A stretch of DNA of 64,000 nucleotides from Candidatus Enterousia sp. (GCA_045645645.1 JAZRJE010000020.1:2249-66248), one strand, 5' to 3'; shown: positions 1 to 64,000, counted from the first letter of the stretch. Made by a program: numbers and translations. The notes: generated by a model from the letters alone, not told the origin.

Positions 1-1126
1 TATCCGCTTTTTCTACGTCTTTTATGGCTTTTTTTGCCTTTTGTGTATCCAGTGCACGGTCAATTGCACCAGACGTAATTGCCCCAGCCGCAACACCAGC
101 ACCTGAGCCTAACATTGCAGCTGATGCTGACTTTTGTGCAATCGTTTCACGATATGCATTTTCTTTGAATGTTGTTATATCTATGCCAAACCAGCCTGGA
201 TCACAATCGAATACACCACCAGCGTATGCTTTTTTAGATGCGTATGGGGTGGATTTGTTGTCCGCAAAGAAATTAATCGTATATACGCAATCTAGACTGC
301 GTTGATCAAACATAGCGCCCAGGCGTCGACAGGTGATTTCCATTTCGTCGCGCATATCATACAGACGCTGTTCGTCACGTTGAATTTGCTTTTCTGCATC
401 TTGGCGCAGGGTTGCAAATACATTCATCGTACGTGATGCCAGACCGTTGTCCATTTGGGTGCATTCCGTTTGAATTTTTTTACATTTTGAAATTGCTAAA
501 TCGCCAGCAGATTTTCCCAGACATTTCGAAAATTTGTTTCCACATTCGTTGATAATACAATTGTTATAACGATTACCGCAATCAATAATTTTGTTATAAT
601 TAGACAGTTTTGCATTTGCATCACGATCCGCTTTTATCTGAGCTGTAAACAGTTGGTATTCGTGACCAGTACATTTCAGCTTTAGACGGCATAAATCCAT
701 TTTGTCGCCCCATGCAGTGTCTGTGTCGCCACTGCAGTTTGTGAAATCTTTGCCACATTTAGACTGCATGCATTGGCGTAGACCAATATCGCATGCATTC
801 TGGCCAGTGGATACAGATACACGTGCGGCTTTTTGTGATGCCGCCGCAGCATCCACTGCATTTAATGCGTTGCGTTGCTGGCGTATCATAGCGGCCAGTT
901 CGTCGTCAGATGTTGTGCCAGATGATGATGTGCTGGACGCACCAATAGCACTGTCAAACATGCTGGTTTTATTTTCAAATTCAAATGTTTCTTCATTATT
1001 GGATGTGCTACGATTGGTAACAGATGCAGAATACACATCTTGTGACACTAGTACAGAACACATTGCGACAAACAACATTGGCGCATATGGAAAAAAATTT
1101 TTTAAATGTCTTGTGTCGTATTTCAT
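1..1126 (-). CDS. Cys-rich secreted protein, family member; its 3' end runs off the left window edge, so it has no in-window stop and is absent from the supplied ORF track
   Basis: ATG at 1126-1124 with GGGG 7 nt upstream. My reverse-complement translation stays open to position 1: MKYDTRHLKNFFPYAPMLFVAMCSVLVSQDVYSAS... It contains CDIGLRQCMQSKCGKDFTNC and CGNRYNNCIINECGNKFSKC, and a Gly-zipper-like GSGAGVAAGAITSGA near the edge. The plus-strand ORFs 24..305 and 702..1130 are antisense to it. Confidence 0.75.
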   Translation of the reverse strand, partial: MKYDTRHLKNFFPYAPMLFVAMCSVLVSQDVYSASVTNRSTSNNEETFEFENKTSMFDSAIGASSTSSSGTTSDDELAAMIRQQRNALNAVDAAAASQKAARVSVSTGQNACDIGLRQCMQSKCGKDFTNCSGDTDTAWGDKMDLCRLKLKCTGHEYQLFTAQIKADRDANAKLSNYNKIIDCGNRYNNCIINECGNKFSKCLGKSAGDLAISKCKKIQTECTQMDNGLASRTMNVFATLRQDAEKQIQRDEQRLYDMRDEMEITCRRLGAMFDQRSLDCVYTINFFADNKSTPYASKKAYAGGVFDCDPGWFGIDITTFKENAYRETIAQKSASAAMLGSGAGVAAGAITSGAIDRALDTQKAKKAIKDVEKAD

Positions 1127-1141
1127 CTGAAACCCCAAATA

Positions 1142-2008
1142 TTATTTTAGTGTAGCACATGCAATTTCGTGGAATTTGCATAACTGGGTTGCCATTGCAC
1201 GTTCTTCTTCGAACCCATCACCACATTTATTTGTCATATTAGCCGCGCATACACGTTCAATGCATGCGTCACGACCAGAATTGTCGGCACATTGATTTTT
1301 TGTGCTGTTTAGTAAATTTGTACGAGTGTTTTCGTATGCCATCACAATAGCCTGTAGCAATGATTCTGCATTGTTAATGGCATTATCGCGTGCAGCAATC
1401 AGATTGTCCCGTATGTTTGACATGTGTTCGTCACACCCAGTTGCGTCAACACCACATGCGGCAAAAAATTTGTTGAAATCTGCGTCTTGTTTGCAGTTGC
1501 TGTAATCAGAACCACAACGCGTGTCCTTTATAATACAGGCTGTAAGTTCAGCTGTGCATGATGTGCTGCTACGTTTTTCTGATGCTTCTTGGGCCAATGT
1601 TTTCATTTCAGCAGCGATGCCAGCAGCTTTGCAAGATTGTTCAATTAGTGTGTCGTATGTTTCAGCAACGTCATCTACGCTGCAACCAGCAACTTTTTTT
1701 AAGCACTGTTTTGCTGCCCATGCGTAGCGTTCAGATGGTTCTGTTGGGGCGTTTTTTAGATCTTTGTCGGAAATGTTATATTTCGCAGATGCACCAACAG
1801 ATATGCTGCGCATGCCAACGGATGTTGGTTCGCCCGCACTGGACGTACCGCAATATTGGCATCTGGCCGCTGGATTTGATGATATGTTAATCGCACATGC
1901 TGAATCCAAACAGCGGGTTAAGTTCGCACGTGAACATGTTGTCGCAGCCCCAGAAACCCCAGGAACTAACGATGCTATTGTAAATAAAATTAGTGTATGT
2001 TTTTTCAT
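1142..2008 (-). CDS. Cys-rich secreted protein, family member
   Basis: ORF 1142..2080. I prefer the internal start MKKHTLILFTIASLVPGVSGA (signal peptide), which is preceded by TAAGAGAGAA. Motifs CSRANLTRCLDSAC..RCQYC and CTAELTACIIKDTRCGSDYSNC. The stop lies 15 nt upstream of the next family gene, consistent with an operon. Confidence 0.8.
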   Translation of the reverse strand: MKKHTLILFTIASLVPGVSGAATTCSRANLTRCLDSACAINISSNPAARCQYCGTSSAGEPTSVGMRSISVGASAKYNISDKDLKNAPTEPSERYAWAAKQCLKKVAGCSVDDVAETYDTLIEQSCKAAGIAAEMKTLAQEASEKRSSTSCTAELTACIIKDTRCGSDYSNCKQDADFNKFFAACGVDATGCDEHMSNIRDNLIAARDNAINNAESLLQAIVMAYENTRTNLLNSTKNQCADNSGRDACIERVCAANMTNKCGDGFEEERAMATQLCKFHEIACATLK

Positions 2009-2118
2009 TTCTCTCTTACGCGGTATTATATCAAAAATATACTTTGACTGCAAAGGGAAAATATGAAAAATATTTTTCATTTTGTAAACTTAATTGATGG
2101 TACAACCCTTTTTTTGTC

Positions 2119-2147
2119 TGGACAGATTGTAGGCTGTGTGCTATTAT
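2119..2147 (+). promoter_or_regulatory. sigma70-like promoter candidate (TGGACA-17-TATTAT)
   Basis: TGGACA at 2119-2124, 17-nt spacer, TATTAT at 2142-2147; 23 nt upstream of the 2170 start. Confidence 0.4.
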
Positions 2148-2169
2148 AGCTTGTACAGAGAGAAATAGC

Positions 2170-5100
2170 ATGAAATTTATTAGGTTTTTAGTCTTATTGT
2201 TGTTTGTTTTCCCATTGGGGTTGCGTGCTGCACAAAGTGATTTTATGGTTGCTGCTCAGTTGCTGGCGGCGGCGCGTAATGCTGATATTCAACAGGTGCA
2301 AAGCTTGGTGAATAATGGTGCGGATGTTAATTTTGTAGATTCAACAGGCTTGTCTTTGGTTTGTACGGCGCTGATGAATAATGATACGCGTGCTGCACAG
2401 ATATTGCAAATGTATGGGGCTGATGCTTCTAAATGTGACCGTCAAATAAAGCAGTATAAAAATCGTACAAAACCAGAGCGGAGTGGGGGACTGTTTAGCG
2501 GACTGTCATCCGCCCAAAGTATGACACTGACGGCGGCTGGGGCCGCCGTTGTTGTAGGTGGCTTGTTATTGTTAACAGATGTTTTTGATCCAGGTAATGA
2601 AAATAAAAATGCAGCTTCAAATGGAAATAGACCAGGTGGTAATGGTGATAGTAGTGGTGGTGAAGGAACTTCTACTGCGGCGTTTCAGTTGCCGATTGGT
2701 CCTGCGTGTGCAGCAGATGGAACTTGCTCAAATGATTTGTCGGAATGGGGTGCGGACAGTTCTTTGGAATCACGTGTGGCCGATTTTAATTATATGTCTG
2801 GTTTTAATTATCTGATGATGGCGTATGCCTATAATGCTTTTGTGCGTGGCTATTTGGGAATGGAAACGGTTCGTTTGGTGGATGCAAATACACCTTTTAA
2901 GCTGAATTCTTTGCCGTTCGCAGGTTCAACCCCAGGTGGTGGTAAGCCGATTAATGTTGCAACGATTACATCTAATGGTGCTAATGCTACTGGTAGTCTT
3001 GGTGATGGTTTTTTAACATGGGTTGATGGTACTAAAATTTTGAATGCTCAATCGATTTGTAGCAGTAAAGGGGCAGATTCGTCAGCATGTCAGGAAGCTT
3101 TGGCTGCGTTAACCCATGTTTCACGCAAGTTTTATAATCGTACAAATTTAACCAGTGTTGATGATACTGTTGAGCAATCTGGATTTGATTATTCTGGACA
3201 TGATACAGTGTTTGGGGCTGCGTCTGATTTGGAAAACTTGAATCTGAAGGTTATTGCTGGTTGGGAAGCGGGAGGGCGCCCAAATGGTGATGCGTATGGC
3301 TTTTTGCCAAATGCTCAGTTGACAGTGTATCGTACGGGAAATGGTTTCGCGGTTGATGAAACGGTTGGTGTTGTGAATAATGCAACGGATGCAACAGAAT
3401 GGGCCAGCGAAGACACCTTTACGATAAATGGTGAAACGTATACTGTAACAATAAATGAAAATAATAATACTTTTGTAGCGACTTCAAGTGGTCAGACGGT
3501 AAATGGAACAGTTGATGGGGCTGTGCTGAATTTTGCATTGGAAGATGGGACGAATTATGAAGCACAATTCGGTGGAAATGTGAATTTGCTGAAGGTTATC
3601 GATGTTAAGAATTTTAATGCCATGTTGAATGCAGCGCAGATAATGGAATCTGGTAAACCATGGGTAAATGTCATTGCAAATATTGCACAGAATCCAGCTG
3701 CGTCAGATAGCGGATATTTAACAGCACGTGGTTATCATGCGCTGGCGTCACAGATGTCAACAGATGCGCTGAAACTATCAGGTTATTTGACGTATATTGA
3801 CCAGTATTATAATTTGAATACTGCGGATGATGATGCAACTAATAAGCCGAGCATAGATGCGGCAACTTTGTATACAACAGTTGGTAATTATCAAAATCAA
3901 ATAATTGTAAATTCTGCTGGGGCGTATGAATATGGTGTTGGTGAAGATATGTCGATTGAAGCACTGGGGGCAACCTTTGAAAACTATGCGCCAGTTTTGT
4001 ATCCAAACTTAGAGCATTTGTTTGTTACTGTTGTTGCTGTAACAAATACAGAGGGGACCTCTGGTATTAAAGATATTTCTAATTATGCATCGTCTGGTGG
4101 TAAATTGGTCTTGTCAAAGTGGGGCGTTGGTCGTGATACTAATGGGACTGATATAACTACAGATGATACTTATGAACATGTTTATGCGTCACGTAAGTGT
4201 GGTTTGTCTGTTAATGGTGGGTTGGATCCATGGTGTTTTGCTGCGCCTGGAATGAATGCAGAAATGGCTGTTTCTTCAATGGCGGGTGCAATTGGTGCAG
4301 TTCAAGGTGCTTTTAATTCAATGACGATTGGGGGAAAAGCGTTATCTAATAAGCAGATATTTACTTTGTTGGCATTGACGGCTGATGGACCATATTTGGG
4401 TACTAATCCTGGATCGGGTACGGGGTGGACAAATGAAGAAGATTTAGTTGCTTATTTGCAGTCTAAATATGATTTGCCACCAGAATATTCTGGAATTCGA
4501 ATTGATGAATACTTAGATGCTTTCAAAGATGTATTCGGATATGGCGCAATAAATCTTGAACGTGCAACCAGACCTGGTACCAAGGTGTATTATTATAACG
4601 GTACGGATATTGTTGCGGCAGATGGGGTCAGTGCAAATGCATATTGGCGGGCGGCAACGAATACAGTATTTAAAGCTTCAAGTGCATTTAATTTGTCTGG
4701 GGAACGTGTTAGTGCGGCTGTATTTGATGTGCTGGAAAGTGCAGATGGTTCAATGCGTATGCCACGCGTTTGGGCAAATGATTTTGAATTTAATAATAGT
4801 GGAAAACGTGGTTTGTATATGGGAGATGTTTTAGGAGATCTAAGAACACATAAAAATCAGCCAGCGACAAGTAATTTTGGTGATATGGCGTTCAGCATAT
4901 CGGTATCAGAACGTGCGTATATTGATAATTTAAATGGTTTGGATAGCTTAGTGCTTAGTTATAACGGTGATAATTGGAATATGAATGCGTCATTCCAGCA
5001 TTATTTCACTGATGGGGTATCTCGTTTCACAGGTATGGTGAATCCTGTTTTAAATTTGGCTTCAAATGTCGTAACAACAGGTGCAGAATATAAGACGGGT

Positions 5101-5817
5101 AATTGGTCATTTGGGGGGCGTGGATATTCTGGTTTTGTGACAGATGAAAGTTTGTTGGAAAATGATCCAACAATTACAGCGCAATATATGCCAGGAAAAC
5201 TGGGGCATATTGGTGGTATGGAAAGTCATGTTGGCTATAAAACGGATAAGTTTGGATTTGTTGCATCGGTTGGATCGGCACATGAAAGTGATACTTTGTT
5301 AGGTGCGATGACGGATGGTTTGTTGGATTTGGGGGCTGGTGATACGACATATATTGATGTTCTAGCACATTATAGTTTGTTTGATGATGTGGATTTTATG
5401 GCTCGTGCGACGTTTGCGCGTACTGTATCTGATGCGTCTGGGGCGTTTGTATTGGGAATGGATGAAATTGAATCCAGTGCGTTCAGTCTGGGGGCTAATG
5501 TTGGAAATTGGGAATTTGCATTGTCTTGTCCGTTGGCGGTAACATCTGGTGCGGTTATGTATGCACATGCACAATATGATGTTGTTGAAAGTGCAGATGG
5601 GATGTATGATATTGTTGTGAATGATGCGCGTGTCGCAGAATTGTCTTTGCGTCCAGATGTTCGTGAAACACGACTGAGTGGAACATATCGTCATTCATTT
5701 GGTGAATATACTGATGGGGCAATTGGTTTTATTTATCGAATAAATCCAAATCATACGGGCGAATTTGGAAATGAATCTATATTTATGTTAAAAATGTCAC
5801 ACAGATTGGGGGTTTGA
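2170..5817 (+). CDS. Large exported protein: ankyrin repeat, subtilase (S8)-like region and a C-terminal beta-barrel-like domain (autotransporter-type architecture)
   Basis: Signal peptide MKFIRFLVLLLFVFPLGLRA. ANK-like segment ARNADIQQVQSLVNNGADVNFVDSTGLSLVCTALMNNDTRAAQILQMYGADAS. S8-like landmarks AYNAFVRGYLG, INVATITSNG (Thr where the catalytic Asp is expected), SGHDTVFGAAS, AAPG..AVSSMAGAIGAVQGAF and YGAINLERAT. The last ~280 aa alternate in beta-strand fashion. Confidence 0.5.
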   Translation: MKFIRFLVLLLFVFPLGLRAAQSDFMVAAQLLAAARNADIQQVQSLVNNGADVNFVDSTGLSLVCTALMNNDTRAAQILQMYGADASKCDRQIKQYKNRTKPERSGGLFSGLSSAQSMTLTAAGAAVVVGGLLLLTDVFDPGNENKNAASNGNRPGGNGDSSGGEGTSTAAFQLPIGPACAADGTCSNDLSEWGADSSLESRVADFNYMSGFNYLMMAYAYNAFVRGYLGMETVRLVDANTPFKLNSLPFAGSTPGGGKPINVATITSNGANATGSLGDGFLTWVDGTKILNAQSICSSKGADSSACQEALAALTHVSRKFYNRTNLTSVDDTVEQSGFDYSGHDTVFGAASDLENLNLKVIAGWEAGGRPNGDAYGFLPNAQLTVYRTGNGFAVDETVGVVNNATDATEWASEDTFTINGETYTVTINENNNTFVATSSGQTVNGTVDGAVLNFALEDGTNYEAQFGGNVNLLKVIDVKNFNAMLNAAQIMESGKPWVNVIANIAQNPAASDSGYLTARGYHALASQMSTDALKLSGYLTYIDQYYNLNTADDDATNKPSIDAATLYTTVGNYQNQIIVNSAGAYEYGVGEDMSIEALGATFENYAPVLYPNLEHLFVTVVAVTNTEGTSGIKDISNYASSGGKLVLSKWGVGRDTNGTDITTDDTYEHVYASRKCGLSVNGGLDPWCFAAPGMNAEMAVSSMAGAIGAVQGAFNSMTIGGKALSNKQIFTLLALTADGPYLGTNPGSGTGWTNEEDLVAYLQSKYDLPPEYSGIRIDEYLDAFKDVFGYGAINLERATRPGTKVYYYNGTDIVAADGVSANAYWRAATNTVFKASSAFNLSGERVSAAVFDVLESADGSMRMPRVWANDFEFNNSGKRGLYMGDVLGDLRTHKNQPATSNFGDMAFSISVSERAYIDNLNGLDSLVLSYNGDNWNMNASFQHYFTDGVSRFTGMVNPVLNLASNVVTTGAEYKTGNWSFGGRGYSGFVTDESLLENDPTITAQYMPGKLGHIGGMESHVGYKTDKFGFVASVGSAHESDTLLGAMTDGLLDLGAGDTTYIDVLAHYSLFDDVDFMARATFARTVSDASGAFVLGMDEIESSAFSLGANVGNWEFALSCPLAVTSGAVMYAHAQYDVVESADGMYDIVVNDARVAELSLRPDVRETRLSGTYRHSFGEYTDGAIGFIYRINPNHTGEFGNESIFMLKMSHRLGV

Positions 5818-5850
5818 TATGTCAACAGATGCATAACAAGAAAATTCCAT

Positions 5851-5879
5851 TTGTGATAGCATGAGGAATATGATACAAT
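5851..5879 (+). promoter_or_regulatory. sigma70-like promoter candidate (TTGTGA-17-TACAAT)
   Basis: TTGTGA at 5851-5856, 17-nt spacer, TACAAT at 5874-5879; a GGGGGAAA SD precedes the ATG at 5912. Confidence 0.4.
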
Positions 5880-5911
5880 CTGCCTAAGATTATGTTTGTG
5901 GGGGAAATCAC

Positions 5912-6856
5912 ATGAAAATATTTGTTCCTGGATTGTTTTTGATGGTGTTCAGCATGCCTGCGATGGCGGCGTCTTCGTTGGATGTGGCATTAAAGAATGT
6001 TGCTTTGTCTTGTGGCGCAATATCTGAAGAATTGTCGGATATGAAAGTGCGTGCTGGAATTGGTACAGCGGTGTCTGCGGTTGGAACCGCAACTGGGGCT
6101 GTCGCAGTTGGTGCGGGAATTGCAAAAGCTGGTGTTGATTCTGATGTTGCTGACCTGGAAGCAGAATTAGCAAAACTGAAAGCTATGGATACAGGTGATT
6201 ATACTAGGTTGAGTTTGACAGAAGCGCAAATTTCATCTTTAAACGCAGAGATATCTGCTTATGTTTCGTCATCTGCGGCACAGATTCAGGATAAAGAATC
6301 AGAAATGTCGGAACTGGAACAGAAATCTAAGAAGCTTGGTAATATTCGTACAGGTACATTGGCGACTTCGACGGCGGCAAATATTGCAGGTGCAGTTGTT
6401 GCAGGAAATAATCGCACAACAGGTGGTTTGCAACAGAAGATTAGTGCATGTATAGAAAGTGTTTCAGAATTGTCACGTGTTCGTATGCAAGCACGTTTGG
6501 ATGGCAGTGCGGATGATGCACAGTTGTCACGTGCAGAAAAGATAATTGCCGAATGTGGGGCGTGGGAAACAGTGAATGTGTCCAGTATTGATAAGCGTGC
6601 CCAGGGTGCAACAGTGGTCAGCGGTGTTGGTGCAGGATTAGGATTAATTGGAACGATAACATCTGCATCTGCAAATTCTGACAAGGTTCGTGATGGTGAT
6701 GATAAAAAAGAGCAGAATTTAAATACTGCGTCAAATGTTTTGGCCGGTGGTACAACGTTGGCATCTGGTGCGGCGACGGTGTTTAATGCAACACAAATAT
6801 CTGCGATTAAGCGTGCGGCCCAGGTTGCCGACGCATGCGAGGGGGCGCTGAAATAA
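5912..6856 (+). CDS. Secreted protein with glycine-zipper segments and coiled coil
   Basis: Signal peptide MKIFVPGLFLMVFSMPAMA. GIGTAVSAVGTATGAVAVGAGIAKAG and GVGAGLGLIGTITSA segments separated by heptad-like acidic helices. Confidence 0.7.
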   Translation: MKIFVPGLFLMVFSMPAMAASSLDVALKNVALSCGAISEELSDMKVRAGIGTAVSAVGTATGAVAVGAGIAKAGVDSDVADLEAELAKLKAMDTGDYTRLSLTEAQISSLNAEISAYVSSSAAQIQDKESEMSELEQKSKKLGNIRTGTLATSTAANIAGAVVAGNNRTTGGLQQKISACIESVSELSRVRMQARLDGSADDAQLSRAEKIIAECGAWETVNVSSIDKRAQGATVVSGVGAGLGLIGTITSASANSDKVRDGDDKKEQNLNTASNVLAGGTTLASGAATVFNATQISAIKRAAQVADACEGALK

Positions 6857-7746
6857 TGAAACGTTTGTTGATTGTATTATTTGCATTGTTTATGTTTGTT
6901 CCAAATGGGTATGCTGATGAATATTATCAGTATACTGTGTTTACAATGGATACGCCTATTAAGTGGAGTCCACGTGTTGTTGGACAGGCTGTAGAGGGGT
7001 TGTATGAAGGGATTGCACCAAGACTAGGATGGATGGAAAAAGAAGGGATAGAGAATATTCATGTTATTGGAATGCCAGTAGAGAGTTCTGATTATGTTGA
7101 TGCTCAGATGGATAGATTACCTGCAACGTTGGTGTATTTTCTTCGAGAATATACAAAGGAAGCAGAAAAGTCAGGGGGAATGCTTTCTTTGCGACAAATA
7201 GCAGATATTTGTTTGAGTAGGCAAGTCGATTTACATCCGCTTTTTTGTGAACGTTTATTGCAGAATGTGCTTGCCTTTCAGGCAAAGGTGGATGGAATAA
7301 AATATCCAGATGAACTTTTAGATCCGTCTGATGGTAATCTAAATGACGTTTATAATGAAAAAGAAAGATTGTATTCCAAAGATTTGTTGTTTTACACAAC
7401 TTTTTTTGGATATGATTATAGTAATGATAGTAAATTTTTTAGAGAACTGGATGCAGAAGTTATGTATTCGCCTGTATATGGTGAGTTTGGTAAACGTGTG
7501 TGCAAGTTGTTTGCTTTTGATGGTAAAGGGGCGTGTGAGGCTACCCTTGTTAAGGGTGATGTATGTCAGGATTATGTGTTTACGGTAAAGTTTGGTGGGC
7601 GTCGTAATATATCGGCAGATGGCAAGACAGTTTACTTTGGTGGGTATTCTGATTTTATGAAAAGTCTTGAGTTGGATTATAAAGTTTCTTCGGCTGCTTA
7701 TGATTGTGACACTAGACCCATGAAGAAAGATCGTCTTTACTTGTAG
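6856..7746 (+). CDS. Secreted hypothetical protein, translationally coupled to the upstream gene
   Basis: TAATG stop/start overlap at 6854-6858. Signal peptide MKRLLIVLFALFMFVPNGYA. The ORF-track start at 6835 would add a non-signal extension. Confidence 0.65.
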   Translation: MKRLLIVLFALFMFVPNGYADEYYQYTVFTMDTPIKWSPRVVGQAVEGLYEGIAPRLGWMEKEGIENIHVIGMPVESSDYVDAQMDRLPATLVYFLREYTKEAEKSGGMLSLRQIADICLSRQVDLHPLFCERLLQNVLAFQAKVDGIKYPDELLDPSDGNLNDVYNEKERLYSKDLLFYTTFFGYDYSNDSKFFRELDAEVMYSPVYGEFGKRVCKLFAFDGKGACEATLVKGDVCQDYVFTVKFGGRRNISADGKTVYFGGYSDFMKSLELDYKVSSAAYDCDTRPMKKDRLYL

Positions 7747-7761
7747 CTTTGGTGTTAAATT

Positions 7762-7797
7762 AACTTCGTCAAATTTGTGTTTGGCGAAGTTTTTTTA
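7762..7797 (+). terminator. Rho-independent terminator
   Basis: 12-bp stem AACTTCGTCAAA/TTTGGCGAAGTT (one G-T pair), 6-nt loop, T-run 7790-7797. Confidence 0.8.
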
Positions 7798-7806
7798 TAA
7801 AAAATT

Positions 7807-7847
7807 TAAAAAAAAATCCCCTGAAATGATGAACGGGGGAATTTTTT
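7807..7847 (-). terminator. Rho-independent terminator after grpE (A-run/T-run flanked hairpin)
   Basis: TCCCCTG ... CGGGGGA stem flanked by an A-run (7807-7816) and a T-run (7842-7847). Confidence 0.6.
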
Positions 7848-8367
7848 ATTTACATACAGTGACCATTGCTGTGCGCAAGACTGTGTCGCCAAACATATAA
7901 CCTGTTTGCATTTCTTCGATAATTGTATTTGGTAACAGTTTTTTATCGCAATCTGTTGGTGTGTCGATCATTTGAATCGCATTATGAAGCATTGGATTTA
8001 ATACCGTACCGACAGATTCAATCTTGGTAATACCAATTTGGGCGAATGCAGATTCCAATGCCATTGCCATTGATTTTATACCTGCGTCATCAGGATTGTG
8101 TTTCAGGGCTGCATCAACTGCGTCCATAACTGGTAATATCTTTTCGGCAACGCCCATTGCACGATTGCGGGCGCGTGATTCAGCGTCCAGCGCACTGCGA
8201 CGACGCGTGTTTTCTAGTTCCGCTGCGATACGCAAATATTTGTCGTTCATTTCTGCTAGTTGTGTCTGTAATTTTTCAATATCTGGTATCATATCTTTTT
8301 CTTGTGTAGATTTTTCGTCAATTGATACAGATTCAACAGCTACTTCTTTGTTTTTTTCGTCTTGCAT
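7846..8367 (-). CDS. grpE: Nucleotide exchange factor GrpE
   Basis: YLRIAAELENTRRR, LPVMDAVDAAL, NPMLHNAI and GYMFGDTVLRTAMVTV match GrpE family landmarks. Confidence 0.9.
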   Translation of the reverse strand: MQDEKNKEVAVESVSIDEKSTQEKDMIPDIEKLQTQLAEMNDKYLRIAAELENTRRRSALDAESRARNRAMGVAEKILPVMDAVDAALKHNPDDAGIKSMAMALESAFAQIGITKIESVGTVLNPMLHNAIQMIDTPTDCDKKLLPNTIIEEMQTGYMFGDTVLRTAMVTVCK

Positions 8368-8398
8368 TTTACTTCCATTTTTTTGTCGAATTATAAAA

Positions 8399-9103
8399 CT
8401 ATTTTATACTGGTTATTATAGGTATGAAATCGTGACATTTCAAGGATGCACCACCAACCAGTACACCGTCAACATTTGGTATTGACATGATTTCGCTAGC
8501 ATTTGAACCCTTAACTGATGCGCCATATAAGATTGGTGTGCCAGATAGGCCCATGTCAGATAATGTTTTTGCAATTAATGTGTGTGCAGATTCAATTTCA
8601 GATGCAGTTGGGGTCAGACCAGCACCAATTGCCCAACGTGGTTCATATGCGATAATAATTGGTGTTTTAACATCTGTGGGAACAGATTCACGAACACCTG
8701 ATTCAATAATCGACATTGTTTTTCCAGCTTGTTTTTCTTCCATTGTTTCACCGACGCATATAATTGGAATTAAACCGCTGGCCAGTGCCATTGTTGCTTT
8801 GTTTCGAACTGTGTCATTTGTTTCATTATGATACTGGCGTCGTTCACTGTGGCCTACAATAACATATTTAGCCCCTGTGTCAGCAATCATTTTAGCGGAC
8901 ACTTCACCAGTATAAGCACCGTGGTCGTGACTGCTTAAATCTTGGGCACCAATAAAAATATGTCCAGAATTCTGGTTTAACATCGTATATGGAACACATA
9001 AAATGACTGTATTATCGGTTTCTATTTCTTGCAGGCATTTTAGCATTTCTTGTAATGTAACTGATGTGCCATTCATTTTCCAATTGCCAGCGATAATTTT
9101 CAT
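8399..9103 (-). CDS. tpiA: Triosephosphate isomerase
   Basis: IAGNWKMNG, VIVGHSERR, YEPRWAIGAG and LVGGASL motifs. Confidence 0.92.
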   Translation of the reverse strand: MKIIAGNWKMNGTSVTLQEMLKCLQEIETDNTVILCVPYTMLNQNSGHIFIGAQDLSSHDHGAYTGEVSAKMIADTGAKYVIVGHSERRQYHNETNDTVRNKATMALASGLIPIICVGETMEEKQAGKTMSIIESGVRESVPTDVKTPIIIAYEPRWAIGAGLTPTASEIESAHTLIAKTLSDMGLSGTPILYGASVKGSNASEIMSIPNVDGVLVGGASLKCHDFIPIITSIK

Positions 9104-9172
9104 CGGTTTTTTCCCTTTTTTTAATTGATTTTATATCTTTTGTTCTGCTATGGTAGCGCAAAAGGGGATTAA

Positions 9173-10585
9173 ATGCTAGAATATTTACGTAATGCGGCAG
9201 AAAAACCTGTTGCGAAATTTTTTATTGCCTTGCTGGCTTTCTCGTTTGTTGGATGGGGCGTTGCAGAATGGATTTTTGGCAATGTCGCAGGGGATAATAC
9301 GATGATAAAGGTAGGGGATGGTGAAATTACCTATCAGCAGTTTGCAATGGAACGAAATCGTGAAATTGCCGCGATGACGCGCGATCAACAACGGGCGTTC
9401 TATGCGGATCCGATTTTGGCGGATCAGCTGACTAAAAAAGTATTGTCTAATTTGACTAGTCAGCGCTTGGCAGAAAATCGTGCTGACGATTTAGGGTTTG
9501 TTGTTTCAGATGCACGAATCGCACGTGAAATTCGTTCTTTCCCAGAATTCCAGGAGAAAGGTAAGTTTTCTGCTTATTTATTTGACTATGTTCTGAATAA
9601 TTCTGGATATACAGAAGCACAGTTTGCAGCTGTGTTACGTAATCAGGTTCGCAGATCGATGGTGTTGGGTGCAGTTGCATCGTCTGTAGCAGTTCCAGAA
9701 TTTGCAGTAAAGGCGGTTTATGATGCGCGCTATGCATTGCGTGATATTGATCTGGTAACTGTGAATTTTGATGATTTTAAGGTTGGACAACCGACAGATG
9801 AAGATTTGCGGGCTTTTTATGCTCAGAATCCGCGTACTGTGCCAGAATTTAGAACGGTTTCTTATATTTTAGTGCCAGCTGAGATGGATAAGCCAGATAG
9901 CTATGATAATGGATATAACACAATTGTTAAGATTGAGGATGATGTTATCGCAGGTGAAGATTTCGCAGATGTGGCTAAAAAGTATAATGCTAAATATGTA
10001 TCTTTGAAGCCTTTTAGTAAAGGGCAATTGCCAACAGATGCTGTTCTGTCCGATAAAATGATTGCTTCCTTTATGGATATGGATGAGGGCGTCGAAAGTG
10101 AGGTGATTGAAACCAAAGACGGTTTTGTTATTGCACGTGTCGAAAAAGTTGTGCCAGCACATACACAGGATTTTGATTCTGTGAAGCAGGATTTGGTTAA
10201 AGACTGGCAACGTGATGCTCAGAAAAAGCAGGCTTATGTTCGTGCTAATGAAATCTTGGTAGATTTAAATAAAAATGGTGAAATGCAGAATAAAAAATCA
10301 TTAAGTGTATCTCGTACATCTGGGGCATCTATTGATGTTTTGAATTCCGCATTTAATAATCCAATTGAAACGAATACAATTGTTCCTGGGGCTGATGCAT
10401 TTTATGTATTGCGAATAAAGTCTGAAAAAGCTCCGCAGGTTGATGACAAAAAAATGTCTGCATTGCGTAAGGAGTTAGAGAAAATAAATGATACGTTGGT
10501 TATGGATGATTATAATTCATTCTTGATGCGCGAATACCCAGTACGAATTAATGAAAAAGTTTTCAATCGCGTATTGGCAAAATAA
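9173..10585 (+). CDS. PpiD-like periplasmic chaperone (N-terminal membrane anchor, SurA-N-like region, degenerate parvulin-like domain)
   Basis: N-terminus MLEYLRNAAEKPVAKFFIALLAFSFVGWGV is typical of PpiD-type proteins. Parvulin-like stretch EDFADVAKKYN...KDGFVIARVEKV. Divergent from tpiA, as in many Alphaproteobacteria. Confidence 0.7.
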   Translation: MLEYLRNAAEKPVAKFFIALLAFSFVGWGVAEWIFGNVAGDNTMIKVGDGEITYQQFAMERNREIAAMTRDQQRAFYADPILADQLTKKVLSNLTSQRLAENRADDLGFVVSDARIAREIRSFPEFQEKGKFSAYLFDYVLNNSGYTEAQFAAVLRNQVRRSMVLGAVASSVAVPEFAVKAVYDARYALRDIDLVTVNFDDFKVGQPTDEDLRAFYAQNPRTVPEFRTVSYILVPAEMDKPDSYDNGYNTIVKIEDDVIAGEDFADVAKKYNAKYVSLKPFSKGQLPTDAVLSDKMIASFMDMDEGVESEVIETKDGFVIARVEKVVPAHTQDFDSVKQDLVKDWQRDAQKKQAYVRANEILVDLNKNGEMQNKKSLSVSRTSGASIDVLNSAFNNPIETNTIVPGADAFYVLRIKSEKAPQVDDKKMSALRKELEKINDTLVMDDYNSFLMREYPVRINEKVFNRVLAK

Positions 10586-10612
10586 AAAATCCCCAATCGG
10601 GGATTTTTTTTT
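10585..10612. terminator. Bidirectional Rho-independent terminator
   Basis: AAAAAATCCCC-AATC-GGGGATTTTTTTT lies between convergent genes. Confidence 0.8.
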
Positions 10613-11435
10613 AAGCAACTTTTTGTTGAGATTGCATTAACATCTGAATACGGATGATTTCAGCCAAATTGGTAACTTTGCCAGATGCCTGCTGAAACTG
10701 TGGTTTTAAATCTGGTTTTTTGACAGATTTTTTAATCTGTTGCGCAAATTCTTTATCTTTGGCTTCTTGTGATAATAATCGAGCTTTTTCAATATTGCGA
10801 ACCGCAATCTGCTTTGAATTTACAGCAGTTTCTTTCTGTGGAACAACAGATGAATTAACCCCAGGTTTAGCAATAACTTGTTCTCCATTGCGTGTTTGTG
10901 GAATTGTTTCTTGATGTTTGGCATCTACAGACATTGGTAATGGTTTTTTGTCGGTTTGTGTCTCAACTTGTACAGGGTGTTTCATGATTGATTTTGTTTT
11001 ATCTTTGTCTAATTCTATTTTGCATTGCGATGATAATAATGTTATTTCACCCATTGCCGAACGAACATTTCGCACAGCATATTCGCGCATTTCTTGAACA
11101 TTGCCATTAAATACCGAATCACGCTGAGGGTGCGTCATAATGTGACGTGGCCAAACACTTTTATGTGTTTCATGCATAATTTCTAAAAACTTGGTCGCAG
11201 GGTTATTCTTATCACGTGCATTAATTATGTTTTTTATCTGGGTTAAAGATGTTTGCCACGCAGTTCCTAAGTTTTTTTTGTTAGTCCAATTCATACAAGA
11301 TAATCCAAAATATAATTTAAAATATGCATTGCCTAAATTGTACTTCTTGGTAGCATCCATTGTTATATGTGCAGATTTTATTAATAATTTTTCCTGAATT
11401 TCAGGACTGTGCAGTAATTTTTGAAATGTGTTCAT
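10611..11435 (-). CDS. Hypothetical cytoplasmic protein
   Basis: Long ORF with no signal peptide and no motif I recognise; a terminator lies at its 3' end. Confidence 0.55.
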   Translation of the reverse strand: MNTFQKLLHSPEIQEKLLIKSAHITMDATKKYNLGNAYFKLYFGLSCMNWTNKKNLGTAWQTSLTQIKNIINARDKNNPATKFLEIMHETHKSVWPRHIMTHPQRDSVFNGNVQEMREYAVRNVRSAMGEITLLSSQCKIELDKDKTKSIMKHPVQVETQTDKKPLPMSVDAKHQETIPQTRNGEQVIAKPGVNSSVVPQKETAVNSKQIAVRNIEKARLLSQEAKDKEFAQQIKKSVKKPDLKPQFQQASGKVTNLAEIIRIQMLMQSQQKVA

Positions 11436-11683
11436 ATCTGACCCCTTTGGTAAAAAATATCCCCCAGGTCATCAGCCCAGGATATATATATAGGTCGCAG
11501 GTCATATATTTTCAAGGGCTTTATGTCAAGAAAAAAGATTTTTTGACATCTGTCCTAAATACATGCAAAATGTAAATGTTCATATCAAAACAACGTGCTG
11601 TTGCCAAGAATGGGCGGCATGGGTATGAACCCACATCTTGCCAATAATGGGGGTGTGGCAATTCATCGAAACTAAGGAGTTAA

Positions 11684-12712
11684 ATGATGAAAAAAACTTT
11701 AAGCGCAGCAGTTGCTTTATCGTTATTTGCGGCACCTGCATTTGCGGCAAATCTGGAAAACCCACTGTATATGCCAAAGAAAAATGAATTATATTCAAAA
11801 ACATCTGTTGGCGTTATGTACAAGGTTGCAGATGACACAACAGCTATGGTAAAAAAAGAACACGATGGCGCAACAGAATTCCCAATCTGGCGTTTACATG
11901 AAGATTTGGGTTATGGTATTACAGATAGATTGGAAGTATACGCAAAGGTTGGCTATACACACGATGGTGACATTGACCGCAAAGGCATGCATCAGGGGCG
12001 TGTTGGTTTGAAATATCGTGTATTTGAATCTACAGATGGATTTGCATGGGATGTTTATGCCGATGCACATTTGGGTGGTGTTAGCGGTATGGCTGGTTCT
12101 TATGCAGCAAATGGTTTTACATATGATAATTATTCAAATGGTCGCTGGGGCTTCCACGCAGGGACGCAGGTTGGTAAAACTTGGTCCAAATTTACAGCTG
12201 CGGCATTCTTTGAAGTACTGCAAACATTTGGAAACGATAATAATGAAATTGATGTAACAGGATATAAGTTACCTGCTGCATTAGGTGGCGCTGCTATTAC
12301 GTCATTAGGTTTCCCAGATGAAATTTCTGTTGATTTGAAATCTACAACAGAATTTAACGCTGGTTTAAAATCTTTTTATCAGATTGATGATCGTTGGTCA
12401 ATTGGTGGTGGCTTCACATTTAAGCATCATGAAGATAATGGTGTAGAAGGTTTGGCTTCGGATTTGAAAGTAATGCCTTCACCATATGATGTATATCAGA
12501 AGATGGTTGTTGATCAGCTGCTTGCAACTGTAAAAGATATGAACGACGGATTTGATGAATACATCATTTCTTTGTCTGGTTCATATCAGTTGACTGATAA
12601 AACCCAGGTCACATTATACGGTGAATACACATTCGATGATGCACATCAAATGTCACAAAATGGTACAGATGTTAAAGCTGAATTGGGTGCACGTATAAAC
12701 GTAGTATTCTAA
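11684..12712 (+). CDS. Outer-membrane beta-barrel protein (porin-like)
   Basis: AAGGAG SD. Signal peptide MMKKTLSAAVALSLFAAPAFA. Alternating aromatic/hydrophilic strands. C-terminal ...ELGARINVVF with a terminal Phe. Confidence 0.65.
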   Translation: MMKKTLSAAVALSLFAAPAFAANLENPLYMPKKNELYSKTSVGVMYKVADDTTAMVKKEHDGATEFPIWRLHEDLGYGITDRLEVYAKVGYTHDGDIDRKGMHQGRVGLKYRVFESTDGFAWDVYADAHLGGVSGMAGSYAANGFTYDNYSNGRWGFHAGTQVGKTWSKFTAAAFFEVLQTFGNDNNEIDVTGYKLPAALGGAAITSLGFPDEISVDLKSTTEFNAGLKSFYQIDDRWSIGGGFTFKHHEDNGVEGLASDLKVMPSPYDVYQKMVVDQLLATVKDMNDGFDEYIISLSGSYQLTDKTQVTLYGEYTFDDAHQMSQNGTDVKAELGARINVVF

Positions 12713-12748
12713 AACACATAAACTATAAATATAACTTATATTGGACAT

Positions 12749-12774
12749 AAAACCCATCGATTGATGGGTTTTTA
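12749..12774 (+). terminator. Rho-independent terminator
   Basis: AAAACCCATC-GATT-GATGGGTTTTT. Confidence 0.75.
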
Positions 12775-12877
12775 TAATGTCAATAGGATTAAAGGCAAAA
12801 TTTTTGTTGAATATTCAAAATAATGTGCTACGAATAAAAATATCCGTTTGGGATTAAATCTTAGAGAAGGAGATAAT

Positions 12878-15682
12878 ATGTCCAATACAAAAAATTTTGC
12901 GGACCTGATGAAAGTCTGCAGCGTTTTGCCAGCCTTGTTGGTTATGCCAGCATTTGCGGCAACACATTCGGATGATATAACCATTGCAGATGGTAAGACA
13001 CTGACTGTTCGTACTGGGGCAGAAGAAACCTATACAGGTGCGCTGACTGGTGCGGGAACGTTCGCTGTGACACCAGGTGGTAAAGTTGATGGTGTATATA
13101 AACCTACTGTAGCTGTGCTGGAAGGTAGTGTCGCTGGCTTTACGGGTGATTTTAGTACTATACAGTATGGTAATGGAGGTTTGCCAAATACGGTTAGTTC
13201 AATTGTATTTAAAAATTGGGACGCTGCGCAGGGATTTAACCTGGTTGGAAATGGATATTTTGTATTTGATGGCAATGAAACAGTTAAAATTGCAAGTGCT
13301 AAACCAGGAAATTCAGCAGGGACTGTGTTTTTAAAGGGAAATGCGCTGTCAACGGAATCGGTGGTTGATAAAAAGCTAAATGTTCATATGTCTGATGCAG
13401 ATAAAGATATTGAATTGAATGGATATAAATCGTTGTCAAAGGCTGAAATCTTTGTAATTGATGGTGGACAAACGATAAATGGCAACCTGGAAGTTGATAT
13501 CGAAGATTCAAATATTGGCAGTGTTTATGCAATGCCGAATAATACAACGATGGTTGGTGACATTGATATAGAAATTGATAATACTACTTTGGGTAAGGTT
13601 GTTGCCCAGGTTGGCGGTTCAAAAGATACAAATTCTGTTTTGACGGGTAATATTAATATTGATGTCGAAAATTCAAATGTCGGTGAAGTTATCGGACAGC
13701 ATTTTTTTGCCGAAGGTACGTCAAAATCTGGTATCAATGGGGATATTAATATTGATGTTGAAAATTCAGTTGTTGGTTTGATTAGTGGTGTTAGTTTTAA
13801 TGGTGGTGTTGACCAGATAAACTGGAATACAACAATGTATAATTCGGCAGAAAACACTAATATCCGGGTCAAAGATTCTGTTATCAAGGAAGAATTGTTG
13901 GCAACGGGGTCGCATCCAAGTGCCGGCAATGTAAAAATTGATGTATTGGGTAATACAGTTATTGGATATACGGATGCAACAGCAGAAGAGCGTACGCTTG
14001 ATAATAAAGGTGACCCGAAAGACGGTTGGATTATTGCAGGGGCGCAAAGACCGGGTGCGCGTGTTGAAAGTGCTTTGGTTAATCTGAATACCATTGATGA
14101 AAATGGTACGATTAAAATTGCAGGGGCAATCAATGCAGGTGGTCGTGAACGTCCAGAAGATCACAACAAAGATGCCGATATAGATAGTACAGGTCGCACA
14201 ACATTAAATATGTTTGGTGGCGGTAATATCTTTGTTGGTGGTGATGTTCGTGCATTCCGTGTAAAAGGTGATGCAATATTTAACGCGAATGATGTGACGG
14301 TTGATATTGCTGGTGCGTTAAAAGAATTTAAAGAAATCAATATCGGTGCTGGTACTGTTCTGACAGTCAATAATTTAGAATTGGCAGATAATTCTGTTAT
14401 GAACATTACATTGGCAGACAGTCAGAATTACGGTCAATTGGCTGTAAATGGTTCTGTAATCGGGGCCAATAATTCAACGCTGAACGTGTTGGTGTCAACA
14501 GTTGGTGAATATAAAGACGTATTGTCTGGAATTAAATTTACTGACTTTGAAACTGTGTCAGCTGGTACATTGTTTGATGTTGACCTGAACGGTTCAGATG
14601 TTATTGTAAGTGTCAAGTCTGTTGAAGATATGGCACAGCAGGTTGGTATTTCAATGGAGGCGGCTAGTGCAGTTGCTTCTTTGGCGACAGCGTCTGATGC
14701 TAAATTGCAAGAATTGTCTTTAATGGTTCAAGAAGTGTTGGCAACAGAAGGGGCCGCAGTTGTTGAACAGGAAATGGCAAAGCTTAAACCAGCAGATAAA
14801 CCAATTACACAGTCTGTTGTGGCATCTGTCCAGGGACAGGTTTTAACTGTTGCGTCTGGACGTATGGCGTCTGTTGGTGGGACAACTGGACGTGCTGGTG
14901 GTGATGTAACAGCGTCTGGCGTTTGGGCACAGGGGTTGTTTAATAAGTCTAAGTTGAATGGCCAATTCCATGGGTATACACGTGGGTTTGCGTTGGGTGC
15001 AGATACTGTTGTTGATAATGTTTATACGGTCGGGGCAGGGTATGCATACAGCAGTACAGATATTCATTCAAATGGTATGACCACAGATGTAGAAAGTAAT
15101 TCTATGTTTGTATATGGTCAGTACAAGCCATCAGAATGGTCTGTGAATGTTACAATGAACTATACTGCATCTGATTATACAGATAATGCAAGTTTGTTTG
15201 GCGTTGCGCTGGATAATGAATATAGTTCTGACGCATTTGGTATGCAAACGATGGTTGGGTATGATTTTGAAAATGGTGTAAGCCAAGAATTTGGTGTGCG
15301 CTATTTGCATGTATCCCAAGATAAACATATTGATGCACTGGGACGGACAATTCAGGAAATAAATTCTGATTTCTTGTCAACAATTCTTGGTGTGAACTAT
15401 GCGTTTGCAATTGAAAATGATTGGGCTGTTGCATTGCGTCCAGAATTGCGTGCAGCAATGACATATGATGTTGTTTCTGACAGTTCAATTGCAACAATAT
15501 TGGTTCCTGGATCATCTGCATATTATGTTGATGTCGAAAACCTGAGTCGTTTGGGCGGTGAATTCGGTATCGGATTAACTGCAGAATATCGTGGGTTGGA
15601 AATATCTTTAAACTATGAACTGGATTTGCACAGAGATTATACATCGCAAACAGGTATGTTAAAGTTTAGATATGATTTCTAA
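12878..15682 (+). CDS. Autotransporter (repetitive beta-helix passenger plus C-terminal beta-barrel)
   Basis: GAAGGAGA SD before the ATG at 12878 (the ORF-track start 12848 is TTG). Signal peptide ...VLPALLVMPAFAA. Passenger repeats GDIDIEIDNTTLG, GNINIDVENSNVG and GDINIDVENSVVG. Barrel landmarks ASGVWAQGLFNKSKLNG...GFALGAD and the final ...MLKFRYDF. Confidence 0.85.
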   Translation: MSNTKNFADLMKVCSVLPALLVMPAFAATHSDDITIADGKTLTVRTGAEETYTGALTGAGTFAVTPGGKVDGVYKPTVAVLEGSVAGFTGDFSTIQYGNGGLPNTVSSIVFKNWDAAQGFNLVGNGYFVFDGNETVKIASAKPGNSAGTVFLKGNALSTESVVDKKLNVHMSDADKDIELNGYKSLSKAEIFVIDGGQTINGNLEVDIEDSNIGSVYAMPNNTTMVGDIDIEIDNTTLGKVVAQVGGSKDTNSVLTGNINIDVENSNVGEVIGQHFFAEGTSKSGINGDINIDVENSVVGLISGVSFNGGVDQINWNTTMYNSAENTNIRVKDSVIKEELLATGSHPSAGNVKIDVLGNTVIGYTDATAEERTLDNKGDPKDGWIIAGAQRPGARVESALVNLNTIDENGTIKIAGAINAGGRERPEDHNKDADIDSTGRTTLNMFGGGNIFVGGDVRAFRVKGDAIFNANDVTVDIAGALKEFKEINIGAGTVLTVNNLELADNSVMNITLADSQNYGQLAVNGSVIGANNSTLNVLVSTVGEYKDVLSGIKFTDFETVSAGTLFDVDLNGSDVIVSVKSVEDMAQQVGISMEAASAVASLATASDAKLQELSLMVQEVLATEGAAVVEQEMAKLKPADKPITQSVVASVQGQVLTVASGRMASVGGTTGRAGGDVTASGVWAQGLFNKSKLNGQFHGYTRGFALGADTVVDNVYTVGAGYAYSSTDIHSNGMTTDVESNSMFVYGQYKPSEWSVNVTMNYTASDYTDNASLFGVALDNEYSSDAFGMQTMVGYDFENGVSQEFGVRYLHVSQDKHIDALGRTIQEINSDFLSTILGVNYAFAIENDWAVALRPELRAAMTYDVVSDSSIATILVPGSSAYYVDVENLSRLGGEFGIGLTAEYRGLEISLNYELDLHRDYTSQTGMLKFRYDF

Positions 15683-15700
15683 TCTTGAACGGTTGGTAAG

Positions 15701-15736
15701 AAAATCCTCCCTTTTCCTTCCTTGGGGGGATTTTTT
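15701..15736 (+). terminator. Rho-independent terminator
   Basis: TCCTCCC ... GGGGGGA stem followed by TTTTTT. Confidence 0.6.
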
Positions 15737-15760
15737 ATATGTTAAGTATGTTTTGTTATA

Positions 15761-15788
15761 CTTGAAAAAATCTTAAAACGTTATATAT
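15761..15788 (+). promoter_or_regulatory. Possible RpoH (sigma32)-type promoter upstream of clpP
   Basis: CTTGAAA at 15761-15767, then 16 nt after CTTG, then TTATATAT at 15781-15788. This resembles the CTTG-N16/17-CyTATnT heat-shock consensus as I recall it. Confidence 0.25.
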
Positions 15789-15857
15789 ATGTTGTAAAAT
15801 TAGCGAATCGGACTTTCGTGTGATATAATTCAAACTGGTAAACAAAAGGGATTGGTT

Positions 15858-16439
15858 ATGGCTTTAATACCAATGGTTATTGAAGAATCGCCACGTGGTG
15901 AGCGGTCTTTTGATATTTATTCGCGCCTGTTACGTGATAGAATTATAATGGTAAATGGTGCAATAGAACCAGCAATGGCAAACAGTATTGTTGCGCAATT
16001 GTTATTTTTAGAATCTGAAAATCCAAATGCAGATATATCAATGTATATAAACAGCCCTGGGGGTGATGTTTCCGCTGGGTGGGCAATTATGGATACCATG
16101 CAGTATATTAAAGCTCCTGTTTCAACAATTGGTATGGGATTGGTTGCGTCAATGGGGTCGGTTTTGCTGGCTGCAGGTGAAAAAGGTAAACGTTTCGTTT
16201 TGCCAAATACACAGATTATGATACATCAGCCATTGGCTGGGGCCGAAGGGCAGATTACAGATATGGAAATTCGTTTGACACAGTATCAAAAGAATAAAAA
16301 AACATTGATCAAGCAGATGGCTGAATTTACAGGTAAAAAAGAAAAAGAACTGTTTGAGGCAATGGAACGTGATAACTGGATGTGTCCGAAAGAAGCTAAA
16401 GATTTCGGGCTGATTGACGGTATTTTAGAACGTAAATAA
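15858..16439 (+). CDS. clpP: ATP-dependent Clp protease proteolytic subunit
   Basis: [26 protein letters not shown] and MIHQP motifs. ATG at 15858 (the ORF-track start 15852 is TTG). Confidence 0.95.
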
Positions 16440-16453
16440 TTAGGTTTTATACA

Positions 16454-17725
16454 ATGAGTGACGATAAAACAACATCAATGCCACCAGCAGCGGAAAATAA
16501 TAATCAGTTCTGCAGTTTTTGTGGAAAGGCTGTGTATGAAGTAAAAAAATTGGTTAGTGGGCGTAATGTTTGTATTTGTGATGAGTGTATCAATCTGTGT
16601 AATGATATTATGGCTGATGATATCAAAAAAGAAGTTGCACATGATGCATCTAAATTGCCAACACCGCGTCAGATTTATAATTTCTTGAATGATTATATTA
16701 TTGGGCAAGAGGAAGCAAAACGTACCTTGGCAGTGGCGGTGTATAATCATTACAAGAGACACAGCGCCATAGTGAAGTCAAATGTTGAAATTCAAAAGTC
16801 TAATGTTTTGTTAGTTGGGTCTACGGGAACTGGTAAAACATTGTTTGCGCAAACATTGGCACGTATTTTAGATATTCCATTTGCCATTGCAGATGCAACA
16901 ACGTTGACCGAAGCTGGTTACGTTGGTGATGATGTAGAAAGTGTTTTAACACGTTTGTTGCAGAATGCTAATTTTGATGTTGAACGTGCATCACGTGGCA
17001 TTATATATATTGATGAAATTGATAAGATTTCACGTAAATCCGAGAATCCATCTTTGACACGTGACGTGTCTGGCGAAGGTGTTCAACAGGCTTTGTTGAA
17101 GTTAATAGAAGGTACTGTTGCGAATGTACCAGCTGGTGGTGCGGGGCGTAAGCATCCAGGTGAAGCGACAGTTCAGTTAGATACCAGTAAGATTCTGTTT
17201 ATTTGTGGTGGGGCATTTGATGGGTTGAATAAGATTATTGCGAATCGCTCGTCCGCAAGACGTGGAATTGGATTTGGTGCAAATGTTGAATCTAAGGAAG
17301 AGCGTGATGCAAAAAGCTATATTGCTGATGTTCAACCAGAAGATTTGGTAAAATTTGGTATTATCCCAGAACTGGTGGGAAGATTGCCTGTTATCACAAC
17401 TTTGCGAGAATTAGATGAAGATGCATTGGTGAAGATTTTGACTGAACCAAAAAATGCGGTTGTAAAGCAGTTTTGTGCAATGCTTGAAATGGATGGTGTT
17501 AAATTGAATATAACGGAAGATGCTTTGCGCGAAATTGCCAAAATGGCGGTTGCTCGTAAAACAGGTGCACGTGGCTTACGTGGTATTTTGGAACGTGTTT
17601 TAATGCAACCAATGTTTGATGCACCAGATAATGAGGATTTAGCTGAGATTTTGATAGATGCAGATGTTGTTAAGGGGAATAAGCCACCAATTGAAATTTT
17701 AGCTGATTCAAAAAAAGCTGCTTAA
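16454..17725 (+). CDS. clpX: ATP-dependent Clp protease ATP-binding subunit ClpX
   Basis: Zn-finger CSFCGK...CICDEC, Walker [18 protein letters not shown] and GARGLR. Confidence 0.95.
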
Positions 17726-17753
17726 AAAATCCACCGTTTTGGTGGATTTTTTT
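17724..17753. terminator. Bidirectional Rho-independent terminator
   Basis: AAAAAATCCACC-GTTTT-GGTGGATTTTTTT lies between convergent clpX and the OB-fold gene. Confidence 0.8.
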
Positions 17754-18123
17754 ATAATTTTTCAATATAGTTTATCTCAATCTCTGTTTTAAATATTCCT
17801 CTGTCAACTTCTCCGTACATTTTTACTGTGTCTGATGGTGTTATTGTTTGGCCCCGCCATTCGTCATCGTCTATTTCAACAGCAATCGATCCTGTTGCAT
17901 CTTCGAATAAGTATGTTTCACTGCCCATGCGTTGAACAATGTTACCTTTGACAATTACTGGTACATCATCACGCATTTCCATAATTTGTTTTACTGTCGA
18001 TATTGTTTCTGCGCCTGGCACAAATCCGCCCGCACTGGTATTTGTTGCGGCTGGTTGAAAATCTGCATTTGCGTATCCAATCATAGCGACGGATAAAATT
18101 GCAAAAATTGAAATTTTTTTCAT
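17752..18123 (-). CDS. YgiW/BOF-family periplasmic OB-fold protein
   Basis: Signal peptide MKKISIFAILSVAMIGYANA. GGF..G...TV..I..M.DD.PV.VKGNIV...G...Y.F.D.TGSI.VEIDDDEW.G pattern, typical of the family. Confidence 0.75.
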   Translation of the reverse strand: MKKISIFAILSVAMIGYANADFQPAATNTSAGGFVPGAETISTVKQIMEMRDDVPVIVKGNIVQRMGSETYLFEDATGSIAVEIDDDEWRGQTITPSDTVKMYGEVDRGIFKTEIEINYIEKL

Positions 18124-18192
18124 TGTTCGTTCCTTTGTTTTTGTTGCGTGTATAAAAAAAGTATATCATATTAAAAAGGTGTTTTGTCTAGG

Positions 18193-18219
18193 AAAAAAAC
18201 GGGGTGTTTCCCCGTTTTT
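18193..18219 (-). terminator. Rho-independent terminator after the MotB-like gene
   Basis: CGGGG-TGTTT-CCCCG with an A-run on the plus strand, which reads as a T-run on the minus strand. Confidence 0.65.
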
Positions 18220-19330
18220 ATCTGTTGGTTAGCTGCATTTCTATTCGTCTGTTTTGTTGCAGGCTTGCTGCATCATTACCCAAACTGACAGGAGATGTAT
18301 CGCCAAATCCTGTTGGAAGTAATCTGCGACGAGAAACACCATTTTTTGCCAGTTCTTCTACGACAGCTGTGGCACGTAATAGTGATAACTGGGTATTGTT
18401 TCTGTAACCGCGTGTTCCAGCAATAACAGGTTTGTTATCTGTATGACCATCAACGCGTATAATCCAATTTATGTCAGTTGGAATTTGGTTTTCCATGTCT
18501 TTGATTACATTGGCAATTAAGCGTAACTGGTTTTTTCCTTCGGCGGTTAGATTGTATGCACCACTGGAAAATAAGATGTCACTGGATACAATAAATCTGT
18601 CGCCATCTGGTTGCAGTGTTGTTCTGTTCCCCATTGTATTTTTTATAGCTTTATAGAATGCGGATTGATATTGTGACATATCGTTTAGTTCCGCAACTTT
18701 GTCAGCTAGTGCTTTATTTAGTCGTGTTGACATCTCAACATATCGTATTTCTTGATTTCGTGATTTTTCTTCTGCTGCATCCAGGGCGGCTTGTAAATTT
18801 TCTAATTGTTGGGATAGTTCCAAATATTGAATATCCATTTGTTCTTCCAGTGCCGCACGTTCTAGTTCCAGTTCGTTTGCGCGTTCACTGTCCAGTGTTG
18901 CTTGGGCAAGCTGTTCTGTTAGTGAATCTACCATGTTTTGCATCTCTATACCCTGGGCTTGCAAACTGTTTACTTTGTTTTCGTAAGCCGTAATAAGATC
19001 TTCGATACTTAAATCCATTTCATTTAGTTCGTTGGTCAAAGCAATATTATTCTTTTCCAAGTTTTCTAATTCGTTCCTTGCTAGGATTAGCAAACGCTTG
19101 GCTTCTTCTTCATCCATGCTCATTTGCTGGATTTGCTCAGCCTGGTTGGCATTTGTTGCTTTTAATTCTGCAACAACACGTGCACCAGTTGATTTATTGA
19201 ATACACTGGTTGTTGTCCATAAAAACACGAATACAATTAGTAAAAATATTAATATAATTACCAGATTCGAAAACAGGTCAACGAATCCAGGCCATGGGTT
19301 TATTTGGTTACGATATCGCATGTTTAACAT
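18218..19330 (-). CDS. MotB/OmpA-family peptidoglycan-binding protein with a long internal coiled coil
   Basis: N-terminal NPWPGFVDLFSNLVIILIFLLIV (MotB-type TM). About 200 aa of heptad-rich sequence. C-terminal OmpA-like RVDGHTDNKPV...NTQLSLLRATAVVEEL...NRRIEMQL. Confidence 0.75.
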   Translation of the reverse strand: MLNMRYRNQINPWPGFVDLFSNLVIILIFLLIVFVFLWTTTSVFNKSTGARVVAELKATNANQAEQIQQMSMDEEEAKRLLILARNELENLEKNNIALTNELNEMDLSIEDLITAYENKVNSLQAQGIEMQNMVDSLTEQLAQATLDSERANELELERAALEEQMDIQYLELSQQLENLQAALDAAEEKSRNQEIRYVEMSTRLNKALADKVAELNDMSQYQSAFYKAIKNTMGNRTTLQPDGDRFIVSSDILFSSGAYNLTAEGKNQLRLIANVIKDMENQIPTDINWIIRVDGHTDNKPVIAGTRGYRNNTQLSLLRATAVVEELAKNGVSRRRLLPTGFGDTSPVSLGNDAASLQQNRRIEMQLTNR

Positions 19331-19359
19331 TTTTTATTCTCTCTCTTTGTGATATCAAG

Positions 19360-20154
19360 TTACAAATCTGAAACTGATTTTGTTAATTTTTTTACTGTTC
19401 GTGTTAATTCACGAGTTGCAAAATTAATCTGTGGTAATACTTCTACGATTTCATCGGGTGATGGCGTAGATGTACGTGTGTGCGTAGACAGATATTCTTC
19501 AAGCTCATTAAAGATAGCATTTTGTGCTAATTGCATTTGAAGCCCTAAAAAACCTACAATTAAACTGCCTGCTAATCCCATCAGAGAACTGGTAAAAGCA
19601 GTTGCCATGCCAGATAATGGACGAACTAATCCAGATTGCATTGATGACATAACAGATTCGTCTGCAAAATTTAAACTGCCAATTAATTCTGCAAAACCAC
19701 CAATTGTTAATATTAACCCCCAAAATGTCCCCAGTAATCCTAAAAATATAAGCGTATTAGTAATGTATCGTATGGATTCACGTGAATCGTCCATGCGTAA
19801 CAGAATCATTTCTAGCATTCCATTCAATGTGTTAGCAGAAAGTTGCTTTGGGCGTGTGCTAAGCATCATTGCAACAGGTCTTAATAGGTGTGGTGGTAAC
19901 TGATTGGTGCGTTTGCCCTTGGTAAATTCAGTCAGCCATTTGTATTCTGGTAATAGTCGGAACATTTCAATAAAACATGCACCAATGCCAAAAAGGGTTG
20001 TTCCGATAATGATACCGTTTAACCATATGTTTGAAATAGCTATTTGCATAAAAAGTGGATAAAAAATCACCAGCAATGCCGTAATAAATGCAATGAAAAA
20101 TGCCATGCGATTAAGTGCGCTATGAAATTGCTTTGTCATATATTTATTTCTCAT
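19360..20154 (-). CDS. MotA/TolQ/ExbB-family proton-channel protein
   Basis: Multiple TM segments. LGLLGTFWGL...SGMATAFTSSLMGLAGSLIVG is characteristic of the family. It lies 29 nt upstream of the MotB-like gene. Confidence 0.7.
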   Translation of the reverse strand: MRNKYMTKQFHSALNRMAFFIAFITALLVIFYPLFMQIAISNIWLNGIIIGTTLFGIGACFIEMFRLLPEYKWLTEFTKGKRTNQLPPHLLRPVAMMLSTRPKQLSANTLNGMLEMILLRMDDSRESIRYITNTLIFLGLLGTFWGLILTIGGFAELIGSLNFADESVMSSMQSGLVRPLSGMATAFTSSLMGLAGSLIVGFLGLQMQLAQNAIFNELEEYLSTHTRTSTPSPDEIVEVLPQINFATRELTRTVKKLTKSVSDL

Positions 20155-20324
20155 CCATTCTTTATGATAAAATCATAGTAAATTTTTTTGTGATAAGTCA
20201 ATAGGGATTATTTGGAAATTTTTCTGTTAAAAATGCTTGATTTTTGTATAATTTTGTTCATAATAGTCATCGTTCCTGCTGGTGACAATGGTGTTGCCGG
20301 CTGATTAAACCATAGGAAAATAAA

Positions 20325-20663
20325 ATGGCTTACTATGAAAGTGTCTTGGTTTTTCGCCAGGACTTGACTGAGTCGCAGGTTAAAGAAAAAGCGACAAAAT
20401 TTAGCGAAATCATCAAAGAATTAGGCGGTAGTGTTAAATCTACGGAATTCTGGGGATTGAAGAACTTGGCTTATATTATTCGTAAAAATCGCAAGGCTCA
20501 TTATGTCATGTTGAATATCGAATTAGATGGTTCAAAAATTACAGAATTGGAACGTCGTTCACGTATTGATGAAGACGTTATTCGTTTCTTGAACGTACGT
20601 GTTGACGAATTGGCTTCAACACCTTCTATTATGATGAAGAAAAATACAGAGGAGGCAGAATAA
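20325..20663 (+). CDS. rpsF: 30S ribosomal protein S6
   Basis: [14 protein letters not shown]...[19 protein letters not shown]. Confidence 0.93.
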
Positions 20664-20890
20664 TGGCAGTTCGTGCAGCAATTTATCGTAAAAAATCTAA
20701 CCCTTTGAAGGGAAAGGTTATTGATTATAAAGACATCAAAACATTGTCACACTATATTACAGAACGTGGCAAGATTGTTCCATCACGTATTAGTGGTGTG
20801 TCCCAGAAAGATCAACGTGCATTGGCAACAGCTATCAAACGTGCGCGTCATTTGGGATTGATGCCATTTGTTCGTAATAATTTGGGCTAA
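20663..20890 (+). CDS. rpsR: 30S ribosomal protein S18
   Basis: [50 protein letters not shown]; overlaps the rpsF stop (TAATG). Confidence 0.93.
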
Positions 20891-20991
20891 GATTGTGAAT
20901 GGTGCTTGTTTGTGTTCTGTGATGCATACAAGCATTTCACATATAAATATTTGGGAATTATCTCTAACTTACAAAAATAAGGACAGATAAA

Positions 20992-21579
20992 ATGAAAGTT
21001 ATTTTGACAGAAAAAATTAATAAATTGGGCAACATTGGCGATACAGTAGAAGTGAAAACTGGTTTCGCACGCAATTATTTGTTGCCAAATGGTAAAGCAA
21101 TGCGTTTTACACGTGAAAATGTTGCGTTGTTTGAAGCAAAGAAAGCAGAATTGACAGCTCGTCAGGAATCTGCAAAGAAGGCAGCAGAAGCAAATGTTGA
21201 AGCCGTGAAAAATGCAAAGTTGCATATGATACGTCAGGCTGGTGATACTGGTCAGTTGTATGGTTCTGTATCGACACGTGATATCGCACGTATGTTAAAA
21301 GAAGTTGCAGGTGTTGCTGTTGAATCAGCTCAAGTTTTGTTGGGTGCACCAATTAAGTCTGTCGGTGCATTTGATACAAAAATTGCATTGCATGCTGATG
21401 TTATCGTTCCTGTAAAAATTTATGTCGCACAGACACAGGATGAAATTGATGCGTTGGTTGCTGGTAAAACTTTGACTTTTGGTACTAAGAAAGTAGAAGA
21501 AGTTGAAGAAGAAGCGGTGGCTGAGGTTGTAAAAGAAGACGCTGTAACTGAAACTGCTGAAGTGTCAGATGCAGAATAA
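20992..21579 (+). CDS. rplI: 50S ribosomal protein L9 with an acidic C-terminal extension
   Basis: MKVILTEKINKLGNIGDTVEVKTGFARNYLLPNGKA; the C-terminus is rich in E/V/A. Confidence 0.92.
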   Translation: MKVILTEKINKLGNIGDTVEVKTGFARNYLLPNGKAMRFTRENVALFEAKKAELTARQESAKKAAEANVEAVKNAKLHMIRQAGDTGQLYGSVSTRDIARMLKEVAGVAVESAQVLLGAPIKSVGAFDTKIALHADVIVPVKIYVAQTQDEIDALVAGKTLTFGTKKVEEVEEEAVAEVVKEDAVTETAEVSDAE

Positions 21580-21597
21580 TTTTTTGTGAATATATAA

Positions 21598-21637
21598 AGA
21601 TCTCCCCCCCCCCCAGTGAAGGGGAGATTTTTATTTT
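21598..21637 (+). terminator. Rho-independent terminator containing a C11 tract
   Basis: ATCTCCCC ... GGGGAGAT stem followed by TTTTTATTTT; the loop begins with the C-run 21604-21614. Confidence 0.65.
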
Positions 21638-21651
21638 GCTAAGAACAATCA

Positions 21652-21679
21652 TTGACAATGATTTGTAATTGTCTAAAAT
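21652..21679 (+). promoter_or_regulatory. sigma70-like promoter candidate (TTGACA-16-TAAAAT)
   Basis: TTGACA at 21652-21657 and TAAAAT at 21674-21679. This would give a very short leader, or none, for the ATG at 21690. Confidence 0.4.
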
Positions 21680-21689
21680 GTGGCTCGTT

Positions 21690-22505
21690 ATGAAATTTGA
21701 TGTAGAGTTAGCTCGTTCTTCTTATGATTTGGATAGTGGCACTTATGTGGCAAGTAATTTTGCACAGTTTTCGCCAGCTTATGTCGTTACAAATGAAAAT
21801 GTTCGTGATGCGTTGGGGGTGTTGCAACCACATTTAGGGGCGCGGGTTTTGACTGTTGCGGGCAGTGGGGATCAGGCGTTGTTTTATAAATTGGCTGGTG
21901 CATCATTGGTTGATACTTTTGATATTACTTTTAATGCTAAAATGATGATGGATATTAAAACTGTCGCAATTCAAGTCTTGTCGCAGGTTGATTATATGGG
22001 GCTGTTACAAAAAATTAAGCATAGTCGTAATATAGAAAAAATTCCATACTATCAGCAAATAAAGGATTATTTGCCTGCTGATACCAGGGATTATGTAAAT
22101 CAAATGTCTGGGGTTTATTTGACGCGCGGAGGTTCTTATTTGGATAACGTGTTATATAAAAATGAATATGAAAAAGCGCGAGAATTGATAAAGAAACCGT
22201 TTAATTTTATATGGACTGATTTGACAGATTTGGCGTCACATTTAACACAAACGTATGATCAGATTTATTTGTCTAATATTTTGCAATATCGGACAGATCC
22301 TGAATATCTTATTGGTGTGATTGGTGGGTTGGTGCCATATTTAGCGCCACAAGGTAAAATATTAGTAAATATTGCACCATGGTTTAATGGTGAAGAATTG
22401 GCCACAATCAGGGCGTTGCAAAGAAATATGGAAGAATCAAATATTGCGATGGTTAATCGCGTTAAAAATCATTGGCATCATATGTGTATATTGAAAAAAA
22501 GATAG
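21690..22505 (+). CDS. Hypothetical protein, possibly a SAM-dependent methyltransferase-like / DUF3419-like fold
   Basis: ORF 21669..22505. RVLTVAGSGDQALFYKLAGASLVDTFDITFNAKMMMDIK resembles a class I MTase motif I region. The start is uncertain (TTG 21669, ATG 21678, ATG 21690). Confidence 0.35.
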   Translation: MKFDVELARSSYDLDSGTYVASNFAQFSPAYVVTNENVRDALGVLQPHLGARVLTVAGSGDQALFYKLAGASLVDTFDITFNAKMMMDIKTVAIQVLSQVDYMGLLQKIKHSRNIEKIPYYQQIKDYLPADTRDYVNQMSGVYLTRGGSYLDNVLYKNEYEKARELIKKPFNFIWTDLTDLASHLTQTYDQIYLSNILQYRTDPEYLIGVIGGLVPYLAPQGKILVNIAPWFNGEELATIRALQRNMEESNIAMVNRVKNHWHHMCILKKR

Positions 22506-22571
22506 CTGTAATACAGATTTTTACCTTTGAATTTTTATTAAAATATGTTAGAATTTGCGGTAAGAGAGAAT

Positions 22572-24419
22572 ATGAAATCACTGTACCGCATTTTGTTTTA
22601 TGTGATGTTTTTGTTGCCCAGTGTCGCTGGTGCTGCACCTGTTGCGACAACAGCAGGTAATAATTTAACTGCATATAATCCTAATTCAATCGGATCTGTT
22701 AATAATAATCAGTGGAATATGCTGATGAACAGTCGTACGGGTACTGAAAATGCGCCTGTGGCAGATTTTGGTAATTGTAATGCTTTGGTGTTGCGTTGTG
22801 CGCAACCAAAGTGTGCGACGGGTGGATGTACATCGATGGATATAACGGTGCCAATTGTGACGGGCTGTGTTATGGATAATGCGACCTGTAAGCAGCATGG
22901 TGATGCGTTAATTCAAACGATTGCTGCACAAGTTGTTGCAAATTCAAATGCAAAGGCAATGCAGGCTGCACAACAACAGCAAGCCGCTGCCGCCGCTCAG
23001 ACCAGCCAGCAAATGGTGCAAATGCAGCAGCAGATGAATATGCAAATGCAGCAAATGCAGCAACAGATGCAGGCGCAAAATGATGCAACAGTTGCGCAAT
23101 TACAGGCTGCGCTGGAAGAGCAAAAACAGCTGGCTGCCCAACAGCAACAAACGGTAACAGTTGCAACAGCAACGACGACTAAAGATGATACGTCTGCAAA
23201 TGGTTTGACCGCAGCACAACAAGAAGCAGCGGAACGTGGAATTGATGCAGATTTGTTGGTGCGTGAACAGGTTTCTGGAGAAATTTTATCGAAGCTGGAA
23301 AGTGCTGAAACTGCCTTAAAGGCATTAAAGGCATCGATGAAAGATACATTTGATTATGCTGGATGCGATTCCAAAGGAAACAATTGTGCTGGGCCAAAGC
23401 GTGTCAAAGTATTTAAGCAAAAGGCAATGAATTTCTTTGATCCATATAATGATGTGCTGGACGAATTGTATGATGCATTGATTACAGCTCAGGCGGTTGG
23501 TGTGGATATTACCGATATATACATGATGCTGAATGGGTCGTGTAATGTGTGGGGTGAATATTTGTGTTCGGATACTATACGTGCCTCGTATAACAATCAA
23601 AATTGCCCTAATGGCAAATCTGTACCATCACCGACAACACGTGGTGGTGCATCATGCAGTCTGAGGGCAATTATCGGTGCCGAAGACAGTCCTGCGTGTA
23701 CATTGAACCGTACGTTGAAAGATATGGAAGAGGTACAACGCAATTGGTTGGATGCAGAAGAGGGCAATCGTGATTCTACAGTGCGTATTGGGTGTGCGTC
23801 ATCTGCATTGGAAAGTTCGGCATTGTTCCGTAATCGCAAAAAGCAGGCTGATATTGATATAGAAGTATTAGAACGTATTATTGAACAAGATGCACCAGCG
23901 GTGTTTGGGCGTGTTTATGGTGGTGATGAAATAACAGTGGCGGATGCGTGGAAGTATTGTGCAGTTGATGGGGATGGTATGGAAGAACTGCAAAAAGCAG
24001 TCGCTATGAAAAAATTGCCAAATAAGGTGTGTGTCGGTAAACTGAAAGGTGTTCAGGTATATGCGCCACCTGTTGCAGAGAGTACAACGATAAAGTCTGA
24101 TTCGGTTGCAATTTATCGGGTTGATTGTACCAATAGTGTCTGGAAAAATACAGCACAGTGTAAATGTGAGTCGTCTGGTGGAACATGGTGGGGAAATGCT
24201 AGTGGATGCAGATGCGGTATGTTATTTGAATTAAAGGCAGGAGAGTGTGTTTTAAAAGGGGCGACTGAGTATGAAAAAACAAGTCGAGAGTTTTATTCTT
24301 CTATGTGTTCATGGCGTGGTGGAAATCCACGGTTGGATGGAAGTTGTGACTGTGCGAATGCGGGTGATAAATTTGTGGAATGTATGAAATTAAGTACAAA
24401 TGTAGTGGATGTAGAATAA
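22572..24419 (+). CDS. Cys-rich secreted protein with a Q/M-rich low-complexity coiled coil, family member
   Basis: TAAGAGAGAA precedes the ATG at 22572. Signal peptide MKSLYRILFYVMFLLPSVAGA. CNALVLRCAQPKCATGGC, then the QQQMNMQMQQMQQQMQAQ region; the C-terminal half is dense in Cys. Confidence 0.8.
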   Translation: MKSLYRILFYVMFLLPSVAGAAPVATTAGNNLTAYNPNSIGSVNNNQWNMLMNSRTGTENAPVADFGNCNALVLRCAQPKCATGGCTSMDITVPIVTGCVMDNATCKQHGDALIQTIAAQVVANSNAKAMQAAQQQQAAAAAQTSQQMVQMQQQMNMQMQQMQQQMQAQNDATVAQLQAALEEQKQLAAQQQQTVTVATATTTKDDTSANGLTAAQQEAAERGIDADLLVREQVSGEILSKLESAETALKALKASMKDTFDYAGCDSKGNNCAGPKRVKVFKQKAMNFFDPYNDVLDELYDALITAQAVGVDITDIYMMLNGSCNVWGEYLCSDTIRASYNNQNCPNGKSVPSPTTRGGASCSLRAIIGAEDSPACTLNRTLKDMEEVQRNWLDAEEGNRDSTVRIGCASSALESSALFRNRKKQADIDIEVLERIIEQDAPAVFGRVYGGDEITVADAWKYCAVDGDGMEELQKAVAMKKLPNKVCVGKLKGVQVYAPPVAESTTIKSDSVAIYRVDCTNSVWKNTAQCKCESSGGTWWGNASGCRCGMLFELKAGECVLKGATEYEKTSREFYSSMCSWRGGNPRLDGSCDCANAGDKFVECMKLSTNVVDVE

Positions 24420-24423
24420 ACAG

Positions 24424-25110
24424 ATGAAAACTAAATTAAAATTTTTTGTATTCTTGTTTATGCTTATGGCACCTTTGGTGTCGGGAGCGGCGTCTAATGG
24501 TTGTGATAATCCAGATAATGAATATATTGCGCCAGAATTGGCATTGTGTTCGACGCATGTGTATAACATTGGTTTACCGACAAACCCAACAGATGACACA
24601 AATCGTGGGTATATGAAGGATGTGGTTGCGTTAAAGACGACGATTATGACCCAGCAATTGAATAAACAGTATGAATATCTGGAATCGATGATACGTCGCT
24701 TTAAGACTCAATTGGAAAAAGCTATTTTGACAACAAAGTTGCAGACGTCTGGGGCGGGTGGTGCTTCGTCTGGTGGTTCGTCTGGTTTCAAATCGGATGA
24801 TAATTTTATTGTTTTGTCTGGAACGCAAAATTGCTTAAAAATGGTCACAATAGATGCGTCTTTGTCGTGTTTGCAGTCGAATGTACGTATTGCAATGGAT
24901 GCGGTGACAGCGGGAAATGTTCGTGATGCAAAAAAACAATTGGAAAAGGATGCAGAGGCAGCAAAAACAATGGAAATTACAGAAGATAGCTGTAATAGTA
25001 TGAATGCCTCAAAGAAAGATACGGTTTCAGGGTGTGCGACAGCTTTAAATTATAAATTGATGCAAAAGATAGATGATCGTTCGCGTGAAATGCAACGTCA
25101 ACGTCAATAA
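24424..25110 (+). CDS. Secreted coiled-coil protein with six Cys
   Basis: Signal peptide MKTKLKFFVFLFMLMAPLVSGA; starts 5 nt after the upstream stop. Confidence 0.7.
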   Translation: MKTKLKFFVFLFMLMAPLVSGAASNGCDNPDNEYIAPELALCSTHVYNIGLPTNPTDDTNRGYMKDVVALKTTIMTQQLNKQYEYLESMIRRFKTQLEKAILTTKLQTSGAGGASSGGSSGFKSDDNFIVLSGTQNCLKMVTIDASLSCLQSNVRIAMDAVTAGNVRDAKKQLEKDAEAAKTMEITEDSCNSMNASKKDTVSGCATALNYKLMQKIDDRSREMQRQRQ

Positions 25111-25125
25111 GTTTGTTGTTTGTAT

Positions 25126-25150
25126 AAAATCCCTGGTTTGGGATTTTATT
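25126..25150. terminator. Bidirectional Rho-independent terminator
   Basis: AAAATCCC-TGGTTT-GGGATTTT lies between convergent genes. Confidence 0.65.
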
Positions 25151-25151
25151 A

Positions 25152-25859
25152 TTAGTTTGTTTCAGTGCGTATTAATTGTGATTTTTTATACATTGTTTCA
25201 AATTGTTTTTCTGCATCGGCCAGTGTTTTGGGTGCGTCCCCTTGGGGGGCGGTGAAATCTGCACCGTTATGTATTATTAAACGTATGCCATCAGAATGTT
25301 CACAATCAATGTGGTATTTTGATTTTTCATATTTCTTGCCGTGGCAGCGACCGTTTTTTATACCGATATATTCTTCGTTCGCCAGTTCTTGGCATGTTGG
25401 TTCGGTGGAACGCAAAAGAATGCTGCCTGTGGCTAATTTTTCTGTTTCGTCAGAATAGAAAACGTTTTCTAAGATGCCTGGACAGAATACTTTGACTTGT
25501 TGGCCGTCTTTGGTGGCAAAAAGTCCGTTAGAAGATGTTTTGCGTGCGCCAAAACATTCGCCGTTTAATATATTTGTGTCATAATCTGCATTGATGTTCT
25601 TGCGTGCAGATATGTCTTTCTTTGTCATTGCTGTATTTTCAGTTGATACAGGATCTTGGGCGGCGCCACATATTATTTTTTGTCCCCAACATTCTGATGT
25701 TTTGTCCCAATATTCTGCTTCGAATCCGATACCCATTGTGGTATAGCAATTTGATGGATCTAAGCGACATATGGTGTCTTGTTCCCACCATTTGATGGCA
25801 CAATGTGCATATGTTGTATTAATAATGATTGCCAAGGATAATAAAGATATTTTTTTCAT
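25152..25859 (-). CDS. Secreted Cys-containing protein
   Basis: Signal peptide MKKISLLSLAIIINTTYA; ten Cys; lies 9 nt downstream of the 25869..28439 gene. Confidence 0.7.
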   Translation of the reverse strand: MKKISLLSLAIIINTTYAHCAIKWWEQDTICRLDPSNCYTTMGIGFEAEYWDKTSECWGQKIICGAAQDPVSTENTAMTKKDISARKNINADYDTNILNGECFGARKTSSNGLFATKDGQQVKVFCPGILENVFYSDETEKLATGSILLRSTEPTCQELANEEYIGIKNGRCHGKKYEKSKYHIDCEHSDGIRLIIHNGADFTAPQGDAPKTLADAEKQFETMYKKSQLIRTETN

Positions 25860-25868
25860 TTTTGGTTT

Positions 25869-28439
25869 CTATTGTTGTTGTGTTGTTGTGGTCGAAATAA
25901 GCGCATTTGTACAATAGCCCCATTCTGTATTTGCGCCTGTTTCATTGTAGAATACTTTATTTAATTCGTCGCCAGTAGCGTCGTGTTTTCCGTCTGCGTT
26001 ATTTGTGCATGTTTCATTCCCACTGGCGTTTGTTGTACAATTTATCTTACCTGATTTATCAACCCAGGCAGAATCAATCCACAGACCACCCAGACGTTCG
26101 CATTCTTCGGCCAGGTTTTTACCCATGTCTATTCTTATTTTATCCATTACAATGTTAACGTCTTGTAAAACATCAATTGAAATAGTGTAATTAGGATTAT
26201 TTGCATCGGATGGGCGTACACATGTTTGTAGCGCATAACGTACCAGACGTTGATACATACTGCCTGCATAATTGCCACAAGTGTTAAGCAGTTCTTCAAT
26301 GTTTGTTGATGGGTCTATTTCTGTTATCCCAGAAGTTGGTTCCGATGTGCCGCCAGGGCATCTGGTAGAGTTTGGATCGTATTCAGGGTATTTTGAACAT
26401 ATTTGACATTGATAGCCGCATTCATCAGAATCTCCAATAGGCAAGTCGTTTTCATCAGCAAGATAGTAACCAACGTGACAACTTGTATAACAACGTCCGT
26501 CTACGGGGCATGTATAAGTTGATGGCATGTTGGGGGTTATTTCTGTGATTTCAAATTCTTCATTAGTTGGTAGGTTTGATCCAGATGGAATGTATGCGTT
26601 GTTTGAAGAATTGTATCGATCCCATATTTGTTGGTTGCATTCTGCGTTTTGGGCGTATTTTTGTTCCCCTGGGGCGTATACGCGACATGCGTATGGATAC
26701 GAGTGTAATGTGTCGTTGCTGGGGGTCGTGCATAAATCTTGGGCATATTCTTCTAGTGCAGTTTTACAGTTTTGTGCAATCTTCGCGTCTGTAATTTCAT
26801 GCATTGCGACCACCAGTTCTTTTAATCCAATAGGGCCACCACCATATAGGTTTGAGCACGCATCTAATTTTTCACGACATAATTCTTCAGAAAGCTCTAA
26901 ACGTTGACCTAATAGCAGCTGTTCTTTAACATTGCTAAAGTCTTTTAATGATTGGTTTTGTTCGTCATAACATGTGGTTACTACATCCAGACACTCATTT
27001 TTTACCTGACGAATGCGTTCTTGCTGGTATTGGTATATTTCCGCTATTGATTGACGCAAGAATTCATCCCAGACTTGGTCGGATAAATCACGACATTTAT
27101 CCAGACTGTTCGCTGCAAATGAACGCATGCGATTCAATTCCGCCAGAATTAAGCGGTTTGTCTGATTTGATAGTACGTCACCAGATAATGATATTTGACC
27201 GTCTAGTTGGTAAAATTGAGGTGAATATATCGGTTGGCCTGTTTCGCGGTTTAAATAACGACCAGATACATCCAGACAATGAACAAAATTTGTGCCACAT
27301 GCATTTTTAGCTGTCAGATCGCGACGTACGTTGGCAACACATTCGTTGATATATACAGAATTATGTGAATTGTAATTGTCAAGACGTGCGGTGTGCATTG
27401 TTCGTTCCGTTTCGCGAACGCTACCCTTAGCTGCGTTTATTTTAGTGTCCAAATTGTTTGCCAATGCTGTACAATCGTTTTCAATATACATCCCATATGC
27501 AGATACAACCATATTTAGTGTAGCTTTTGATGAGCATGTTTCAGAAATCATAGCAACGCATTGGGAATGAACGGCGTTGTATAAAGCTTCACCACTAAGA
27601 TTTGCAATATTTGCGCCGTCGGCTAAATCGGTGGTGGACCAAATTTGTTTTATGTCGCCGCCAGCATCCAATGTACCAGCAGTGGATAGGGCTTGTGATT
27701 TTGTTTTGTTTAATACGTTTGTTATGTTTGATAGTTGTTGTGCTGATGCTGATTTGTCTTTGGATTGGGATGCTAATGCTTCGCCACTGCTGGCTGAAAT
27801 CATGGCCGTTACTTCTGCACCAGTTTTATCAATTACACTGATGTTAAAGTCATGAAAGTCTTGTAGTTGACTGGCCGTTTGTGATAATAAACTTTCTCGT
27901 TGTTTAATTTCGTTCAATCTGGAAGAACATGCACAACGACGATAGGATTCATTTTGAGCTGCGCAGAATTGATCCATACAGGTAAAGTATGCATCACGAC
28001 AGATATTGTATTCTGAACCAAATGTATTTGATTCCATTCCTGGTGTTACAACAGCAGCACGACTGACGCGTGATATGCTAGTTTGTTTTTTGTTTGTTGT
28101 GCGTGTACTGGCAATTTGCTTTCCAGTACGTGGCGCATTTTTTGCAGTTTGTTGTACCGATGGTCGCACAATAGTGCCACGAACAATGGTGTTGTTTGAG
28201 CGTTGTGTTTGAGATGTTATATTGCGAGATGTAACCTGTTGTGGACTGGTTTCACGTGGTGTGGTTGTGCGACTGACTGTCTTAGAAGAAGTGCGTGGGT
28301 TATTGTTTGTATTTCCACGGGTGACAATCTGGGGAGCTACGTTAGTGTTTCTGTTAACTGTATTTGCATCACGAACAGCAGCGTTGACAATGCCAACGCA
28401 TGAAAAACATGTCGCAATAAATAATGCCGTCTTTTTCAT
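25869..28439 (-). CDS. Large Cys-rich secreted protein, family member, with a basic T/R/N-rich disordered N-terminal region
   Basis: AAGGA SD. Signal peptide MKKTALFIATCFSCVGIVNA. CRDAYFTCMDQFCAAQNESYRRCACSS, CGTNFVHC, CLDVVTTC, CREKLDAC. Confidence 0.85.
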   Translation of the reverse strand: MKKTALFIATCFSCVGIVNAAVRDANTVNRNTNVAPQIVTRGNTNNNPRTSSKTVSRTTTPRETSPQQVTSRNITSQTQRSNNTIVRGTIVRPSVQQTAKNAPRTGKQIASTRTTNKKQTSISRVSRAAVVTPGMESNTFGSEYNICRDAYFTCMDQFCAAQNESYRRCACSSRLNEIKQRESLLSQTASQLQDFHDFNISVIDKTGAEVTAMISASSGEALASQSKDKSASAQQLSNITNVLNKTKSQALSTAGTLDAGGDIKQIWSTTDLADGANIANLSGEALYNAVHSQCVAMISETCSSKATLNMVVSAYGMYIENDCTALANNLDTKINAAKGSVRETERTMHTARLDNYNSHNSVYINECVANVRRDLTAKNACGTNFVHCLDVSGRYLNRETGQPIYSPQFYQLDGQISLSGDVLSNQTNRLILAELNRMRSFAANSLDKCRDLSDQVWDEFLRQSIAEIYQYQQERIRQVKNECLDVVTTCYDEQNQSLKDFSNVKEQLLLGQRLELSEELCREKLDACSNLYGGGPIGLKELVVAMHEITDAKIAQNCKTALEEYAQDLCTTPSNDTLHSYPYACRVYAPGEQKYAQNAECNQQIWDRYNSSNNAYIPSGSNLPTNEEFEITEITPNMPSTYTCPVDGRCYTSCHVGYYLADENDLPIGDSDECGYQCQICSKYPEYDPNSTRCPGGTSEPTSGITEIDPSTNIEELLNTCGNYAGSMYQRLVRYALQTCVRPSDANNPNYTISIDVLQDVNIVMDKIRIDMGKNLAEECERLGGLWIDSAWVDKSGKINCTTNASGNETCTNNADGKHDATGDELNKVFYNETGANTEWGYCTNALISTTTTQQQ

Positions 28440-28489
28440 CCTTAAATAATTATCTTTAATAATAACAAATAATCAAAAAAAATACTAAT

Positions 28490-28518
28490 AAAAAAATCCC
28501 ATCTGAGTGGGATTTTTT
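28490..28518 (-). terminator. Rho-independent terminator after infA
   Basis: ATCCCA-TCTGAG-TGGGAT flanked by an A-run and a T-run. Confidence 0.7.
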
Positions 28519-28759
28519 AATTTTGTTCTGTTGGTGACTTTGTTCGTTCGACAAATGTTATTCGTCCCTTGTCCAGGTCGTATGGGGTCATTTCAACGCG
28601 TACGCGTTCGCCAACGTTTACCCAGATGCGTGCCTTGCGCATTTTGCCGCATACGGTTGCTAAAATTTCATGTCCATTTTCAAGTTTTACGCGAAACATT
28701 GTATTTGGTAATTTGTCTTCAACTGTGCCGCTAAAAACAATAACGTCGTCTTTTGCCAT
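28517..28759 (-). CDS. infA: Translation initiation factor IF-1
   Basis: [69 protein letters not shown]. Confidence 0.95.
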
Positions 28760-28889
28760 TTGTAATCCTTGTTAATTTTCTGCGAATAATGGTATTATGT
28801 TGACGAAAAAAAAGCAAGATTTTTTTATTTTCTTGTGTGTTAGTAAAATATTTGATAAAATTATCTTAAATTTTGTATGGGGGCTTATT

Positions 28890-31064
28890 GTGAAATTAGG
28901 AATTCTTGCGACTTTATTGTGTGTTTTGCCAGGCTTGTCTATGGCTGATTCCCGTGGAGAAGAGGTGCGTGTCGGTGTTAAGCGTGCGTCTAATGCTGCT
29001 GCGCGTATGCCGACTTTAACAGCGTATACAGGTGGTGGTGTGCCGTCCACGGTTAATGTTTCAAAAAAAGTTACGGTGAAGGATAGTGTCGCAGATACTG
29101 AGAAGGTGCCTGATGTTCCAGAAGAAGTGCCTGGTGATGATGGTGTAGGTGACGAATCGGGTAATAGTACGCCTGTTGTTAATGGAAATTGTCGAGATGC
29201 GTATCGTGAATGTATGGACTTGTTTTGCTTGCTGGATGAGTCAGAGGGAAATCGTTGTGCCTGTTCTTCTAATATAGAGAAGTCTAAAGGGTTGATTCAA
29301 GAAATACAAAATATTCAGTTAGAGGCAGATAAGTTGTACACAGAGGGTGTCGAACGTGAACAGTTGGGCGCCAAGGCAAGGTTAGTGTTTGGTGAAAGTG
29401 AAACGGCTAAGAAAAAATCTGTTTTTTCTGGGTTTGATTTTGCAGCATGGGCTAGTGGTGGTGTTGATGATGAAGAAGGTGAATTGGGTGAGGATCTAGA
29501 TATAGGTGATGCGCTTTATGAAATGGCTGCAGAACAATGTGCGGCTGAGCTGGAGGCCTGTGGTTCCAAGGCAGAGATGGAAGAACTTTTGTATTCGCGT
29601 CAAATAACGGCAGATTGTAAGGCTTTTAATTTGTACTTAAATGAGCAGAAGCTAAATGCACAGGCAAATAAGCGTACGGCTGAAGCTGCTGTGCGTAAAG
29701 CGCGTTTGGAAATGTTAGATACAACCAACAAATATAATCAAGGAGAATGTTTGCTGGCGTATCGTGCCTGTATCGCCGATAAAGGTGGTTGCGGATCGAA
29801 TTTTGAAAATTGCTTAGATGCTGATTTGTTGGGACGTCGTGCCAGTGCTTGTGAAAATGTTTTGGATCAATGTATGGCTGTACGTGATTATGTTTTGAAA
29901 GATTGGCAGGCAGAATCGGAGGCGATTTTAGTTGATGCTGCGAAGTATGCAGATAAGTATCGTCGTCAAACTTGTTTGGCGCAAATTCAGGTTTGTTTGG
30001 AAGATGGTTGTTCGACATCTACAAATTCAGCTTGCTTGTCAGATGTAAATGTTGCAGCAGGCGTTTGCCCGATTATTGATGAGTGCGATTCGATTGTGCC
30101 AGGGTTGAAGTCGGTTGTTAACGATAAGTTGTTCTATCTGCGTACGCAGTTTTGTCAGAATGATGTAGATGCATGTCTGCGTGATAAATGCGGTGAAAAC
30201 TTTACAGCGCCAGAGTGTGTTGGTAAGAAGACGTCTGATATTGTTGCGTTGTGTCCACAAAATATGTTCCCTTCATGTAAAACGGAACCACAGTTTGATA
30301 TAATTGTTCAGGCTGTATTGTTGCAGATGGATTATCAGTTGATGCAGGGATGTGTAAATTATTTTGGTGAACAGTTGGGTAAAGTTTGTGGAACAGACAT
30401 GGCTTGTTTGCCATCAGATTCTACGGTTGAAAGCTTGCAAAAGTTGCCAGAAAGTGCAGATGGAATTGCACAGTTGCGTGCGCAGGTTCAGGCGAATTCT
30501 GTGGCGGCGGTTGACGAATTTTTTGCTCAGTTCCAGCAAGATGTGACAGTGGCTGCATGTATGGATAGTGAAAAGCCAAAGGGGCAAAAGAGTTTGGGTG
30601 ATACTGTGTTTACATCTGCAAAAATGATTGCGCGTATTGGTGCTGAAAATCGTGCGTTACGTGCATTGGAAACTAAGATTGCAGAGTTGTCTCGTCAACA
30701 AGATTTAGAAGAAGCAGAAGCAAACTGTTATAATACGTATAAGGTGGAAACACCAGATAAATCAGCGAAGAATTATAGTTATGTTCGCAGTGTAGCGTTT
30801 GAACCATCGTTGCGTAATTGTCATGTATGTCGTATGCAACAGGTTTGTGAAACTGGCGGTGAATCTAAGGCAACTTCTGCATTAAAAGCGGCTGCTGGCG
30901 GTTTGTCTGCTGGCGCATCTGCTGGCACAATGATTAGTGCTGGTTGGGGAACTGCGATTGGTGGCATAGTTGGTGCTGTTGGTGGGGCTATTGGCGGTGC
31001 GATGTCTGGTGGAAAAAAAGATTTTTGCCAGGAAATCGAATCGTGTGAAGATATAAATATGTAA
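28890..31064 (+). CDS. Large Cys-rich secreted protein, family member, with a C-terminal glycine zipper and a CEDINM tail
   Basis: GTG at 28890 after GGGGG gives the signal peptide VKLGILATLLCVLPGLSMA; the ORF-track ATG at 28797 would add a non-signal extension running into the infA promoter region. CRDAYRECMDLFCLLDESEGNRCACSS, CLLAYRACIADKGGCGSNFENC, CQNDVDACLRDKCGENF. Confidence 0.85.
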   Translation: MKLGILATLLCVLPGLSMADSRGEEVRVGVKRASNAAARMPTLTAYTGGGVPSTVNVSKKVTVKDSVADTEKVPDVPEEVPGDDGVGDESGNSTPVVNGNCRDAYRECMDLFCLLDESEGNRCACSSNIEKSKGLIQEIQNIQLEADKLYTEGVEREQLGAKARLVFGESETAKKKSVFSGFDFAAWASGGVDDEEGELGEDLDIGDALYEMAAEQCAAELEACGSKAEMEELLYSRQITADCKAFNLYLNEQKLNAQANKRTAEAAVRKARLEMLDTTNKYNQGECLLAYRACIADKGGCGSNFENCLDADLLGRRASACENVLDQCMAVRDYVLKDWQAESEAILVDAAKYADKYRRQTCLAQIQVCLEDGCSTSTNSACLSDVNVAAGVCPIIDECDSIVPGLKSVVNDKLFYLRTQFCQNDVDACLRDKCGENFTAPECVGKKTSDIVALCPQNMFPSCKTEPQFDIIVQAVLLQMDYQLMQGCVNYFGEQLGKVCGTDMACLPSDSTVESLQKLPESADGIAQLRAQVQANSVAAVDEFFAQFQQDVTVAACMDSEKPKGQKSLGDTVFTSAKMIARIGAENRALRALETKIAELSRQQDLEEAEANCYNTYKVETPDKSAKNYSYVRSVAFEPSLRNCHVCRMQQVCETGGESKATSALKAAAGGLSAGASAGTMISAGWGTAIGGIVGAVGGAIGGAMSGGKKDFCQEIESCEDINM

Positions 31065-31089
31065 ATAGATACAGAATAAGAGAGAGAGT

Positions 31090-33585
31090 ATGAAAAAAGT
31101 TTATGCATTATGTGGTGTCTTAGCATCGGTGTTGTCATTGTATGCAATGGATGCATCGGCGGCGACTAAGAAAAAGACCTCAACAACAAAACAGGCTGCG
31201 ATTCAAAAGGGGACGTCTGTTCGTGCCAAGGTGACGGCATCTAACCTGTATGATCAGGAATGTTATGATGCGTTCTATGGTTGTATGGATCAGTTCTGTA
31301 TTTCTGATACGTCCAATGGTGGCAGTTGTACCTGCAGTGATTTGTCACTTGAATATGAAAAGAAGTTTGCCAAAGTCCAAGAAAAAATGATAGAAGCTGA
31401 ACGAATCGCAACAGAAGAAGTTGAACGTGTTCAGGCTGGTGCTGATGCCGATATTATCTTTTCTGGTAAACGTGTTTACGATGAAGATGGTAATATTGCA
31501 GATGCTGAACAGGACAAGCAGAACGATAAAGATAAAAAGCGCAAAGAATTACTGGCCATGTTTGAAAATGACTGGTATGACGATGAAGAAGAAGAACTGG
31601 TTGATATTTCTTCGTTAGAAGGGGATGAACTGTTTGCCGCAGCCGAAGAATTGTGTATGGAACAGGTTCCAGAATCCTGTTCTAAGGATTTAACACTGCT
31701 GCGCCAGATGTATTCACGTCAAATTGTGTCTGATTGTAAAGCGTTTGAAAATACAATCGCAGCCAAGGAAATAGAAGCAGATCGTGCCATGACCGCTGCC
31801 GAAGGTGCAGTTCGTGCAGCCTTAAAAGAAAGTTTTGACAGCGCAAATAAATATGATTTGGGTACGTGTATGGTTGAATTTAAAAAATGTATGCGCACCG
31901 AAGATGCCTGTGGTGAAAATTGGGAAAATTGTGTTTCAACAATTGCATCTGAAAATATGCAGAATGAAAAAACAAAAAGTGTTGCTGGGACAACTATTGA
32001 AACAATTAATACATATGATATCACTGCTTCAACAATGGAAATTTTGGATTCAAAACGTATAATTTGTGAACGTGTTTTGGATAACTGTGTCGCGGTTCGT
32101 GATAATGTTTGGCCTGCTTTCCTGCGTGAGGCTGCACCGACGATTCGTGTTGCGGAAACTGCAGCAGAATCCAGAATGCGTCAATCGTGCTTGACTAATA
32201 TTTCAAAATGTATTCAAAAGGCCTGTAAAGATGACATTGTTGGCAAAGGTGTAGATACAATGGATGCATGTTTGTCACGTCCAGATATGGCACGCAGTTT
32301 TTGTAAGGTTGAAATAGATCCTTGTGAACGTATGGAACCGTTAATTTGGGGGTATGTCGTTGATAAATTGGCGGCAATGCGTGTTGATGCATGTACACAA
32401 GAAGTCAAAGATTGTTTTACAGCTGAAACACGTTGTGGTGAAAACTTTGAAAATTGTATAGGTATGGATTATGATTTCATCCATGATATTTGTCCGATTG
32501 ATAGTCTGGTTGTGTGCAAGGCGAATAATCCAAAATTCTCGATGGATGATTTGGATTCAATGTTGATGGGATTGTATTTGAACATAGACAACAGTGCATT
32601 GGATAACTGTCAGGAAATTGTTGATAATAAAATGGCAGAGATTTGTGGTTCTACGACAGACTGTAATGTATTTGCAACAGATGAAGTTTTGGGAACTGGC
32701 AGTTTGTTATCGCAGAAAGATGGGAATGTATATCGTGTAACTGGAATGATATCGTTTGGTGATATCAAGATGGGCAGTGCCAGTGTGACCAAAGATGAAT
32801 CTGAAAAACTGCAACCAGGTCAAATTGGTATAAAAGAATATATGAATAATGTACGTTCAAAGAATGAGAATGTAAAGAATAGTACAGAAATAATTGCGAC
32901 GATTGAGACAGAACTGGAACATATTGCTGGGACGATAAATCGTACAATTGAATTGATAGAATTGGATCCTAAGGTACAATTTTGTATCAGTGGTCGTGAT
33001 TTATCGCAGATTACAGGAAAAAAGAATGCGAAGACAGGCGCACGTTTTCCGAATCTGTTAAATCAGAAGAAGGTACAAATTGCGGCATCAGCGTTGCGCA
33101 AGGCACAGGATAACTATAATGCGAAGTTCCAAAAGCTTGTAGCAGAAGCCACCAAAGACGCCGATGCGGATTTGGCGCAGTATATGTGTCAGCGCTTAGC
33201 GGCGACAGATGGTGAATTGATTGGGGGGCTGAATTCAGATGTTGATACGCCATTGGCACCACCATATGCGATTTCTTATGATGTTGGTGCAGGCTTGAAC
33301 AGTAGTGATTTGTTAACTGGTGGTCATTCGTCTGTTGAAGGATTAAATTCTTCTGTAGACTTTTCCAAGAAATCAACAAAACACAAGTTTGAGGGGGCTG
33401 GTTATACACGTGAAGCATGGTCAACATATGATCGTGAATCCAGAATCTGTCATTTTTGTACCAGCACGATTACACAAAAGTGTGAAACTAAAAAAAGTAG
33501 CGGGTTCCTGGGAATAGGTGCAAGTCAAAAGGCAAGTTGTACGCCGTCTGAACCTGTGGAAAAGTGTGAAGATATCAAAATGTAA
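31090..33585 (+). CDS. Large Cys-rich secreted protein, family member, with a CEDIKM tail
   Basis: TAAGAGAGAGAG precedes the ATG. Signal peptide MKKVYALCGVLASVLSLYAMDASA. CYDAFYGCMDQFCISDTSNGGSCTCSD, CMVEFKKCMRTEDACGENWENC, CTQEVKDCFTAETRCGENFENC. Colinear with the 28890 gene. Confidence 0.88.
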   Translation: MKKVYALCGVLASVLSLYAMDASAATKKKTSTTKQAAIQKGTSVRAKVTASNLYDQECYDAFYGCMDQFCISDTSNGGSCTCSDLSLEYEKKFAKVQEKMIEAERIATEEVERVQAGADADIIFSGKRVYDEDGNIADAEQDKQNDKDKKRKELLAMFENDWYDDEEEELVDISSLEGDELFAAAEELCMEQVPESCSKDLTLLRQMYSRQIVSDCKAFENTIAAKEIEADRAMTAAEGAVRAALKESFDSANKYDLGTCMVEFKKCMRTEDACGENWENCVSTIASENMQNEKTKSVAGTTIETINTYDITASTMEILDSKRIICERVLDNCVAVRDNVWPAFLREAAPTIRVAETAAESRMRQSCLTNISKCIQKACKDDIVGKGVDTMDACLSRPDMARSFCKVEIDPCERMEPLIWGYVVDKLAAMRVDACTQEVKDCFTAETRCGENFENCIGMDYDFIHDICPIDSLVVCKANNPKFSMDDLDSMLMGLYLNIDNSALDNCQEIVDNKMAEICGSTTDCNVFATDEVLGTGSLLSQKDGNVYRVTGMISFGDIKMGSASVTKDESEKLQPGQIGIKEYMNNVRSKNENVKNSTEIIATIETELEHIAGTINRTIELIELDPKVQFCISGRDLSQITGKKNAKTGARFPNLLNQKKVQIAASALRKAQDNYNAKFQKLVAEATKDADADLAQYMCQRLAATDGELIGGLNSDVDTPLAPPYAISYDVGAGLNSSDLLTGGHSSVEGLNSSVDFSKKSTKHKFEGAGYTREAWSTYDRESRICHFCTSTITQKCETKKSSGFLGIGASQKASCTPSEPVEKCEDIKM

Positions 33586-33610
33586 AAATCCCCCGCACGG
33601 GGGATTTTTT
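33584..33610 (+). terminator. Rho-independent terminator
   Basis: AAAAATCCCCC-GCAC-GGGGGATTTTTT. Confidence 0.85.
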
Positions 33611-33781
33611 ATGGGGGTGTTTGTTTGGGTATATTTGACATGGATGTTTTTTTTAGTTTTTTTTGCTTGTGAAAAATGGCCATATAATATATCATATATA
33701 GTGTATAGGAATGTATATAGTGTCGATACAGAAAACTGTTGTCGTGTGTGGTTTTGCTGAAAAAGATAAGGAAGTTAAGGG

Positions 33782-34474
33782 ATGGGATTGTGTAATTTAA
33801 GGCCATTTAAACGTTTTTTATTGTTTGTTCTTATGGCGTTGATAGATATGTCTTATCATACCAAGTTGTTTGCGTACAGTTTGACTGCTGCGGAACGTCC
33901 AAATTGTGGTACTGCTGCGGGGCAGGCATGTGCAGGTTTTTCGACGGGGATGTATTTGTCTGTGGTTGGTGCATCCAATTTAATTATATTAAGTGATAAT
34001 GCTGATTTGTATAAATTGTACAGTAGTACCAGTGCAGGTGTTTCTGGATATCGCAGTATATGCATTTGTTTCACGAAAACAGAATTAGAAAAATTACAAA
34101 GTTGTGACAGAAATTATGGCAGTTGTGGTACAGGGGCCACAGGTATGAGGATGCATGTTTTGCGTTCAGGGCGCAATTCGACAGGTCATCAACATATATC
34201 GTGCGGTGTCTATATGGGTGGGTGTACATGTAATTCGGGATATTATGCGATTATGAATGGGTGTCTGCCGTGTTCAAAAGGGTATTATTGCCCGAAAAAA
34301 ACACCTGTACAATCTACTTATGCTGCGGGGGGCAGTACCCAGTGTCCAACCCCAGGGGTAACAGCGGGTGCTGGGGCGAACAGTATATCCAGTTGTTATA
34401 TCCCGACAGGGTATGTTGGTAAGTCCAATGGCCATACGTATAAATATGTTGCGAATTGTTTTTATGGTAGTTAG
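33782..34474 (+). CDS. Small secreted Cys-rich protein, tandem paralog 1 (GCC2/GCC3-like repeat)
   Basis: AAGGAAG/TAAGGG SD region. N-terminus FKRFLLFVLMALIDMSYHTKLFA. CTCNSGYYAIMNGCLPCSKGYYC...CPTPGVTAGAGANSISSCYIP. Confidence 0.75.
   Translation: MGLCNLRPFKRFLLFVLMALIDMSYHTKLFAYSLTAAERPNCGTAAGQACAGFSTGMYLSVVGASNLIILSDNADLYKLYSSTSAGVSGYRSICICFTKTELEKLQSCDRNYGSCGTGATGMRMHVLRSGRNSTGHQHISCGVYMGGCTCNSGYYAIMNGCLPCSKGYYCPKKTPVQSTYAAGGSTQCPTPGVTAGAGANSISSCYIPTGYVGKSNGHTYKYVANCFYGS
33845..33876 (+). repeat. 32-nt segment identical to 35316..35347 (signal-peptide region of paralogs 1 and 3)
   Basis: GATATGTCTTATCATACCAAGTTGTTTGCGTA is read at both places. Confidence 0.9.
34030..34075 (+). repeat. 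46-nt segment identical to 35501..35546 (paralogs 1 and 3)
   Basis: CAGTGCAGGTGTTTCTGGATATCGCAGTATATGCATTTGTTTCACG is read at both places; it encodes SAGVSGYRSICICFT. Confidence 0.9.
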
Positions 34475-34500
34475 GGGGACAGAATTTATTTGTTTTGTGG

Positions 34501-34530
34501 TTGACAGGTATTGAAATCTTGTGTTAGAAT
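34501..34530 (+). promoter_or_regulatory. sigma70-like promoter candidate (TTGACA-18-TAGAAT)
   Basis: TTGACA at 34501-34506 and TAGAAT at 34525-34530; a GGAGGAA SD precedes the ATG at 34578. Confidence 0.45.
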
Positions 34531-34577
34531 TCGTGGCAAAGGGTGGTTTTTGTTAATTATTATGGAGGAAAGAAACT

Positions 34578-35237
34578 ATGCGGGCCGTTGATTTAAGTTT
34601 TTTTAAAAGGTTTTTTTTGTTTGTGTTGGTGTCGTTGATTAATGTGGTGTATAACACGAATTTGTCTGCGTATACGACCCAAGCTGCAGTAAATGGCAAC
34701 TGTACAGCATCAACGACAGGGTGGTCCTGTAAACGTATTTCTTCATGGGGCGAATCATTTATCCAAGGCCCAGTTAGTTTATATAATACAGCAGTTGCTA
34801 ACCAAGTGTGTTTGTGTTTAAGTACCGCAGAAATGAATTCTGCCACTAATTGTAGAACAGCATCCAGTGGTAGTCCAAAAAGATGTAACGCCATGTATAC
34901 TGGAACGATGGGTACGATGGGTTATATTTATTATGATGTTGTTGCGAAATCATGTAACGGCACACTTGATTGTTATTGTGACGCAGGTTATTATGCTGCT
35001 AATTCAAAGACATGTACCAAATGCAGTGGAAGCTATTATTGTGCAGGTAAAGGTAACATGGTATCACAAGTGGGTGGTATTGGACTGGCAACAAGTAAGG
35101 CTTGCCCAAGTCCAGGGACAACCGCTGGTGGTGCAACGACTATTGGCAGCTGTTATATTCCTGCAAACTCACTTATTACAGAAAGTGGCACTGGGCATAC
35201 ATATGATTATGCGTATGATTGTTATTATGCAAGTTAA
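34578..35237 (+). CDS. Small secreted Cys-rich protein, tandem paralog 2 (GCC2/GCC3-like repeat)
   Basis: N-terminus FFKRFFLFVLVSLINVVYNTNLSA. CYCDAGYYAANSKTCTKCSGSYYC...CPSPGTTAGGATTIGSCYIP. Confidence 0.75.
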   Translation: MRAVDLSFFKRFFLFVLVSLINVVYNTNLSAYTTQAAVNGNCTASTTGWSCKRISSWGESFIQGPVSLYNTAVANQVCLCLSTAEMNSATNCRTASSGSPKRCNAMYTGTMGTMGYIYYDVVAKSCNGTLDCYCDAGYYAANSKTCTKCSGSYYCAGKGNMVSQVGGIGLATSKACPSPGTTAGGATTIGSCYIPANSLITESGTGHTYDYAYDCYYAS

Positions 35238-35252
35238 ATTGTGGGGAAAGAT

Positions 35253-36026
35253 ATGCGACAGATTAAGTTGACATTATTTAAGCGTTTTCTGTTGTTTTTT
35301 TTGATGCTTTTTGTTGATATGTCTTATCATACCAAGTTGTTTGCGTATGTTTTCACTGGTCATAATATGTCAAATTGTGGTATTACAGCTGGGCAAGCAT
35401 GTTCTGGTTATTCTTCTGGGGTTTATGTAACTCTCCTTAGTCAGCTAAATATAATGGTGTTGAGTGAAAACAAAACTCTTTATGGTTTAATATCGAGTGG
35501 CAGTGCAGGTGTTTCTGGATATCGCAGTATATGCATTTGTTTCACGCAAGCAGAATTAAGTAAATTACAAAGTTGTGCAAGCAGTAGTTATGGCAGTTGT
35601 GGTATGGGGGCTACTGGTACGGCTATGCATGTTTTGTATGAAGGGCAGGATGCTACAGGTAATGAACATATATCATGTGGCAGATATAAGGGGGGGTGTA
35701 TATGTACTTCGGGATATTATGCGGTTGTGAATGGATGTGTTATGTGTTCTAGTGGATATTATTGTTCTTCTAATACACATGTTTATTATGATCAGGCAGG
35801 GGGGGGAAGTAAGGCTTGTTCACTAGGCTATTATCAGCCAAATACAGGTCAGATCTCTTGTTACCGTTGCCCAAGTGCATCATCTGTATCTGGTACGGCA
35901 TATGGTGTAACAGCAAATACTGGGGCAACGTCGGTTACGGATTGTTATATTGCTTCTACACAGAATTTACAGGATGCATTTGGTTTTTTCAATTTTAGTA
36001 AAAATTGTAGTGCGCAGGCTTCGTAA
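35253..36026 (+). CDS. Small secreted Cys-rich protein, tandem paralog 3 (two GCC2/GCC3-like repeats)
   Basis: GGGGAAAG SD before the ATG at 35253 (the ORF-track start 35241 is GTG). LFKRFLLFFLMLFVDMSYHTKLFA. CICTSGYYAVVNGCVMCSSGYYC and CSLGYYQPNTGQISCYRCPSASSVSGTAYGVTANTGATSVTDCY. Confidence 0.75.
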   Translation: MRQIKLTLFKRFLLFFLMLFVDMSYHTKLFAYVFTGHNMSNCGITAGQACSGYSSGVYVTLLSQLNIMVLSENKTLYGLISSGSAGVSGYRSICICFTQAELSKLQSCASSSYGSCGMGATGTAMHVLYEGQDATGNEHISCGRYKGGCICTSGYYAVVNGCVMCSSGYYCSSNTHVYYDQAGGGSKACSLGYYQPNTGQISCYRCPSASSVSGTAYGVTANTGATSVTDCYIASTQNLQDAFGFFNFSKNCSAQAS

Positions 36027-36039
36027 AGGATTAATGAAT

Positions 36040-36177
36040 ATGAGTAAAAAGGAAAAAATGAAAAAAATGGCCGAAGATTTCTTGTGGGCGAATGCTGGGG
36101 ATTCTGTGGGCTGTTATGGGGGGGGAAAACGGGTGTTTAAAAAAATGCCATGGTATAAAATGATGCAAGGTAGTTAA
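36040..36177 (+). CDS. Possible 45-aa ORF between paralog 3 and the first GT2 gene
   Basis: AAGGA lies 9 nt upstream of the ATG at 36040. MSKKEKMKKMAEDFLWANAGDSVGCYGGGKRVFKKMPWYKMMQGS. It contains a G8 tract and ends 3 nt before the GT2 start. Coding status is unproven. Confidence 0.3.
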   Translation: MSKKEKMKKMAEDFLWANAGDSVGCYGGGKRVFKKMPWYKMMQGS

Positions 36178-36180
36178 GCA

Positions 36181-37182
36181 ATGAAAAGTAACCCAAAAAA
36201 GATAGAAAAAGTAATAAAAACTAATAAAAAACCAGCAATTTCAATAATTGTTGCTAATTATAATAATGATATTTATCTGGATGATTGTATCCGCAGTATT
36301 GTAACGCAGTCATTTTCTGATTTTGAATGTATCATTATCGACGATGGTTCAACGGATGGTTCAAAACATATTATAAACCGTTGGGCAAAACAAGATCCAC
36401 GTATTATCCCAGTGTTCCAAGAAAATAAGGGGGCGTCTGCAGCACGTAATGTTGGCTTAAATATGGCACGTGGACGCTGGATCGGATTTTTGGATGCAGA
36501 CGATTGTTTTTGTGCAGATGGTTTAAAAGTTTTATATGAATGTGGTGAACAAAATTCTGCTGATATTGTTGGTGGCGGTGGTGTGCGTGTGCCAGATGAT
36601 TTTAAGCTGGGGGATGCAAAATCGACAGCAAATTTTACAAATCCACCCTTTATTATTTTAGGTTTTAATGACGCTGATGTGGTCAAGATGGAATATTTGG
36701 GTGAAACACATCGTTTGGTGTGGGTCTGGCGCAGGTTGTTCCGTCGTGAAGTATTAGAAAATGTGCGTTTTGATGAAAATTTGTATCCTGGGGAAGACAC
36801 GTGCTTTATCTATGAGGCTTTGCCACGTGCGGGACGTATCATCGAATGCAGGGGGATGGTTGTTTATCATCGTATGGCGCGTCGTTCGGTGTCTTCGGCA
36901 CCGTTTAACCAGAAGTCTTTTAACTGGATTGTGCCAACAATGAAGCGTTTGCGTTGGATCATGGATACATATTATTCAAAACGATATCAAAAACACTTTT
37001 ATAGCCATTACTTGGATATGTTGACGTTTGAAATCGTTGTTAGAACACTTGGTAACGGGCGCATGATGTATGAAGCGGCGCATCACCTGCGTGAGATATA
37101 TGGGACTAGATTTTTCCCAACAAAATATATGAAGCGTAGCCGTCGTATAATTTTATGGTTGTTTATGAAAATTTTCGGGTAG
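36181..37182 (+). CDS. Family 2 glycosyltransferase
   Basis: ISIIVANYNNDIYLDDCIRSIVTQSFSDFECIIIDDGSTDGS and GFLDADD. Confidence 0.85.
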   Translation: MKSNPKKIEKVIKTNKKPAISIIVANYNNDIYLDDCIRSIVTQSFSDFECIIIDDGSTDGSKHIINRWAKQDPRIIPVFQENKGASAARNVGLNMARGRWIGFLDADDCFCADGLKVLYECGEQNSADIVGGGGVRVPDDFKLGDAKSTANFTNPPFIILGFNDADVVKMEYLGETHRLVWVWRRLFRREVLENVRFDENLYPGEDTCFIYEALPRAGRIIECRGMVVYHRMARRSVSSAPFNQKSFNWIVPTMKRLRWIMDTYYSKRYQKHFYSHYLDMLTFEIVVRTLGNGRMMYEAAHHLREIYGTRFFPTKYMKRSRRIILWLFMKIFG

Positions 37183-38253
37183 GTGCACATGAAGTTATCT
37201 GTAATTGTACCATGCTATAATGTTGCGCCATTTCTGTCACGCTGCTTGATGAGTCTGACAAATCAAAGCGTGACTGATTTGGAAATTATTTGTATCGACG
37301 ATAAATCAACTGATAACACATTAGATGTTTTAAAAATGTGTGCAAGGGAAGATTTGCGTATTCGTATCATTGAAAATGATGAAAATATGGGCGTCGGATA
37401 CAGCAGAAATCGTGGATTAGATGCTGCAACTGGTGAATATGTTGGATTCGTCGACCCAGATGATTGGGTTGATACCGATTTTTATGAAAAGTTGATTAAG
37501 GTAGCTGAAAAAACAAAAACGCCAGTAGTGTGCGGTGATGTTTTTGAACACCCTGTTACAGGCAAGCCATTTCATAGAAATGCGAATTTTAAGCGTTCTG
37601 GCCATTGGCATTGGATGGGATTCTGGTCAGCGGTTTATTCGCGTGATTTTCTGAATCAATTTAATTTGTTTTTCCCAAGCTTGGTTATCGGTGAAGATTC
37701 TGTGTTTGAAGCAGCCGTAAAAGTGCATATGCCAAAATCGATTGGTTATGTGTCTGGGACTGCGTACCATTATGTCCGGCGAATCGAAGGCGCAAATGTT
37801 CATAAATGGTCTGATAAACAAATGAATGATTATATCAGCGCAGTTGAACAGATTGTAGATATATATAATATGGCCGATAATGTTACACCAGATAATTATA
37901 ATGTTGGTGTGGTTATGTATTTCTTTTCTCATTTATGTAATGCGATATATCATAATTCGCCAGAACAAGGAAAAAAGATTGCACAAGCGTTGTGTGGAAT
38001 TTCAAAAAAATTAAAATATGTTCAGGGTTTCTTTGACAAAAGAGCTGATCTGCTGACTGCGTTGGTGCGTAATGATCCAGATGCAGTTATTGAAGATATG
38101 AAGGTACATCGCTATTATTATATTTCATATAGGTTGCCAGGAATTAAAAAGCCAGTTATGACAGTCAAATATAATAAAAAATGTAAAGTAGTTAGGTTGT
38201 TTGGTATGAGAATACTGGAACGGCATTACGAAGAACAAAATACATATATTTAA
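37183..38253 (+). CDS. Family 2 glycosyltransferase
   Basis: LSVIVPCYNVAPFLSRCLMSLTNQSVTDLEIICIDDKSTDNT and GFVDPDD. The start is GTG 37183 or ATG 37189, immediately after the upstream stop. Confidence 0.85.
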   Translation: MHMKLSVIVPCYNVAPFLSRCLMSLTNQSVTDLEIICIDDKSTDNTLDVLKMCAREDLRIRIIENDENMGVGYSRNRGLDAATGEYVGFVDPDDWVDTDFYEKLIKVAEKTKTPVVCGDVFEHPVTGKPFHRNANFKRSGHWHWMGFWSAVYSRDFLNQFNLFFPSLVIGEDSVFEAAVKVHMPKSIGYVSGTAYHYVRRIEGANVHKWSDKQMNDYISAVEQIVDIYNMADNVTPDNYNVGVVMYFFSHLCNAIYHNSPEQGKKIAQALCGISKKLKYVQGFFDKRADLLTALVRNDPDAVIEDMKVHRYYYISYRLPGIKKPVMTVKYNKKCKVVRLFGMRILERHYEEQNTYI

Positions 38254-38276
38254 AAACGCCCCAGCGGGGCGTTTTT
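38252..38276. terminator. Bidirectional Rho-independent terminator
   Basis: AAAAACGCCCC-AGC-GGGGCGTTTTT lies between convergent genes. Confidence 0.85.
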
Positions 38277-39573
38277 AATTCAGTAAATCATTACTTTTTA
38301 TGTATTCGGAATCTGTTTTCTTAAGATGTTTTTTTGCCGTGTTCGCGTATTTGTGGGCTTTTTCTGTGTCGCCCAGCAGGTTATAATATTCTGCCATTGC
38401 CCATGCGCTGCGACCAGGATCTGTATCATCATATGCAAGGGATAAAACCCAATATGCCAGTGGGGTAGGTGATGATAATATAGATCGCTTACATAATTCA
38501 ATTGCACGTGTTTTATCATATGGTTTGTTTCGCTCAGTCAGGACCAACGCCAGTGCGGTTTCTATCTGGGGGGCGTTGTTTAACTGTTTTAGTGATTGTT
38601 CGTATGCGTATACACTGTCATCATAATGACCAAACTGATATTCTATGTCGCCCAATAATTCATAAAAATAACCATTGTCAGGTTGACGCGATATTAATGT
38701 CTGGGTGCCTGTACGAGCTGCGTCCAAATTCCCGCCACGCATGTTTGCAATTGCACGTGCATAAATAGCTGCATCCGATTTATCAGAATATGGATATTTG
38801 GTTAGAACAGTTTTTGATGTGTCTAAATAGCCAATCAGTTTTGCACGAATCATTTCAAATTGGGGCGTAGTTGTATCGGCTGATAATGATGAATGTTTTT
38901 CTAGATATTGTTTGGCGTTGTTTAGACGTTCTCGTGTAAGTGGATGATTAATGCGATTGGGATTGATACGACTTTCCAATGCGCTGGTTTGATCATGCAT
39001 TTGTTCGAAAACTGTGATAAACCCATTTGGGTTTAAATCTGCTTTTATCATTAATTCTAGACCAAGTTTATCTGCAATACGCTCTTCGTCACGTGAAAAT
39101 GACATCATGGACTGGTTCGCAATTCCACCAGATCCAGCCAGTACCCCAGCGCCTAGTGATGGGTTGCCACCAGCAACCATTAGACCGACCCCTAAAGCTT
39201 GTATAAGCATCGTTCGCTTCATTTCTGCATCCATCCGAGCGGATAGTTGCGCCATGTGTCCACCAATCGTGTGGCCCAATTCGTGGGCAATAACAGCCTG
39301 AAGTGCAGCTGGTGTTTTAATTTGTTTCAACAGCCCAGTGTAAATATATACGTCTTCGCCACCACGAACAAACGCATTAAAGTCATCATCATTAACAATA
39401 TGTATCTTTAATCTATTTGATGGAATATCTGCAGCAGAGGCCAAGGGATTGACCAGTGACGTTAGCATATATTCTGTTTCTGTATCATTAATTAAGGTCA
39501 TGCCATATGTCGGAAACACGAGTAGTATAGATAATAAAAATGTAATAATTTTATGCACCAGCGACCACCCCAC
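38275..39573 (-). CDS. M48-family zinc metalloprotease with a C-terminal TPR region (BepA-like)
   Basis: N-terminal hydrophobic leader. HELGHTIGGH (HExxH). TPR-like repeats in the C-terminal half. The start overlaps the recG stop by about 20 nt. Confidence 0.8.
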   Translation of the reverse strand: MGWSLVHKIITFLLSILLVFPTYGMTLINDTETEYMLTSLVNPLASAADIPSNRLKIHIVNDDDFNAFVRGGEDVYIYTGLLKQIKTPAALQAVIAHELGHTIGGHMAQLSARMDAEMKRTMLIQALGVGLMVAGGNPSLGAGVLAGSGGIANQSMMSFSRDEERIADKLGLELMIKADLNPNGFITVFEQMHDQTSALESRINPNRINHPLTRERLNNAKQYLEKHSSLSADTTTPQFEMIRAKLIGYLDTSKTVLTKYPYSDKSDAAIYARAIANMRGGNLDAARTGTQTLISRQPDNGYFYELLGDIEYQFGHYDDSVYAYEQSLKQLNNAPQIETALALVLTERNKPYDKTRAIELCKRSILSSPTPLAYWVLSLAYDDTDPGRSAWAMAEYYNLLGDTEKAHKYANTAKKHLKKTDSEYIKSNDLLN

Positions 39574-41608
39574 GATTAAATATGTACATTAGAGTTTGTG
39601 TCCATTCGTCAATAGTATTATCACGTGCAGCATTAGCAGCTAGTTTAAATAAATCGCGATGTTCACGATAGTCTACAAAATGATATTGTATCCAGCCACT
39701 TTGTTTCGTGCCCATTAATTCGCCGACACCACGCATCATAAGATCTTGTTCTGCAATTGCAAAACCATCATCTGTTTCACATAACACATCTAAACGCTTT
39801 AATCCGTCATCGGATAAGTTGTTGCCAAAAATTAGAACGCAATACGATTGTGTATTGCCGCGCCCAACACGCCCGCGTAACTGGTGTAGTGCTGCCAGAC
39901 CAAAGCGCTCTGCATTTTCTATAACAATAATGGATGCGCGTGGAACATCTATGCCAACTTCTATGACAGTGGTGGCCACTAAAATTTGCATGTCAGATTG
40001 GTCGTCTGCAAATTCTTCCATAACCTTATCCCGTTGCTTTTTATCCATTTGACCATGTACCAGACCTGCTGTGGGAAAGTATTGTGTTAACATTTTGTGA
40101 CGATCAGCCACTGCTGTTATATTTGTGTCAGTGTTTTCGGCTTCTTCTACAAGTGGACACACCCAAAAAACCTTAGCCCCGCTTGCAATTTGTGGTCGTA
40201 GACGTTCAATCAATTCATTAAGTCGCAACATTGGAAGCTTAGTTGTTTTTATAGTTTTGCGACCCGCTGGCTTCTGGTTTATTATTGAAACATCCATATC
40301 ACCATATATTGTCATCGATAGTGTTCGTGGTATTGGGGTCGCAGACAGTGCCAATAAATCTGGATTGTTGCCTTTTTTGCGCAGGGATTCACGCTGATTA
40401 ACACCAAAGCGATGTTGTTCGTCAATAATAACCAAGCCTAGATCTTTGTATTCAACGTCATCAGAAAATAAGGCGTGTGTACCAATTATTAGGCGTGTGC
40501 GACCTGATTTTAGTGATATCAATTTTTCACGACGGGCAATACCTTTGTCGCGCCCAGTTAATATGTCGCAGACAATGCCAATTTTATCGCAAAGTTGTCT
40601 TAATTTAGTGTAGTGCTGTTGTGCCAAAGTGTCTGTTGGGGCTAATAATGCGGTACATGCCCCTGTTTCTGCCATTTTTACGGCTGCGGCCATTGCAACA
40701 ATCGTTTTGCCACTGCCAACATCACCTTGAACCAGACGCATCATAGGAATTGGTTGCTGCATATCGTTAAATATTTCATCGCAGGTTCGTTTTTGAGCGT
40801 TTGTCATATCAAATGGTAAATTATTGTAAAATTTTTCCATAAGATTGTATTTTTTTGTACGAACTGTACGGTGATTGCGTGCATCAGTGCGATTCCGACG
40901 ACTGATGACAATTGCTGATTGATGTGCTAATAATTCACAGTATGCCAGTTTTACCATATATGTTGCATTTGGTTGCAAGTCGTTTGCTGATTCTGGAAAG
41001 TGTACATGTCGCAGTGCATCAAAAAATTCGTGTATGCGTTCATCTGGTTCGTTTGAAAGTTTGCTTGGAAGAATTGCAAAAATTTGCTCACGTATATTGG
41101 CAAATGTTTTTTGAGTAAGGCCTTCACCAGCAGGATAAATTGCTTGAATAGACGGTATCTTAGATGCGTTTTGCAATTCTTCGATAAATTCTGGGTGATT
41201 AATCGTCGGACGTGCGTTACGTTCTAATTTTCCAGATATTATACGCCATTCACCAACGGGAAGTTTTTTTAACCAATAATCTAGATAATTTGAATTAAAA
41301 AACTGAATAATGACAGTGTTTCCGATTTTGTCATTGCATGTTATTTGGGTCGGGCGTTTACGTCCACGAAAAAAACCACTGGTTTTATGGTTTTTGATAA
41401 GCAATGGAATCGTTATTGTGTCGCCTGGGGTTGTGTCCATTACATTGTCAGTAATATCACGTGCACGAACATATGATGGGCGGTGTAACAGAAAGTTTAA
41501 TACTTTTCTGCCCCCAAGAACTTCTTCAAGGCGTGTTGCTAATACTGGGCCAACACCCTTAATAAATTGTAAATCAGTGTTTAGAAAATCAATAAGTTCT
41601 TTTTTCAT
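39551..41608 (-). CDS. recG: ATP-dependent DNA helicase RecG
   Basis: Wedge/OB N-terminal region, GDVGSGKT, IIDEQHRFGV, SATPIPRT, QLRGRVGRG. Confidence 0.93.
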   Translation of the reverse strand: MKKELIDFLNTDLQFIKGVGPVLATRLEEVLGGRKVLNFLLHRPSYVRARDITDNVMDTTPGDTITIPLLIKNHKTSGFFRGRKRPTQITCNDKIGNTVIIQFFNSNYLDYWLKKLPVGEWRIISGKLERNARPTINHPEFIEELQNASKIPSIQAIYPAGEGLTQKTFANIREQIFAILPSKLSNEPDERIHEFFDALRHVHFPESANDLQPNATYMVKLAYCELLAHQSAIVISRRNRTDARNHRTVRTKKYNLMEKFYNNLPFDMTNAQKRTCDEIFNDMQQPIPMMRLVQGDVGSGKTIVAMAAAVKMAETGACTALLAPTDTLAQQHYTKLRQLCDKIGIVCDILTGRDKGIARREKLISLKSGRTRLIIGTHALFSDDVEYKDLGLVIIDEQHRFGVNQRESLRKKGNNPDLLALSATPIPRTLSMTIYGDMDVSIINQKPAGRKTIKTTKLPMLRLNELIERLRPQIASGAKVFWVCPLVEEAENTDTNITAVADRHKMLTQYFPTAGLVHGQMDKKQRDKVMEEFADDQSDMQILVATTVIEVGIDVPRASIIVIENAERFGLAALHQLRGRVGRGNTQSYCVLIFGNNLSDDGLKRLDVLCETDDGFAIAEQDLMMRGVGELMGTKQSGWIQYHFVDYREHRDLFKLAANAARDNTIDEWTQTLMYIFNRGVVAGA

Positions 41609-41648
41609 ACGATTTAAATTTAGTGAATTTTATCACGGTTTTCAATAG

Positions 41649-41673
41649 AAAACCCGCCATGTGGCGGGAAAAA
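41649..41673 (-). terminator. Rho-independent terminator after bamD
   Basis: On the minus strand: CCCGCC-ACAT-GGCGGG followed by TTTTC. Confidence 0.6.
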
Positions 41674-41678
41674 GTTTT

Positions 41679-42404
41679 TTATTTTAATTTTTTTGTCCAC
41701 TCATTTTCTGGAAAATTTAACCTTAGCATATCTGCATACCCACTTGCTTGTTCTGGTAGGCCGATGGCTGTATAACATTCGGTTAATCGGTATAGCGCTT
41801 CTGGTGGCATAACTGTTTCTTGGGCGCCAGATACGATTGATTGCAGGTGTGAAATTGCAGCAGGCCAGTTTTCGCGTGCCATTTCATTGCGTGCGGAATA
41901 CATGACTTTGCCTGCGATGTAATTTTTTAGTATAAGTATTTTATTTTCTGCATTTTTTGTATATGGACTGCGTGGAAAACGCTTTTTTAGATTTTGAAAT
42001 TCTGCCAGTGCATATGCGGACATGCCAGGTTCACGACGTACATCACTTACCTGGCGGTAATAGCACATGCCACGAAGATACAGCATGTATGCAACATCGC
42101 TGTGACCAGGGTGAAAACGCATATATCGATCAATAGCCAGTATTGCGCTGGCAAAATCGTCGTCCATGTAATATGAATATGCACTCATGACTAAGGCGTC
42201 TGGTGCAAATTGACTGGATGGGTATTGGGTTTCTGCTTTTTGAAATTCAATAGCTGCAATTTCATAGTTTTCGTCGTTGAATTCTGCGTATGCAGTTTTG
42301 TATATTTCTGCTATTGGTTGCGTGGTGGTTGTTTCATTTGCGGTTGTGCCAGCACATGCACCTAACAAAAAGCCACTGCAAGCCAAAGCTAATAATTTTT
42401 TCAT
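41679..42404 (-). CDS. bamD: Outer membrane protein assembly factor BamD (lipoprotein)
   Basis: Lipobox FLLGAC; TPR-like YfiO pattern (YPSSQFAPDALVMSAYSYY, HPGHSDVAYMLYLRGMCYY). Confidence 0.85.
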   Translation of the reverse strand: MKKLLALACSGFLLGACAGTTANETTTTQPIAEIYKTAYAEFNDENYEIAAIEFQKAETQYPSSQFAPDALVMSAYSYYMDDDFASAILAIDRYMRFHPGHSDVAYMLYLRGMCYYRQVSDVRREPGMSAYALAEFQNLKKRFPRSPYTKNAENKILILKNYIAGKVMYSARNEMARENWPAAISHLQSIVSGAQETVMPPEALYRLTECYTAIGLPEQASGYADMLRLNFPENEWTKKLK

Positions 42405-42456
42405 GGGTTTATTCCTGTCTTGATTTTGTTTGATTAAACGCAGTATAATCTAAACT

Positions 42457-43920
42457 ATGAAACTAGGCAAACATATTTTCGGTGTCGGTGCAATGACTGG
42501 TATCAGTCGGATATTTGGCTTTATTCGTGACATGTTGATTGCACGCGTTTTGGGGGCAGGACGATTGTCCGATATTTTTTTAGCTGCTTTTAAGTTGCCT
42601 AATTTGTTTCGAGATTTATTGGGGGAAGGGGCCTTGTCCGCAATATTTATCCCAATGTATACTGATTTAAAGAAAGATGATGGTTTTGCTAAAAATGTTT
42701 TTTCGTGGCTGTTTGTGGTGTTGTTGGGCATAACAATATTGTTTGAAATCTTTATGCCAGTTGTTATTTGGGGATTGGCTCCAGGGTTTGATGCAGATCC
42801 AGGTAAGATAGATATGACAATAAAAATTGCGCGCATAATGTTTGTTTATGTGATATTTGTTTGTGGTTCTGCTTTTTTGTCTGCGATTTTAAACGCTTTT
42901 TCTAAGTTTTTGTTAGCTGCTTTTATGCCTGTACTGTTAAATGTTATGTTAATAGGGGCGTTGTTATGTGCGATGGTGTTTGGAACAGCAAATGTGTTGT
43001 ATTTAATGGCAGGAACAGTTGTTGTATCAGGTGTAGTTCAGTTTGCGATATTGTGGGGACGAATTCGACGTCGGAATTTTGGACTGCGTTTGATTATACC
43101 GCGATTGACCCCAGGGATTAAAAGCCTGTTTAAACGTTTGGGGGTTAGTATCGTTGGAACTGGATTTTATCAGATAACAATAATTGTAGGAACTTTTGTC
43201 GCAAGCTTTCAAAGTGGGGCTGTATCATGGCTTTATTACGCAGATAGAATAGTGCAATTGCCTTTTGCGATGATTGGATTAGCTGTTGGAACAGTCTTGA
43301 TGTCTTCCATATCAAATGCGTTAGCAGATAAAAATATGCGCAGTGTTTATATTCAACAAAATTCATCTATGCGACGCTCGTTAATGTTGATTCTGCCATG
43401 TGTTGTTGGATTGTTCGTTTTAGCAAATCCAATTATAAAATATTTGTTTCAATATGGGGCGTGGACAGCAGCGTCTACATCAGCTGTGGCAAATGCGATA
43501 ATGATTCAGGTTTTGGTGTTGCCAGCAATGCTGATAAGTCAGGTTTATAGCAAGACTTTGTATGCTTCCCAAGACGTTAAGACCCCAGTTAAGACCAGTA
43601 TGGTGTCATTGGGCGTTGCAGCAGTGTTGTATTTAGCGTTATTCCCTGTTGTTGGGTACTTGGCGATACCAATAGGTGTTGTTATTAGTGGATATTTGAA
43701 AAATTATTTACTGGGACGGGCGTGTCGCAAGCGTGCGTTGGTAAATCATGATGCCAGAACATTGCGTGCAATTGCAGCATTTGCTGTTTGGGCAATGTTG
43801 CTTGGGTTTGGACTGTATAATATACCTATAACTAGTGTTTGGATGTTAGGGATGGCAATTGCGGGTTATGCAATAGTATATTTGCCTGTTGCGTATGTTG
43901 TTGATAAAAAAATTAGATAA
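42457..43920 (+). CDS. murJ: Lipid II flippase MurJ
   Basis: SRIFGFIRDMLIARVLGAG..SDIFLAAFKLPNLFRDLLGEGALSAIFIPMY; polytopic membrane protein. Confidence 0.9.
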   Translation: MKLGKHIFGVGAMTGISRIFGFIRDMLIARVLGAGRLSDIFLAAFKLPNLFRDLLGEGALSAIFIPMYTDLKKDDGFAKNVFSWLFVVLLGITILFEIFMPVVIWGLAPGFDADPGKIDMTIKIARIMFVYVIFVCGSAFLSAILNAFSKFLLAAFMPVLLNVMLIGALLCAMVFGTANVLYLMAGTVVVSGVVQFAILWGRIRRRNFGLRLIIPRLTPGIKSLFKRLGVSIVGTGFYQITIIVGTFVASFQSGAVSWLYYADRIVQLPFAMIGLAVGTVLMSSISNALADKNMRSVYIQQNSSMRRSLMLILPCVVGLFVLANPIIKYLFQYGAWTAASTSAVANAIMIQVLVLPAMLISQVYSKTLYASQDVKTPVKTSMVSLGVAAVLYLALFPVVGYLAIPIGVVISGYLKNYLLGRACRKRALVNHDARTLRAIAAFAVWAMLLGFGLYNIPITSVWMLGMAIAGYAIVYLPVAYVVDKKIR

Positions 43921-43990
43921 AATAAAATTTGAATATTGAGCTTGTTTGTGATAAAATCTGATTATAATAGAATGTAAGGAGTCCTTTGAT

Positions 43991-44893
43991 ATGAAAAAAA
44001 TAGTTTCTTTTGTAGCGTTGACTGCTTTGTTAGCTGGCTGCGCAGATTTGAGTACAACATCAACCTCAAATACATTTGGTGCAGATGGTTTTGGTGAAGA
44101 AGTTTTAGTTTCAAGTACGGGTGCAGAACAGTCTTTGAATACGGATGCGTACTTGATGGCTGCAGCGCCAAAGTATTATATCGGTACGGCTTATAAAGTT
44201 GAAGATGTTCAATATATTCCTGTTGAAGATATGACCTATAACCAGACAGGTGTTGCTGGGGTAATTCCGACTGAATTAAATGGAACAAAAACTAGCAATG
44301 GTGAGGTGTTTGATGTTAATCAATTGGTTGCAACCAGTAAGACTTTGCCATTGCCAACGATTGTTCGTGTAACTAATTTGGATAATGGACAATCTGTAAT
44401 TGTCCGTGTCAATAATCGTGGTCCGTTTGTGAATACACGTATTATGGATATATCTCCTGCGGCAGCACAAAGAATTGGATTGCGTGGTCAGGGTAAGGTT
44501 CAAGTTCAAGTCATGGCCCAAGAATCTGCAAGTGTAAAAGCGGCTACGTTGGGCGCGAATGAACCACAACAGCCTGCACCAGTTGCAACAGCACCTGTGA
44601 TGCAAGAAACAGTAACTGTGACTGCAGAACCTGTGTCAGCTCCTGTTGCTTCTGGTGATTATAGTGTACAGGTAGCTGCGTTTTATGCAGAAGATAGTGC
44701 TGCGACATTGGCAAACCGTATGAAGGCATATGGTGATGCTGTTGTTGTAACCGAAGGTGATATGTATAAAGTCCGTATTATTAACCTTGATGCAGCGAAG
44801 GCACGCAGTGTAATTGATGCGTTACGTAATAATGAGGGGATGGCCCCAGGGTTATTAAAGTCTGGCAGATGGGTAAATGCAGATAGTATTTAA
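43991..44893 (+). CDS. rlpA: Septal-ring lytic transglycosylase RlpA-family lipoprotein (DPBB plus SPOR)
   Basis: Lipobox LLAGC. TSNGEVFDVNQLVATSKTLPLPTIVRVTNLDNGQSVIVRVNNRGPF. C-terminal SPOR-like YSVQVAAFYAEDSAATLANRM. Confidence 0.85.
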   Translation: MKKIVSFVALTALLAGCADLSTTSTSNTFGADGFGEEVLVSSTGAEQSLNTDAYLMAAAPKYYIGTAYKVEDVQYIPVEDMTYNQTGVAGVIPTELNGTKTSNGEVFDVNQLVATSKTLPLPTIVRVTNLDNGQSVIVRVNNRGPFVNTRIMDISPAAAQRIGLRGQGKVQVQVMAQESASVKAATLGANEPQQPAPVATAPVMQETVTVTAEPVSAPVASGDYSVQVAAFYAEDSAATLANRMKAYGDAVVVTEGDMYKVRIINLDAAKARSVIDALRNNEGMAPGLLKSGRWVNADSI

Positions 44894-44920
44894 AAATTCC
44901 CCGAATGGGGAATTTTTTTA
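44892..44920 (+). terminator. Rho-independent terminator
   Basis: AAAAATTCCCC-GAAT-GGGGAATTTTTTT. Confidence 0.85.
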
Positions 44921-44978
44921 TTGTTCCGACGTAAATACCTCAGGCGTAAGCCCGAGGTATTATTTATTTTTATGCATC

Positions 44979-45680
44979 TTATTCGCGCCATGTAACGGAT
45001 GAAAACATTGAATTAATTTTGTTGCGCAGTTCTGCGTCATTAAAGAATTGTTCCCGAGATACAGAATCTGTTTTTGTGTCAGGTGTTTCAAAGTGTGGAA
45101 TATATTTTTGAATTGCTACATTTTTAACCTGATATGTTTTCAATATATCAACTATTTCTAGTAAATCAGATTTGTTTATATATCGTGGGTCGCACGTTAT
45201 ACGAACTTCAAAATCCTTGCCTGTGCCGCACCAGAATTCTAGTGATTTAATCATGTTTTTATATGCAATAGATTGACCAGTCAGATCGGTATACTTATTC
45301 TGTGTTGCTTTGAAATCTAGTCCAATCCAATCAATTGTATCTGCGGCTTTTTTTAATGTTTCTGGATAAAAACCATTTGTATGCAGACCAATTTTAAATC
45401 CCAGCTTGCGAATGCGTTGCATATATTCTATAACTGCATCACCTTGCATCAGGGCTTCGCCACCAGAAAATACAACTGCTTCTAATTTGCCAACTCTGGA
45501 TTGTAGCCATTCTTCTACGCGGTCTGGATCATATTCGCCGTCATGTGGGGTTAATAAATGGGGATTGGAACAATACGCACACCGCAATGGACATCCAACT
45601 AAAAACACCACAGACGCAAGTTTCCCAGGATAATCAATTGTGGTAAACGAAACCAATCCCCCAATTTGTATAGGCTTCAT
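44979..45680 (-). CDS. nrdG: Anaerobic ribonucleoside-triphosphate reductase activating protein (radical SAM)
   Basis: CPLRCAYCSNPH (CxxxCxxC); the start lies 4 nt after the stop of the small glycyl-radical ORF. Confidence 0.85.
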   Translation of the reverse strand: MKPIQIGGLVSFTTIDYPGKLASVVFLVGCPLRCAYCSNPHLLTPHDGEYDPDRVEEWLQSRVGKLEAVVFSGGEALMQGDAVIEYMQRIRKLGFKIGLHTNGFYPETLKKAADTIDWIGLDFKATQNKYTDLTGQSIAYKNMIKSLEFWCGTGKDFEVRITCDPRYINKSDLLEIVDILKTYQVKNVAIQKYIPHFETPDTKTDSVSREQFFNDAELRNKINSMFSSVTWRE

Positions 45681-45684
45681 AACA

Positions 45685-45864
45685 TTATGCCGCTTTTTTT
45701 AACAGTTCAGCGTGGCGACAACCTGCGCTAAGGCAGTTTGGTTCTGTAAATGTTTTTCGTTCACAGAATTCAGAATACTTACCAATGTTAAAATTTGATA
45801 CAGGGCGAATAAATCCCATAGAGCGTGAAAATACTTCGCAACGTGTTCTTTGGCAGTTAGTCAT
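45685..45864 (-). CDS. 59-aa stand-alone NrdD C-terminal glycyl-radical domain (not in the ORF track, below its 60-aa cutoff)
   Basis: AGGGAGGAAA SD at 45871-45880. My translation: MTNCQRTRCEVFSRSMGFIRPVSNFNIGKYSEFCERKTFTEPNCLSAGCRHAELLKKAA. R-x-x-G-[YF]...N-x-G-K..E...R is the glycyl-radical signature of class III RNRs. Confidence 0.75.
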   Translation of the reverse strand: MTNCQRTRCEVFSRSMGFIRPVSNFNIGKYSEFCERKTFTEPNCLSAGCRHAELLKKAA

Positions 45865-45904
45865 AGCGTGTTTCCTCCCTTTCTTTTTTGCTGACTGTTA
45901 TTTT

Positions 45905-47929
45905 TTATGCCTGATTTGCGCCGTTTTCTGCGTCGCATTTCGGACAAAATTCATGTTTCCCAGGCAAATAGCCATGTTTCGGACAAATTGAGAATGTTGG
46001 TGTCAATGTCATATATGGCACTTTATAATTTTCAAATATTGTTCGAACAATTTTTTGTGCGGCATCGCCAGATGAAACTGGTTCTCCCATATACAGGTGT
46101 AGCATTGTTCCGCCTGTATATTTACGCTGTAATTCTTCCTGGTGTTCTAGTGCAACGAATGGATCATCAGTAAAGTTTACAGGTAATTGGGTTGAATTCG
46201 TATAATATGGTGCGTCCCTGGTCCCAGCTGTTATAATGTCTGGGAAATTTTTGACGTCTGTTTTTGCAAATCTATATGAACATCCTTCGGCTGGTGTTGC
46301 TTCCAGGTTGTACAAGTTTCCTGTTTGTTCTTGAAAGTTTGCCAGATTTTCGCGAATAAAGTCCATAACATCCAAAACTAACTTTTTCCCAAATACAGTT
46401 GCTATATTGTCGGAACCATTTGTAAAGTTCATAACCATTTCATTAGCACCGTTTACACCAATTGTTGAAAAGTGGTGATTCCAGTCGCCTAAATAGCGAC
46501 GTGTAAATGGATACAAGCCACGTTCCATGTTTTTGGTAATGATCTTACGCTTTATCTCTAGACTGTCGCGGCCCAGATCCAGTAAGCGTTTTAATTCGCG
46601 AAATAATCCTTCGCGGTTACCCTTATGGATATAACCTAAGCGTGCCAGGTTTATTGTAACAACACCTATTGAGCCTGTCTTTTCCGCTGAGCCAAACAGA
46701 CCGCCACCACGTTTCAATAATTCACGTACATCTAGACGTAAGCGACAGCACATAGAACGAACATCTGTTGGGTTCAAGTCAGAATTTAAGAAGTTCTGAA
46801 AGTTTGGAATCCCATATTTTGCAGCCAATTCAAATAATGGTTTTACATTTGGATGATTCCATGGAAAATCTGGTGTAATGTTATATGTCGGAATTGGAAA
46901 TGTAAATGGTCGACCCAATGCATCCCCTTCGGTCATGACTTCGATAAACGCTTTGTTTATCATGTCCATTTCTGCTTGCAGTTCTCCATACGTAAAATCA
47001 ACTTGTTTACGGCCAATAAATGGACGTTGATCACGTAAATCTGTTGGACAAGTCCAATCAAATGTGAAATTTATAAATGGTGTTTGTGTGCCCCAACGAC
47101 ATGGAACACCACAGTTAAACACTAACGTTTGCATGGCATTTTTGACATCTGCATATGATAAGTTGTCGATACGTACATATGGTGCCAGATATGTGTCAAC
47201 TGATGAAAATGCTTGGGCGCCGGCGAATTCATTTTGCAGTGTACCCAGGAAGTTGACCATGTGTGAAATCGCCGTTGCCATGTGTTTGGCTGGTTCGCAA
47301 TGCAGGTATCCAGGAACGCCGTTGAAACCTTCGTATAACAGTTCTCTTAGGGACCAGCCTGCACAATATCCTGTTAACCAACCCAAATCATGTACGTGAA
47401 TTGCCGCATTTTTATGTGCCTCTGCAACTGCACGTGGATATAAGTTTAACCAATATTCAGCGGTTACACGTTCTGATGTGCGTAAAATTAAACCGCCAAT
47501 TGAATAGCCTACATTCGCATTTTCCTTTATGCGCCAATTAGAACCACCAACATATCCTTCGATTATATCTACGGCATCTACCATCGATTCGCGAATTTCA
47601 GTGCGTTTCTGACGATATATGATGTATGATTCTGCTGTCTTATATGCACCATTATCCATCAGTGTTCTGATAACTGTATCCTGGATTGTTTCGACAGATG
47701 GCGTGCGTTCTGCAAATTCTGCCCCTAATGTGTCCAGTACAGATTGTGTGATAGATATAATTTGTTCATTACTTAATTCTGTTGTAACATCAACCGCGCG
47801 TTTGATTGCATTATAAATTTTGATTGCATCAAAGGGAACCGTTTCGCCACCACGCTTTTGAACCGCAACTAGCTTGGTTGTTAATGTTGGTGTAATTTCG
47901 ATTTTTGTTTCAATATGTGTTTCTGACAT
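45905..47929 (-). CDS. nrdD: Anaerobic ribonucleoside-triphosphate reductase large chain; ends right after the Zn-ribbon and lacks the glycyl-radical motif
   Basis: ATP-cone N-terminus (VQKRGGETVPFDAIKIYNAIKRA), conserved core, C-terminus ...SICPKHGYLPGKHEFCPKCDAENGANQA followed by a stop. Confidence 0.9.
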   Translation of the reverse strand: MSETHIETKIEITPTLTTKLVAVQKRGGETVPFDAIKIYNAIKRAVDVTTELSNEQIISITQSVLDTLGAEFAERTPSVETIQDTVIRTLMDNGAYKTAESYIIYRQKRTEIRESMVDAVDIIEGYVGGSNWRIKENANVGYSIGGLILRTSERVTAEYWLNLYPRAVAEAHKNAAIHVHDLGWLTGYCAGWSLRELLYEGFNGVPGYLHCEPAKHMATAISHMVNFLGTLQNEFAGAQAFSSVDTYLAPYVRIDNLSYADVKNAMQTLVFNCGVPCRWGTQTPFINFTFDWTCPTDLRDQRPFIGRKQVDFTYGELQAEMDMINKAFIEVMTEGDALGRPFTFPIPTYNITPDFPWNHPNVKPLFELAAKYGIPNFQNFLNSDLNPTDVRSMCCRLRLDVRELLKRGGGLFGSAEKTGSIGVVTINLARLGYIHKGNREGLFRELKRLLDLGRDSLEIKRKIITKNMERGLYPFTRRYLGDWNHHFSTIGVNGANEMVMNFTNGSDNIATVFGKKLVLDVMDFIRENLANFQEQTGNLYNLEATPAEGCSYRFAKTDVKNFPDIITAGTRDAPYYTNSTQLPVNFTDDPFVALEHQEELQRKYTGGTMLHLYMGEPVSSGDAAQKIVRTIFENYKVPYMTLTPTFSICPKHGYLPGKHEFCPKCDAENGANQA

Positions 47930-47951
47930 TTTTAAACTCCAATACTATAAA

Positions 47952-47967
47952 ACACAATATATAGTGA
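47952..47967 (-). promoter_or_regulatory. NrdR-box-like palindrome (proximal)
   Basis: ACACAATATATAGTGA, 23 nt upstream of the nrdD ATG. It matches the 16-bp NrdR box consensus as I recall it (acaCwAtATaTwGtgt). Confidence 0.6.
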
Positions 47968-47983
47968 TGTTTTGTTGCGTTTG

Positions 47984-47999
47984 ATAACAATATATAGTT
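47984..47999 (-). promoter_or_regulatory. NrdR-box-like palindrome (distal)
   Basis: ATAACAATATATAGTT, 32 bp centre-to-centre from the proximal box, which is the typical tandem spacing. Confidence 0.5.
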
Positions 48000-48347
48000 T
48001 TTTTGAGTTTCAGACAATATCTAAAACATAAATTTTTTTTATTTTTTACTTTACTTTTTAAAATGTTAAATTTCTGCATATTTGCGCATGAAAACAGAAT
48101 CGGTGGTTTAATACGAAATGTTCTTTTGTGTAAAGATTTTGTTGTTTTGTATATAGGAACTGATTCGTTTATATCGTGATAATACAAAATATAGATGTCG
48201 AATCAGTTGTTGGTACTATATATTGATGATATGAAGAATGTTTTCTTTAAAATAGGTTGTGTTTCCCATAAAAAACGGCTACATTGTTGTTTGTATGAGG
48301 TAATGGTGCCTCATAAAAAGCTTAACGTATAAATAAAGAGCATTATT

Positions 48348-49937
48348 ATGATTAAAAATATTTATGAAATGCTGCATCAGGCGTGTGTTCAGAACAAGGA
48401 TCGTATTTTCTTTGTCAGACAAAACGAAACTTATGCAGATTTGTTAAGAAAGGTGAAACAGCGTGCTGTTACATTGGCAAAGCGATTTGGTGTTAAAAAG
48501 GGGGATACTGTTGCAATTTTGTCGGGTAATACCCCAGAATTTATCAAATCATATTTTGCCGTTACATCCCAAGGGGCGCGTGTTTTGATGTTGGATACAG
48601 GTCTGCAGCCTGCAGAGCATATTAATATGATGAAGCGGACTGATTGTAAATTGGTATTAGCGCAAAAAAATTATTTTATTGATGATGCACCAGCTCAAAT
48701 GATTGATATTGAGATGATTGATGATACCGATGATCAAGATTTTGTTGCCGCAGATGTGGGACGTAATGATATTGCACAAGTGTCTTTTACTTCTGGATCA
48801 ACTGGCAATCCAAAGGTTGTTGGTTTAACGCATAATAATTTGTTGTCATTGGCAGATGGGGCGCAATTTTATAAAGATGTGATTTTTCCTGGATATACAT
48901 TTTATGGTTTTTTACCTCTATACCATATATATGGTGTGGTGATTAATATTATTGTACCAGTGGCGTTGCATGGAAAGTTGTTGTTGCAGCCTGTGTTAAA
49001 ACCACAAGAATTTTTAAAGGATTTTAGGCAGTATAAGCCAGAGGTTATTCCAGCTGTACCCCGTATTTGGGAAGTTTTCTATAAAAAGATTGTAGATGCT
49101 GCGCGTGCAAAGCATGCGTGGACGTTAATTCGTGTTGTTGTTTCTTTACGTCATGTGTTGCGTGCAATTGGTCTGGGGGGGATTGTAAAAAAAGTAACTA
49201 AGCCAATTCATGATTTGTTCGGTGGTAATACCAAAGTTTTGGTGTCTGCAGGTGCGACATTGAAACCATCTATTCGTAAATTTTATGAAAGATTGGGATT
49301 TGTTGTTGGTGATTGTTATGGTTTGACAGAAACAACGGGACCTAGCAACTTTAATTTTGCATTTCGTCGTGCGAATGGTCAGATGTATTATGCAGGGCCG
49401 TTGTTGGGTAACGAATTAAAGATTCATAATCCAAATAAAGAGGGAGTAGGTGAAATTTGGATTCGGGGAAATATGGTTATGCCAGGTTATATCGGTAATG
49501 ACGAAGCAAATGCAGCTGCCTTTGAAGATGGTTGGTTCAAGACGGGCGATATCGGCATGTTGGATAAAAAACGTCGATTGATTGTAAAAGGACGTCAAAA
49601 GCAAGTCATTGTTTTAGATAGTGGTAAGAATGTTTATCCAGATGAACTGGAAGATTTGTATATGCAAAATGATGAAATATTGGCTGCTGCTGTATTTGAA
49701 TATGTTATAAAAGGTAAAATTGTCCCATATGGCGTATTTCAGGTAAAGCCAGGAACAAGTGTTGAACGTATCGAATTTTTGATTAAAAAATCAAATTTGT
49801 CGATTGCGCAGTATAAGTGGGTAAAGCATTTTGCGATTACAGAAGAAGAATTGCCACAAACTTCAGCAAAGAAAATTAAGCACTTTGCGGTACGTGAAAT
49901 GCTGGAAAATGACGCCTTTGTTCGTGCAGATAAATAG
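48348..49937 (+). CDS. AMP-dependent synthetase/ligase (acyl-CoA synthetase-like)
   Basis: SFTSGSTGNPKVVGLTHNNL, YGLTETTG, GWFKTGDIG, and a K near the C-terminus (SAKKIKH). Confidence 0.8.
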   Translation: MIKNIYEMLHQACVQNKDRIFFVRQNETYADLLRKVKQRAVTLAKRFGVKKGDTVAILSGNTPEFIKSYFAVTSQGARVLMLDTGLQPAEHINMMKRTDCKLVLAQKNYFIDDAPAQMIDIEMIDDTDDQDFVAADVGRNDIAQVSFTSGSTGNPKVVGLTHNNLLSLADGAQFYKDVIFPGYTFYGFLPLYHIYGVVINIIVPVALHGKLLLQPVLKPQEFLKDFRQYKPEVIPAVPRIWEVFYKKIVDAARAKHAWTLIRVVVSLRHVLRAIGLGGIVKKVTKPIHDLFGGNTKVLVSAGATLKPSIRKFYERLGFVVGDCYGLTETTGPSNFNFAFRRANGQMYYAGPLLGNELKIHNPNKEGVGEIWIRGNMVMPGYIGNDEANAAAFEDGWFKTGDIGMLDKKRRLIVKGRQKQVIVLDSGKNVYPDELEDLYMQNDEILAAAVFEYVIKGKIVPYGVFQVKPGTSVERIEFLIKKSNLSIAQYKWVKHFAITEEELPQTSAKKIKHFAVREMLENDAFVRADK

Positions 49938-49958
49938 AGAGCAGGGTGATTCGTACTG

Positions 49959-49989
49959 AAAAAACCAGATGTAAAAAATCTGGTTTTTT
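49959..49989 (+). terminator. Rho-independent terminator
   Basis: AAAAAACCAGAT-GTAAAAA-ATCTGGTTTTTT. Confidence 0.8.
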
Positions 49990-49995
49990 GCGGTC

Positions 49996-50024
49996 TTGAC
50001 AAAAGTTGTTTTGTCTACTATATA
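49996..50024 (+). promoter_or_regulatory. sigma70-like promoter (TTGACA-17-TATATA)
   Basis: TTGACA at 49996-50001, 17-nt spacer, TATATA at 50019-50024. Confidence 0.5.
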
Positions 50025-50050
50025 AATAAATGTTTGGTGCGGGGGTCGAA

Positions 50051-50596
50051 ATGCGTAAACGTAACCGTGGAACTTTGATGCAGGCTAAGGCTGATATGGA
50101 TGTGCGGGTGCAACAATTGCGTGATGTTGTTGCGCGTGGTGCTTGTGCAACAAAGCGTTTACCTTTGCTGAGAGAGGAGTTGCAGGCAACACAGTTTTAT
50201 CAGCGTACTAATTGTATGTATGAATCGATTCGGTATCAAGACGATGAAAAGGCCCCAGAAGATTTAGAGTTTGAAATAAATGTGTTGGAACGTGAGGTTA
50301 AACAAGCGGATTCTGCCAAGCTAGAATTGACAAAGGCAGCTAGTTTTTATCGTGCATATCATTTGGTTGTATTTGGACCAAAGTTGCGTGATTTAAGAAG
50401 TAGATTGAACGCTGCAGAATATTGGGCAGAACAATGGAAAAATAATTTGTTGGAAATTGGGCTGGATTCTGAAAAGAATGATGATGAATCTATTTATGAT
50501 AAGTCTCATTTTGAGTGCGAATATGCCCGTGTTAATGAAGAAATTTTTAAGTTGCGTGCTAAAATAACAGAAATTCAAAACATCAAATATATGTGA
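50051..50596 (+). CDS. Hypothetical coiled-coil protein
   Basis: GGGGG SD before the ATG at 50051. The ORF-track ATG at 50030 lies only 5 nt after the -10 element. The sequence is helical and heptad-like. Confidence 0.55.
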   Translation: MRKRNRGTLMQAKADMDVRVQQLRDVVARGACATKRLPLLREELQATQFYQRTNCMYESIRYQDDEKAPEDLEFEINVLEREVKQADSAKLELTKAASFYRAYHLVVFGPKLRDLRSRLNAAEYWAEQWKNNLLEIGLDSEKNDDESIYDKSHFECEYARVNEEIFKLRAKITEIQNIKYM

Positions 50597-50646
50597 TAGA
50601 TACAAATTAACGGAAAAGCAAAAATAAATAATTTTTTACTAAATGG

Positions 50647-50674
50647 TTGACAAAATAAAAATATGTGTTATATA
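50647..50674 (+). promoter_or_regulatory. sigma70-like promoter (TTGACA-16-TATATA)
   Basis: TTGACA at 50647-50652 and TATATA at 50669-50674. Confidence 0.5.
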
Positions 50675-50709
50675 TTTGGGCGACAAACAATATAACAAAG
50701 GATTTTATT

Positions 50710-50952
50710 ATGTATATCGAAAGTCATTTGATAGAAGGTTCGTTGGGTTTGGCAACAAATGATACTGTTGTTGCTGATGTTGTACCAAATGAAGAAAAGT
50801 ATGTTGAACCTGTTTTCGACAGTACAATTATTGATACCCCAGCAGAGGTGCGTACACCATCTTCTGAATGTTTGCGTTGCGCGTATAATGCATTCGCTGA
50901 TAGCTTGGGTTGTGTAAGTTCTTTTGGATTATGTCCATATTTGGTACGCTAA
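50710..50952 (+). CDS. 80-aa hypothetical protein with an acidic N-terminal part and a Cys-rich C-terminus
   Basis: AAGGA lies 9 nt upstream of the ATG at 50710. MYIESHLIEGSLGLATNDTVVADVVPNEEKYVEPVFDSTIIDTPAEVRTPSSECLRCAYNAFADSLGCVSSFGLCPYLVR. Confidence 0.45.
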   Translation: MYIESHLIEGSLGLATNDTVVADVVPNEEKYVEPVFDSTIIDTPAEVRTPSSECLRCAYNAFADSLGCVSSFGLCPYLVR

Positions 50953-51033
50953 TGGGGTTATTGTTATTTTTTGGATAAAAATATAATTTTTACCTTGCAT
51001 TTTGAATAAAATGCTATAAAATAACAGTCCGTT

Positions 51034-51110
51034 GCATCCATAGCTTAACTGGATAAAGCATCTGACTACGGATCAGAAGACTGAGGGTTCGAATCCTTCT
51101 GGATGCGCCA
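51034..51110 (+). tRNA. tRNA-Arg (anticodon ACG), CCA encoded
   Basis: I folded the cloverleaf by hand: acceptor GCATCCA/TGGATGC, D-stem GCTT/AAGC, anticodon stem TCTGA/TCAGA with loop CTACGGA, T-arm GAGGG-TTCGAAT-CCTTC, discriminator G, CCA. Total 77 nt. Confidence 0.92.
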
Positions 51111-52652
51111 CTTCTTTATTTCTCCCACATTTTCATCAAAAATATTGAAAATCGGCGCCAATTTTGGTGTTCCAAATTTTTCTGCAAAATCATATGAAAT
51201 TTGCTCAGGAAAACACAAGTTTAGAACACCCTGCCGTTTTTTGAAGTTCCCTGTGCGCCAAATATCCAATGGTCTGCGTATAAACTGCAAAACATATTCC
51301 GTTGCCTGGTCAAGTGGCATTGTCTCTATTTCCTGCACCTGCTGTTCATCGTTCAGTTGCTGTATCTGCGCCGTCAGCATGCTGATGCGTTCTTGGCACA
51401 TTGAAACAACCTCTGGTGGATTATTCGGGGTCATTAACAAATTGAATGCCTGGGTCTTTTCACGTTCTTTCTGCGCAATCAATGCTTGTCGTTCCGCAAC
51501 ACGCTGCTGCAAATCCGCTGTTTGTTCCTCATAAGCCCGTTGAATTGCACGCCCAGCCAGCGCAATAAAGCGCTGGTCTGGGGTTATTTTTTCCAAAATA
51601 CATTCCAAGTCTTGGTGTATTTCGTCTGGTTTTATGCCTTTGCCATACATGGGACAACCCTTGCAATAACAATGATAATACAAAAAGCGCTTGCCGCCTT
51701 TGCCTTTTGGGCGACTGGCGGTCAATGGCTTTCCGCATTTTGCACACTGAACAAAGCGGCGCAATGGGAATGTTTCATCTTCGGTATTATATTGCCGCGT
51801 CACCTTTTCATTCATGCGACCACCGTTCAGGCGTTCCTGAATGGCACGATATGTTTCCACTGAAATCAACGGTTCCATCGCCCATTTCTGGTATGGAATC
51901 CCCCATCGGGGATAAGCAAAGTATCCCGTATATTTTTCATTGGTTAACAGATTATGTATCGCATTATAGGTCAAACGAAACGGTCGCCCATCCCTGTAAA
52001 GACATAACGGCTTATCCCGCAAATATTCAAACACATCCCGTTGGGTCAGAAATCGGCACGATGCAAAGCCTTCCAGCGCAGTTTGAATAAATGTCGCTGT
52101 CGGTTCATTGCGCACCTGGTGCATGCGCCCATTCTTGCGAACTTCTTTTAAGCCCACAGGTGGCCGCATAACCCAAAAGCCCTGTTTGGCATGCTCAATC
52201 ATGTTGTTTTTCGTGCGCCCCGCATTTTTTTTACGTTCATATTGACTTAATGCTGCTGACACATTTTCCAGTAGTTCGCTTTCATCTGTATCCTCCAGCG
52301 TCATATTCACGGTTTGCAGCGAATGCCCCATTTTGCGAATTTGTTCACGCAAAATGCCATGAACAACCACATCACGAGCAAATCGGTTCAAATCAAATGC
52401 CAAGACAATATAATTCTGGTCTGTTTCGGACAAGAATTTCAGCATTTCATTAAACGCTGGCCTGTCTTGCTTTGCCCCCGAAACACCAGGTTCCATAAAC
52501 ACGCGGTCCACAGGCAGTCCTCGTTGCCTTGCCCATGCACGGCATGTTTGTTCTTGACTGTCCAGGCCTTGGCCATCTGTCACCTGGCGGCGGCTGGACA
52601 CACGACAGTAAATAACAACCCTTTTGGGGGATTCTTGGTTTAATTTAGGCAT
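51066..52652 (-). CDS. Large serine recombinase (integrase); its last 15 codons are encoded by the complement of the tRNA-Arg gene
   Basis: GGAG SD. Resolvase-type N-terminus VVIYCRVSSRRQVTDGQGLDSQ...LAFDLNRFARD. Recombinase domain, Zn-ribbon CAKCGK...CYCKGC and a coiled coil. The C-terminus ...EIKKWRIQKDSNPQSSDP reads through 51110-51066. Confidence 0.88.
   Translation of the reverse strand: MPKLNQESPKRVVIYCRVSSRRQVTDGQGLDSQEQTCRAWARQRGLPVDRVFMEPGVSGAKQDRPAFNEMLKFLSETDQNYIVLAFDLNRFARDVVVHGILREQIRKMGHSLQTVNMTLEDTDESELLENVSAALSQYERKKNAGRTKNNMIEHAKQGFWVMRPPVGLKEVRKNGRMHQVRNEPTATFIQTALEGFASCRFLTQRDVFEYLRDKPLCLYRDGRPFRLTYNAIHNLLTNEKYTGYFAYPRWGIPYQKWAMEPLISVETYRAIQERLNGGRMNEKVTRQYNTEDETFPLRRFVQCAKCGKPLTASRPKGKGGKRFLYYHCYCKGCPMYGKGIKPDEIHQDLECILEKITPDQRFIALAGRAIQRAYEEQTADLQQRVAERQALIAQKEREKTQAFNLLMTPNNPPEVVSMCQERISMLTAQIQQLNDEQQVQEIETMPLDQATEYVLQFIRRPLDIWRTGNFKKRQGVLNLCFPEQISYDFAEKFGTPKLAPIFNIFDENVGEIKKWRIQKDSNPQSSDP
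51104..51111 (+). repeat. Left copy of the 8-bp junction repeat TGCGCCAC (putative attL core)
   Basis: Identical 8-mer at 57766-57773. Confidence 0.5.
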
Positions 52653-52752
52653 TTTTTACTCCTTTTTTGGCCTTAAAGCGTCATGTAGGACGCCATTTAT
52701 AATCTGTGTCAGATGCCCCATTATTTCATGCACCTGTTGGTCTGTAAGGGCA

Positions 52753-52935
52753 TTATTTAATGCACCCAAACATTCCCTGCATTCCGCAAGCGATAGCAAA
52801 GCCATAACACAAATCTTTGTATTGGATTCGTGCTCTGGCGTATCCAGTCGCAGAATGAGCGGTTAATTGGTTGGCGATAGTTCTGGCATATCCAGTCACT
52901 ATTGCCAACAAGTTTAATATGTTGTTTTTAGCCAT
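52753..52935 (-). CDS. 60-aa hypothetical ORF (island)
   Basis: GGAGGTG SD. Its ATG overlaps the stop of the upstream ORF (ATGGCTAA). It contains the two palindromic sites, so coding status is uncertain. Confidence 0.35.
   Translation of the reverse strand: MAKNNILNLLAIVTGYARTIANQLTAHSATGYARARIQYKDLCYGFAIACGMQGMFGCIK
52835..52847. promoter_or_regulatory. 13-bp palindrome CTGGCGTATCCAG (operator-like), copy 1
   Basis: CTGG-N5-CCAG. A second copy, CTGGCATATCCAG, lies 48 bp away. Both lie 180-245 bp upstream of the recombinase start. Confidence 0.4.
52883..52895. promoter_or_regulatory. 13-bp palindrome CTGGCATATCCAG (operator-like), copy 2
   Basis: It sits in the 18-bp direct repeat TCTGGC(G/A)TATCCAGTC(G/A)C shared with copy 1. 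Confidence 0.4.
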
Positions 52936-53680
52936 TTAACACCTCCGTTGACTTAACAACATCGGACACAACACGGCCATTTTGGTATTTTATAACCCGT
53001 TCGCCAAACAGCGGATTTTCACCGCCGTCTGTTTCCGTGTATATTCGATTGCGTTCGGGTTCAATTTTCACTTTCTTAATGCCAGCCTGGCACAAACGCT
53101 GCGCAATCTTGCGTGGCAGTTCCAAAAAGCATTCCGCACCAAATTGAACAACCTTTTGCATTGCGCATTCATCGTTCAAAACACGCCCCAGGTTCACAAT
53201 CGTATGTGAATAGGTGTAATTGTCGCCATCAGCAACGATTGCTGGTAAATCATGCGCCAGGCACAGCCCAACACAATTATTGCCGTCAATCACCATGAAT
53301 GGCCTTTCATCCAATGCCAAACAATCGGCACGACATGCCAAAACTGCGAATTGCAGCATGCTGATATCACGATACATTGGCATGTCCAGGATTTTGAAAA
53401 TGCTTTTTATGCTTTCCAATCCCAGACCACGGCATTTCAGCACAAAGCCAATGCCTGCCCGTGCCACGTCCAGGGCGCTGATGCGTTCCTTATTTGGTTC
53501 GGCAATCAGTCCCCGTTTATGCCAATCGTTTAAGACACTGGCGGTTAAATCATCAAAATCCACATCATGCGCTGGATTTAGCAATTTAACCAGTTGATGT
53601 TCCATGACCTTTTCTGCGAATGCATCAAAGGTTGCGTGTGTTTGCAAACTAATAAGTTCGTTTTTTATAAAGTTCCCCAT
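52928..53680 (-). CDS. Hypothetical protein (island), possible MerR-like HTH near the N-terminus
   Basis: 250-aa ORF. LNDWHKRGLIAEPNKERISALDVARAGIGFVLKCRGLGLESIKSIFKIL resembles the MerR-type helix-turn-helix/wing pattern. The resemblance is weak. Confidence 0.4.
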   Translation of the reverse strand: MGNFIKNELISLQTHATFDAFAEKVMEHQLVKLLNPAHDVDFDDLTASVLNDWHKRGLIAEPNKERISALDVARAGIGFVLKCRGLGLESIKSIFKILDMPMYRDISMLQFAVLACRADCLALDERPFMVIDGNNCVGLCLAHDLPAIVADGDNYTYSHTIVNLGRVLNDECAMQKVVQFGAECFLELPRKIAQRLCQAGIKKVKIEPERNRIYTETDGGENPLFGERVIKYQNGRVVSDVVKSTEVLNG

Positions 53681-53803
53681 TTTTTTATCCTTTTGGTTTT
53701 GGGGTTAGCAACAGTTGCCGGACACACATCATTGTTTGTCCGGATTATTGCTCTCGACTGAATCGTGAGTCAAATCACATTTCACTCCGCAATGCAGCCG
53801 ACA

Positions 53804-53840
53804 TAAAAAAAGCCCGTGCGGACATTCACACCGCACAGGC
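53804..53840 (-). terminator. Rho-independent terminator (minus strand) inside the island
   Basis: On the minus strand: GCCTGTGCGG-loop-CCGCACGGGC followed by TTTTTTT. Confidence 0.6.
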
Positions 53841-53895
53841 CTCATAATCATTTATCTTTTTCGTATCACTCTTTGGGAAACTATTTTATTTTGAA

Positions 53896-53923
53896 CAAAA
53901 AAACACTGCCATAAATGGCAGTT
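53896..53923 (-). terminator. Rho-independent terminator (minus strand) inside the island
   Basis: On the minus strand: ACTGCCA-TTTA-TGGCAGT followed by GTTTTTTT. Confidence 0.55.
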
Positions 53924-53938
53924 CTTATAACTCTTTAT

Positions 53939-54127
53939 CCGAATCTTAATCACGAATCATAATAAACGAATCATAAACTAAAAACGAAAAGTGTAGAATT
54001 CCCCTTATATGAATTTTCATTCATGCTCCGATGAATCGTTAAATTGCCACTCTTTTGTTTTTGTTCATTTACACTCCTTATGAATCGTATCCGAATCATA
54101 ATGAAATATCCGCAATCCGAATCAGAA
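53939..54127 (+). repeat. Iteron-like array of GAATC-core direct repeats
   Basis: GAATC at 53941, 53954, 53968, 54033, 54082, 54093 and 54119, all on the same strand, plus an inverted copy at about 54190. Three copies share [AC]CGAATCATAA. Confidence 0.7.
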
Positions 54128-54446
54128 CAATCTCACCAAAGCCTTGCTGGACTTGGGATTGCGTGATTTTAGCATAAAATAAAAAAAGCGATTCGTCAAG
54201 CCCCAATGCCAGTTTTTTTGTCCATTGGACTTTTGGTTTTATTGGTGTTAAACTAGGAAATGAATCCAAGGGATTGGGTTCGGGGCTGTAGCAGGCCTTC
54301 TTGTTCGGTGCGAAAGCATCGTTAAATTGATGTTTCGGTGTTTTTTGCACCGTTATAACCCCGCATTGGTCGGGGAGCTGTGTGTTATACAACAGGGGCA
54401 ACCCAAAGACCACGGAATCAATAACAAGATGATTGCTAACTCCCCG

Positions 54447-54474
54447 ACCGCCATTCCGTTGGCGGTTATTTTTT
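54447..54474 (+). terminator. Intrinsic terminator/attenuator hairpin 17 nt upstream of a start codon
   Basis: ACCGCCA-TTCCGT-TGGCGGT followed by TATTTTTT. It overlaps an alternative 10-bp pairing, GGTCGGGGAG (54368-54377) with CTCCCCGACC (54440-54449). Confidence 0.5.
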
Positions 54475-54490
54475 GCGAAATGGGGAATAT

Positions 54491-55054
54491 ATGACACCGG
54501 AATATGTGCTATTTTTGTTAAAACAAGCGATTTGTAGTTTTTATGAACACGACCACAAATTGCTAGAGATTGCTGCACATGAGCGGGCGTGTGTTTCTAG
54601 AGTTGCAATTTATTTACAGCAATTATTAAACAAGGAACCCGATGCCAAAAATCTTTGCGTTGATTGCGACTATGGCAGTATGACAACCGATACAGGAGAA
54701 AAGTTCAAAAAATATATGGATGCAAATGGCGCATATGGAGGGGATGATGGGCAGTATGGGCGCATTTTTCCAGATTTAATCATTCATGAACGTGGAACAC
54801 AGCAAAACAATCTGTTAGTTGCCGAATTCAAGGGATATTGGCACACAGGCACATGGGGACAAGACCAAACGAAACTTGAACGCCTAACAGACAGGGCGCC
54901 TTCATTGAACCTCAAACCGTATTTTTGTTATCAGCATGGTGTGTTTATTGCACTGGGGCGACGACAAGCATATTTCGTTGAATTTGAAAACGGACAACAA
55001 ATATCAACCACAGCCACCATTGATGAACTATGCAAACGAAAGGAAAACCTGTGA
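54491..55054 (+). CDS. Hypothetical protein with a PD-(D/E)xK nuclease-like motif (island)
   Basis: GGGGA SD before the ATG at 54491 (the ORF-track start 54473 is TTG). RIFPDLIIHERGTQQNNLLVAEFKGYW fits the PD...E.K pattern. Confidence 0.4.
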   Translation: MTPEYVLFLLKQAICSFYEHDHKLLEIAAHERACVSRVAIYLQQLLNKEPDAKNLCVDCDYGSMTTDTGEKFKKYMDANGAYGGDDGQYGRIFPDLIIHERGTQQNNLLVAEFKGYWHTGTWGQDQTKLERLTDRAPSLNLKPYFCYQHGVFIALGRRQAYFVEFENGQQISTTATIDELCKRKENL

Positions 55055-55920
55055 ATAAGCCCATCTTAATTCTTGGAATGTTTATACTAACCGGGTGTGC
55101 CACACTAAGCAAAGAGGCGGTTGAAGCGCAGCGATTAACACAAAGCCCCGACTTGATAGAGGCGCTAAGAATATATACTGGAACAAATCCAACATATTGC
55201 AAAGAATATTGCGCCACACGGTCCTGGTGGTGTCAAACCGATTGCGAGCGTGATTCAAAAGATGCGCTTGCATTCAAAGACCAGAGTATAAATTATGATT
55301 GTTTGGACAAAAGCGAATATCAAATATATCGCACGGACGAGTGCGTCTTGTATCGGCGTGGGGTTCGCACATCGAAAATTAATTATTTTGATTTTAGCCG
55401 CTTTATTCCGCAAGACAGCCATATAAAAACAGAAGACGATTTTGTTGCTGTATCCAATAAGTTCCGTTCATTGAAATCAAAACTAGAAGCCTGCCAGAGC
55501 CAGAAAGAAAAAACAACCGCTGAAAAAAATGCATGCCAAGATGCGCTTTTAAGGCCGATTATTCGTTTTTCTGAACATGGGATACAACCATGCAAAGAGG
55601 TGTTAAGCACAGAATACCAAGCAATGTTAAAAAGCCAGGTTTCATGGTTTGAATGGGCGACCCACCATGACCCAAAAGAAAACATAGACACGTGCCTAGA
55701 TGCATATCGGCCACTTGTAAGCCAACTGAGCGCCCTGGGGCAAATGTATTCGGCCCGACAGATTGCGTCATATTGCACAAATATGCCAGAAAGCCCCATT
55801 TATAGTAAAAGTGAGGCGGTAGAAAAAATTCGGAAAACGGTGGAGCAGTTTGGTAAAGATAATTTTTGCGACACAAAAGACCACAATACCGAACTGAAAA
55901 AACTGGGACTAAATATATAG
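55051..55920 (+). CDS. Cys-rich lipoprotein (island cargo)
   Basis: GTGA start/stop overlap at 55051-55054. VNKPILILGMFILTGC lipobox. Multiple Cys. Confidence 0.6.
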   Translation: MNKPILILGMFILTGCATLSKEAVEAQRLTQSPDLIEALRIYTGTNPTYCKEYCATRSWWCQTDCERDSKDALAFKDQSINYDCLDKSEYQIYRTDECVLYRRGVRTSKINYFDFSRFIPQDSHIKTEDDFVAVSNKFRSLKSKLEACQSQKEKTTAEKNACQDALLRPIIRFSEHGIQPCKEVLSTEYQAMLKSQVSWFEWATHHDPKENIDTCLDAYRPLVSQLSALGQMYSARQIASYCTNMPESPIYSKSEAVEKIRKTVEQFGKDNFCDTKDHNTELKKLGLNI

Positions 55921-55928
55921 GACAAAAC

Positions 55929-56477
55929 ATGAAATTTAATTTGATATTTTTGCTGTTTTTGCTTTGTTCGTGTGTACAGTCGAATGAACAAAGTGTCATA
56001 AACGAAGTAGAAAAGACCACAGGTGTTGTTGACATTGTACAACAAGAACACGTGGACAACAAATTAAAACGTGTGCAACGCATGAATCATGAGCGGGGTC
56101 ACTGCATGGAATTATTCCCAAACGAATACCAAACCATGCTAGAAAGAACTCAAAGTTATTACGAAAGCCAAATGAGAAGCCATGAACATGAATTTTCTAG
56201 ATGTAAAGCGGCAAACCGGTGCATATTTTTACCAAGTGGCGAAAATATCACTGCTCCCGAATTAAAATCTAAATGTAAGGGGATGTGTGAACTTCAAGTC
56301 CCAACAGCAGAACAAATACTTGAGTCCGTAAAAGAGAGCATGCATAACTTTGCCCAATATCGTAAGTGTTCAACCGATGGCTGGGAGTCAGAGGTGCTAA
56401 AATACATTTGTCCGTGCGACGTATGCTACGACACGCCAATTTGTGCCCCGAATGCCCCAGTCCCAGCGCAAAAATAA
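55929..56477 (+). CDS. Cys-rich lipoprotein (island cargo)
   Basis: ATG at 55929. MKFNLIFLLFLLCSC lipobox. Multiple Cys, including CPCDVCYDTPIC. Confidence 0.6.
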   Translation: MKFNLIFLLFLLCSCVQSNEQSVINEVEKTTGVVDIVQQEHVDNKLKRVQRMNHERGHCMELFPNEYQTMLERTQSYYESQMRSHEHEFSRCKAANRCIFLPSGENITAPELKSKCKGMCELQVPTAEQILESVKESMHNFAQYRKCSTDGWESEVLKYICPCDVCYDTPICAPNAPVPAQK

Positions 56478-56857
56478 TTAAACACGCTGTCGAGCCACGA
56501 CAATGCGTTTGTCGCATATAGTATATAACACAACACCATGGCACAGGTGTATAATCCATATCCTATATCCATCATGCCAGTCCATATACCTGTCTACCAT
56601 ACCCCCACCCCCATGTGTGGGGTTAGAAGCGAGGGCAGGATAATAAGAATGCTTTTTTACAAATAATGGTTGCATTTCATTTTTACCGTGATATACATAT
56701 TTATGTCTCGTGGCAGGACACGCCGTTCGTGCAAAGACCAAGGTCATACCACCCAGCATAATATTAACCTATGGTGATGTTTATCTGGACAAAAATTTAC
56801 GAACTTCCAAAAAAATACAGATAATCAGCACCGAATAACAGAAATAAGGATAATATT

Positions 56858-57493
56858 ATGAATAATTTAAGTGTTTTTCAATCCCAAGCAAAACAATTAT
56901 TAAAAGACTTTAACGCTGGCAAGCCATTTGCATTAAACCGTGTTGCCGTGTATATTCACGACACAAGCAAATTCAGTTTAATGAAGGCGCAACATGTCAT
57001 TGCCAAAGAACAGGGATTCAATTCATGGGCCGAACTTACAAAGGACACGCCTGAGCATTTGGCGCTTGTAAAACAAATGATGAAATATCCCACATTAACA
57101 AGTTCTGGCTTCCTGCAACGCAACTTCAAAAAAACATATGCCGAATGGAAAAAAGAGTTTGATGAAGACCGTGCAGAATTATTTTCCACAGGCACAATAT
57201 GCAGCAACATTTTATCCAATTATGATATCGTGTTGAAAATTGCGGATTGGTTGCGCAAAAACATAGAGCCAATAAAAACACAAAATTTGCGTCACACAAG
57301 TTATGGTCATAAACATAGAATGGAACGCATGTTTGACCGAACTGAACCGCACCATGTGTATGTATCAAATGGTGTTTTCATAGCCGCCGCAATTTTGGCT
57401 GGTTTTATCCCTAAACCCCATGGCATTAACTGCACATTTAACATGAGTGAGCGCAGCTGGCAAACTGCATATAAAAAATTCAAAATGTATTAA
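56858..57493 (+). CDS. Hypothetical protein (island)
   Basis: 211-aa ORF preceded by AAGGA; no motif I can name. Confidence 0.5.
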   Translation: MNNLSVFQSQAKQLLKDFNAGKPFALNRVAVYIHDTSKFSLMKAQHVIAKEQGFNSWAELTKDTPEHLALVKQMMKYPTLTSSGFLQRNFKKTYAEWKKEFDEDRAELFSTGTICSNILSNYDIVLKIADWLRKNIEPIKTQNLRHTSYGHKHRMERMFDRTEPHHVYVSNGVFIAAAILAGFIPKPHGINCTFNMSERSWQTAYKKFKMY

Positions 57494-57765
57494 AGTCCAT
57501 AAATGCGCCGTTAAATCACAGTCCCAGAAAAAAAGAATGCTTTTTTCATGGGGCCCCAGTGCAAAAATGCACCAGGACCAGCATGAATTTTTATCACATG
57601 GTCATATGTTCTAATCTCTCTTTGTGGTAATATTCACATGTTTTGGGCTTTTTGCCTGTTGGGCATAGGTTTGCCGCACATCATCCAAAAGTCCCGCAGC
57701 GCAAATATATTCGGCGCTTTTCACGATTTCGGCATGCAAAATTTTCCAATGATTTAAGATATTAG

Positions 57766-57773
57766 TGCGCCAC
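57766..57773 (+). repeat. Right copy of the 8-bp junction repeat TGCGCCAC (putative attR core)
   Basis: Identical to 51104-51111; base composition shifts just to the right. Confidence 0.5.
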
Positions 57774-57780
57774 GAATTTA

Positions 57781-57805
57781 ATACCGCCTTTTGGCGGTGT
57801 TTTTA
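57781..57805. terminator. Bidirectional Rho-independent terminator (tdk, and presumably the original tRNA-Arg terminator)
   Basis: ACCGCC-TTTT-GGCGGT followed by GTTTTTATTTTT. Confidence 0.75.
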
Positions 57806-58384
57806 TTTTTTCTTTTGATTGATACCATGATATAGCATGTTGTAATGTTGGCGACATACCGATTTATAATTACTGTCACCAAGGGCAAATTGATTGCCTG
57901 CACGAATAACGTTGTCGTTTTTATCAAAGCGCAAGTGATGTGTGGCTAATTCCATACAGCCATTTATTTGACAATTTGATTCGTGCAGATGCAGTTCTGC
58001 ACCGACTTCAATTAAACGACGTGATGCTGGAAATATCTGTTCATTGCTGTCACACATCAATCCATAGCACATTACAGTTATGTTTAAAATGTCGGCAATT
58101 TGTACCAGTTTATCAATGTCTCTCGGAGAGAAAAATTGCACTTCATCAACTAATATTACGCGTGTGTTTGGGCTGGGGGTATATGTTTCTAAATTCGGTA
58201 TCGCAATAGCTTTTGTTTCAATGCCGATTCGGGATTTTACAGTGTCTTCAGAAAAACGTGTGTCGAATGATGGTTTGATAACTTCGGTTTTTACGCCGTT
58301 TTGATTATAATTATAAGCATTAATAATTAAAAGTGCTGATTTGGAACTGCTCATTACGCCATAATGAAAATGTAATGTGGCCAT
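57803..58384 (-). CDS. tdk: Thymidine kinase
   Basis: LHFHYGVMSSSKSALLI (P-loop region), ILVDEVQFF, C-terminal CQINGC...CRQHY Zn-ribbon-like Cys. Confidence 0.85.
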   Translation of the reverse strand: MATLHFHYGVMSSSKSALLIINAYNYNQNGVKTEVIKPSFDTRFSEDTVKSRIGIETKAIAIPNLETYTPSPNTRVILVDEVQFFSPRDIDKLVQIADILNITVMCYGLMCDSNEQIFPASRRLIEVGAELHLHESNCQINGCMELATHHLRFDKNDNVIRAGNQFALGDSNYKSVCRQHYNMLYHGINQKKK

Positions 58385-58483
58385 ATGCTTGTCTCCTTTG
58401 AAATAATATTGTTTAGTTGTCAGGATTTATATCAGAATTTTTCAAATCTGTCATGAAAAATATGATATAATTTATGTGCTATT

Positions 58484-59419
58484 ATGAATGTATATGGGAA
58501 AACTTTTGTGTTTTTATGTATTGCTGGAGGGGTATATGAAGCCTTTGCGGCTGGTTTTTTGCGTGCAGAATCTTTCCCTGGAACATTTCAGGATTTGTCT
58601 TTTGAAAGTCGTATGGCTGTGTTGGCTGATGGATATGATGGGTTTGAAACAAAATTTGAAAATGGTGTGTGTGTAGCAGGATGTCCATATAGGGGGATAA
58701 CAGTTCCAGAAATGGATGCCTTGATTATACAAAATACAGCTGCAGGAAATCTGGCAGCACAGCAGCTGATGAATAGCCAACCTGTTGTTGATATACAGTC
58801 GAATGATGCAGTTGTTCAGACTGTATATAATTATGGTACATCATCGCAAAGTCAAGATATGATATCCGATGTCGGGACGTCGGTTGCACAGTTGCCGCAA
58901 GTGCAACCAACATGGGAATGCAAGTATCATAGTGAAATTGTTAAATCGAATAATACTGTCCCAAATCAGGCTCCGTTGGATATTAATCTGGTTGTTACAT
59001 CAGATTATGGGTGGCGAAATGCACCTGTACGGGGGGCGTCTACAATGCATAATGGGATTGATTTGTTAGCATCATCTGGAACACCTGTTTATGTTCCTGC
59101 GTCGGGAACAGTCATTGAATTGCCTGGTGGAACATGTGGAATTGGGGTGACTGTTGATCATGGCGCTGGTTGGAAAACAAAATACTGTCATTTAAGTCAG
59201 CGAACAGTAAATATTGGTGAACGTGTTCAGTCAGGTTGTCAAATCGGGACTGTTGGAAACACAGGGGCCAGTACCGGGGCGCATTTACACTATGCAATAA
59301 TATATAATGATAAACCATATGACTTGTTGTACAGGATTAATCATTTAGGGCGTAGTTATCAGATGGATACATTATCGGTCAGTCGACCAGATGGTGTTGT
59401 TTTACCTGGGCGAATTTAA
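58484..59419 (+). CDS. M23-family metallopeptidase (secreted)
   Basis: Signal-like N-terminus. HNGIDLLASSGTPVYVPASGTV and GNTGASTGAHLHYAI. Confidence 0.85.
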   Translation: MNVYGKTFVFLCIAGGVYEAFAAGFLRAESFPGTFQDLSFESRMAVLADGYDGFETKFENGVCVAGCPYRGITVPEMDALIIQNTAAGNLAAQQLMNSQPVVDIQSNDAVVQTVYNYGTSSQSQDMISDVGTSVAQLPQVQPTWECKYHSEIVKSNNTVPNQAPLDINLVVTSDYGWRNAPVRGASTMHNGIDLLASSGTPVYVPASGTVIELPGGTCGIGVTVDHGAGWKTKYCHLSQRTVNIGERVQSGCQIGTVGNTGASTGAHLHYAIIYNDKPYDLLYRINHLGRSYQMDTLSVSRPDGVVLPGRI

Positions 59420-59765
59420 CAGAGAAACTGCCGTTGTTTATAGCGGAAAAAGATATAATATGGGGGCTTAATATGCTGTTTGTTGCCCATTGTGGAAACT
59501 TTTTATGTAATATACCGCTGGCACCAGTAATTATATTGGCGGTTCGAACGCCAGATGTGGCCAGATCCATAATTGCAGACCATGCTTCTTCTTCTGTGTA
59601 CTGATGTAAGTCAAGTGTTGTATGATTTGGGACAGGTTTGACATTATGAACGATTCGTTTAGATAATTGTAATTCAGAGCGAACACGTTTTCTTATGTCG
59701 TTGTCATCTGGGATGAAATCATCGCCAATCATTGCTGCAATATCGTTGTCGTTCAGTTGTTTCAT
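59379..59765 (-). CDS. Smr-domain protein
   Basis: TLDLHQYTEEEAWSAIMDLATSGVRTANIITGASGILHKKFPQW. Its 3' end overlaps the convergent M23 gene by 41 nt. Confidence 0.65.
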   Translation of the reverse strand: MKQLNDNDIAAMIGDDFIPDDNDIRKRVRSELQLSKRIVHNVKPVPNHTTLDLHQYTEEEAWSAIMDLATSGVRTANIITGASGILHKKFPQWATNSILSPHIISFSAINNGSFSVKFAQVKQHHLVD

Positions 59766-59771
59766 TTTGTT

Positions 59772-60824
59772 TTACAAATCTTTGAACTGGTCAAACAAAT
59801 TGTCCAGATTTTTTTTGAATTCATTCCATTGTTTTTTGATATTAGCTGTAGCTGTTTCCATGTTTTTGCGTGTTGTCGTTGATTTTATTTTTTTTATGCC
59901 TGCATCAATGGCGTTGACTGTGACGCGGGCAGCATTGTCCAGCATTGCTGTCGCTGTTTGTTTGAATGCTTGCGCTTGGGGGGTGGATGTGGCGTCGTGT
60001 ATTTGTTGTTTTATCTTTTTGGTGCCAGATTTGATTTTATCATATGCGTCTGAGGATTGTTTTTGCTGGTGTTGCAATATTATTTTATGAAAATTAAATT
60101 TATCTTTTATGTTAGATGCATAATTTTTGTCGTCGTATAAATTAGCAAATTCACATGCGTATAAGCAGTATACAGAAGCTATTTTTGTTTCATTAGGGGT
60201 AGAACTGGATAGTTCTTGGTTTATTTTAGCCTGTAAAATATCAAAAATGGATGATAATAAGTAATCTTTTTCACGATTAAAACGAGGTAAAGCCATCATC
60301 TTTTGTAAATTGCTTAGGATTGTACGAACCTCAGAATCGCTGGTTTTTGGATTTTTTAGTTTTGCCAATTCTATTTCAATTATGCATTTAGCTAGATAAT
60401 CGTGACGGGTGTTTTGGTTGATTTTCTTTGAATCGTATTTTTTTATATATTCTGGATTCGTGTATTTTGTTTCATAGAAAGATAATACATTATATTTTAA
60501 TTTGTCATCTTTTATTTCATCAACAAGCCATGGTAATTGGGTGTATTCATCATATAGCAGGGTTGCAATAACACCAAATTGAAAATCCATAACTATATCT
60601 TCACTTTGACCCGTTTTTGAGGCTACATAAATTGCGTCTATTAATTTTTGTATAGTTGGATTTTGTGTAATATTCTTGGCTGCTTTCAGGTGTTGTTTGG
60701 ATGGTGTGTCAACCAGCTTTTGAACAGCTTTGGATAATTTAGGTACGTATTCATGAGGAGATTTTTTGTCCATCAAGGCACGATATATTTCTGTAATGGA
60801 TGGAAAGATAATCTGTTTTGCCAT
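59772..60824 (-). CDS. Hypothetical helical protein
   Basis: I prefer the ATG at 60824 (AAGGGA SD), because the longer ORF-track start at 60908 would run through the rne terminator hairpin. Confidence 0.55.
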   Translation of the reverse strand: MAKQIIFPSITEIYRALMDKKSPHEYVPKLSKAVQKLVDTPSKQHLKAAKNITQNPTIQKLIDAIYVASKTGQSEDIVMDFQFGVIATLLYDEYTQLPWLVDEIKDDKLKYNVLSFYETKYTNPEYIKKYDSKKINQNTRHDYLAKCIIEIELAKLKNPKTSDSEVRTILSNLQKMMALPRFNREKDYLLSSIFDILQAKINQELSSSTPNETKIASVYCLYACEFANLYDDKNYASNIKDKFNFHKIILQHQQKQSSDAYDKIKSGTKKIKQQIHDATSTPQAQAFKQTATAMLDNAARVTVNAIDAGIKKIKSTTTRKNMETATANIKKQWNEFKKNLDNLFDQFKDL

Positions 60825-60862
60825 ATATGTATCCCTTTTTGTTGATGTGTATATTATATCAT

Positions 60863-60888
60863 AAAACGCCCCAAAGGGGGCGTTTTTT
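60863..60888 (-). terminator. Rho-independent terminator after rne
   Basis: AAAACGCCCC-AAA-GGGGGCGTTTTTT, immediately after the rne stop codon. Confidence 0.8.
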
Positions 60889-62683
60889 ATCCCATCAATT
60901 TTTTCCAAAGACTTTGTTTCTTTTGAGGTTGTTTTTTTCGCTTACGACGTGGTGCCGTCATAGTTGTCTTTTTTGCCTCTGTGTGACGTGCATTTTTGCG
61001 TTGCGCATCTGTAGATGGTGCATGTGCCCCCAATAGGTCTTCGGTTTTATTTTGTTCTGGTGCAACGCGTTGAATTGAATATTGGTCAATATTCATTAAA
61101 CTGTCATCACCAATTATTACGATTTCTGTTTCAAATTTAGCTTCCATCTCTGCTAATTCGGCACGTTTATGATTTAATAAATAAATCGCAACGTCTGTTG
61201 GAACTGTCATAATGATTTTTTGGGCAGATTTTGCCAACAGCTTTTCTTGCAGGTGACGGAACAGAATGATTGCAGCTGTTTGTATTGATGGAACAACGCC
61301 CGAACCCATGCAGTGTGGACACTGAACATATGAAGATTCCATGAAGCTGCTGCGTAAACGCTGGCGCGATAACATTAATACACCAAAATTGTTGATTTTT
61401 GCAACCTGGGTGCGTGCACGATCACGTTTCATGACTTCGCGCATCTTTAGTTCTAGTTTGCGGTTGTTGCGTTCTTCTTCCATGTCTATAAAGTCAACAG
61501 CAATAATTCCCGCTAAATCACGCAGACGTAATTGTAATGCAATTTCTTCGGCCGCTTCTAAATTAGTGTTCAAAGCGGTTTGTTCAATATCTTTTTCTTT
61601 AATTGCACGCGATGAATTAACGTCAATTGTTACCATTGCTTCTGTTTGATTTATTACCAATGAGCCACCAGATGGAAGTGTGACGTATGGACCATGTAGA
61701 CCTTCAAGTTGTTTTTCTACACCAGCTTTAACCATTAGTGGAACAGCAATGTCTTTGTATTGAATTAATTGCTTGCGTGGGGCACGACCGTACATTTGTT
61801 GAAAATATGTTTTTGCTGCGTCATATGCTTCTTCGCCTTGGATAAGCAATGTGTCTTCTTTGTCGCTAAGAAAATCGCGAACAACACGACGTAACAATGA
61901 ATCTTCGGTATGTATTGTTACTGGTGCAACAGATTCTAATGTTGTTTTGCGGATTTCATTCCACAAGTTTACCAGATAATCGTAATCACCAGCAATGTCA
62001 GATGCTGCGGCACCAAATGCTGCAGTACGCAATACGACAGTCATGCCTTTTGGTATTTTTAATCCATGCAAGATTTCACGTAAACGTGCTCGTTCAGATT
62101 TGTCAGAAATCTTTTTAGAAATTCCATAGCTGTTTCGTTTGCGTGAATTAGGCATCAGAACAGCAAATCGACCCGCTAATGACAGGTATGTTGTCATCGA
62201 TGCGCCTTTTTGTCCACGTTCTTCTTTGACGCCTTGTATTAATAGAATTTGTTTTGGTTTTATAACGTCCTGAATCTTGAATTCATGTGCACGTTTGATA
62301 AATTCTTTGTTGTCTTCGCCAGCACTATGGTCATCGTATTCGGCAACTTCATCTTCTTCGTCGTTTGGATCGTCGTCGTCATCAACAATGTTGGCGTGTG
62401 CTAATTCTAGCAGTTTCTTTTTCTGTTCAGGTGTTACCTGATAGTAATCAGGGTGTATTTCAGAAAATGGTAAAAATCCATTCTTGCCAGTACCGTAGTC
62501 AACAAATGCTGCTTGTAAAGATGGTTCGACACGTATAACCTTGGCCAGATAGATATTTCCCTTAATCTGGGGTTTTGTCGTTGTTTCAACGTCAAAATCA
62601 GATACACGGTTGGTTGCAGTGTCTACAACAACAACACGTGTTTCTTCTGGGTGGACTGCATCCACATAAATTTTCTTTGACAT
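60887..62683 (-). CDS. rne: Ribonuclease E/G-family endoribonuclease (compact RNase E type with an acidic insert in the S1 region)
   Basis: S1 domain GNIYLAKVIRVEPSLQAAFVDYG, TIDVNS, Zn-link CPHCMGSG, basic C-terminal tail, acidic insert DDDDDPNDEEDE. Confidence 0.88.
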   Translation of the reverse strand: MSKKIYVDAVHPEETRVVVVDTATNRVSDFDVETTTKPQIKGNIYLAKVIRVEPSLQAAFVDYGTGKNGFLPFSEIHPDYYQVTPEQKKKLLELAHANIVDDDDDPNDEEDEVAEYDDHSAGEDNKEFIKRAHEFKIQDVIKPKQILLIQGVKEERGQKGASMTTYLSLAGRFAVLMPNSRKRNSYGISKKISDKSERARLREILHGLKIPKGMTVVLRTAAFGAAASDIAGDYDYLVNLWNEIRKTTLESVAPVTIHTEDSLLRRVVRDFLSDKEDTLLIQGEEAYDAAKTYFQQMYGRAPRKQLIQYKDIAVPLMVKAGVEKQLEGLHGPYVTLPSGGSLVINQTEAMVTIDVNSSRAIKEKDIEQTALNTNLEAAEEIALQLRLRDLAGIIAVDFIDMEEERNNRKLELKMREVMKRDRARTQVAKINNFGVLMLSRQRLRSSFMESSYVQCPHCMGSGVVPSIQTAAIILFRHLQEKLLAKSAQKIIMTVPTDVAIYLLNHKRAELAEMEAKFETEIVIIGDDSLMNIDQYSIQRVAPEQNKTEDLLGAHAPSTDAQRKNARHTEAKKTTMTAPRRKRKKQPQKKQSLWKKLMG

Positions 62684-62896
62684 TTTGTAATCCTTTTATT
62701 TTCTGGGCGTATGAAACTGTATATGTAATCTGTCCCCATGGGGCGTCTGTGCCCATGCCAAGGGATAGCACTACGATAACCATCAGCGCCATGCAAATTA
62801 CAAAAAGCAATGATAAGATAAACACTTATATAAGCCCTTATGTTTTTTCATACACAAAGGCGATTTTAACATGCTGTATCACAGTTCGCAAGGTAT

Positions 62897-63934
62897 TTAT
62901 TTTTTATTTGTTTTGCGAACTTTTTGTGCAGTATGTTTTAATTTTTGTTGAATTTGAGGTATTTTTTCTTTGGCCTGTTTTGCCCAAGCTTTCATTTTTG
63001 AGCGCAAATAATGTTCATATATGAAGAACAGGCCACCAACACCAATTAACGGTAATACATAATATATGATTCTGTATGCTAATAGTGCCCCAAAAATGTC
63101 CGCCTTGTCCAATGTGTCGGGCAGTGCTGTTAGAAATATTGTTTCAAATACGCCGATGCCTCCTGGAACTTGACTGAAAATACCAGTTGCTTGGGCGATA
63201 ACAAACAGGCCGATGAATGTGCCGAATGGTATTTGAACAAATGGTGTTAGACAAAAATATAAGACCAGACCAGCCAAAATGCTGTCCGCAATTCCCAACA
63301 GTATTTGAATTGTTGCAATCTTTGGTGTCGGTACCTGGAACTTTATTTGACCAATTCGTATGCTTTTCTTTTGAAATGCCATTGTCGATGCGAAATAAGC
63401 TAAGATTAGTGACAGGCATATGCCAAATAACCAGCCTAGTCCCATTGAAAGGCCTGCAGACTGCGATACTTGATCGTGTGGGATTAAAAAGTATCCAATT
63501 ACTACAATTGCTGCAACACCAAGAAAGTATGTTACACCTGACAATGTTAACATTTTGAATATATCAGATGCACGAATGCGCCAGCGGGTGTAAAGTCTAT
63601 ATCGAATCGCACCGCCACTTATTGCGGCATTGCCAGCGTTGTTACTGATTGCAAATCCCAGCATTCCTGCCAGCATCCATTTCCACCATGTGATGCGACC
63701 ACCAACGTAATTAAGTGCAAGATAATCATATAGTGACAACACTAAATATCCAGCAAAACATGCCAAACAGGCGGCGCATAAATTCGTCATTGGTATGTCT
63801 ATGATTGCATGGAATATATCTGATAAACTGTAGTTGCGCAGTTGCCACCACAGCATTGTTACGGCCAGTGCAAAAAAGAAAATACCTGAATAACTAATTA
63901 TTTTTTTTATCAGGCGTTTTGTCTGTGCTGACAT
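62897..63934 (-). CDS. Polytopic membrane protein, lysylphosphatidylglycerol-synthase-TM / flippase-like (UPF0104-like)
   Basis: AAGGA SD before the ATG at 63934 (MSAQTKRLIKKIISYSGIFFFALAVTMLWWQLR). About 8 TM segments. Basic C-terminal tail. Confidence 0.5.
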   Translation of the reverse strand: MSAQTKRLIKKIISYSGIFFFALAVTMLWWQLRNYSLSDIFHAIIDIPMTNLCAACLACFAGYLVLSLYDYLALNYVGGRITWWKWMLAGMLGFAISNNAGNAAISGGAIRYRLYTRWRIRASDIFKMLTLSGVTYFLGVAAIVVIGYFLIPHDQVSQSAGLSMGLGWLFGICLSLILAYFASTMAFQKKSIRIGQIKFQVPTPKIATIQILLGIADSILAGLVLYFCLTPFVQIPFGTFIGLFVIAQATGIFSQVPGGIGVFETIFLTALPDTLDKADIFGALLAYRIIYYVLPLIGVGGLFFIYEHYLRSKMKAWAKQAKEKIPQIQQKLKHTAQKVRKTNKK

Positions 63935-64000
63935 AAATATCCTTTTCAGGTGGTTTAGGATACCAATCATTAACATAAAAAGCAAATTTAAAAAAATTGC

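Follow-up and report, generated by a model that had tools for sequence, protein, structure and literature searches.

Serine integrases are the main tools for the insertion of large DNA into genomes, and what makes them integrate or excise is under active structural study. To our knowledge, the phage large serine recombinases (LSRs) that have been studied have their attP outside int and insert into protein-coding genes or intergenic sites, and none has been reported to change its own C-terminus on integration. Attachment sites inside integrase genes have been described elsewhere. In Mx8, attP lies within the integrase coding sequence and integration converts intP into intX, which has a new 3′ end; the altered protein is still active, with changed properties (review PMC6070905; Islander paper PMC4383910). 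The SSV1-type integrases (termed ‘suicidal’, and found in Sulfolobus viruses and Thermococcales elements) have the site inside the ORF, tRNA genes as targets and a gene that is partitioned on integration (PMC7253208). According to the paper describing the Islander database in 2014 (PMC4383910), no serine integrase was known to have a tRNA gene as its target. Directionality in serine integrases is controlled at the hinge between the zinc-ribbon domain (DBD2) and the coiled coil (PMC11722253), and in engineered integrase–RDF fusions (Olorunniji et al. 2017, PMC5737554) the attached polypeptide sets the directionality of the integrase, the fused RDF acting as a switch via intra-subunit contacts.

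Here, we analyse a window of 64,000 nucleotides of DNA from Candidatus Enterousia, a gut alphaproteobacterium, and focus on an integrated island whose recombinase gene runs into a tRNA gene. The genome that holds the window comprises 0.92 Mb in 22 contigs. MAGs of Candidatus Enterousia (gut Alphaproteobacteria) are the source of the closest public copies of the recombinase, and a survey of the genus found an LSR homologue at E 1e-30 or better in 26 of 201 sampled genomes, the genome of the window included. ARAGORN finds a single tRNA gene in the window, an intact tRNA-Arg(ACG) with encoded CCA on the plus strand (51034–51110), which is 80–94% identical to the tRNA of same-genus genomes. This gene is the integration target and the left part of attB, and it remains intact after integration. 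The attL core, TGCGCCAC (51104–51111), consists of the final 7 nt of the tRNA and one further nucleotide, and the same sequence forms the attR core at 57766–57773; the shared core is 8 bp here and 6–13 bp in other islands. Taken alone, the repeat is weak evidence for the ends of an island and is not significant, as the 8-mer occurs six times in the window where 2.2 copies are expected. A third plus-strand copy of TGCGCCAC, at 55210, comes with a 44-codon in-frame open stretch starting WRNIL; it gave no match to the tail profile described below and was treated as a chance occurrence.

The boundaries of the island rest on empty sites. Two loci of the same genus (L004 and L005) read GGATGCGCCAC followed at the junction by GAATT[TC], a hairpin and a T-run, which corresponds to window position 51111 joined to 57774. 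Because these sites place the tRNA directly before the terminator that now stands at 57774, the island spans 51112–57773 (6,662 bp); because the flanks of the core differ between attL and attR, the crossover must lie somewhere within the 8 bp, in the core that a preliminary description of this DNA had proposed. In a contig from Logan, assembled from a different sample, 51111 is connected to 57783 by GAATTCAAAC. The chromosomal sequence that follows the tRNA in the empty sites (57774–57811, plus strand) is GAATTTAAT; it contains the hairpin ACCGCC-TTTT-GGCGGT and the T-run of the tRNA terminator, and the T-run overlaps the stop codon of a convergent tk gene (Pfam TK for 57803–58384). The island is further marked by a shift in GC content and by a sister copy in genome G103. 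It carries the recombinase, a gene for a 49-aa protein, cargo without known function and the split-off tail codons considered below. Searches of the cargo against Pfam and PHROGs gave weak or unknown-function matches only, including DUF1836 at E 1e-3 and, for a protein of 211 aa, phrog_9576 and phrog_17839. The rebuilt attP and attB showed no convincing dyad symmetry, with matches at 9 of 22 positions at most, a level that carries no information either way. An inverted second attP within the island was also looked for and is absent: the strongest inverted repeat related to the island ends covers 24 nt at 71%, and nothing matches the joined ends when up to 3 mismatches are allowed.

The recombinase ORF occupies 51066–52652 on the minus strand and encodes a protein of 528 aa ending in GEIKKWRIQKDSNPQSSDP. 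Residues 1–516 (51105–52652, minus strand) form the LSR body, in which a Resolvase catalytic domain is followed by a Recombinase domain, a four-Cys zinc ribbon, a coiled coil and post-coiled-coil helices. The catalytic domain matches PF00239 (E 1.1e-27, residues 12–158), and the motif I-Y-C-R-V-S-S is nearly invariant in our alignments A1 and A2. The Recombinase domain (DBD1) matches PF07508 with 28.1 bits against a cutoff of 21.1 (residues 189–276). For the zinc ribbon, PF13408 gives 18 bits only and does not reach its cutoff of 25.3; DBD2 is recognized from C303, C306, C328 and C333, all invariant in A1, together with β strands at 300–327 in the AF2 model of the homologue P0018 (55% identical). 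The same model shows the coiled coil as helices 359–406 and 411–439, and in Foldseek its best matches are the full-length SPbeta, Bxb1 and phiC31 integrases (E 1e-16 to 1e-12), with the LI integrase also found. Because of these domains, the invariant cysteines and the match in fold to full-length integrases, the 528-aa protein is identified as a large serine recombinase.

The last 15 codons of the ORF, stop included (51066–51110), are the complement of the 3′ part of the tRNA: reading the T-loop in reverse gives the peptide DSN, and the codons of W515-R516 are the complement of GCGCCA. W515 is invariant in A1, and its codon here is the complement of the CCA of the tRNA. Read on the minus strand, the attL core supplies the third base of K514, the codons for W515 and R516 and the first base of the following codon. 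What lies beyond, IQKDSNPQSSDP and a stop (51066–51104, minus strand), belongs to the integrated isoform only and is a by-product of the target sequence. At the opposite end of the island, the minus strand read from 57772 in the recombinase frame gives WRTNILNHWKILHAEIVKSAEYICAAGLLDDVRQTYAQQAKSPKHVNITTKRD, in which W-R is followed by 51 more codons up to a TAG at 57613–57611, and the joined (excised) gene would encode 567 aa. This split-off C-terminal tail has a conserved part of 31 codons, WRTNILNHWKILHAEIVKSAEYICAAGLLDD (57680–57772, minus strand), predicted to form a helix that docks on the recombinase, and a variable end of 22 codons plus the TAG stop (57611–57679, minus strand), which evolves near-neutrally. 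The crossing of the attachment junction by the ORF, with 15 terminal codons complementary to the tRNA, and the continuation of its frame into the right end had both been put forward in the preliminary description, and our coordinates and translations agree with it. We conclude that the attP core lies inside the island's own LSR gene, 51 codons ahead of the natural stop, and that integration cuts the gene at W515-R516, leaving the tail codons 6.6 kb away at the other end of the island. The gene is continuous in the free form, with 567 aa, and encodes 528 aa in the integrated form, of which 12 codons are tRNA antisense, with the proviso that neither a circle nor its junction has been seen.

The locus thus shares its layout with the Mx8 and SSV1 group without being a member of it: the crossover falls within the integrase coding sequence, but the protein is a serine recombinase and does not have the fold and catalytic residues of a tyrosine recombinase. 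In Mx8, integration likewise recombines the gene and gives it a different 3′ end; the Mx8 Int is, however, a tyrosine recombinase of another fold and mechanism, whereas the part that is swapped here is predicted to lie at the coiled-coil control region specific to the LSR class. The likeness to archaeal SSV1-type integrases drawn in the preliminary description holds as an analogy, the shared points being a site inside the integrase ORF, tRNA targets and a gene that is split, and the IntP/IntX pair of Mx8 is the closer one. The SSV1-type enzymes are also tyrosine recombinases, and integration breaks their gene into two sizeable pieces and inactivates it; the recombinase gene described here loses no more than its final 51 codons, and what stays is an ORF of nearly full length that includes every domain. 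With the phage LSRs (SPbeta SprA, Bxb1, phiC31 and Listeria A118/LI), the recombinase has in common its set of domains and its fold, and the 8 bp shared by attL and attR are consistent with the short att sites with few shared bases of that class; in the phage enzymes, control at the DBD2/coiled-coil hinge (PMC11722253) is exerted through separate directionality factors. The engineered integrase–RDF fusions are alike in that an attached polypeptide acts in the same subunit, and differ in being artificial and in using a separate RDF, whereas the tail described here is natural and is joined or removed by recombination itself, its effect being inferred only. In a full-text literature search, which did not cover subscription journals, we met neither a serine integrase described as carrying attP within its own gene nor any account of an LSR clade that targets tRNA genes.

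The preliminary description had called the frame at the right end stop-free and protein-like. As an open frame alone it is unremarkable, since dinucleotide shuffling of the region yields a run of at least 52 codons with P = 0.06, and random positions of the gene-dense window do so with P = 0.22; its protein-like character is upheld by homology to the tails of other islands and by selection. A profile trained on the tails of nine other islands and of P0018, from which the window and its sister copy were left out, hits the stop-to-stop segment 57802–57614 (minus strand) at E 5e-12, while the next best of the 1842 six-frame segments of the window reaches 0.077. The training tails were picked by a loose motif that was partly derived from the window; the results for P0018 and for dN/dS are independent of this choice. 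P0018 (574 aa, encoded on contig L025) carries the tail contiguously, and the next gene on its contig is not a tRNA gene. After W-R, it continues with TTISKNPNAWCDEIIKMAEYIGDSSLLD, which is 44% identical to the tail of the window over 34 aa (BLASTP, E 9e-7). Ten other integrated islands, with LSRs 34–97% identical to that of the window and tRNA-Arg(ACG), Arg(TCT), Thr(TGT) and Thr(GGT) as targets, have a second copy of the core upstream of the LSR, and translation in the LSR frame gives a tail in all ten. The motif in these islands is W-N-x-[FIL]-x2-E-I-x3-A-x2-I-x2-S-G-[IL]-L, and the start of the tail is a conserved helix of about 30 residues that contains it. Within the tail, W9, E15, I16, A20, I23, G27 and L28 are among the conserved residues.

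Substitution patterns point in the same direction. For the first 31 codons of the tail, dN/dS between G000, the genome of the window, and G103 (whose LSRs are 97% identical) is 0.042, against 0.037 for the LSR body, and two further pairs of islands give 0.087 versus 0.121 and 0.087 versus 0.11; pooled, the changes in the tail are 22 synonymous and 9 nonsynonymous. In the comparison with G103, these 31 codons have no change at first positions, one at second positions and seven at third positions, while the last 22 codons have an omega of 0.82. A plus-strand ORF of 40 codons (57643–57765) overlaps the region and cannot explain this pattern, because the variable third positions are its second positions. 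Conservation continues for 90 nt from the core, farther than a 25-bp attP half-site could reach. On this comparative evidence, the tail is a real coding sequence that is kept by selection.

Homologues extend the layout well beyond the genus. About 45 of the 48 best end in W-R-[AT]-QKDSNPQ[PS]SDP or similar, which is tRNA antisense, and in 64 of 91 related loci, spread over many phyla, the LSR ORF ends inside a tRNA gene on the opposite strand. These 64 loci target 23 types of tRNA gene (by anticodon), and the number of codons that the ORF has inside the tRNA ranges from 3 to 72 across the family; many of the remaining related loci end in G[FILV]EP-like T-loop peptides. Odd conserved C-termini found in automated annotation, such as WRAQKDSNPQPSDP, are accounted for in this way, being tRNA antisense that results from the placement of attP within the gene. 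Homologues that are not beside a tRNA gene carry the tail contiguously. They include P0018 and P0022 and the more distant P0066, P0078, P0090, P0093, P0106 and P0121, whose tails contain S-W-N-x-[FL]; the motif W-N-x-[FIL] is shared by split tails and by relatives of about 30% identity whose tails are contiguous. From the distant relatives without a tRNA we infer that the tail is ancestral to the clade. The loci L030 and L032 hint that the trees of tails and of bodies may be discordant. Comparison with homologues could have gone against the preliminary description, had they aligned with the short C-terminus encoded by the tRNA; short ends of this kind occur only where the element is inserted in a tRNA gene, and the extension is contiguous elsewhere. 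The layout is common to a large clade of tRNA-targeting serine recombinases. The contigs L025 and L026, which hold contiguous forms, are short and linear, and a search of L025, L026 and L063 for the terminal overlap that indicates a circular contig found none; the contiguous forms on L025 and L026 could be junctions of tandem arrays rather than free circles.

The position of the tail on the enzyme is known from prediction alone. The AF2 model of P0018 shows the tail as helices at 521–537 and 540–562, with pLDDT of 83–85 over residues 521–550, dropping to 62 over residues 551–560 and to less than 50 past residue 560. When residues 290–516 of P0001 were predicted in complex with tail residues 3–53, an ipSAE of 0.61 was obtained, against 0.00 for the best of three controls; agreement of contacts between runs was at least 68%, and the pLDDT of the partner at least 59. 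In calibration, the ipSAE mark was reached by 58 of 80 solved complexes and by 2 of 110 mismatched pairs. These counts hold only roughly, since custom alignments were used for the prediction; the partners, moreover, are halves of the same protein, and such pairs are prone to pass. The confident contacts join tail residues 5–35 to residues 444–479 and 499–504 (the post-coiled-coil helices of DBD2) and to 369–377 (the start of the outgoing coiled-coil helix). The tail helix is accordingly modelled as packing between DBD2 and the base of the coiled coil, and the models would place it in the region where directionality factors act in the SPbeta integrase. Directly upstream of the recombinase lies the conserved gene for a protein of 49 aa (52656–52805, minus strand). 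The equivalent ORF of L025 encodes a protein with 33% identity (E 1e-10), and tblastn finds the gene just upstream of the LSR in ten other loci, with LSR identity down to 34%. Its role is inferred, and we regard it as a candidate directionality factor, regulator or cofactor.

The explanation that we favour, and consider probable as a whole, combines the placement of attP within the gene, which is established here, with an effect on the coiled coil and directionality, which is inferred. Directionality control by a swap of isoforms is plausible on the structural models and has not been demonstrated; there are no activity data, and the direction of any effect is unknown. The layout could also be real and the swap devoid of regulatory meaning. 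The element would simply be compact enough for attP to overlap the gene at its 3′ end, the tail would do no more than stabilise the C-terminal domain, both isoforms would obey one set of directionality rules, and control would lie elsewhere (in the level of expression or in a separate directionality factor). The integrated isoform does retain every catalytic and DNA-binding domain, and the tRNA-derived end that it acquires varies so widely in length, from 3 to 72 codons, that it should have no function of its own; the conserved 49-aa neighbour could provide all of the directionality control. What this account leaves unexplained is a tail under constraint as strong as that on the body of the enzyme and kept in relatives of only about 30% identity. 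Prediction moreover puts the tail at the coiled-coil base, the known control point of the class (PMC11722253), where its loss seems unlikely to be free of cost. We hold a swap without regulatory meaning to be unlikely, though by no means refuted.

Whether the island moves at all bears on a different possibility, namely that removal of the tail inactivates or destabilises the recombinase and locks the island in, as has been proposed for the SSV-type integrases of Thermococcales. G103 carries the same island in the same tRNA gene with different cargo. Between G000 and G103, dS is 0.32–0.52 for the genes of the island (0.38 for the LSR and 0.48 for the tail) and 0.86–1.6 for flanking host genes, from which we infer that the island has moved after the divergence of the hosts; this mobility would rest on dS only, in the absence of activity data. 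Movement after divergence fits with selection on the joined gene. A search for the circular junction (57773 joined to 51112) in Logan contigs, which do not include raw reads, saw none: there were only contigs resembling empty sites and loose ends (GAATT[CT]AAA after 51111), perhaps from other Enterousia strains, and unitigs of the island start at 51082, the position at which k=31 puts the branch for 51112. The Logan result in itself neither supports nor contradicts excision. Scans of metagenome contigs and viral contigs with degenerate patterns for attP junctions gave 0 matches, and IMG/VR holds only three distant relatives, which have no tRNA and uninformative tails. An enzyme locked in by integration would be in keeping with this absence of detected circles in both the Logan contigs and the pattern scans, with the integrated state of nearly all recovered copies and with the loss of a helix that is predicted to pack into the C-terminal domain. 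It is harder to reconcile with purifying selection on the split tail codons (omega 0.04–0.09), with an intact recombinase ORF in every integrated copy examined and with synonymous divergence of the island 2–4 times below that of the host flanks, which implies repeated passage through the joined form; a related element might also provide rescue in trans. Suicidal integration is in our view improbable. Mere coincidence, in which an LSR naturally ends in or near a tRNA, an 8-bp repeat arises by chance and the frame at 57611–57773 is non-coding or under a DNA-level or antisense constraint, can draw on the six copies of the 8-mer in the window, the chance level of the open frame (P = 0.06–0.22) and the overlapping plus-strand ORF, but is already contradicted by empty sites that set the junction exactly at the core, the profile match at E 5e-12, the contiguous tails of relatives, the clustering of substitutions at third positions of the minus-strand frame and conservation that outruns an attP half-site, and it retains hardly any credibility.

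We return to the favoured explanation, an attachment site within the gene that makes the enzyme differ between its two states. Its mechanistic part, in which the tail helix would lie between DBD2 and the base of the coiled coil and the swap of isoforms would alter the restraint of the coiled coil, with consequences for directionality or for the way the enzyme responds to a cofactor, is tentative, and we would not yet rely on it. Under this mechanism, restraint of the coiled coil would differ between the two isoforms. Integration would be the task of the full-length enzyme made by the free element, whose groove is filled and which may thus be blind to any directionality factor; excision would fall to the integrated, tail-less form, which could perform it or be switched to it, with the 49-aa neighbour as a possible cofactor. 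The recombination state of the DNA would in this way be written into the enzyme. More specifically, the detachable tail may be a built-in plug of the groove between DBD2 and the coiled-coil base, the binding place of directionality factors, so that the long form is an integrase blind to the factor, and the tail-less form accepts the 49-aa protein, or needs none, and excises; this version is doubtful at present.

The clade described here targets tRNA genes, contrary to the statement made in 2014 (PMC4383910), and it places attP inside its own gene, a layout known until now only for tyrosine integrases (Mx8 and SSV1). If the models are right, recombination in these elements joins or removes a conserved helix beside the coiled-coil hinge, and if the two isoforms differ in directionality, the system would be a natural one-protein switch. 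Were the tail to prove a built-in plug, the recombination state of its own gene would set the directionality of the enzyme across the whole clade of tRNA-targeting serine integrases.

In at least 12 genomes of the same genus, the thymidine kinase gene tk lies immediately upstream of tRNA-Arg and in the same orientation (window 50974-57811 compared with loci L002-L024), whereas in the window and in G103, a same-genus genome with a sister copy of the island at the same tRNA, tk is located on the downstream side of the island, in convergent orientation. By this difference in tk position and orientation, the tRNA promoter, the tRNA, the island and the terminator are inverted as one block relative to tk. 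The breakpoints of the inversion fall in T-rich stretches at ~50974 and ~57800, where copies of a direct repeat, D1, are found (50947-50972 and 57786-57811); the att core does not coincide with them. The terminator-like element after the tRNA, a hairpin and T-run at 57780-57815, is probably a terminator type common in the genus. Short stretches on many contigs of related genomes match this hairpin and T-run at 84-90% identity.

Upstream of the recombinase, a 49-aa open reading frame (52656-52805, minus strand) ends with its stop 4 nt ahead of the recombinase start. It is kept at the equivalent position in 10 other loci, with recombinase identity down to 34%, and has no match in Pfam or PHROG; we regard its product as a possible directionality factor or regulator. 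Within the island, TGCGCCAC occurs a third time on the same strand (55210-55217). Reading on from this copy in the recombinase frame gives 44 open codons, starting WRNIL. The copy is probably due to chance, because the profile built from the C-terminal recombinase tails of other islands, whose codons are split off, and from that of the recombinase homolog P0018 does not match the stretch.

Comparison of two islands (L030:327-545 and L032:7146-7313) reveals near-identical tails (dN 0.083) and far more diverged recombinase bodies (dN 0.315), and their target tRNAs differ (Arg-ACG and Arg-TCT). This combination suggests that elements exchange island ends, for example via tandem arrays. At loci L108 and L029 (G181), the tRNA 3' end recurs as a 20-nt copy with a broken T-loop reading, located 165 nt ahead of the 10-nt core that stands before the tail (8190 and 8355 in L108, recombinase-oriented coordinates). 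This copy resembles what an earlier or tandem insertion would leave behind.

The contig of P0022, a related 582-aa recombinase with a contiguous tail, is 5567 bp long (L026) and also carries genes for a reverse transcriptase (RVT_1) and for an HNH protein, which may be retron-like or defence cargo. Both ends of the island are ~83% conserved between the window and the G103 sister island (L107), in which 4.7 kb of other cargo replaces the window's 1.9-kb segment 54474-56409. Judged by sequence comparison, the island is a cargo-swapping platform.
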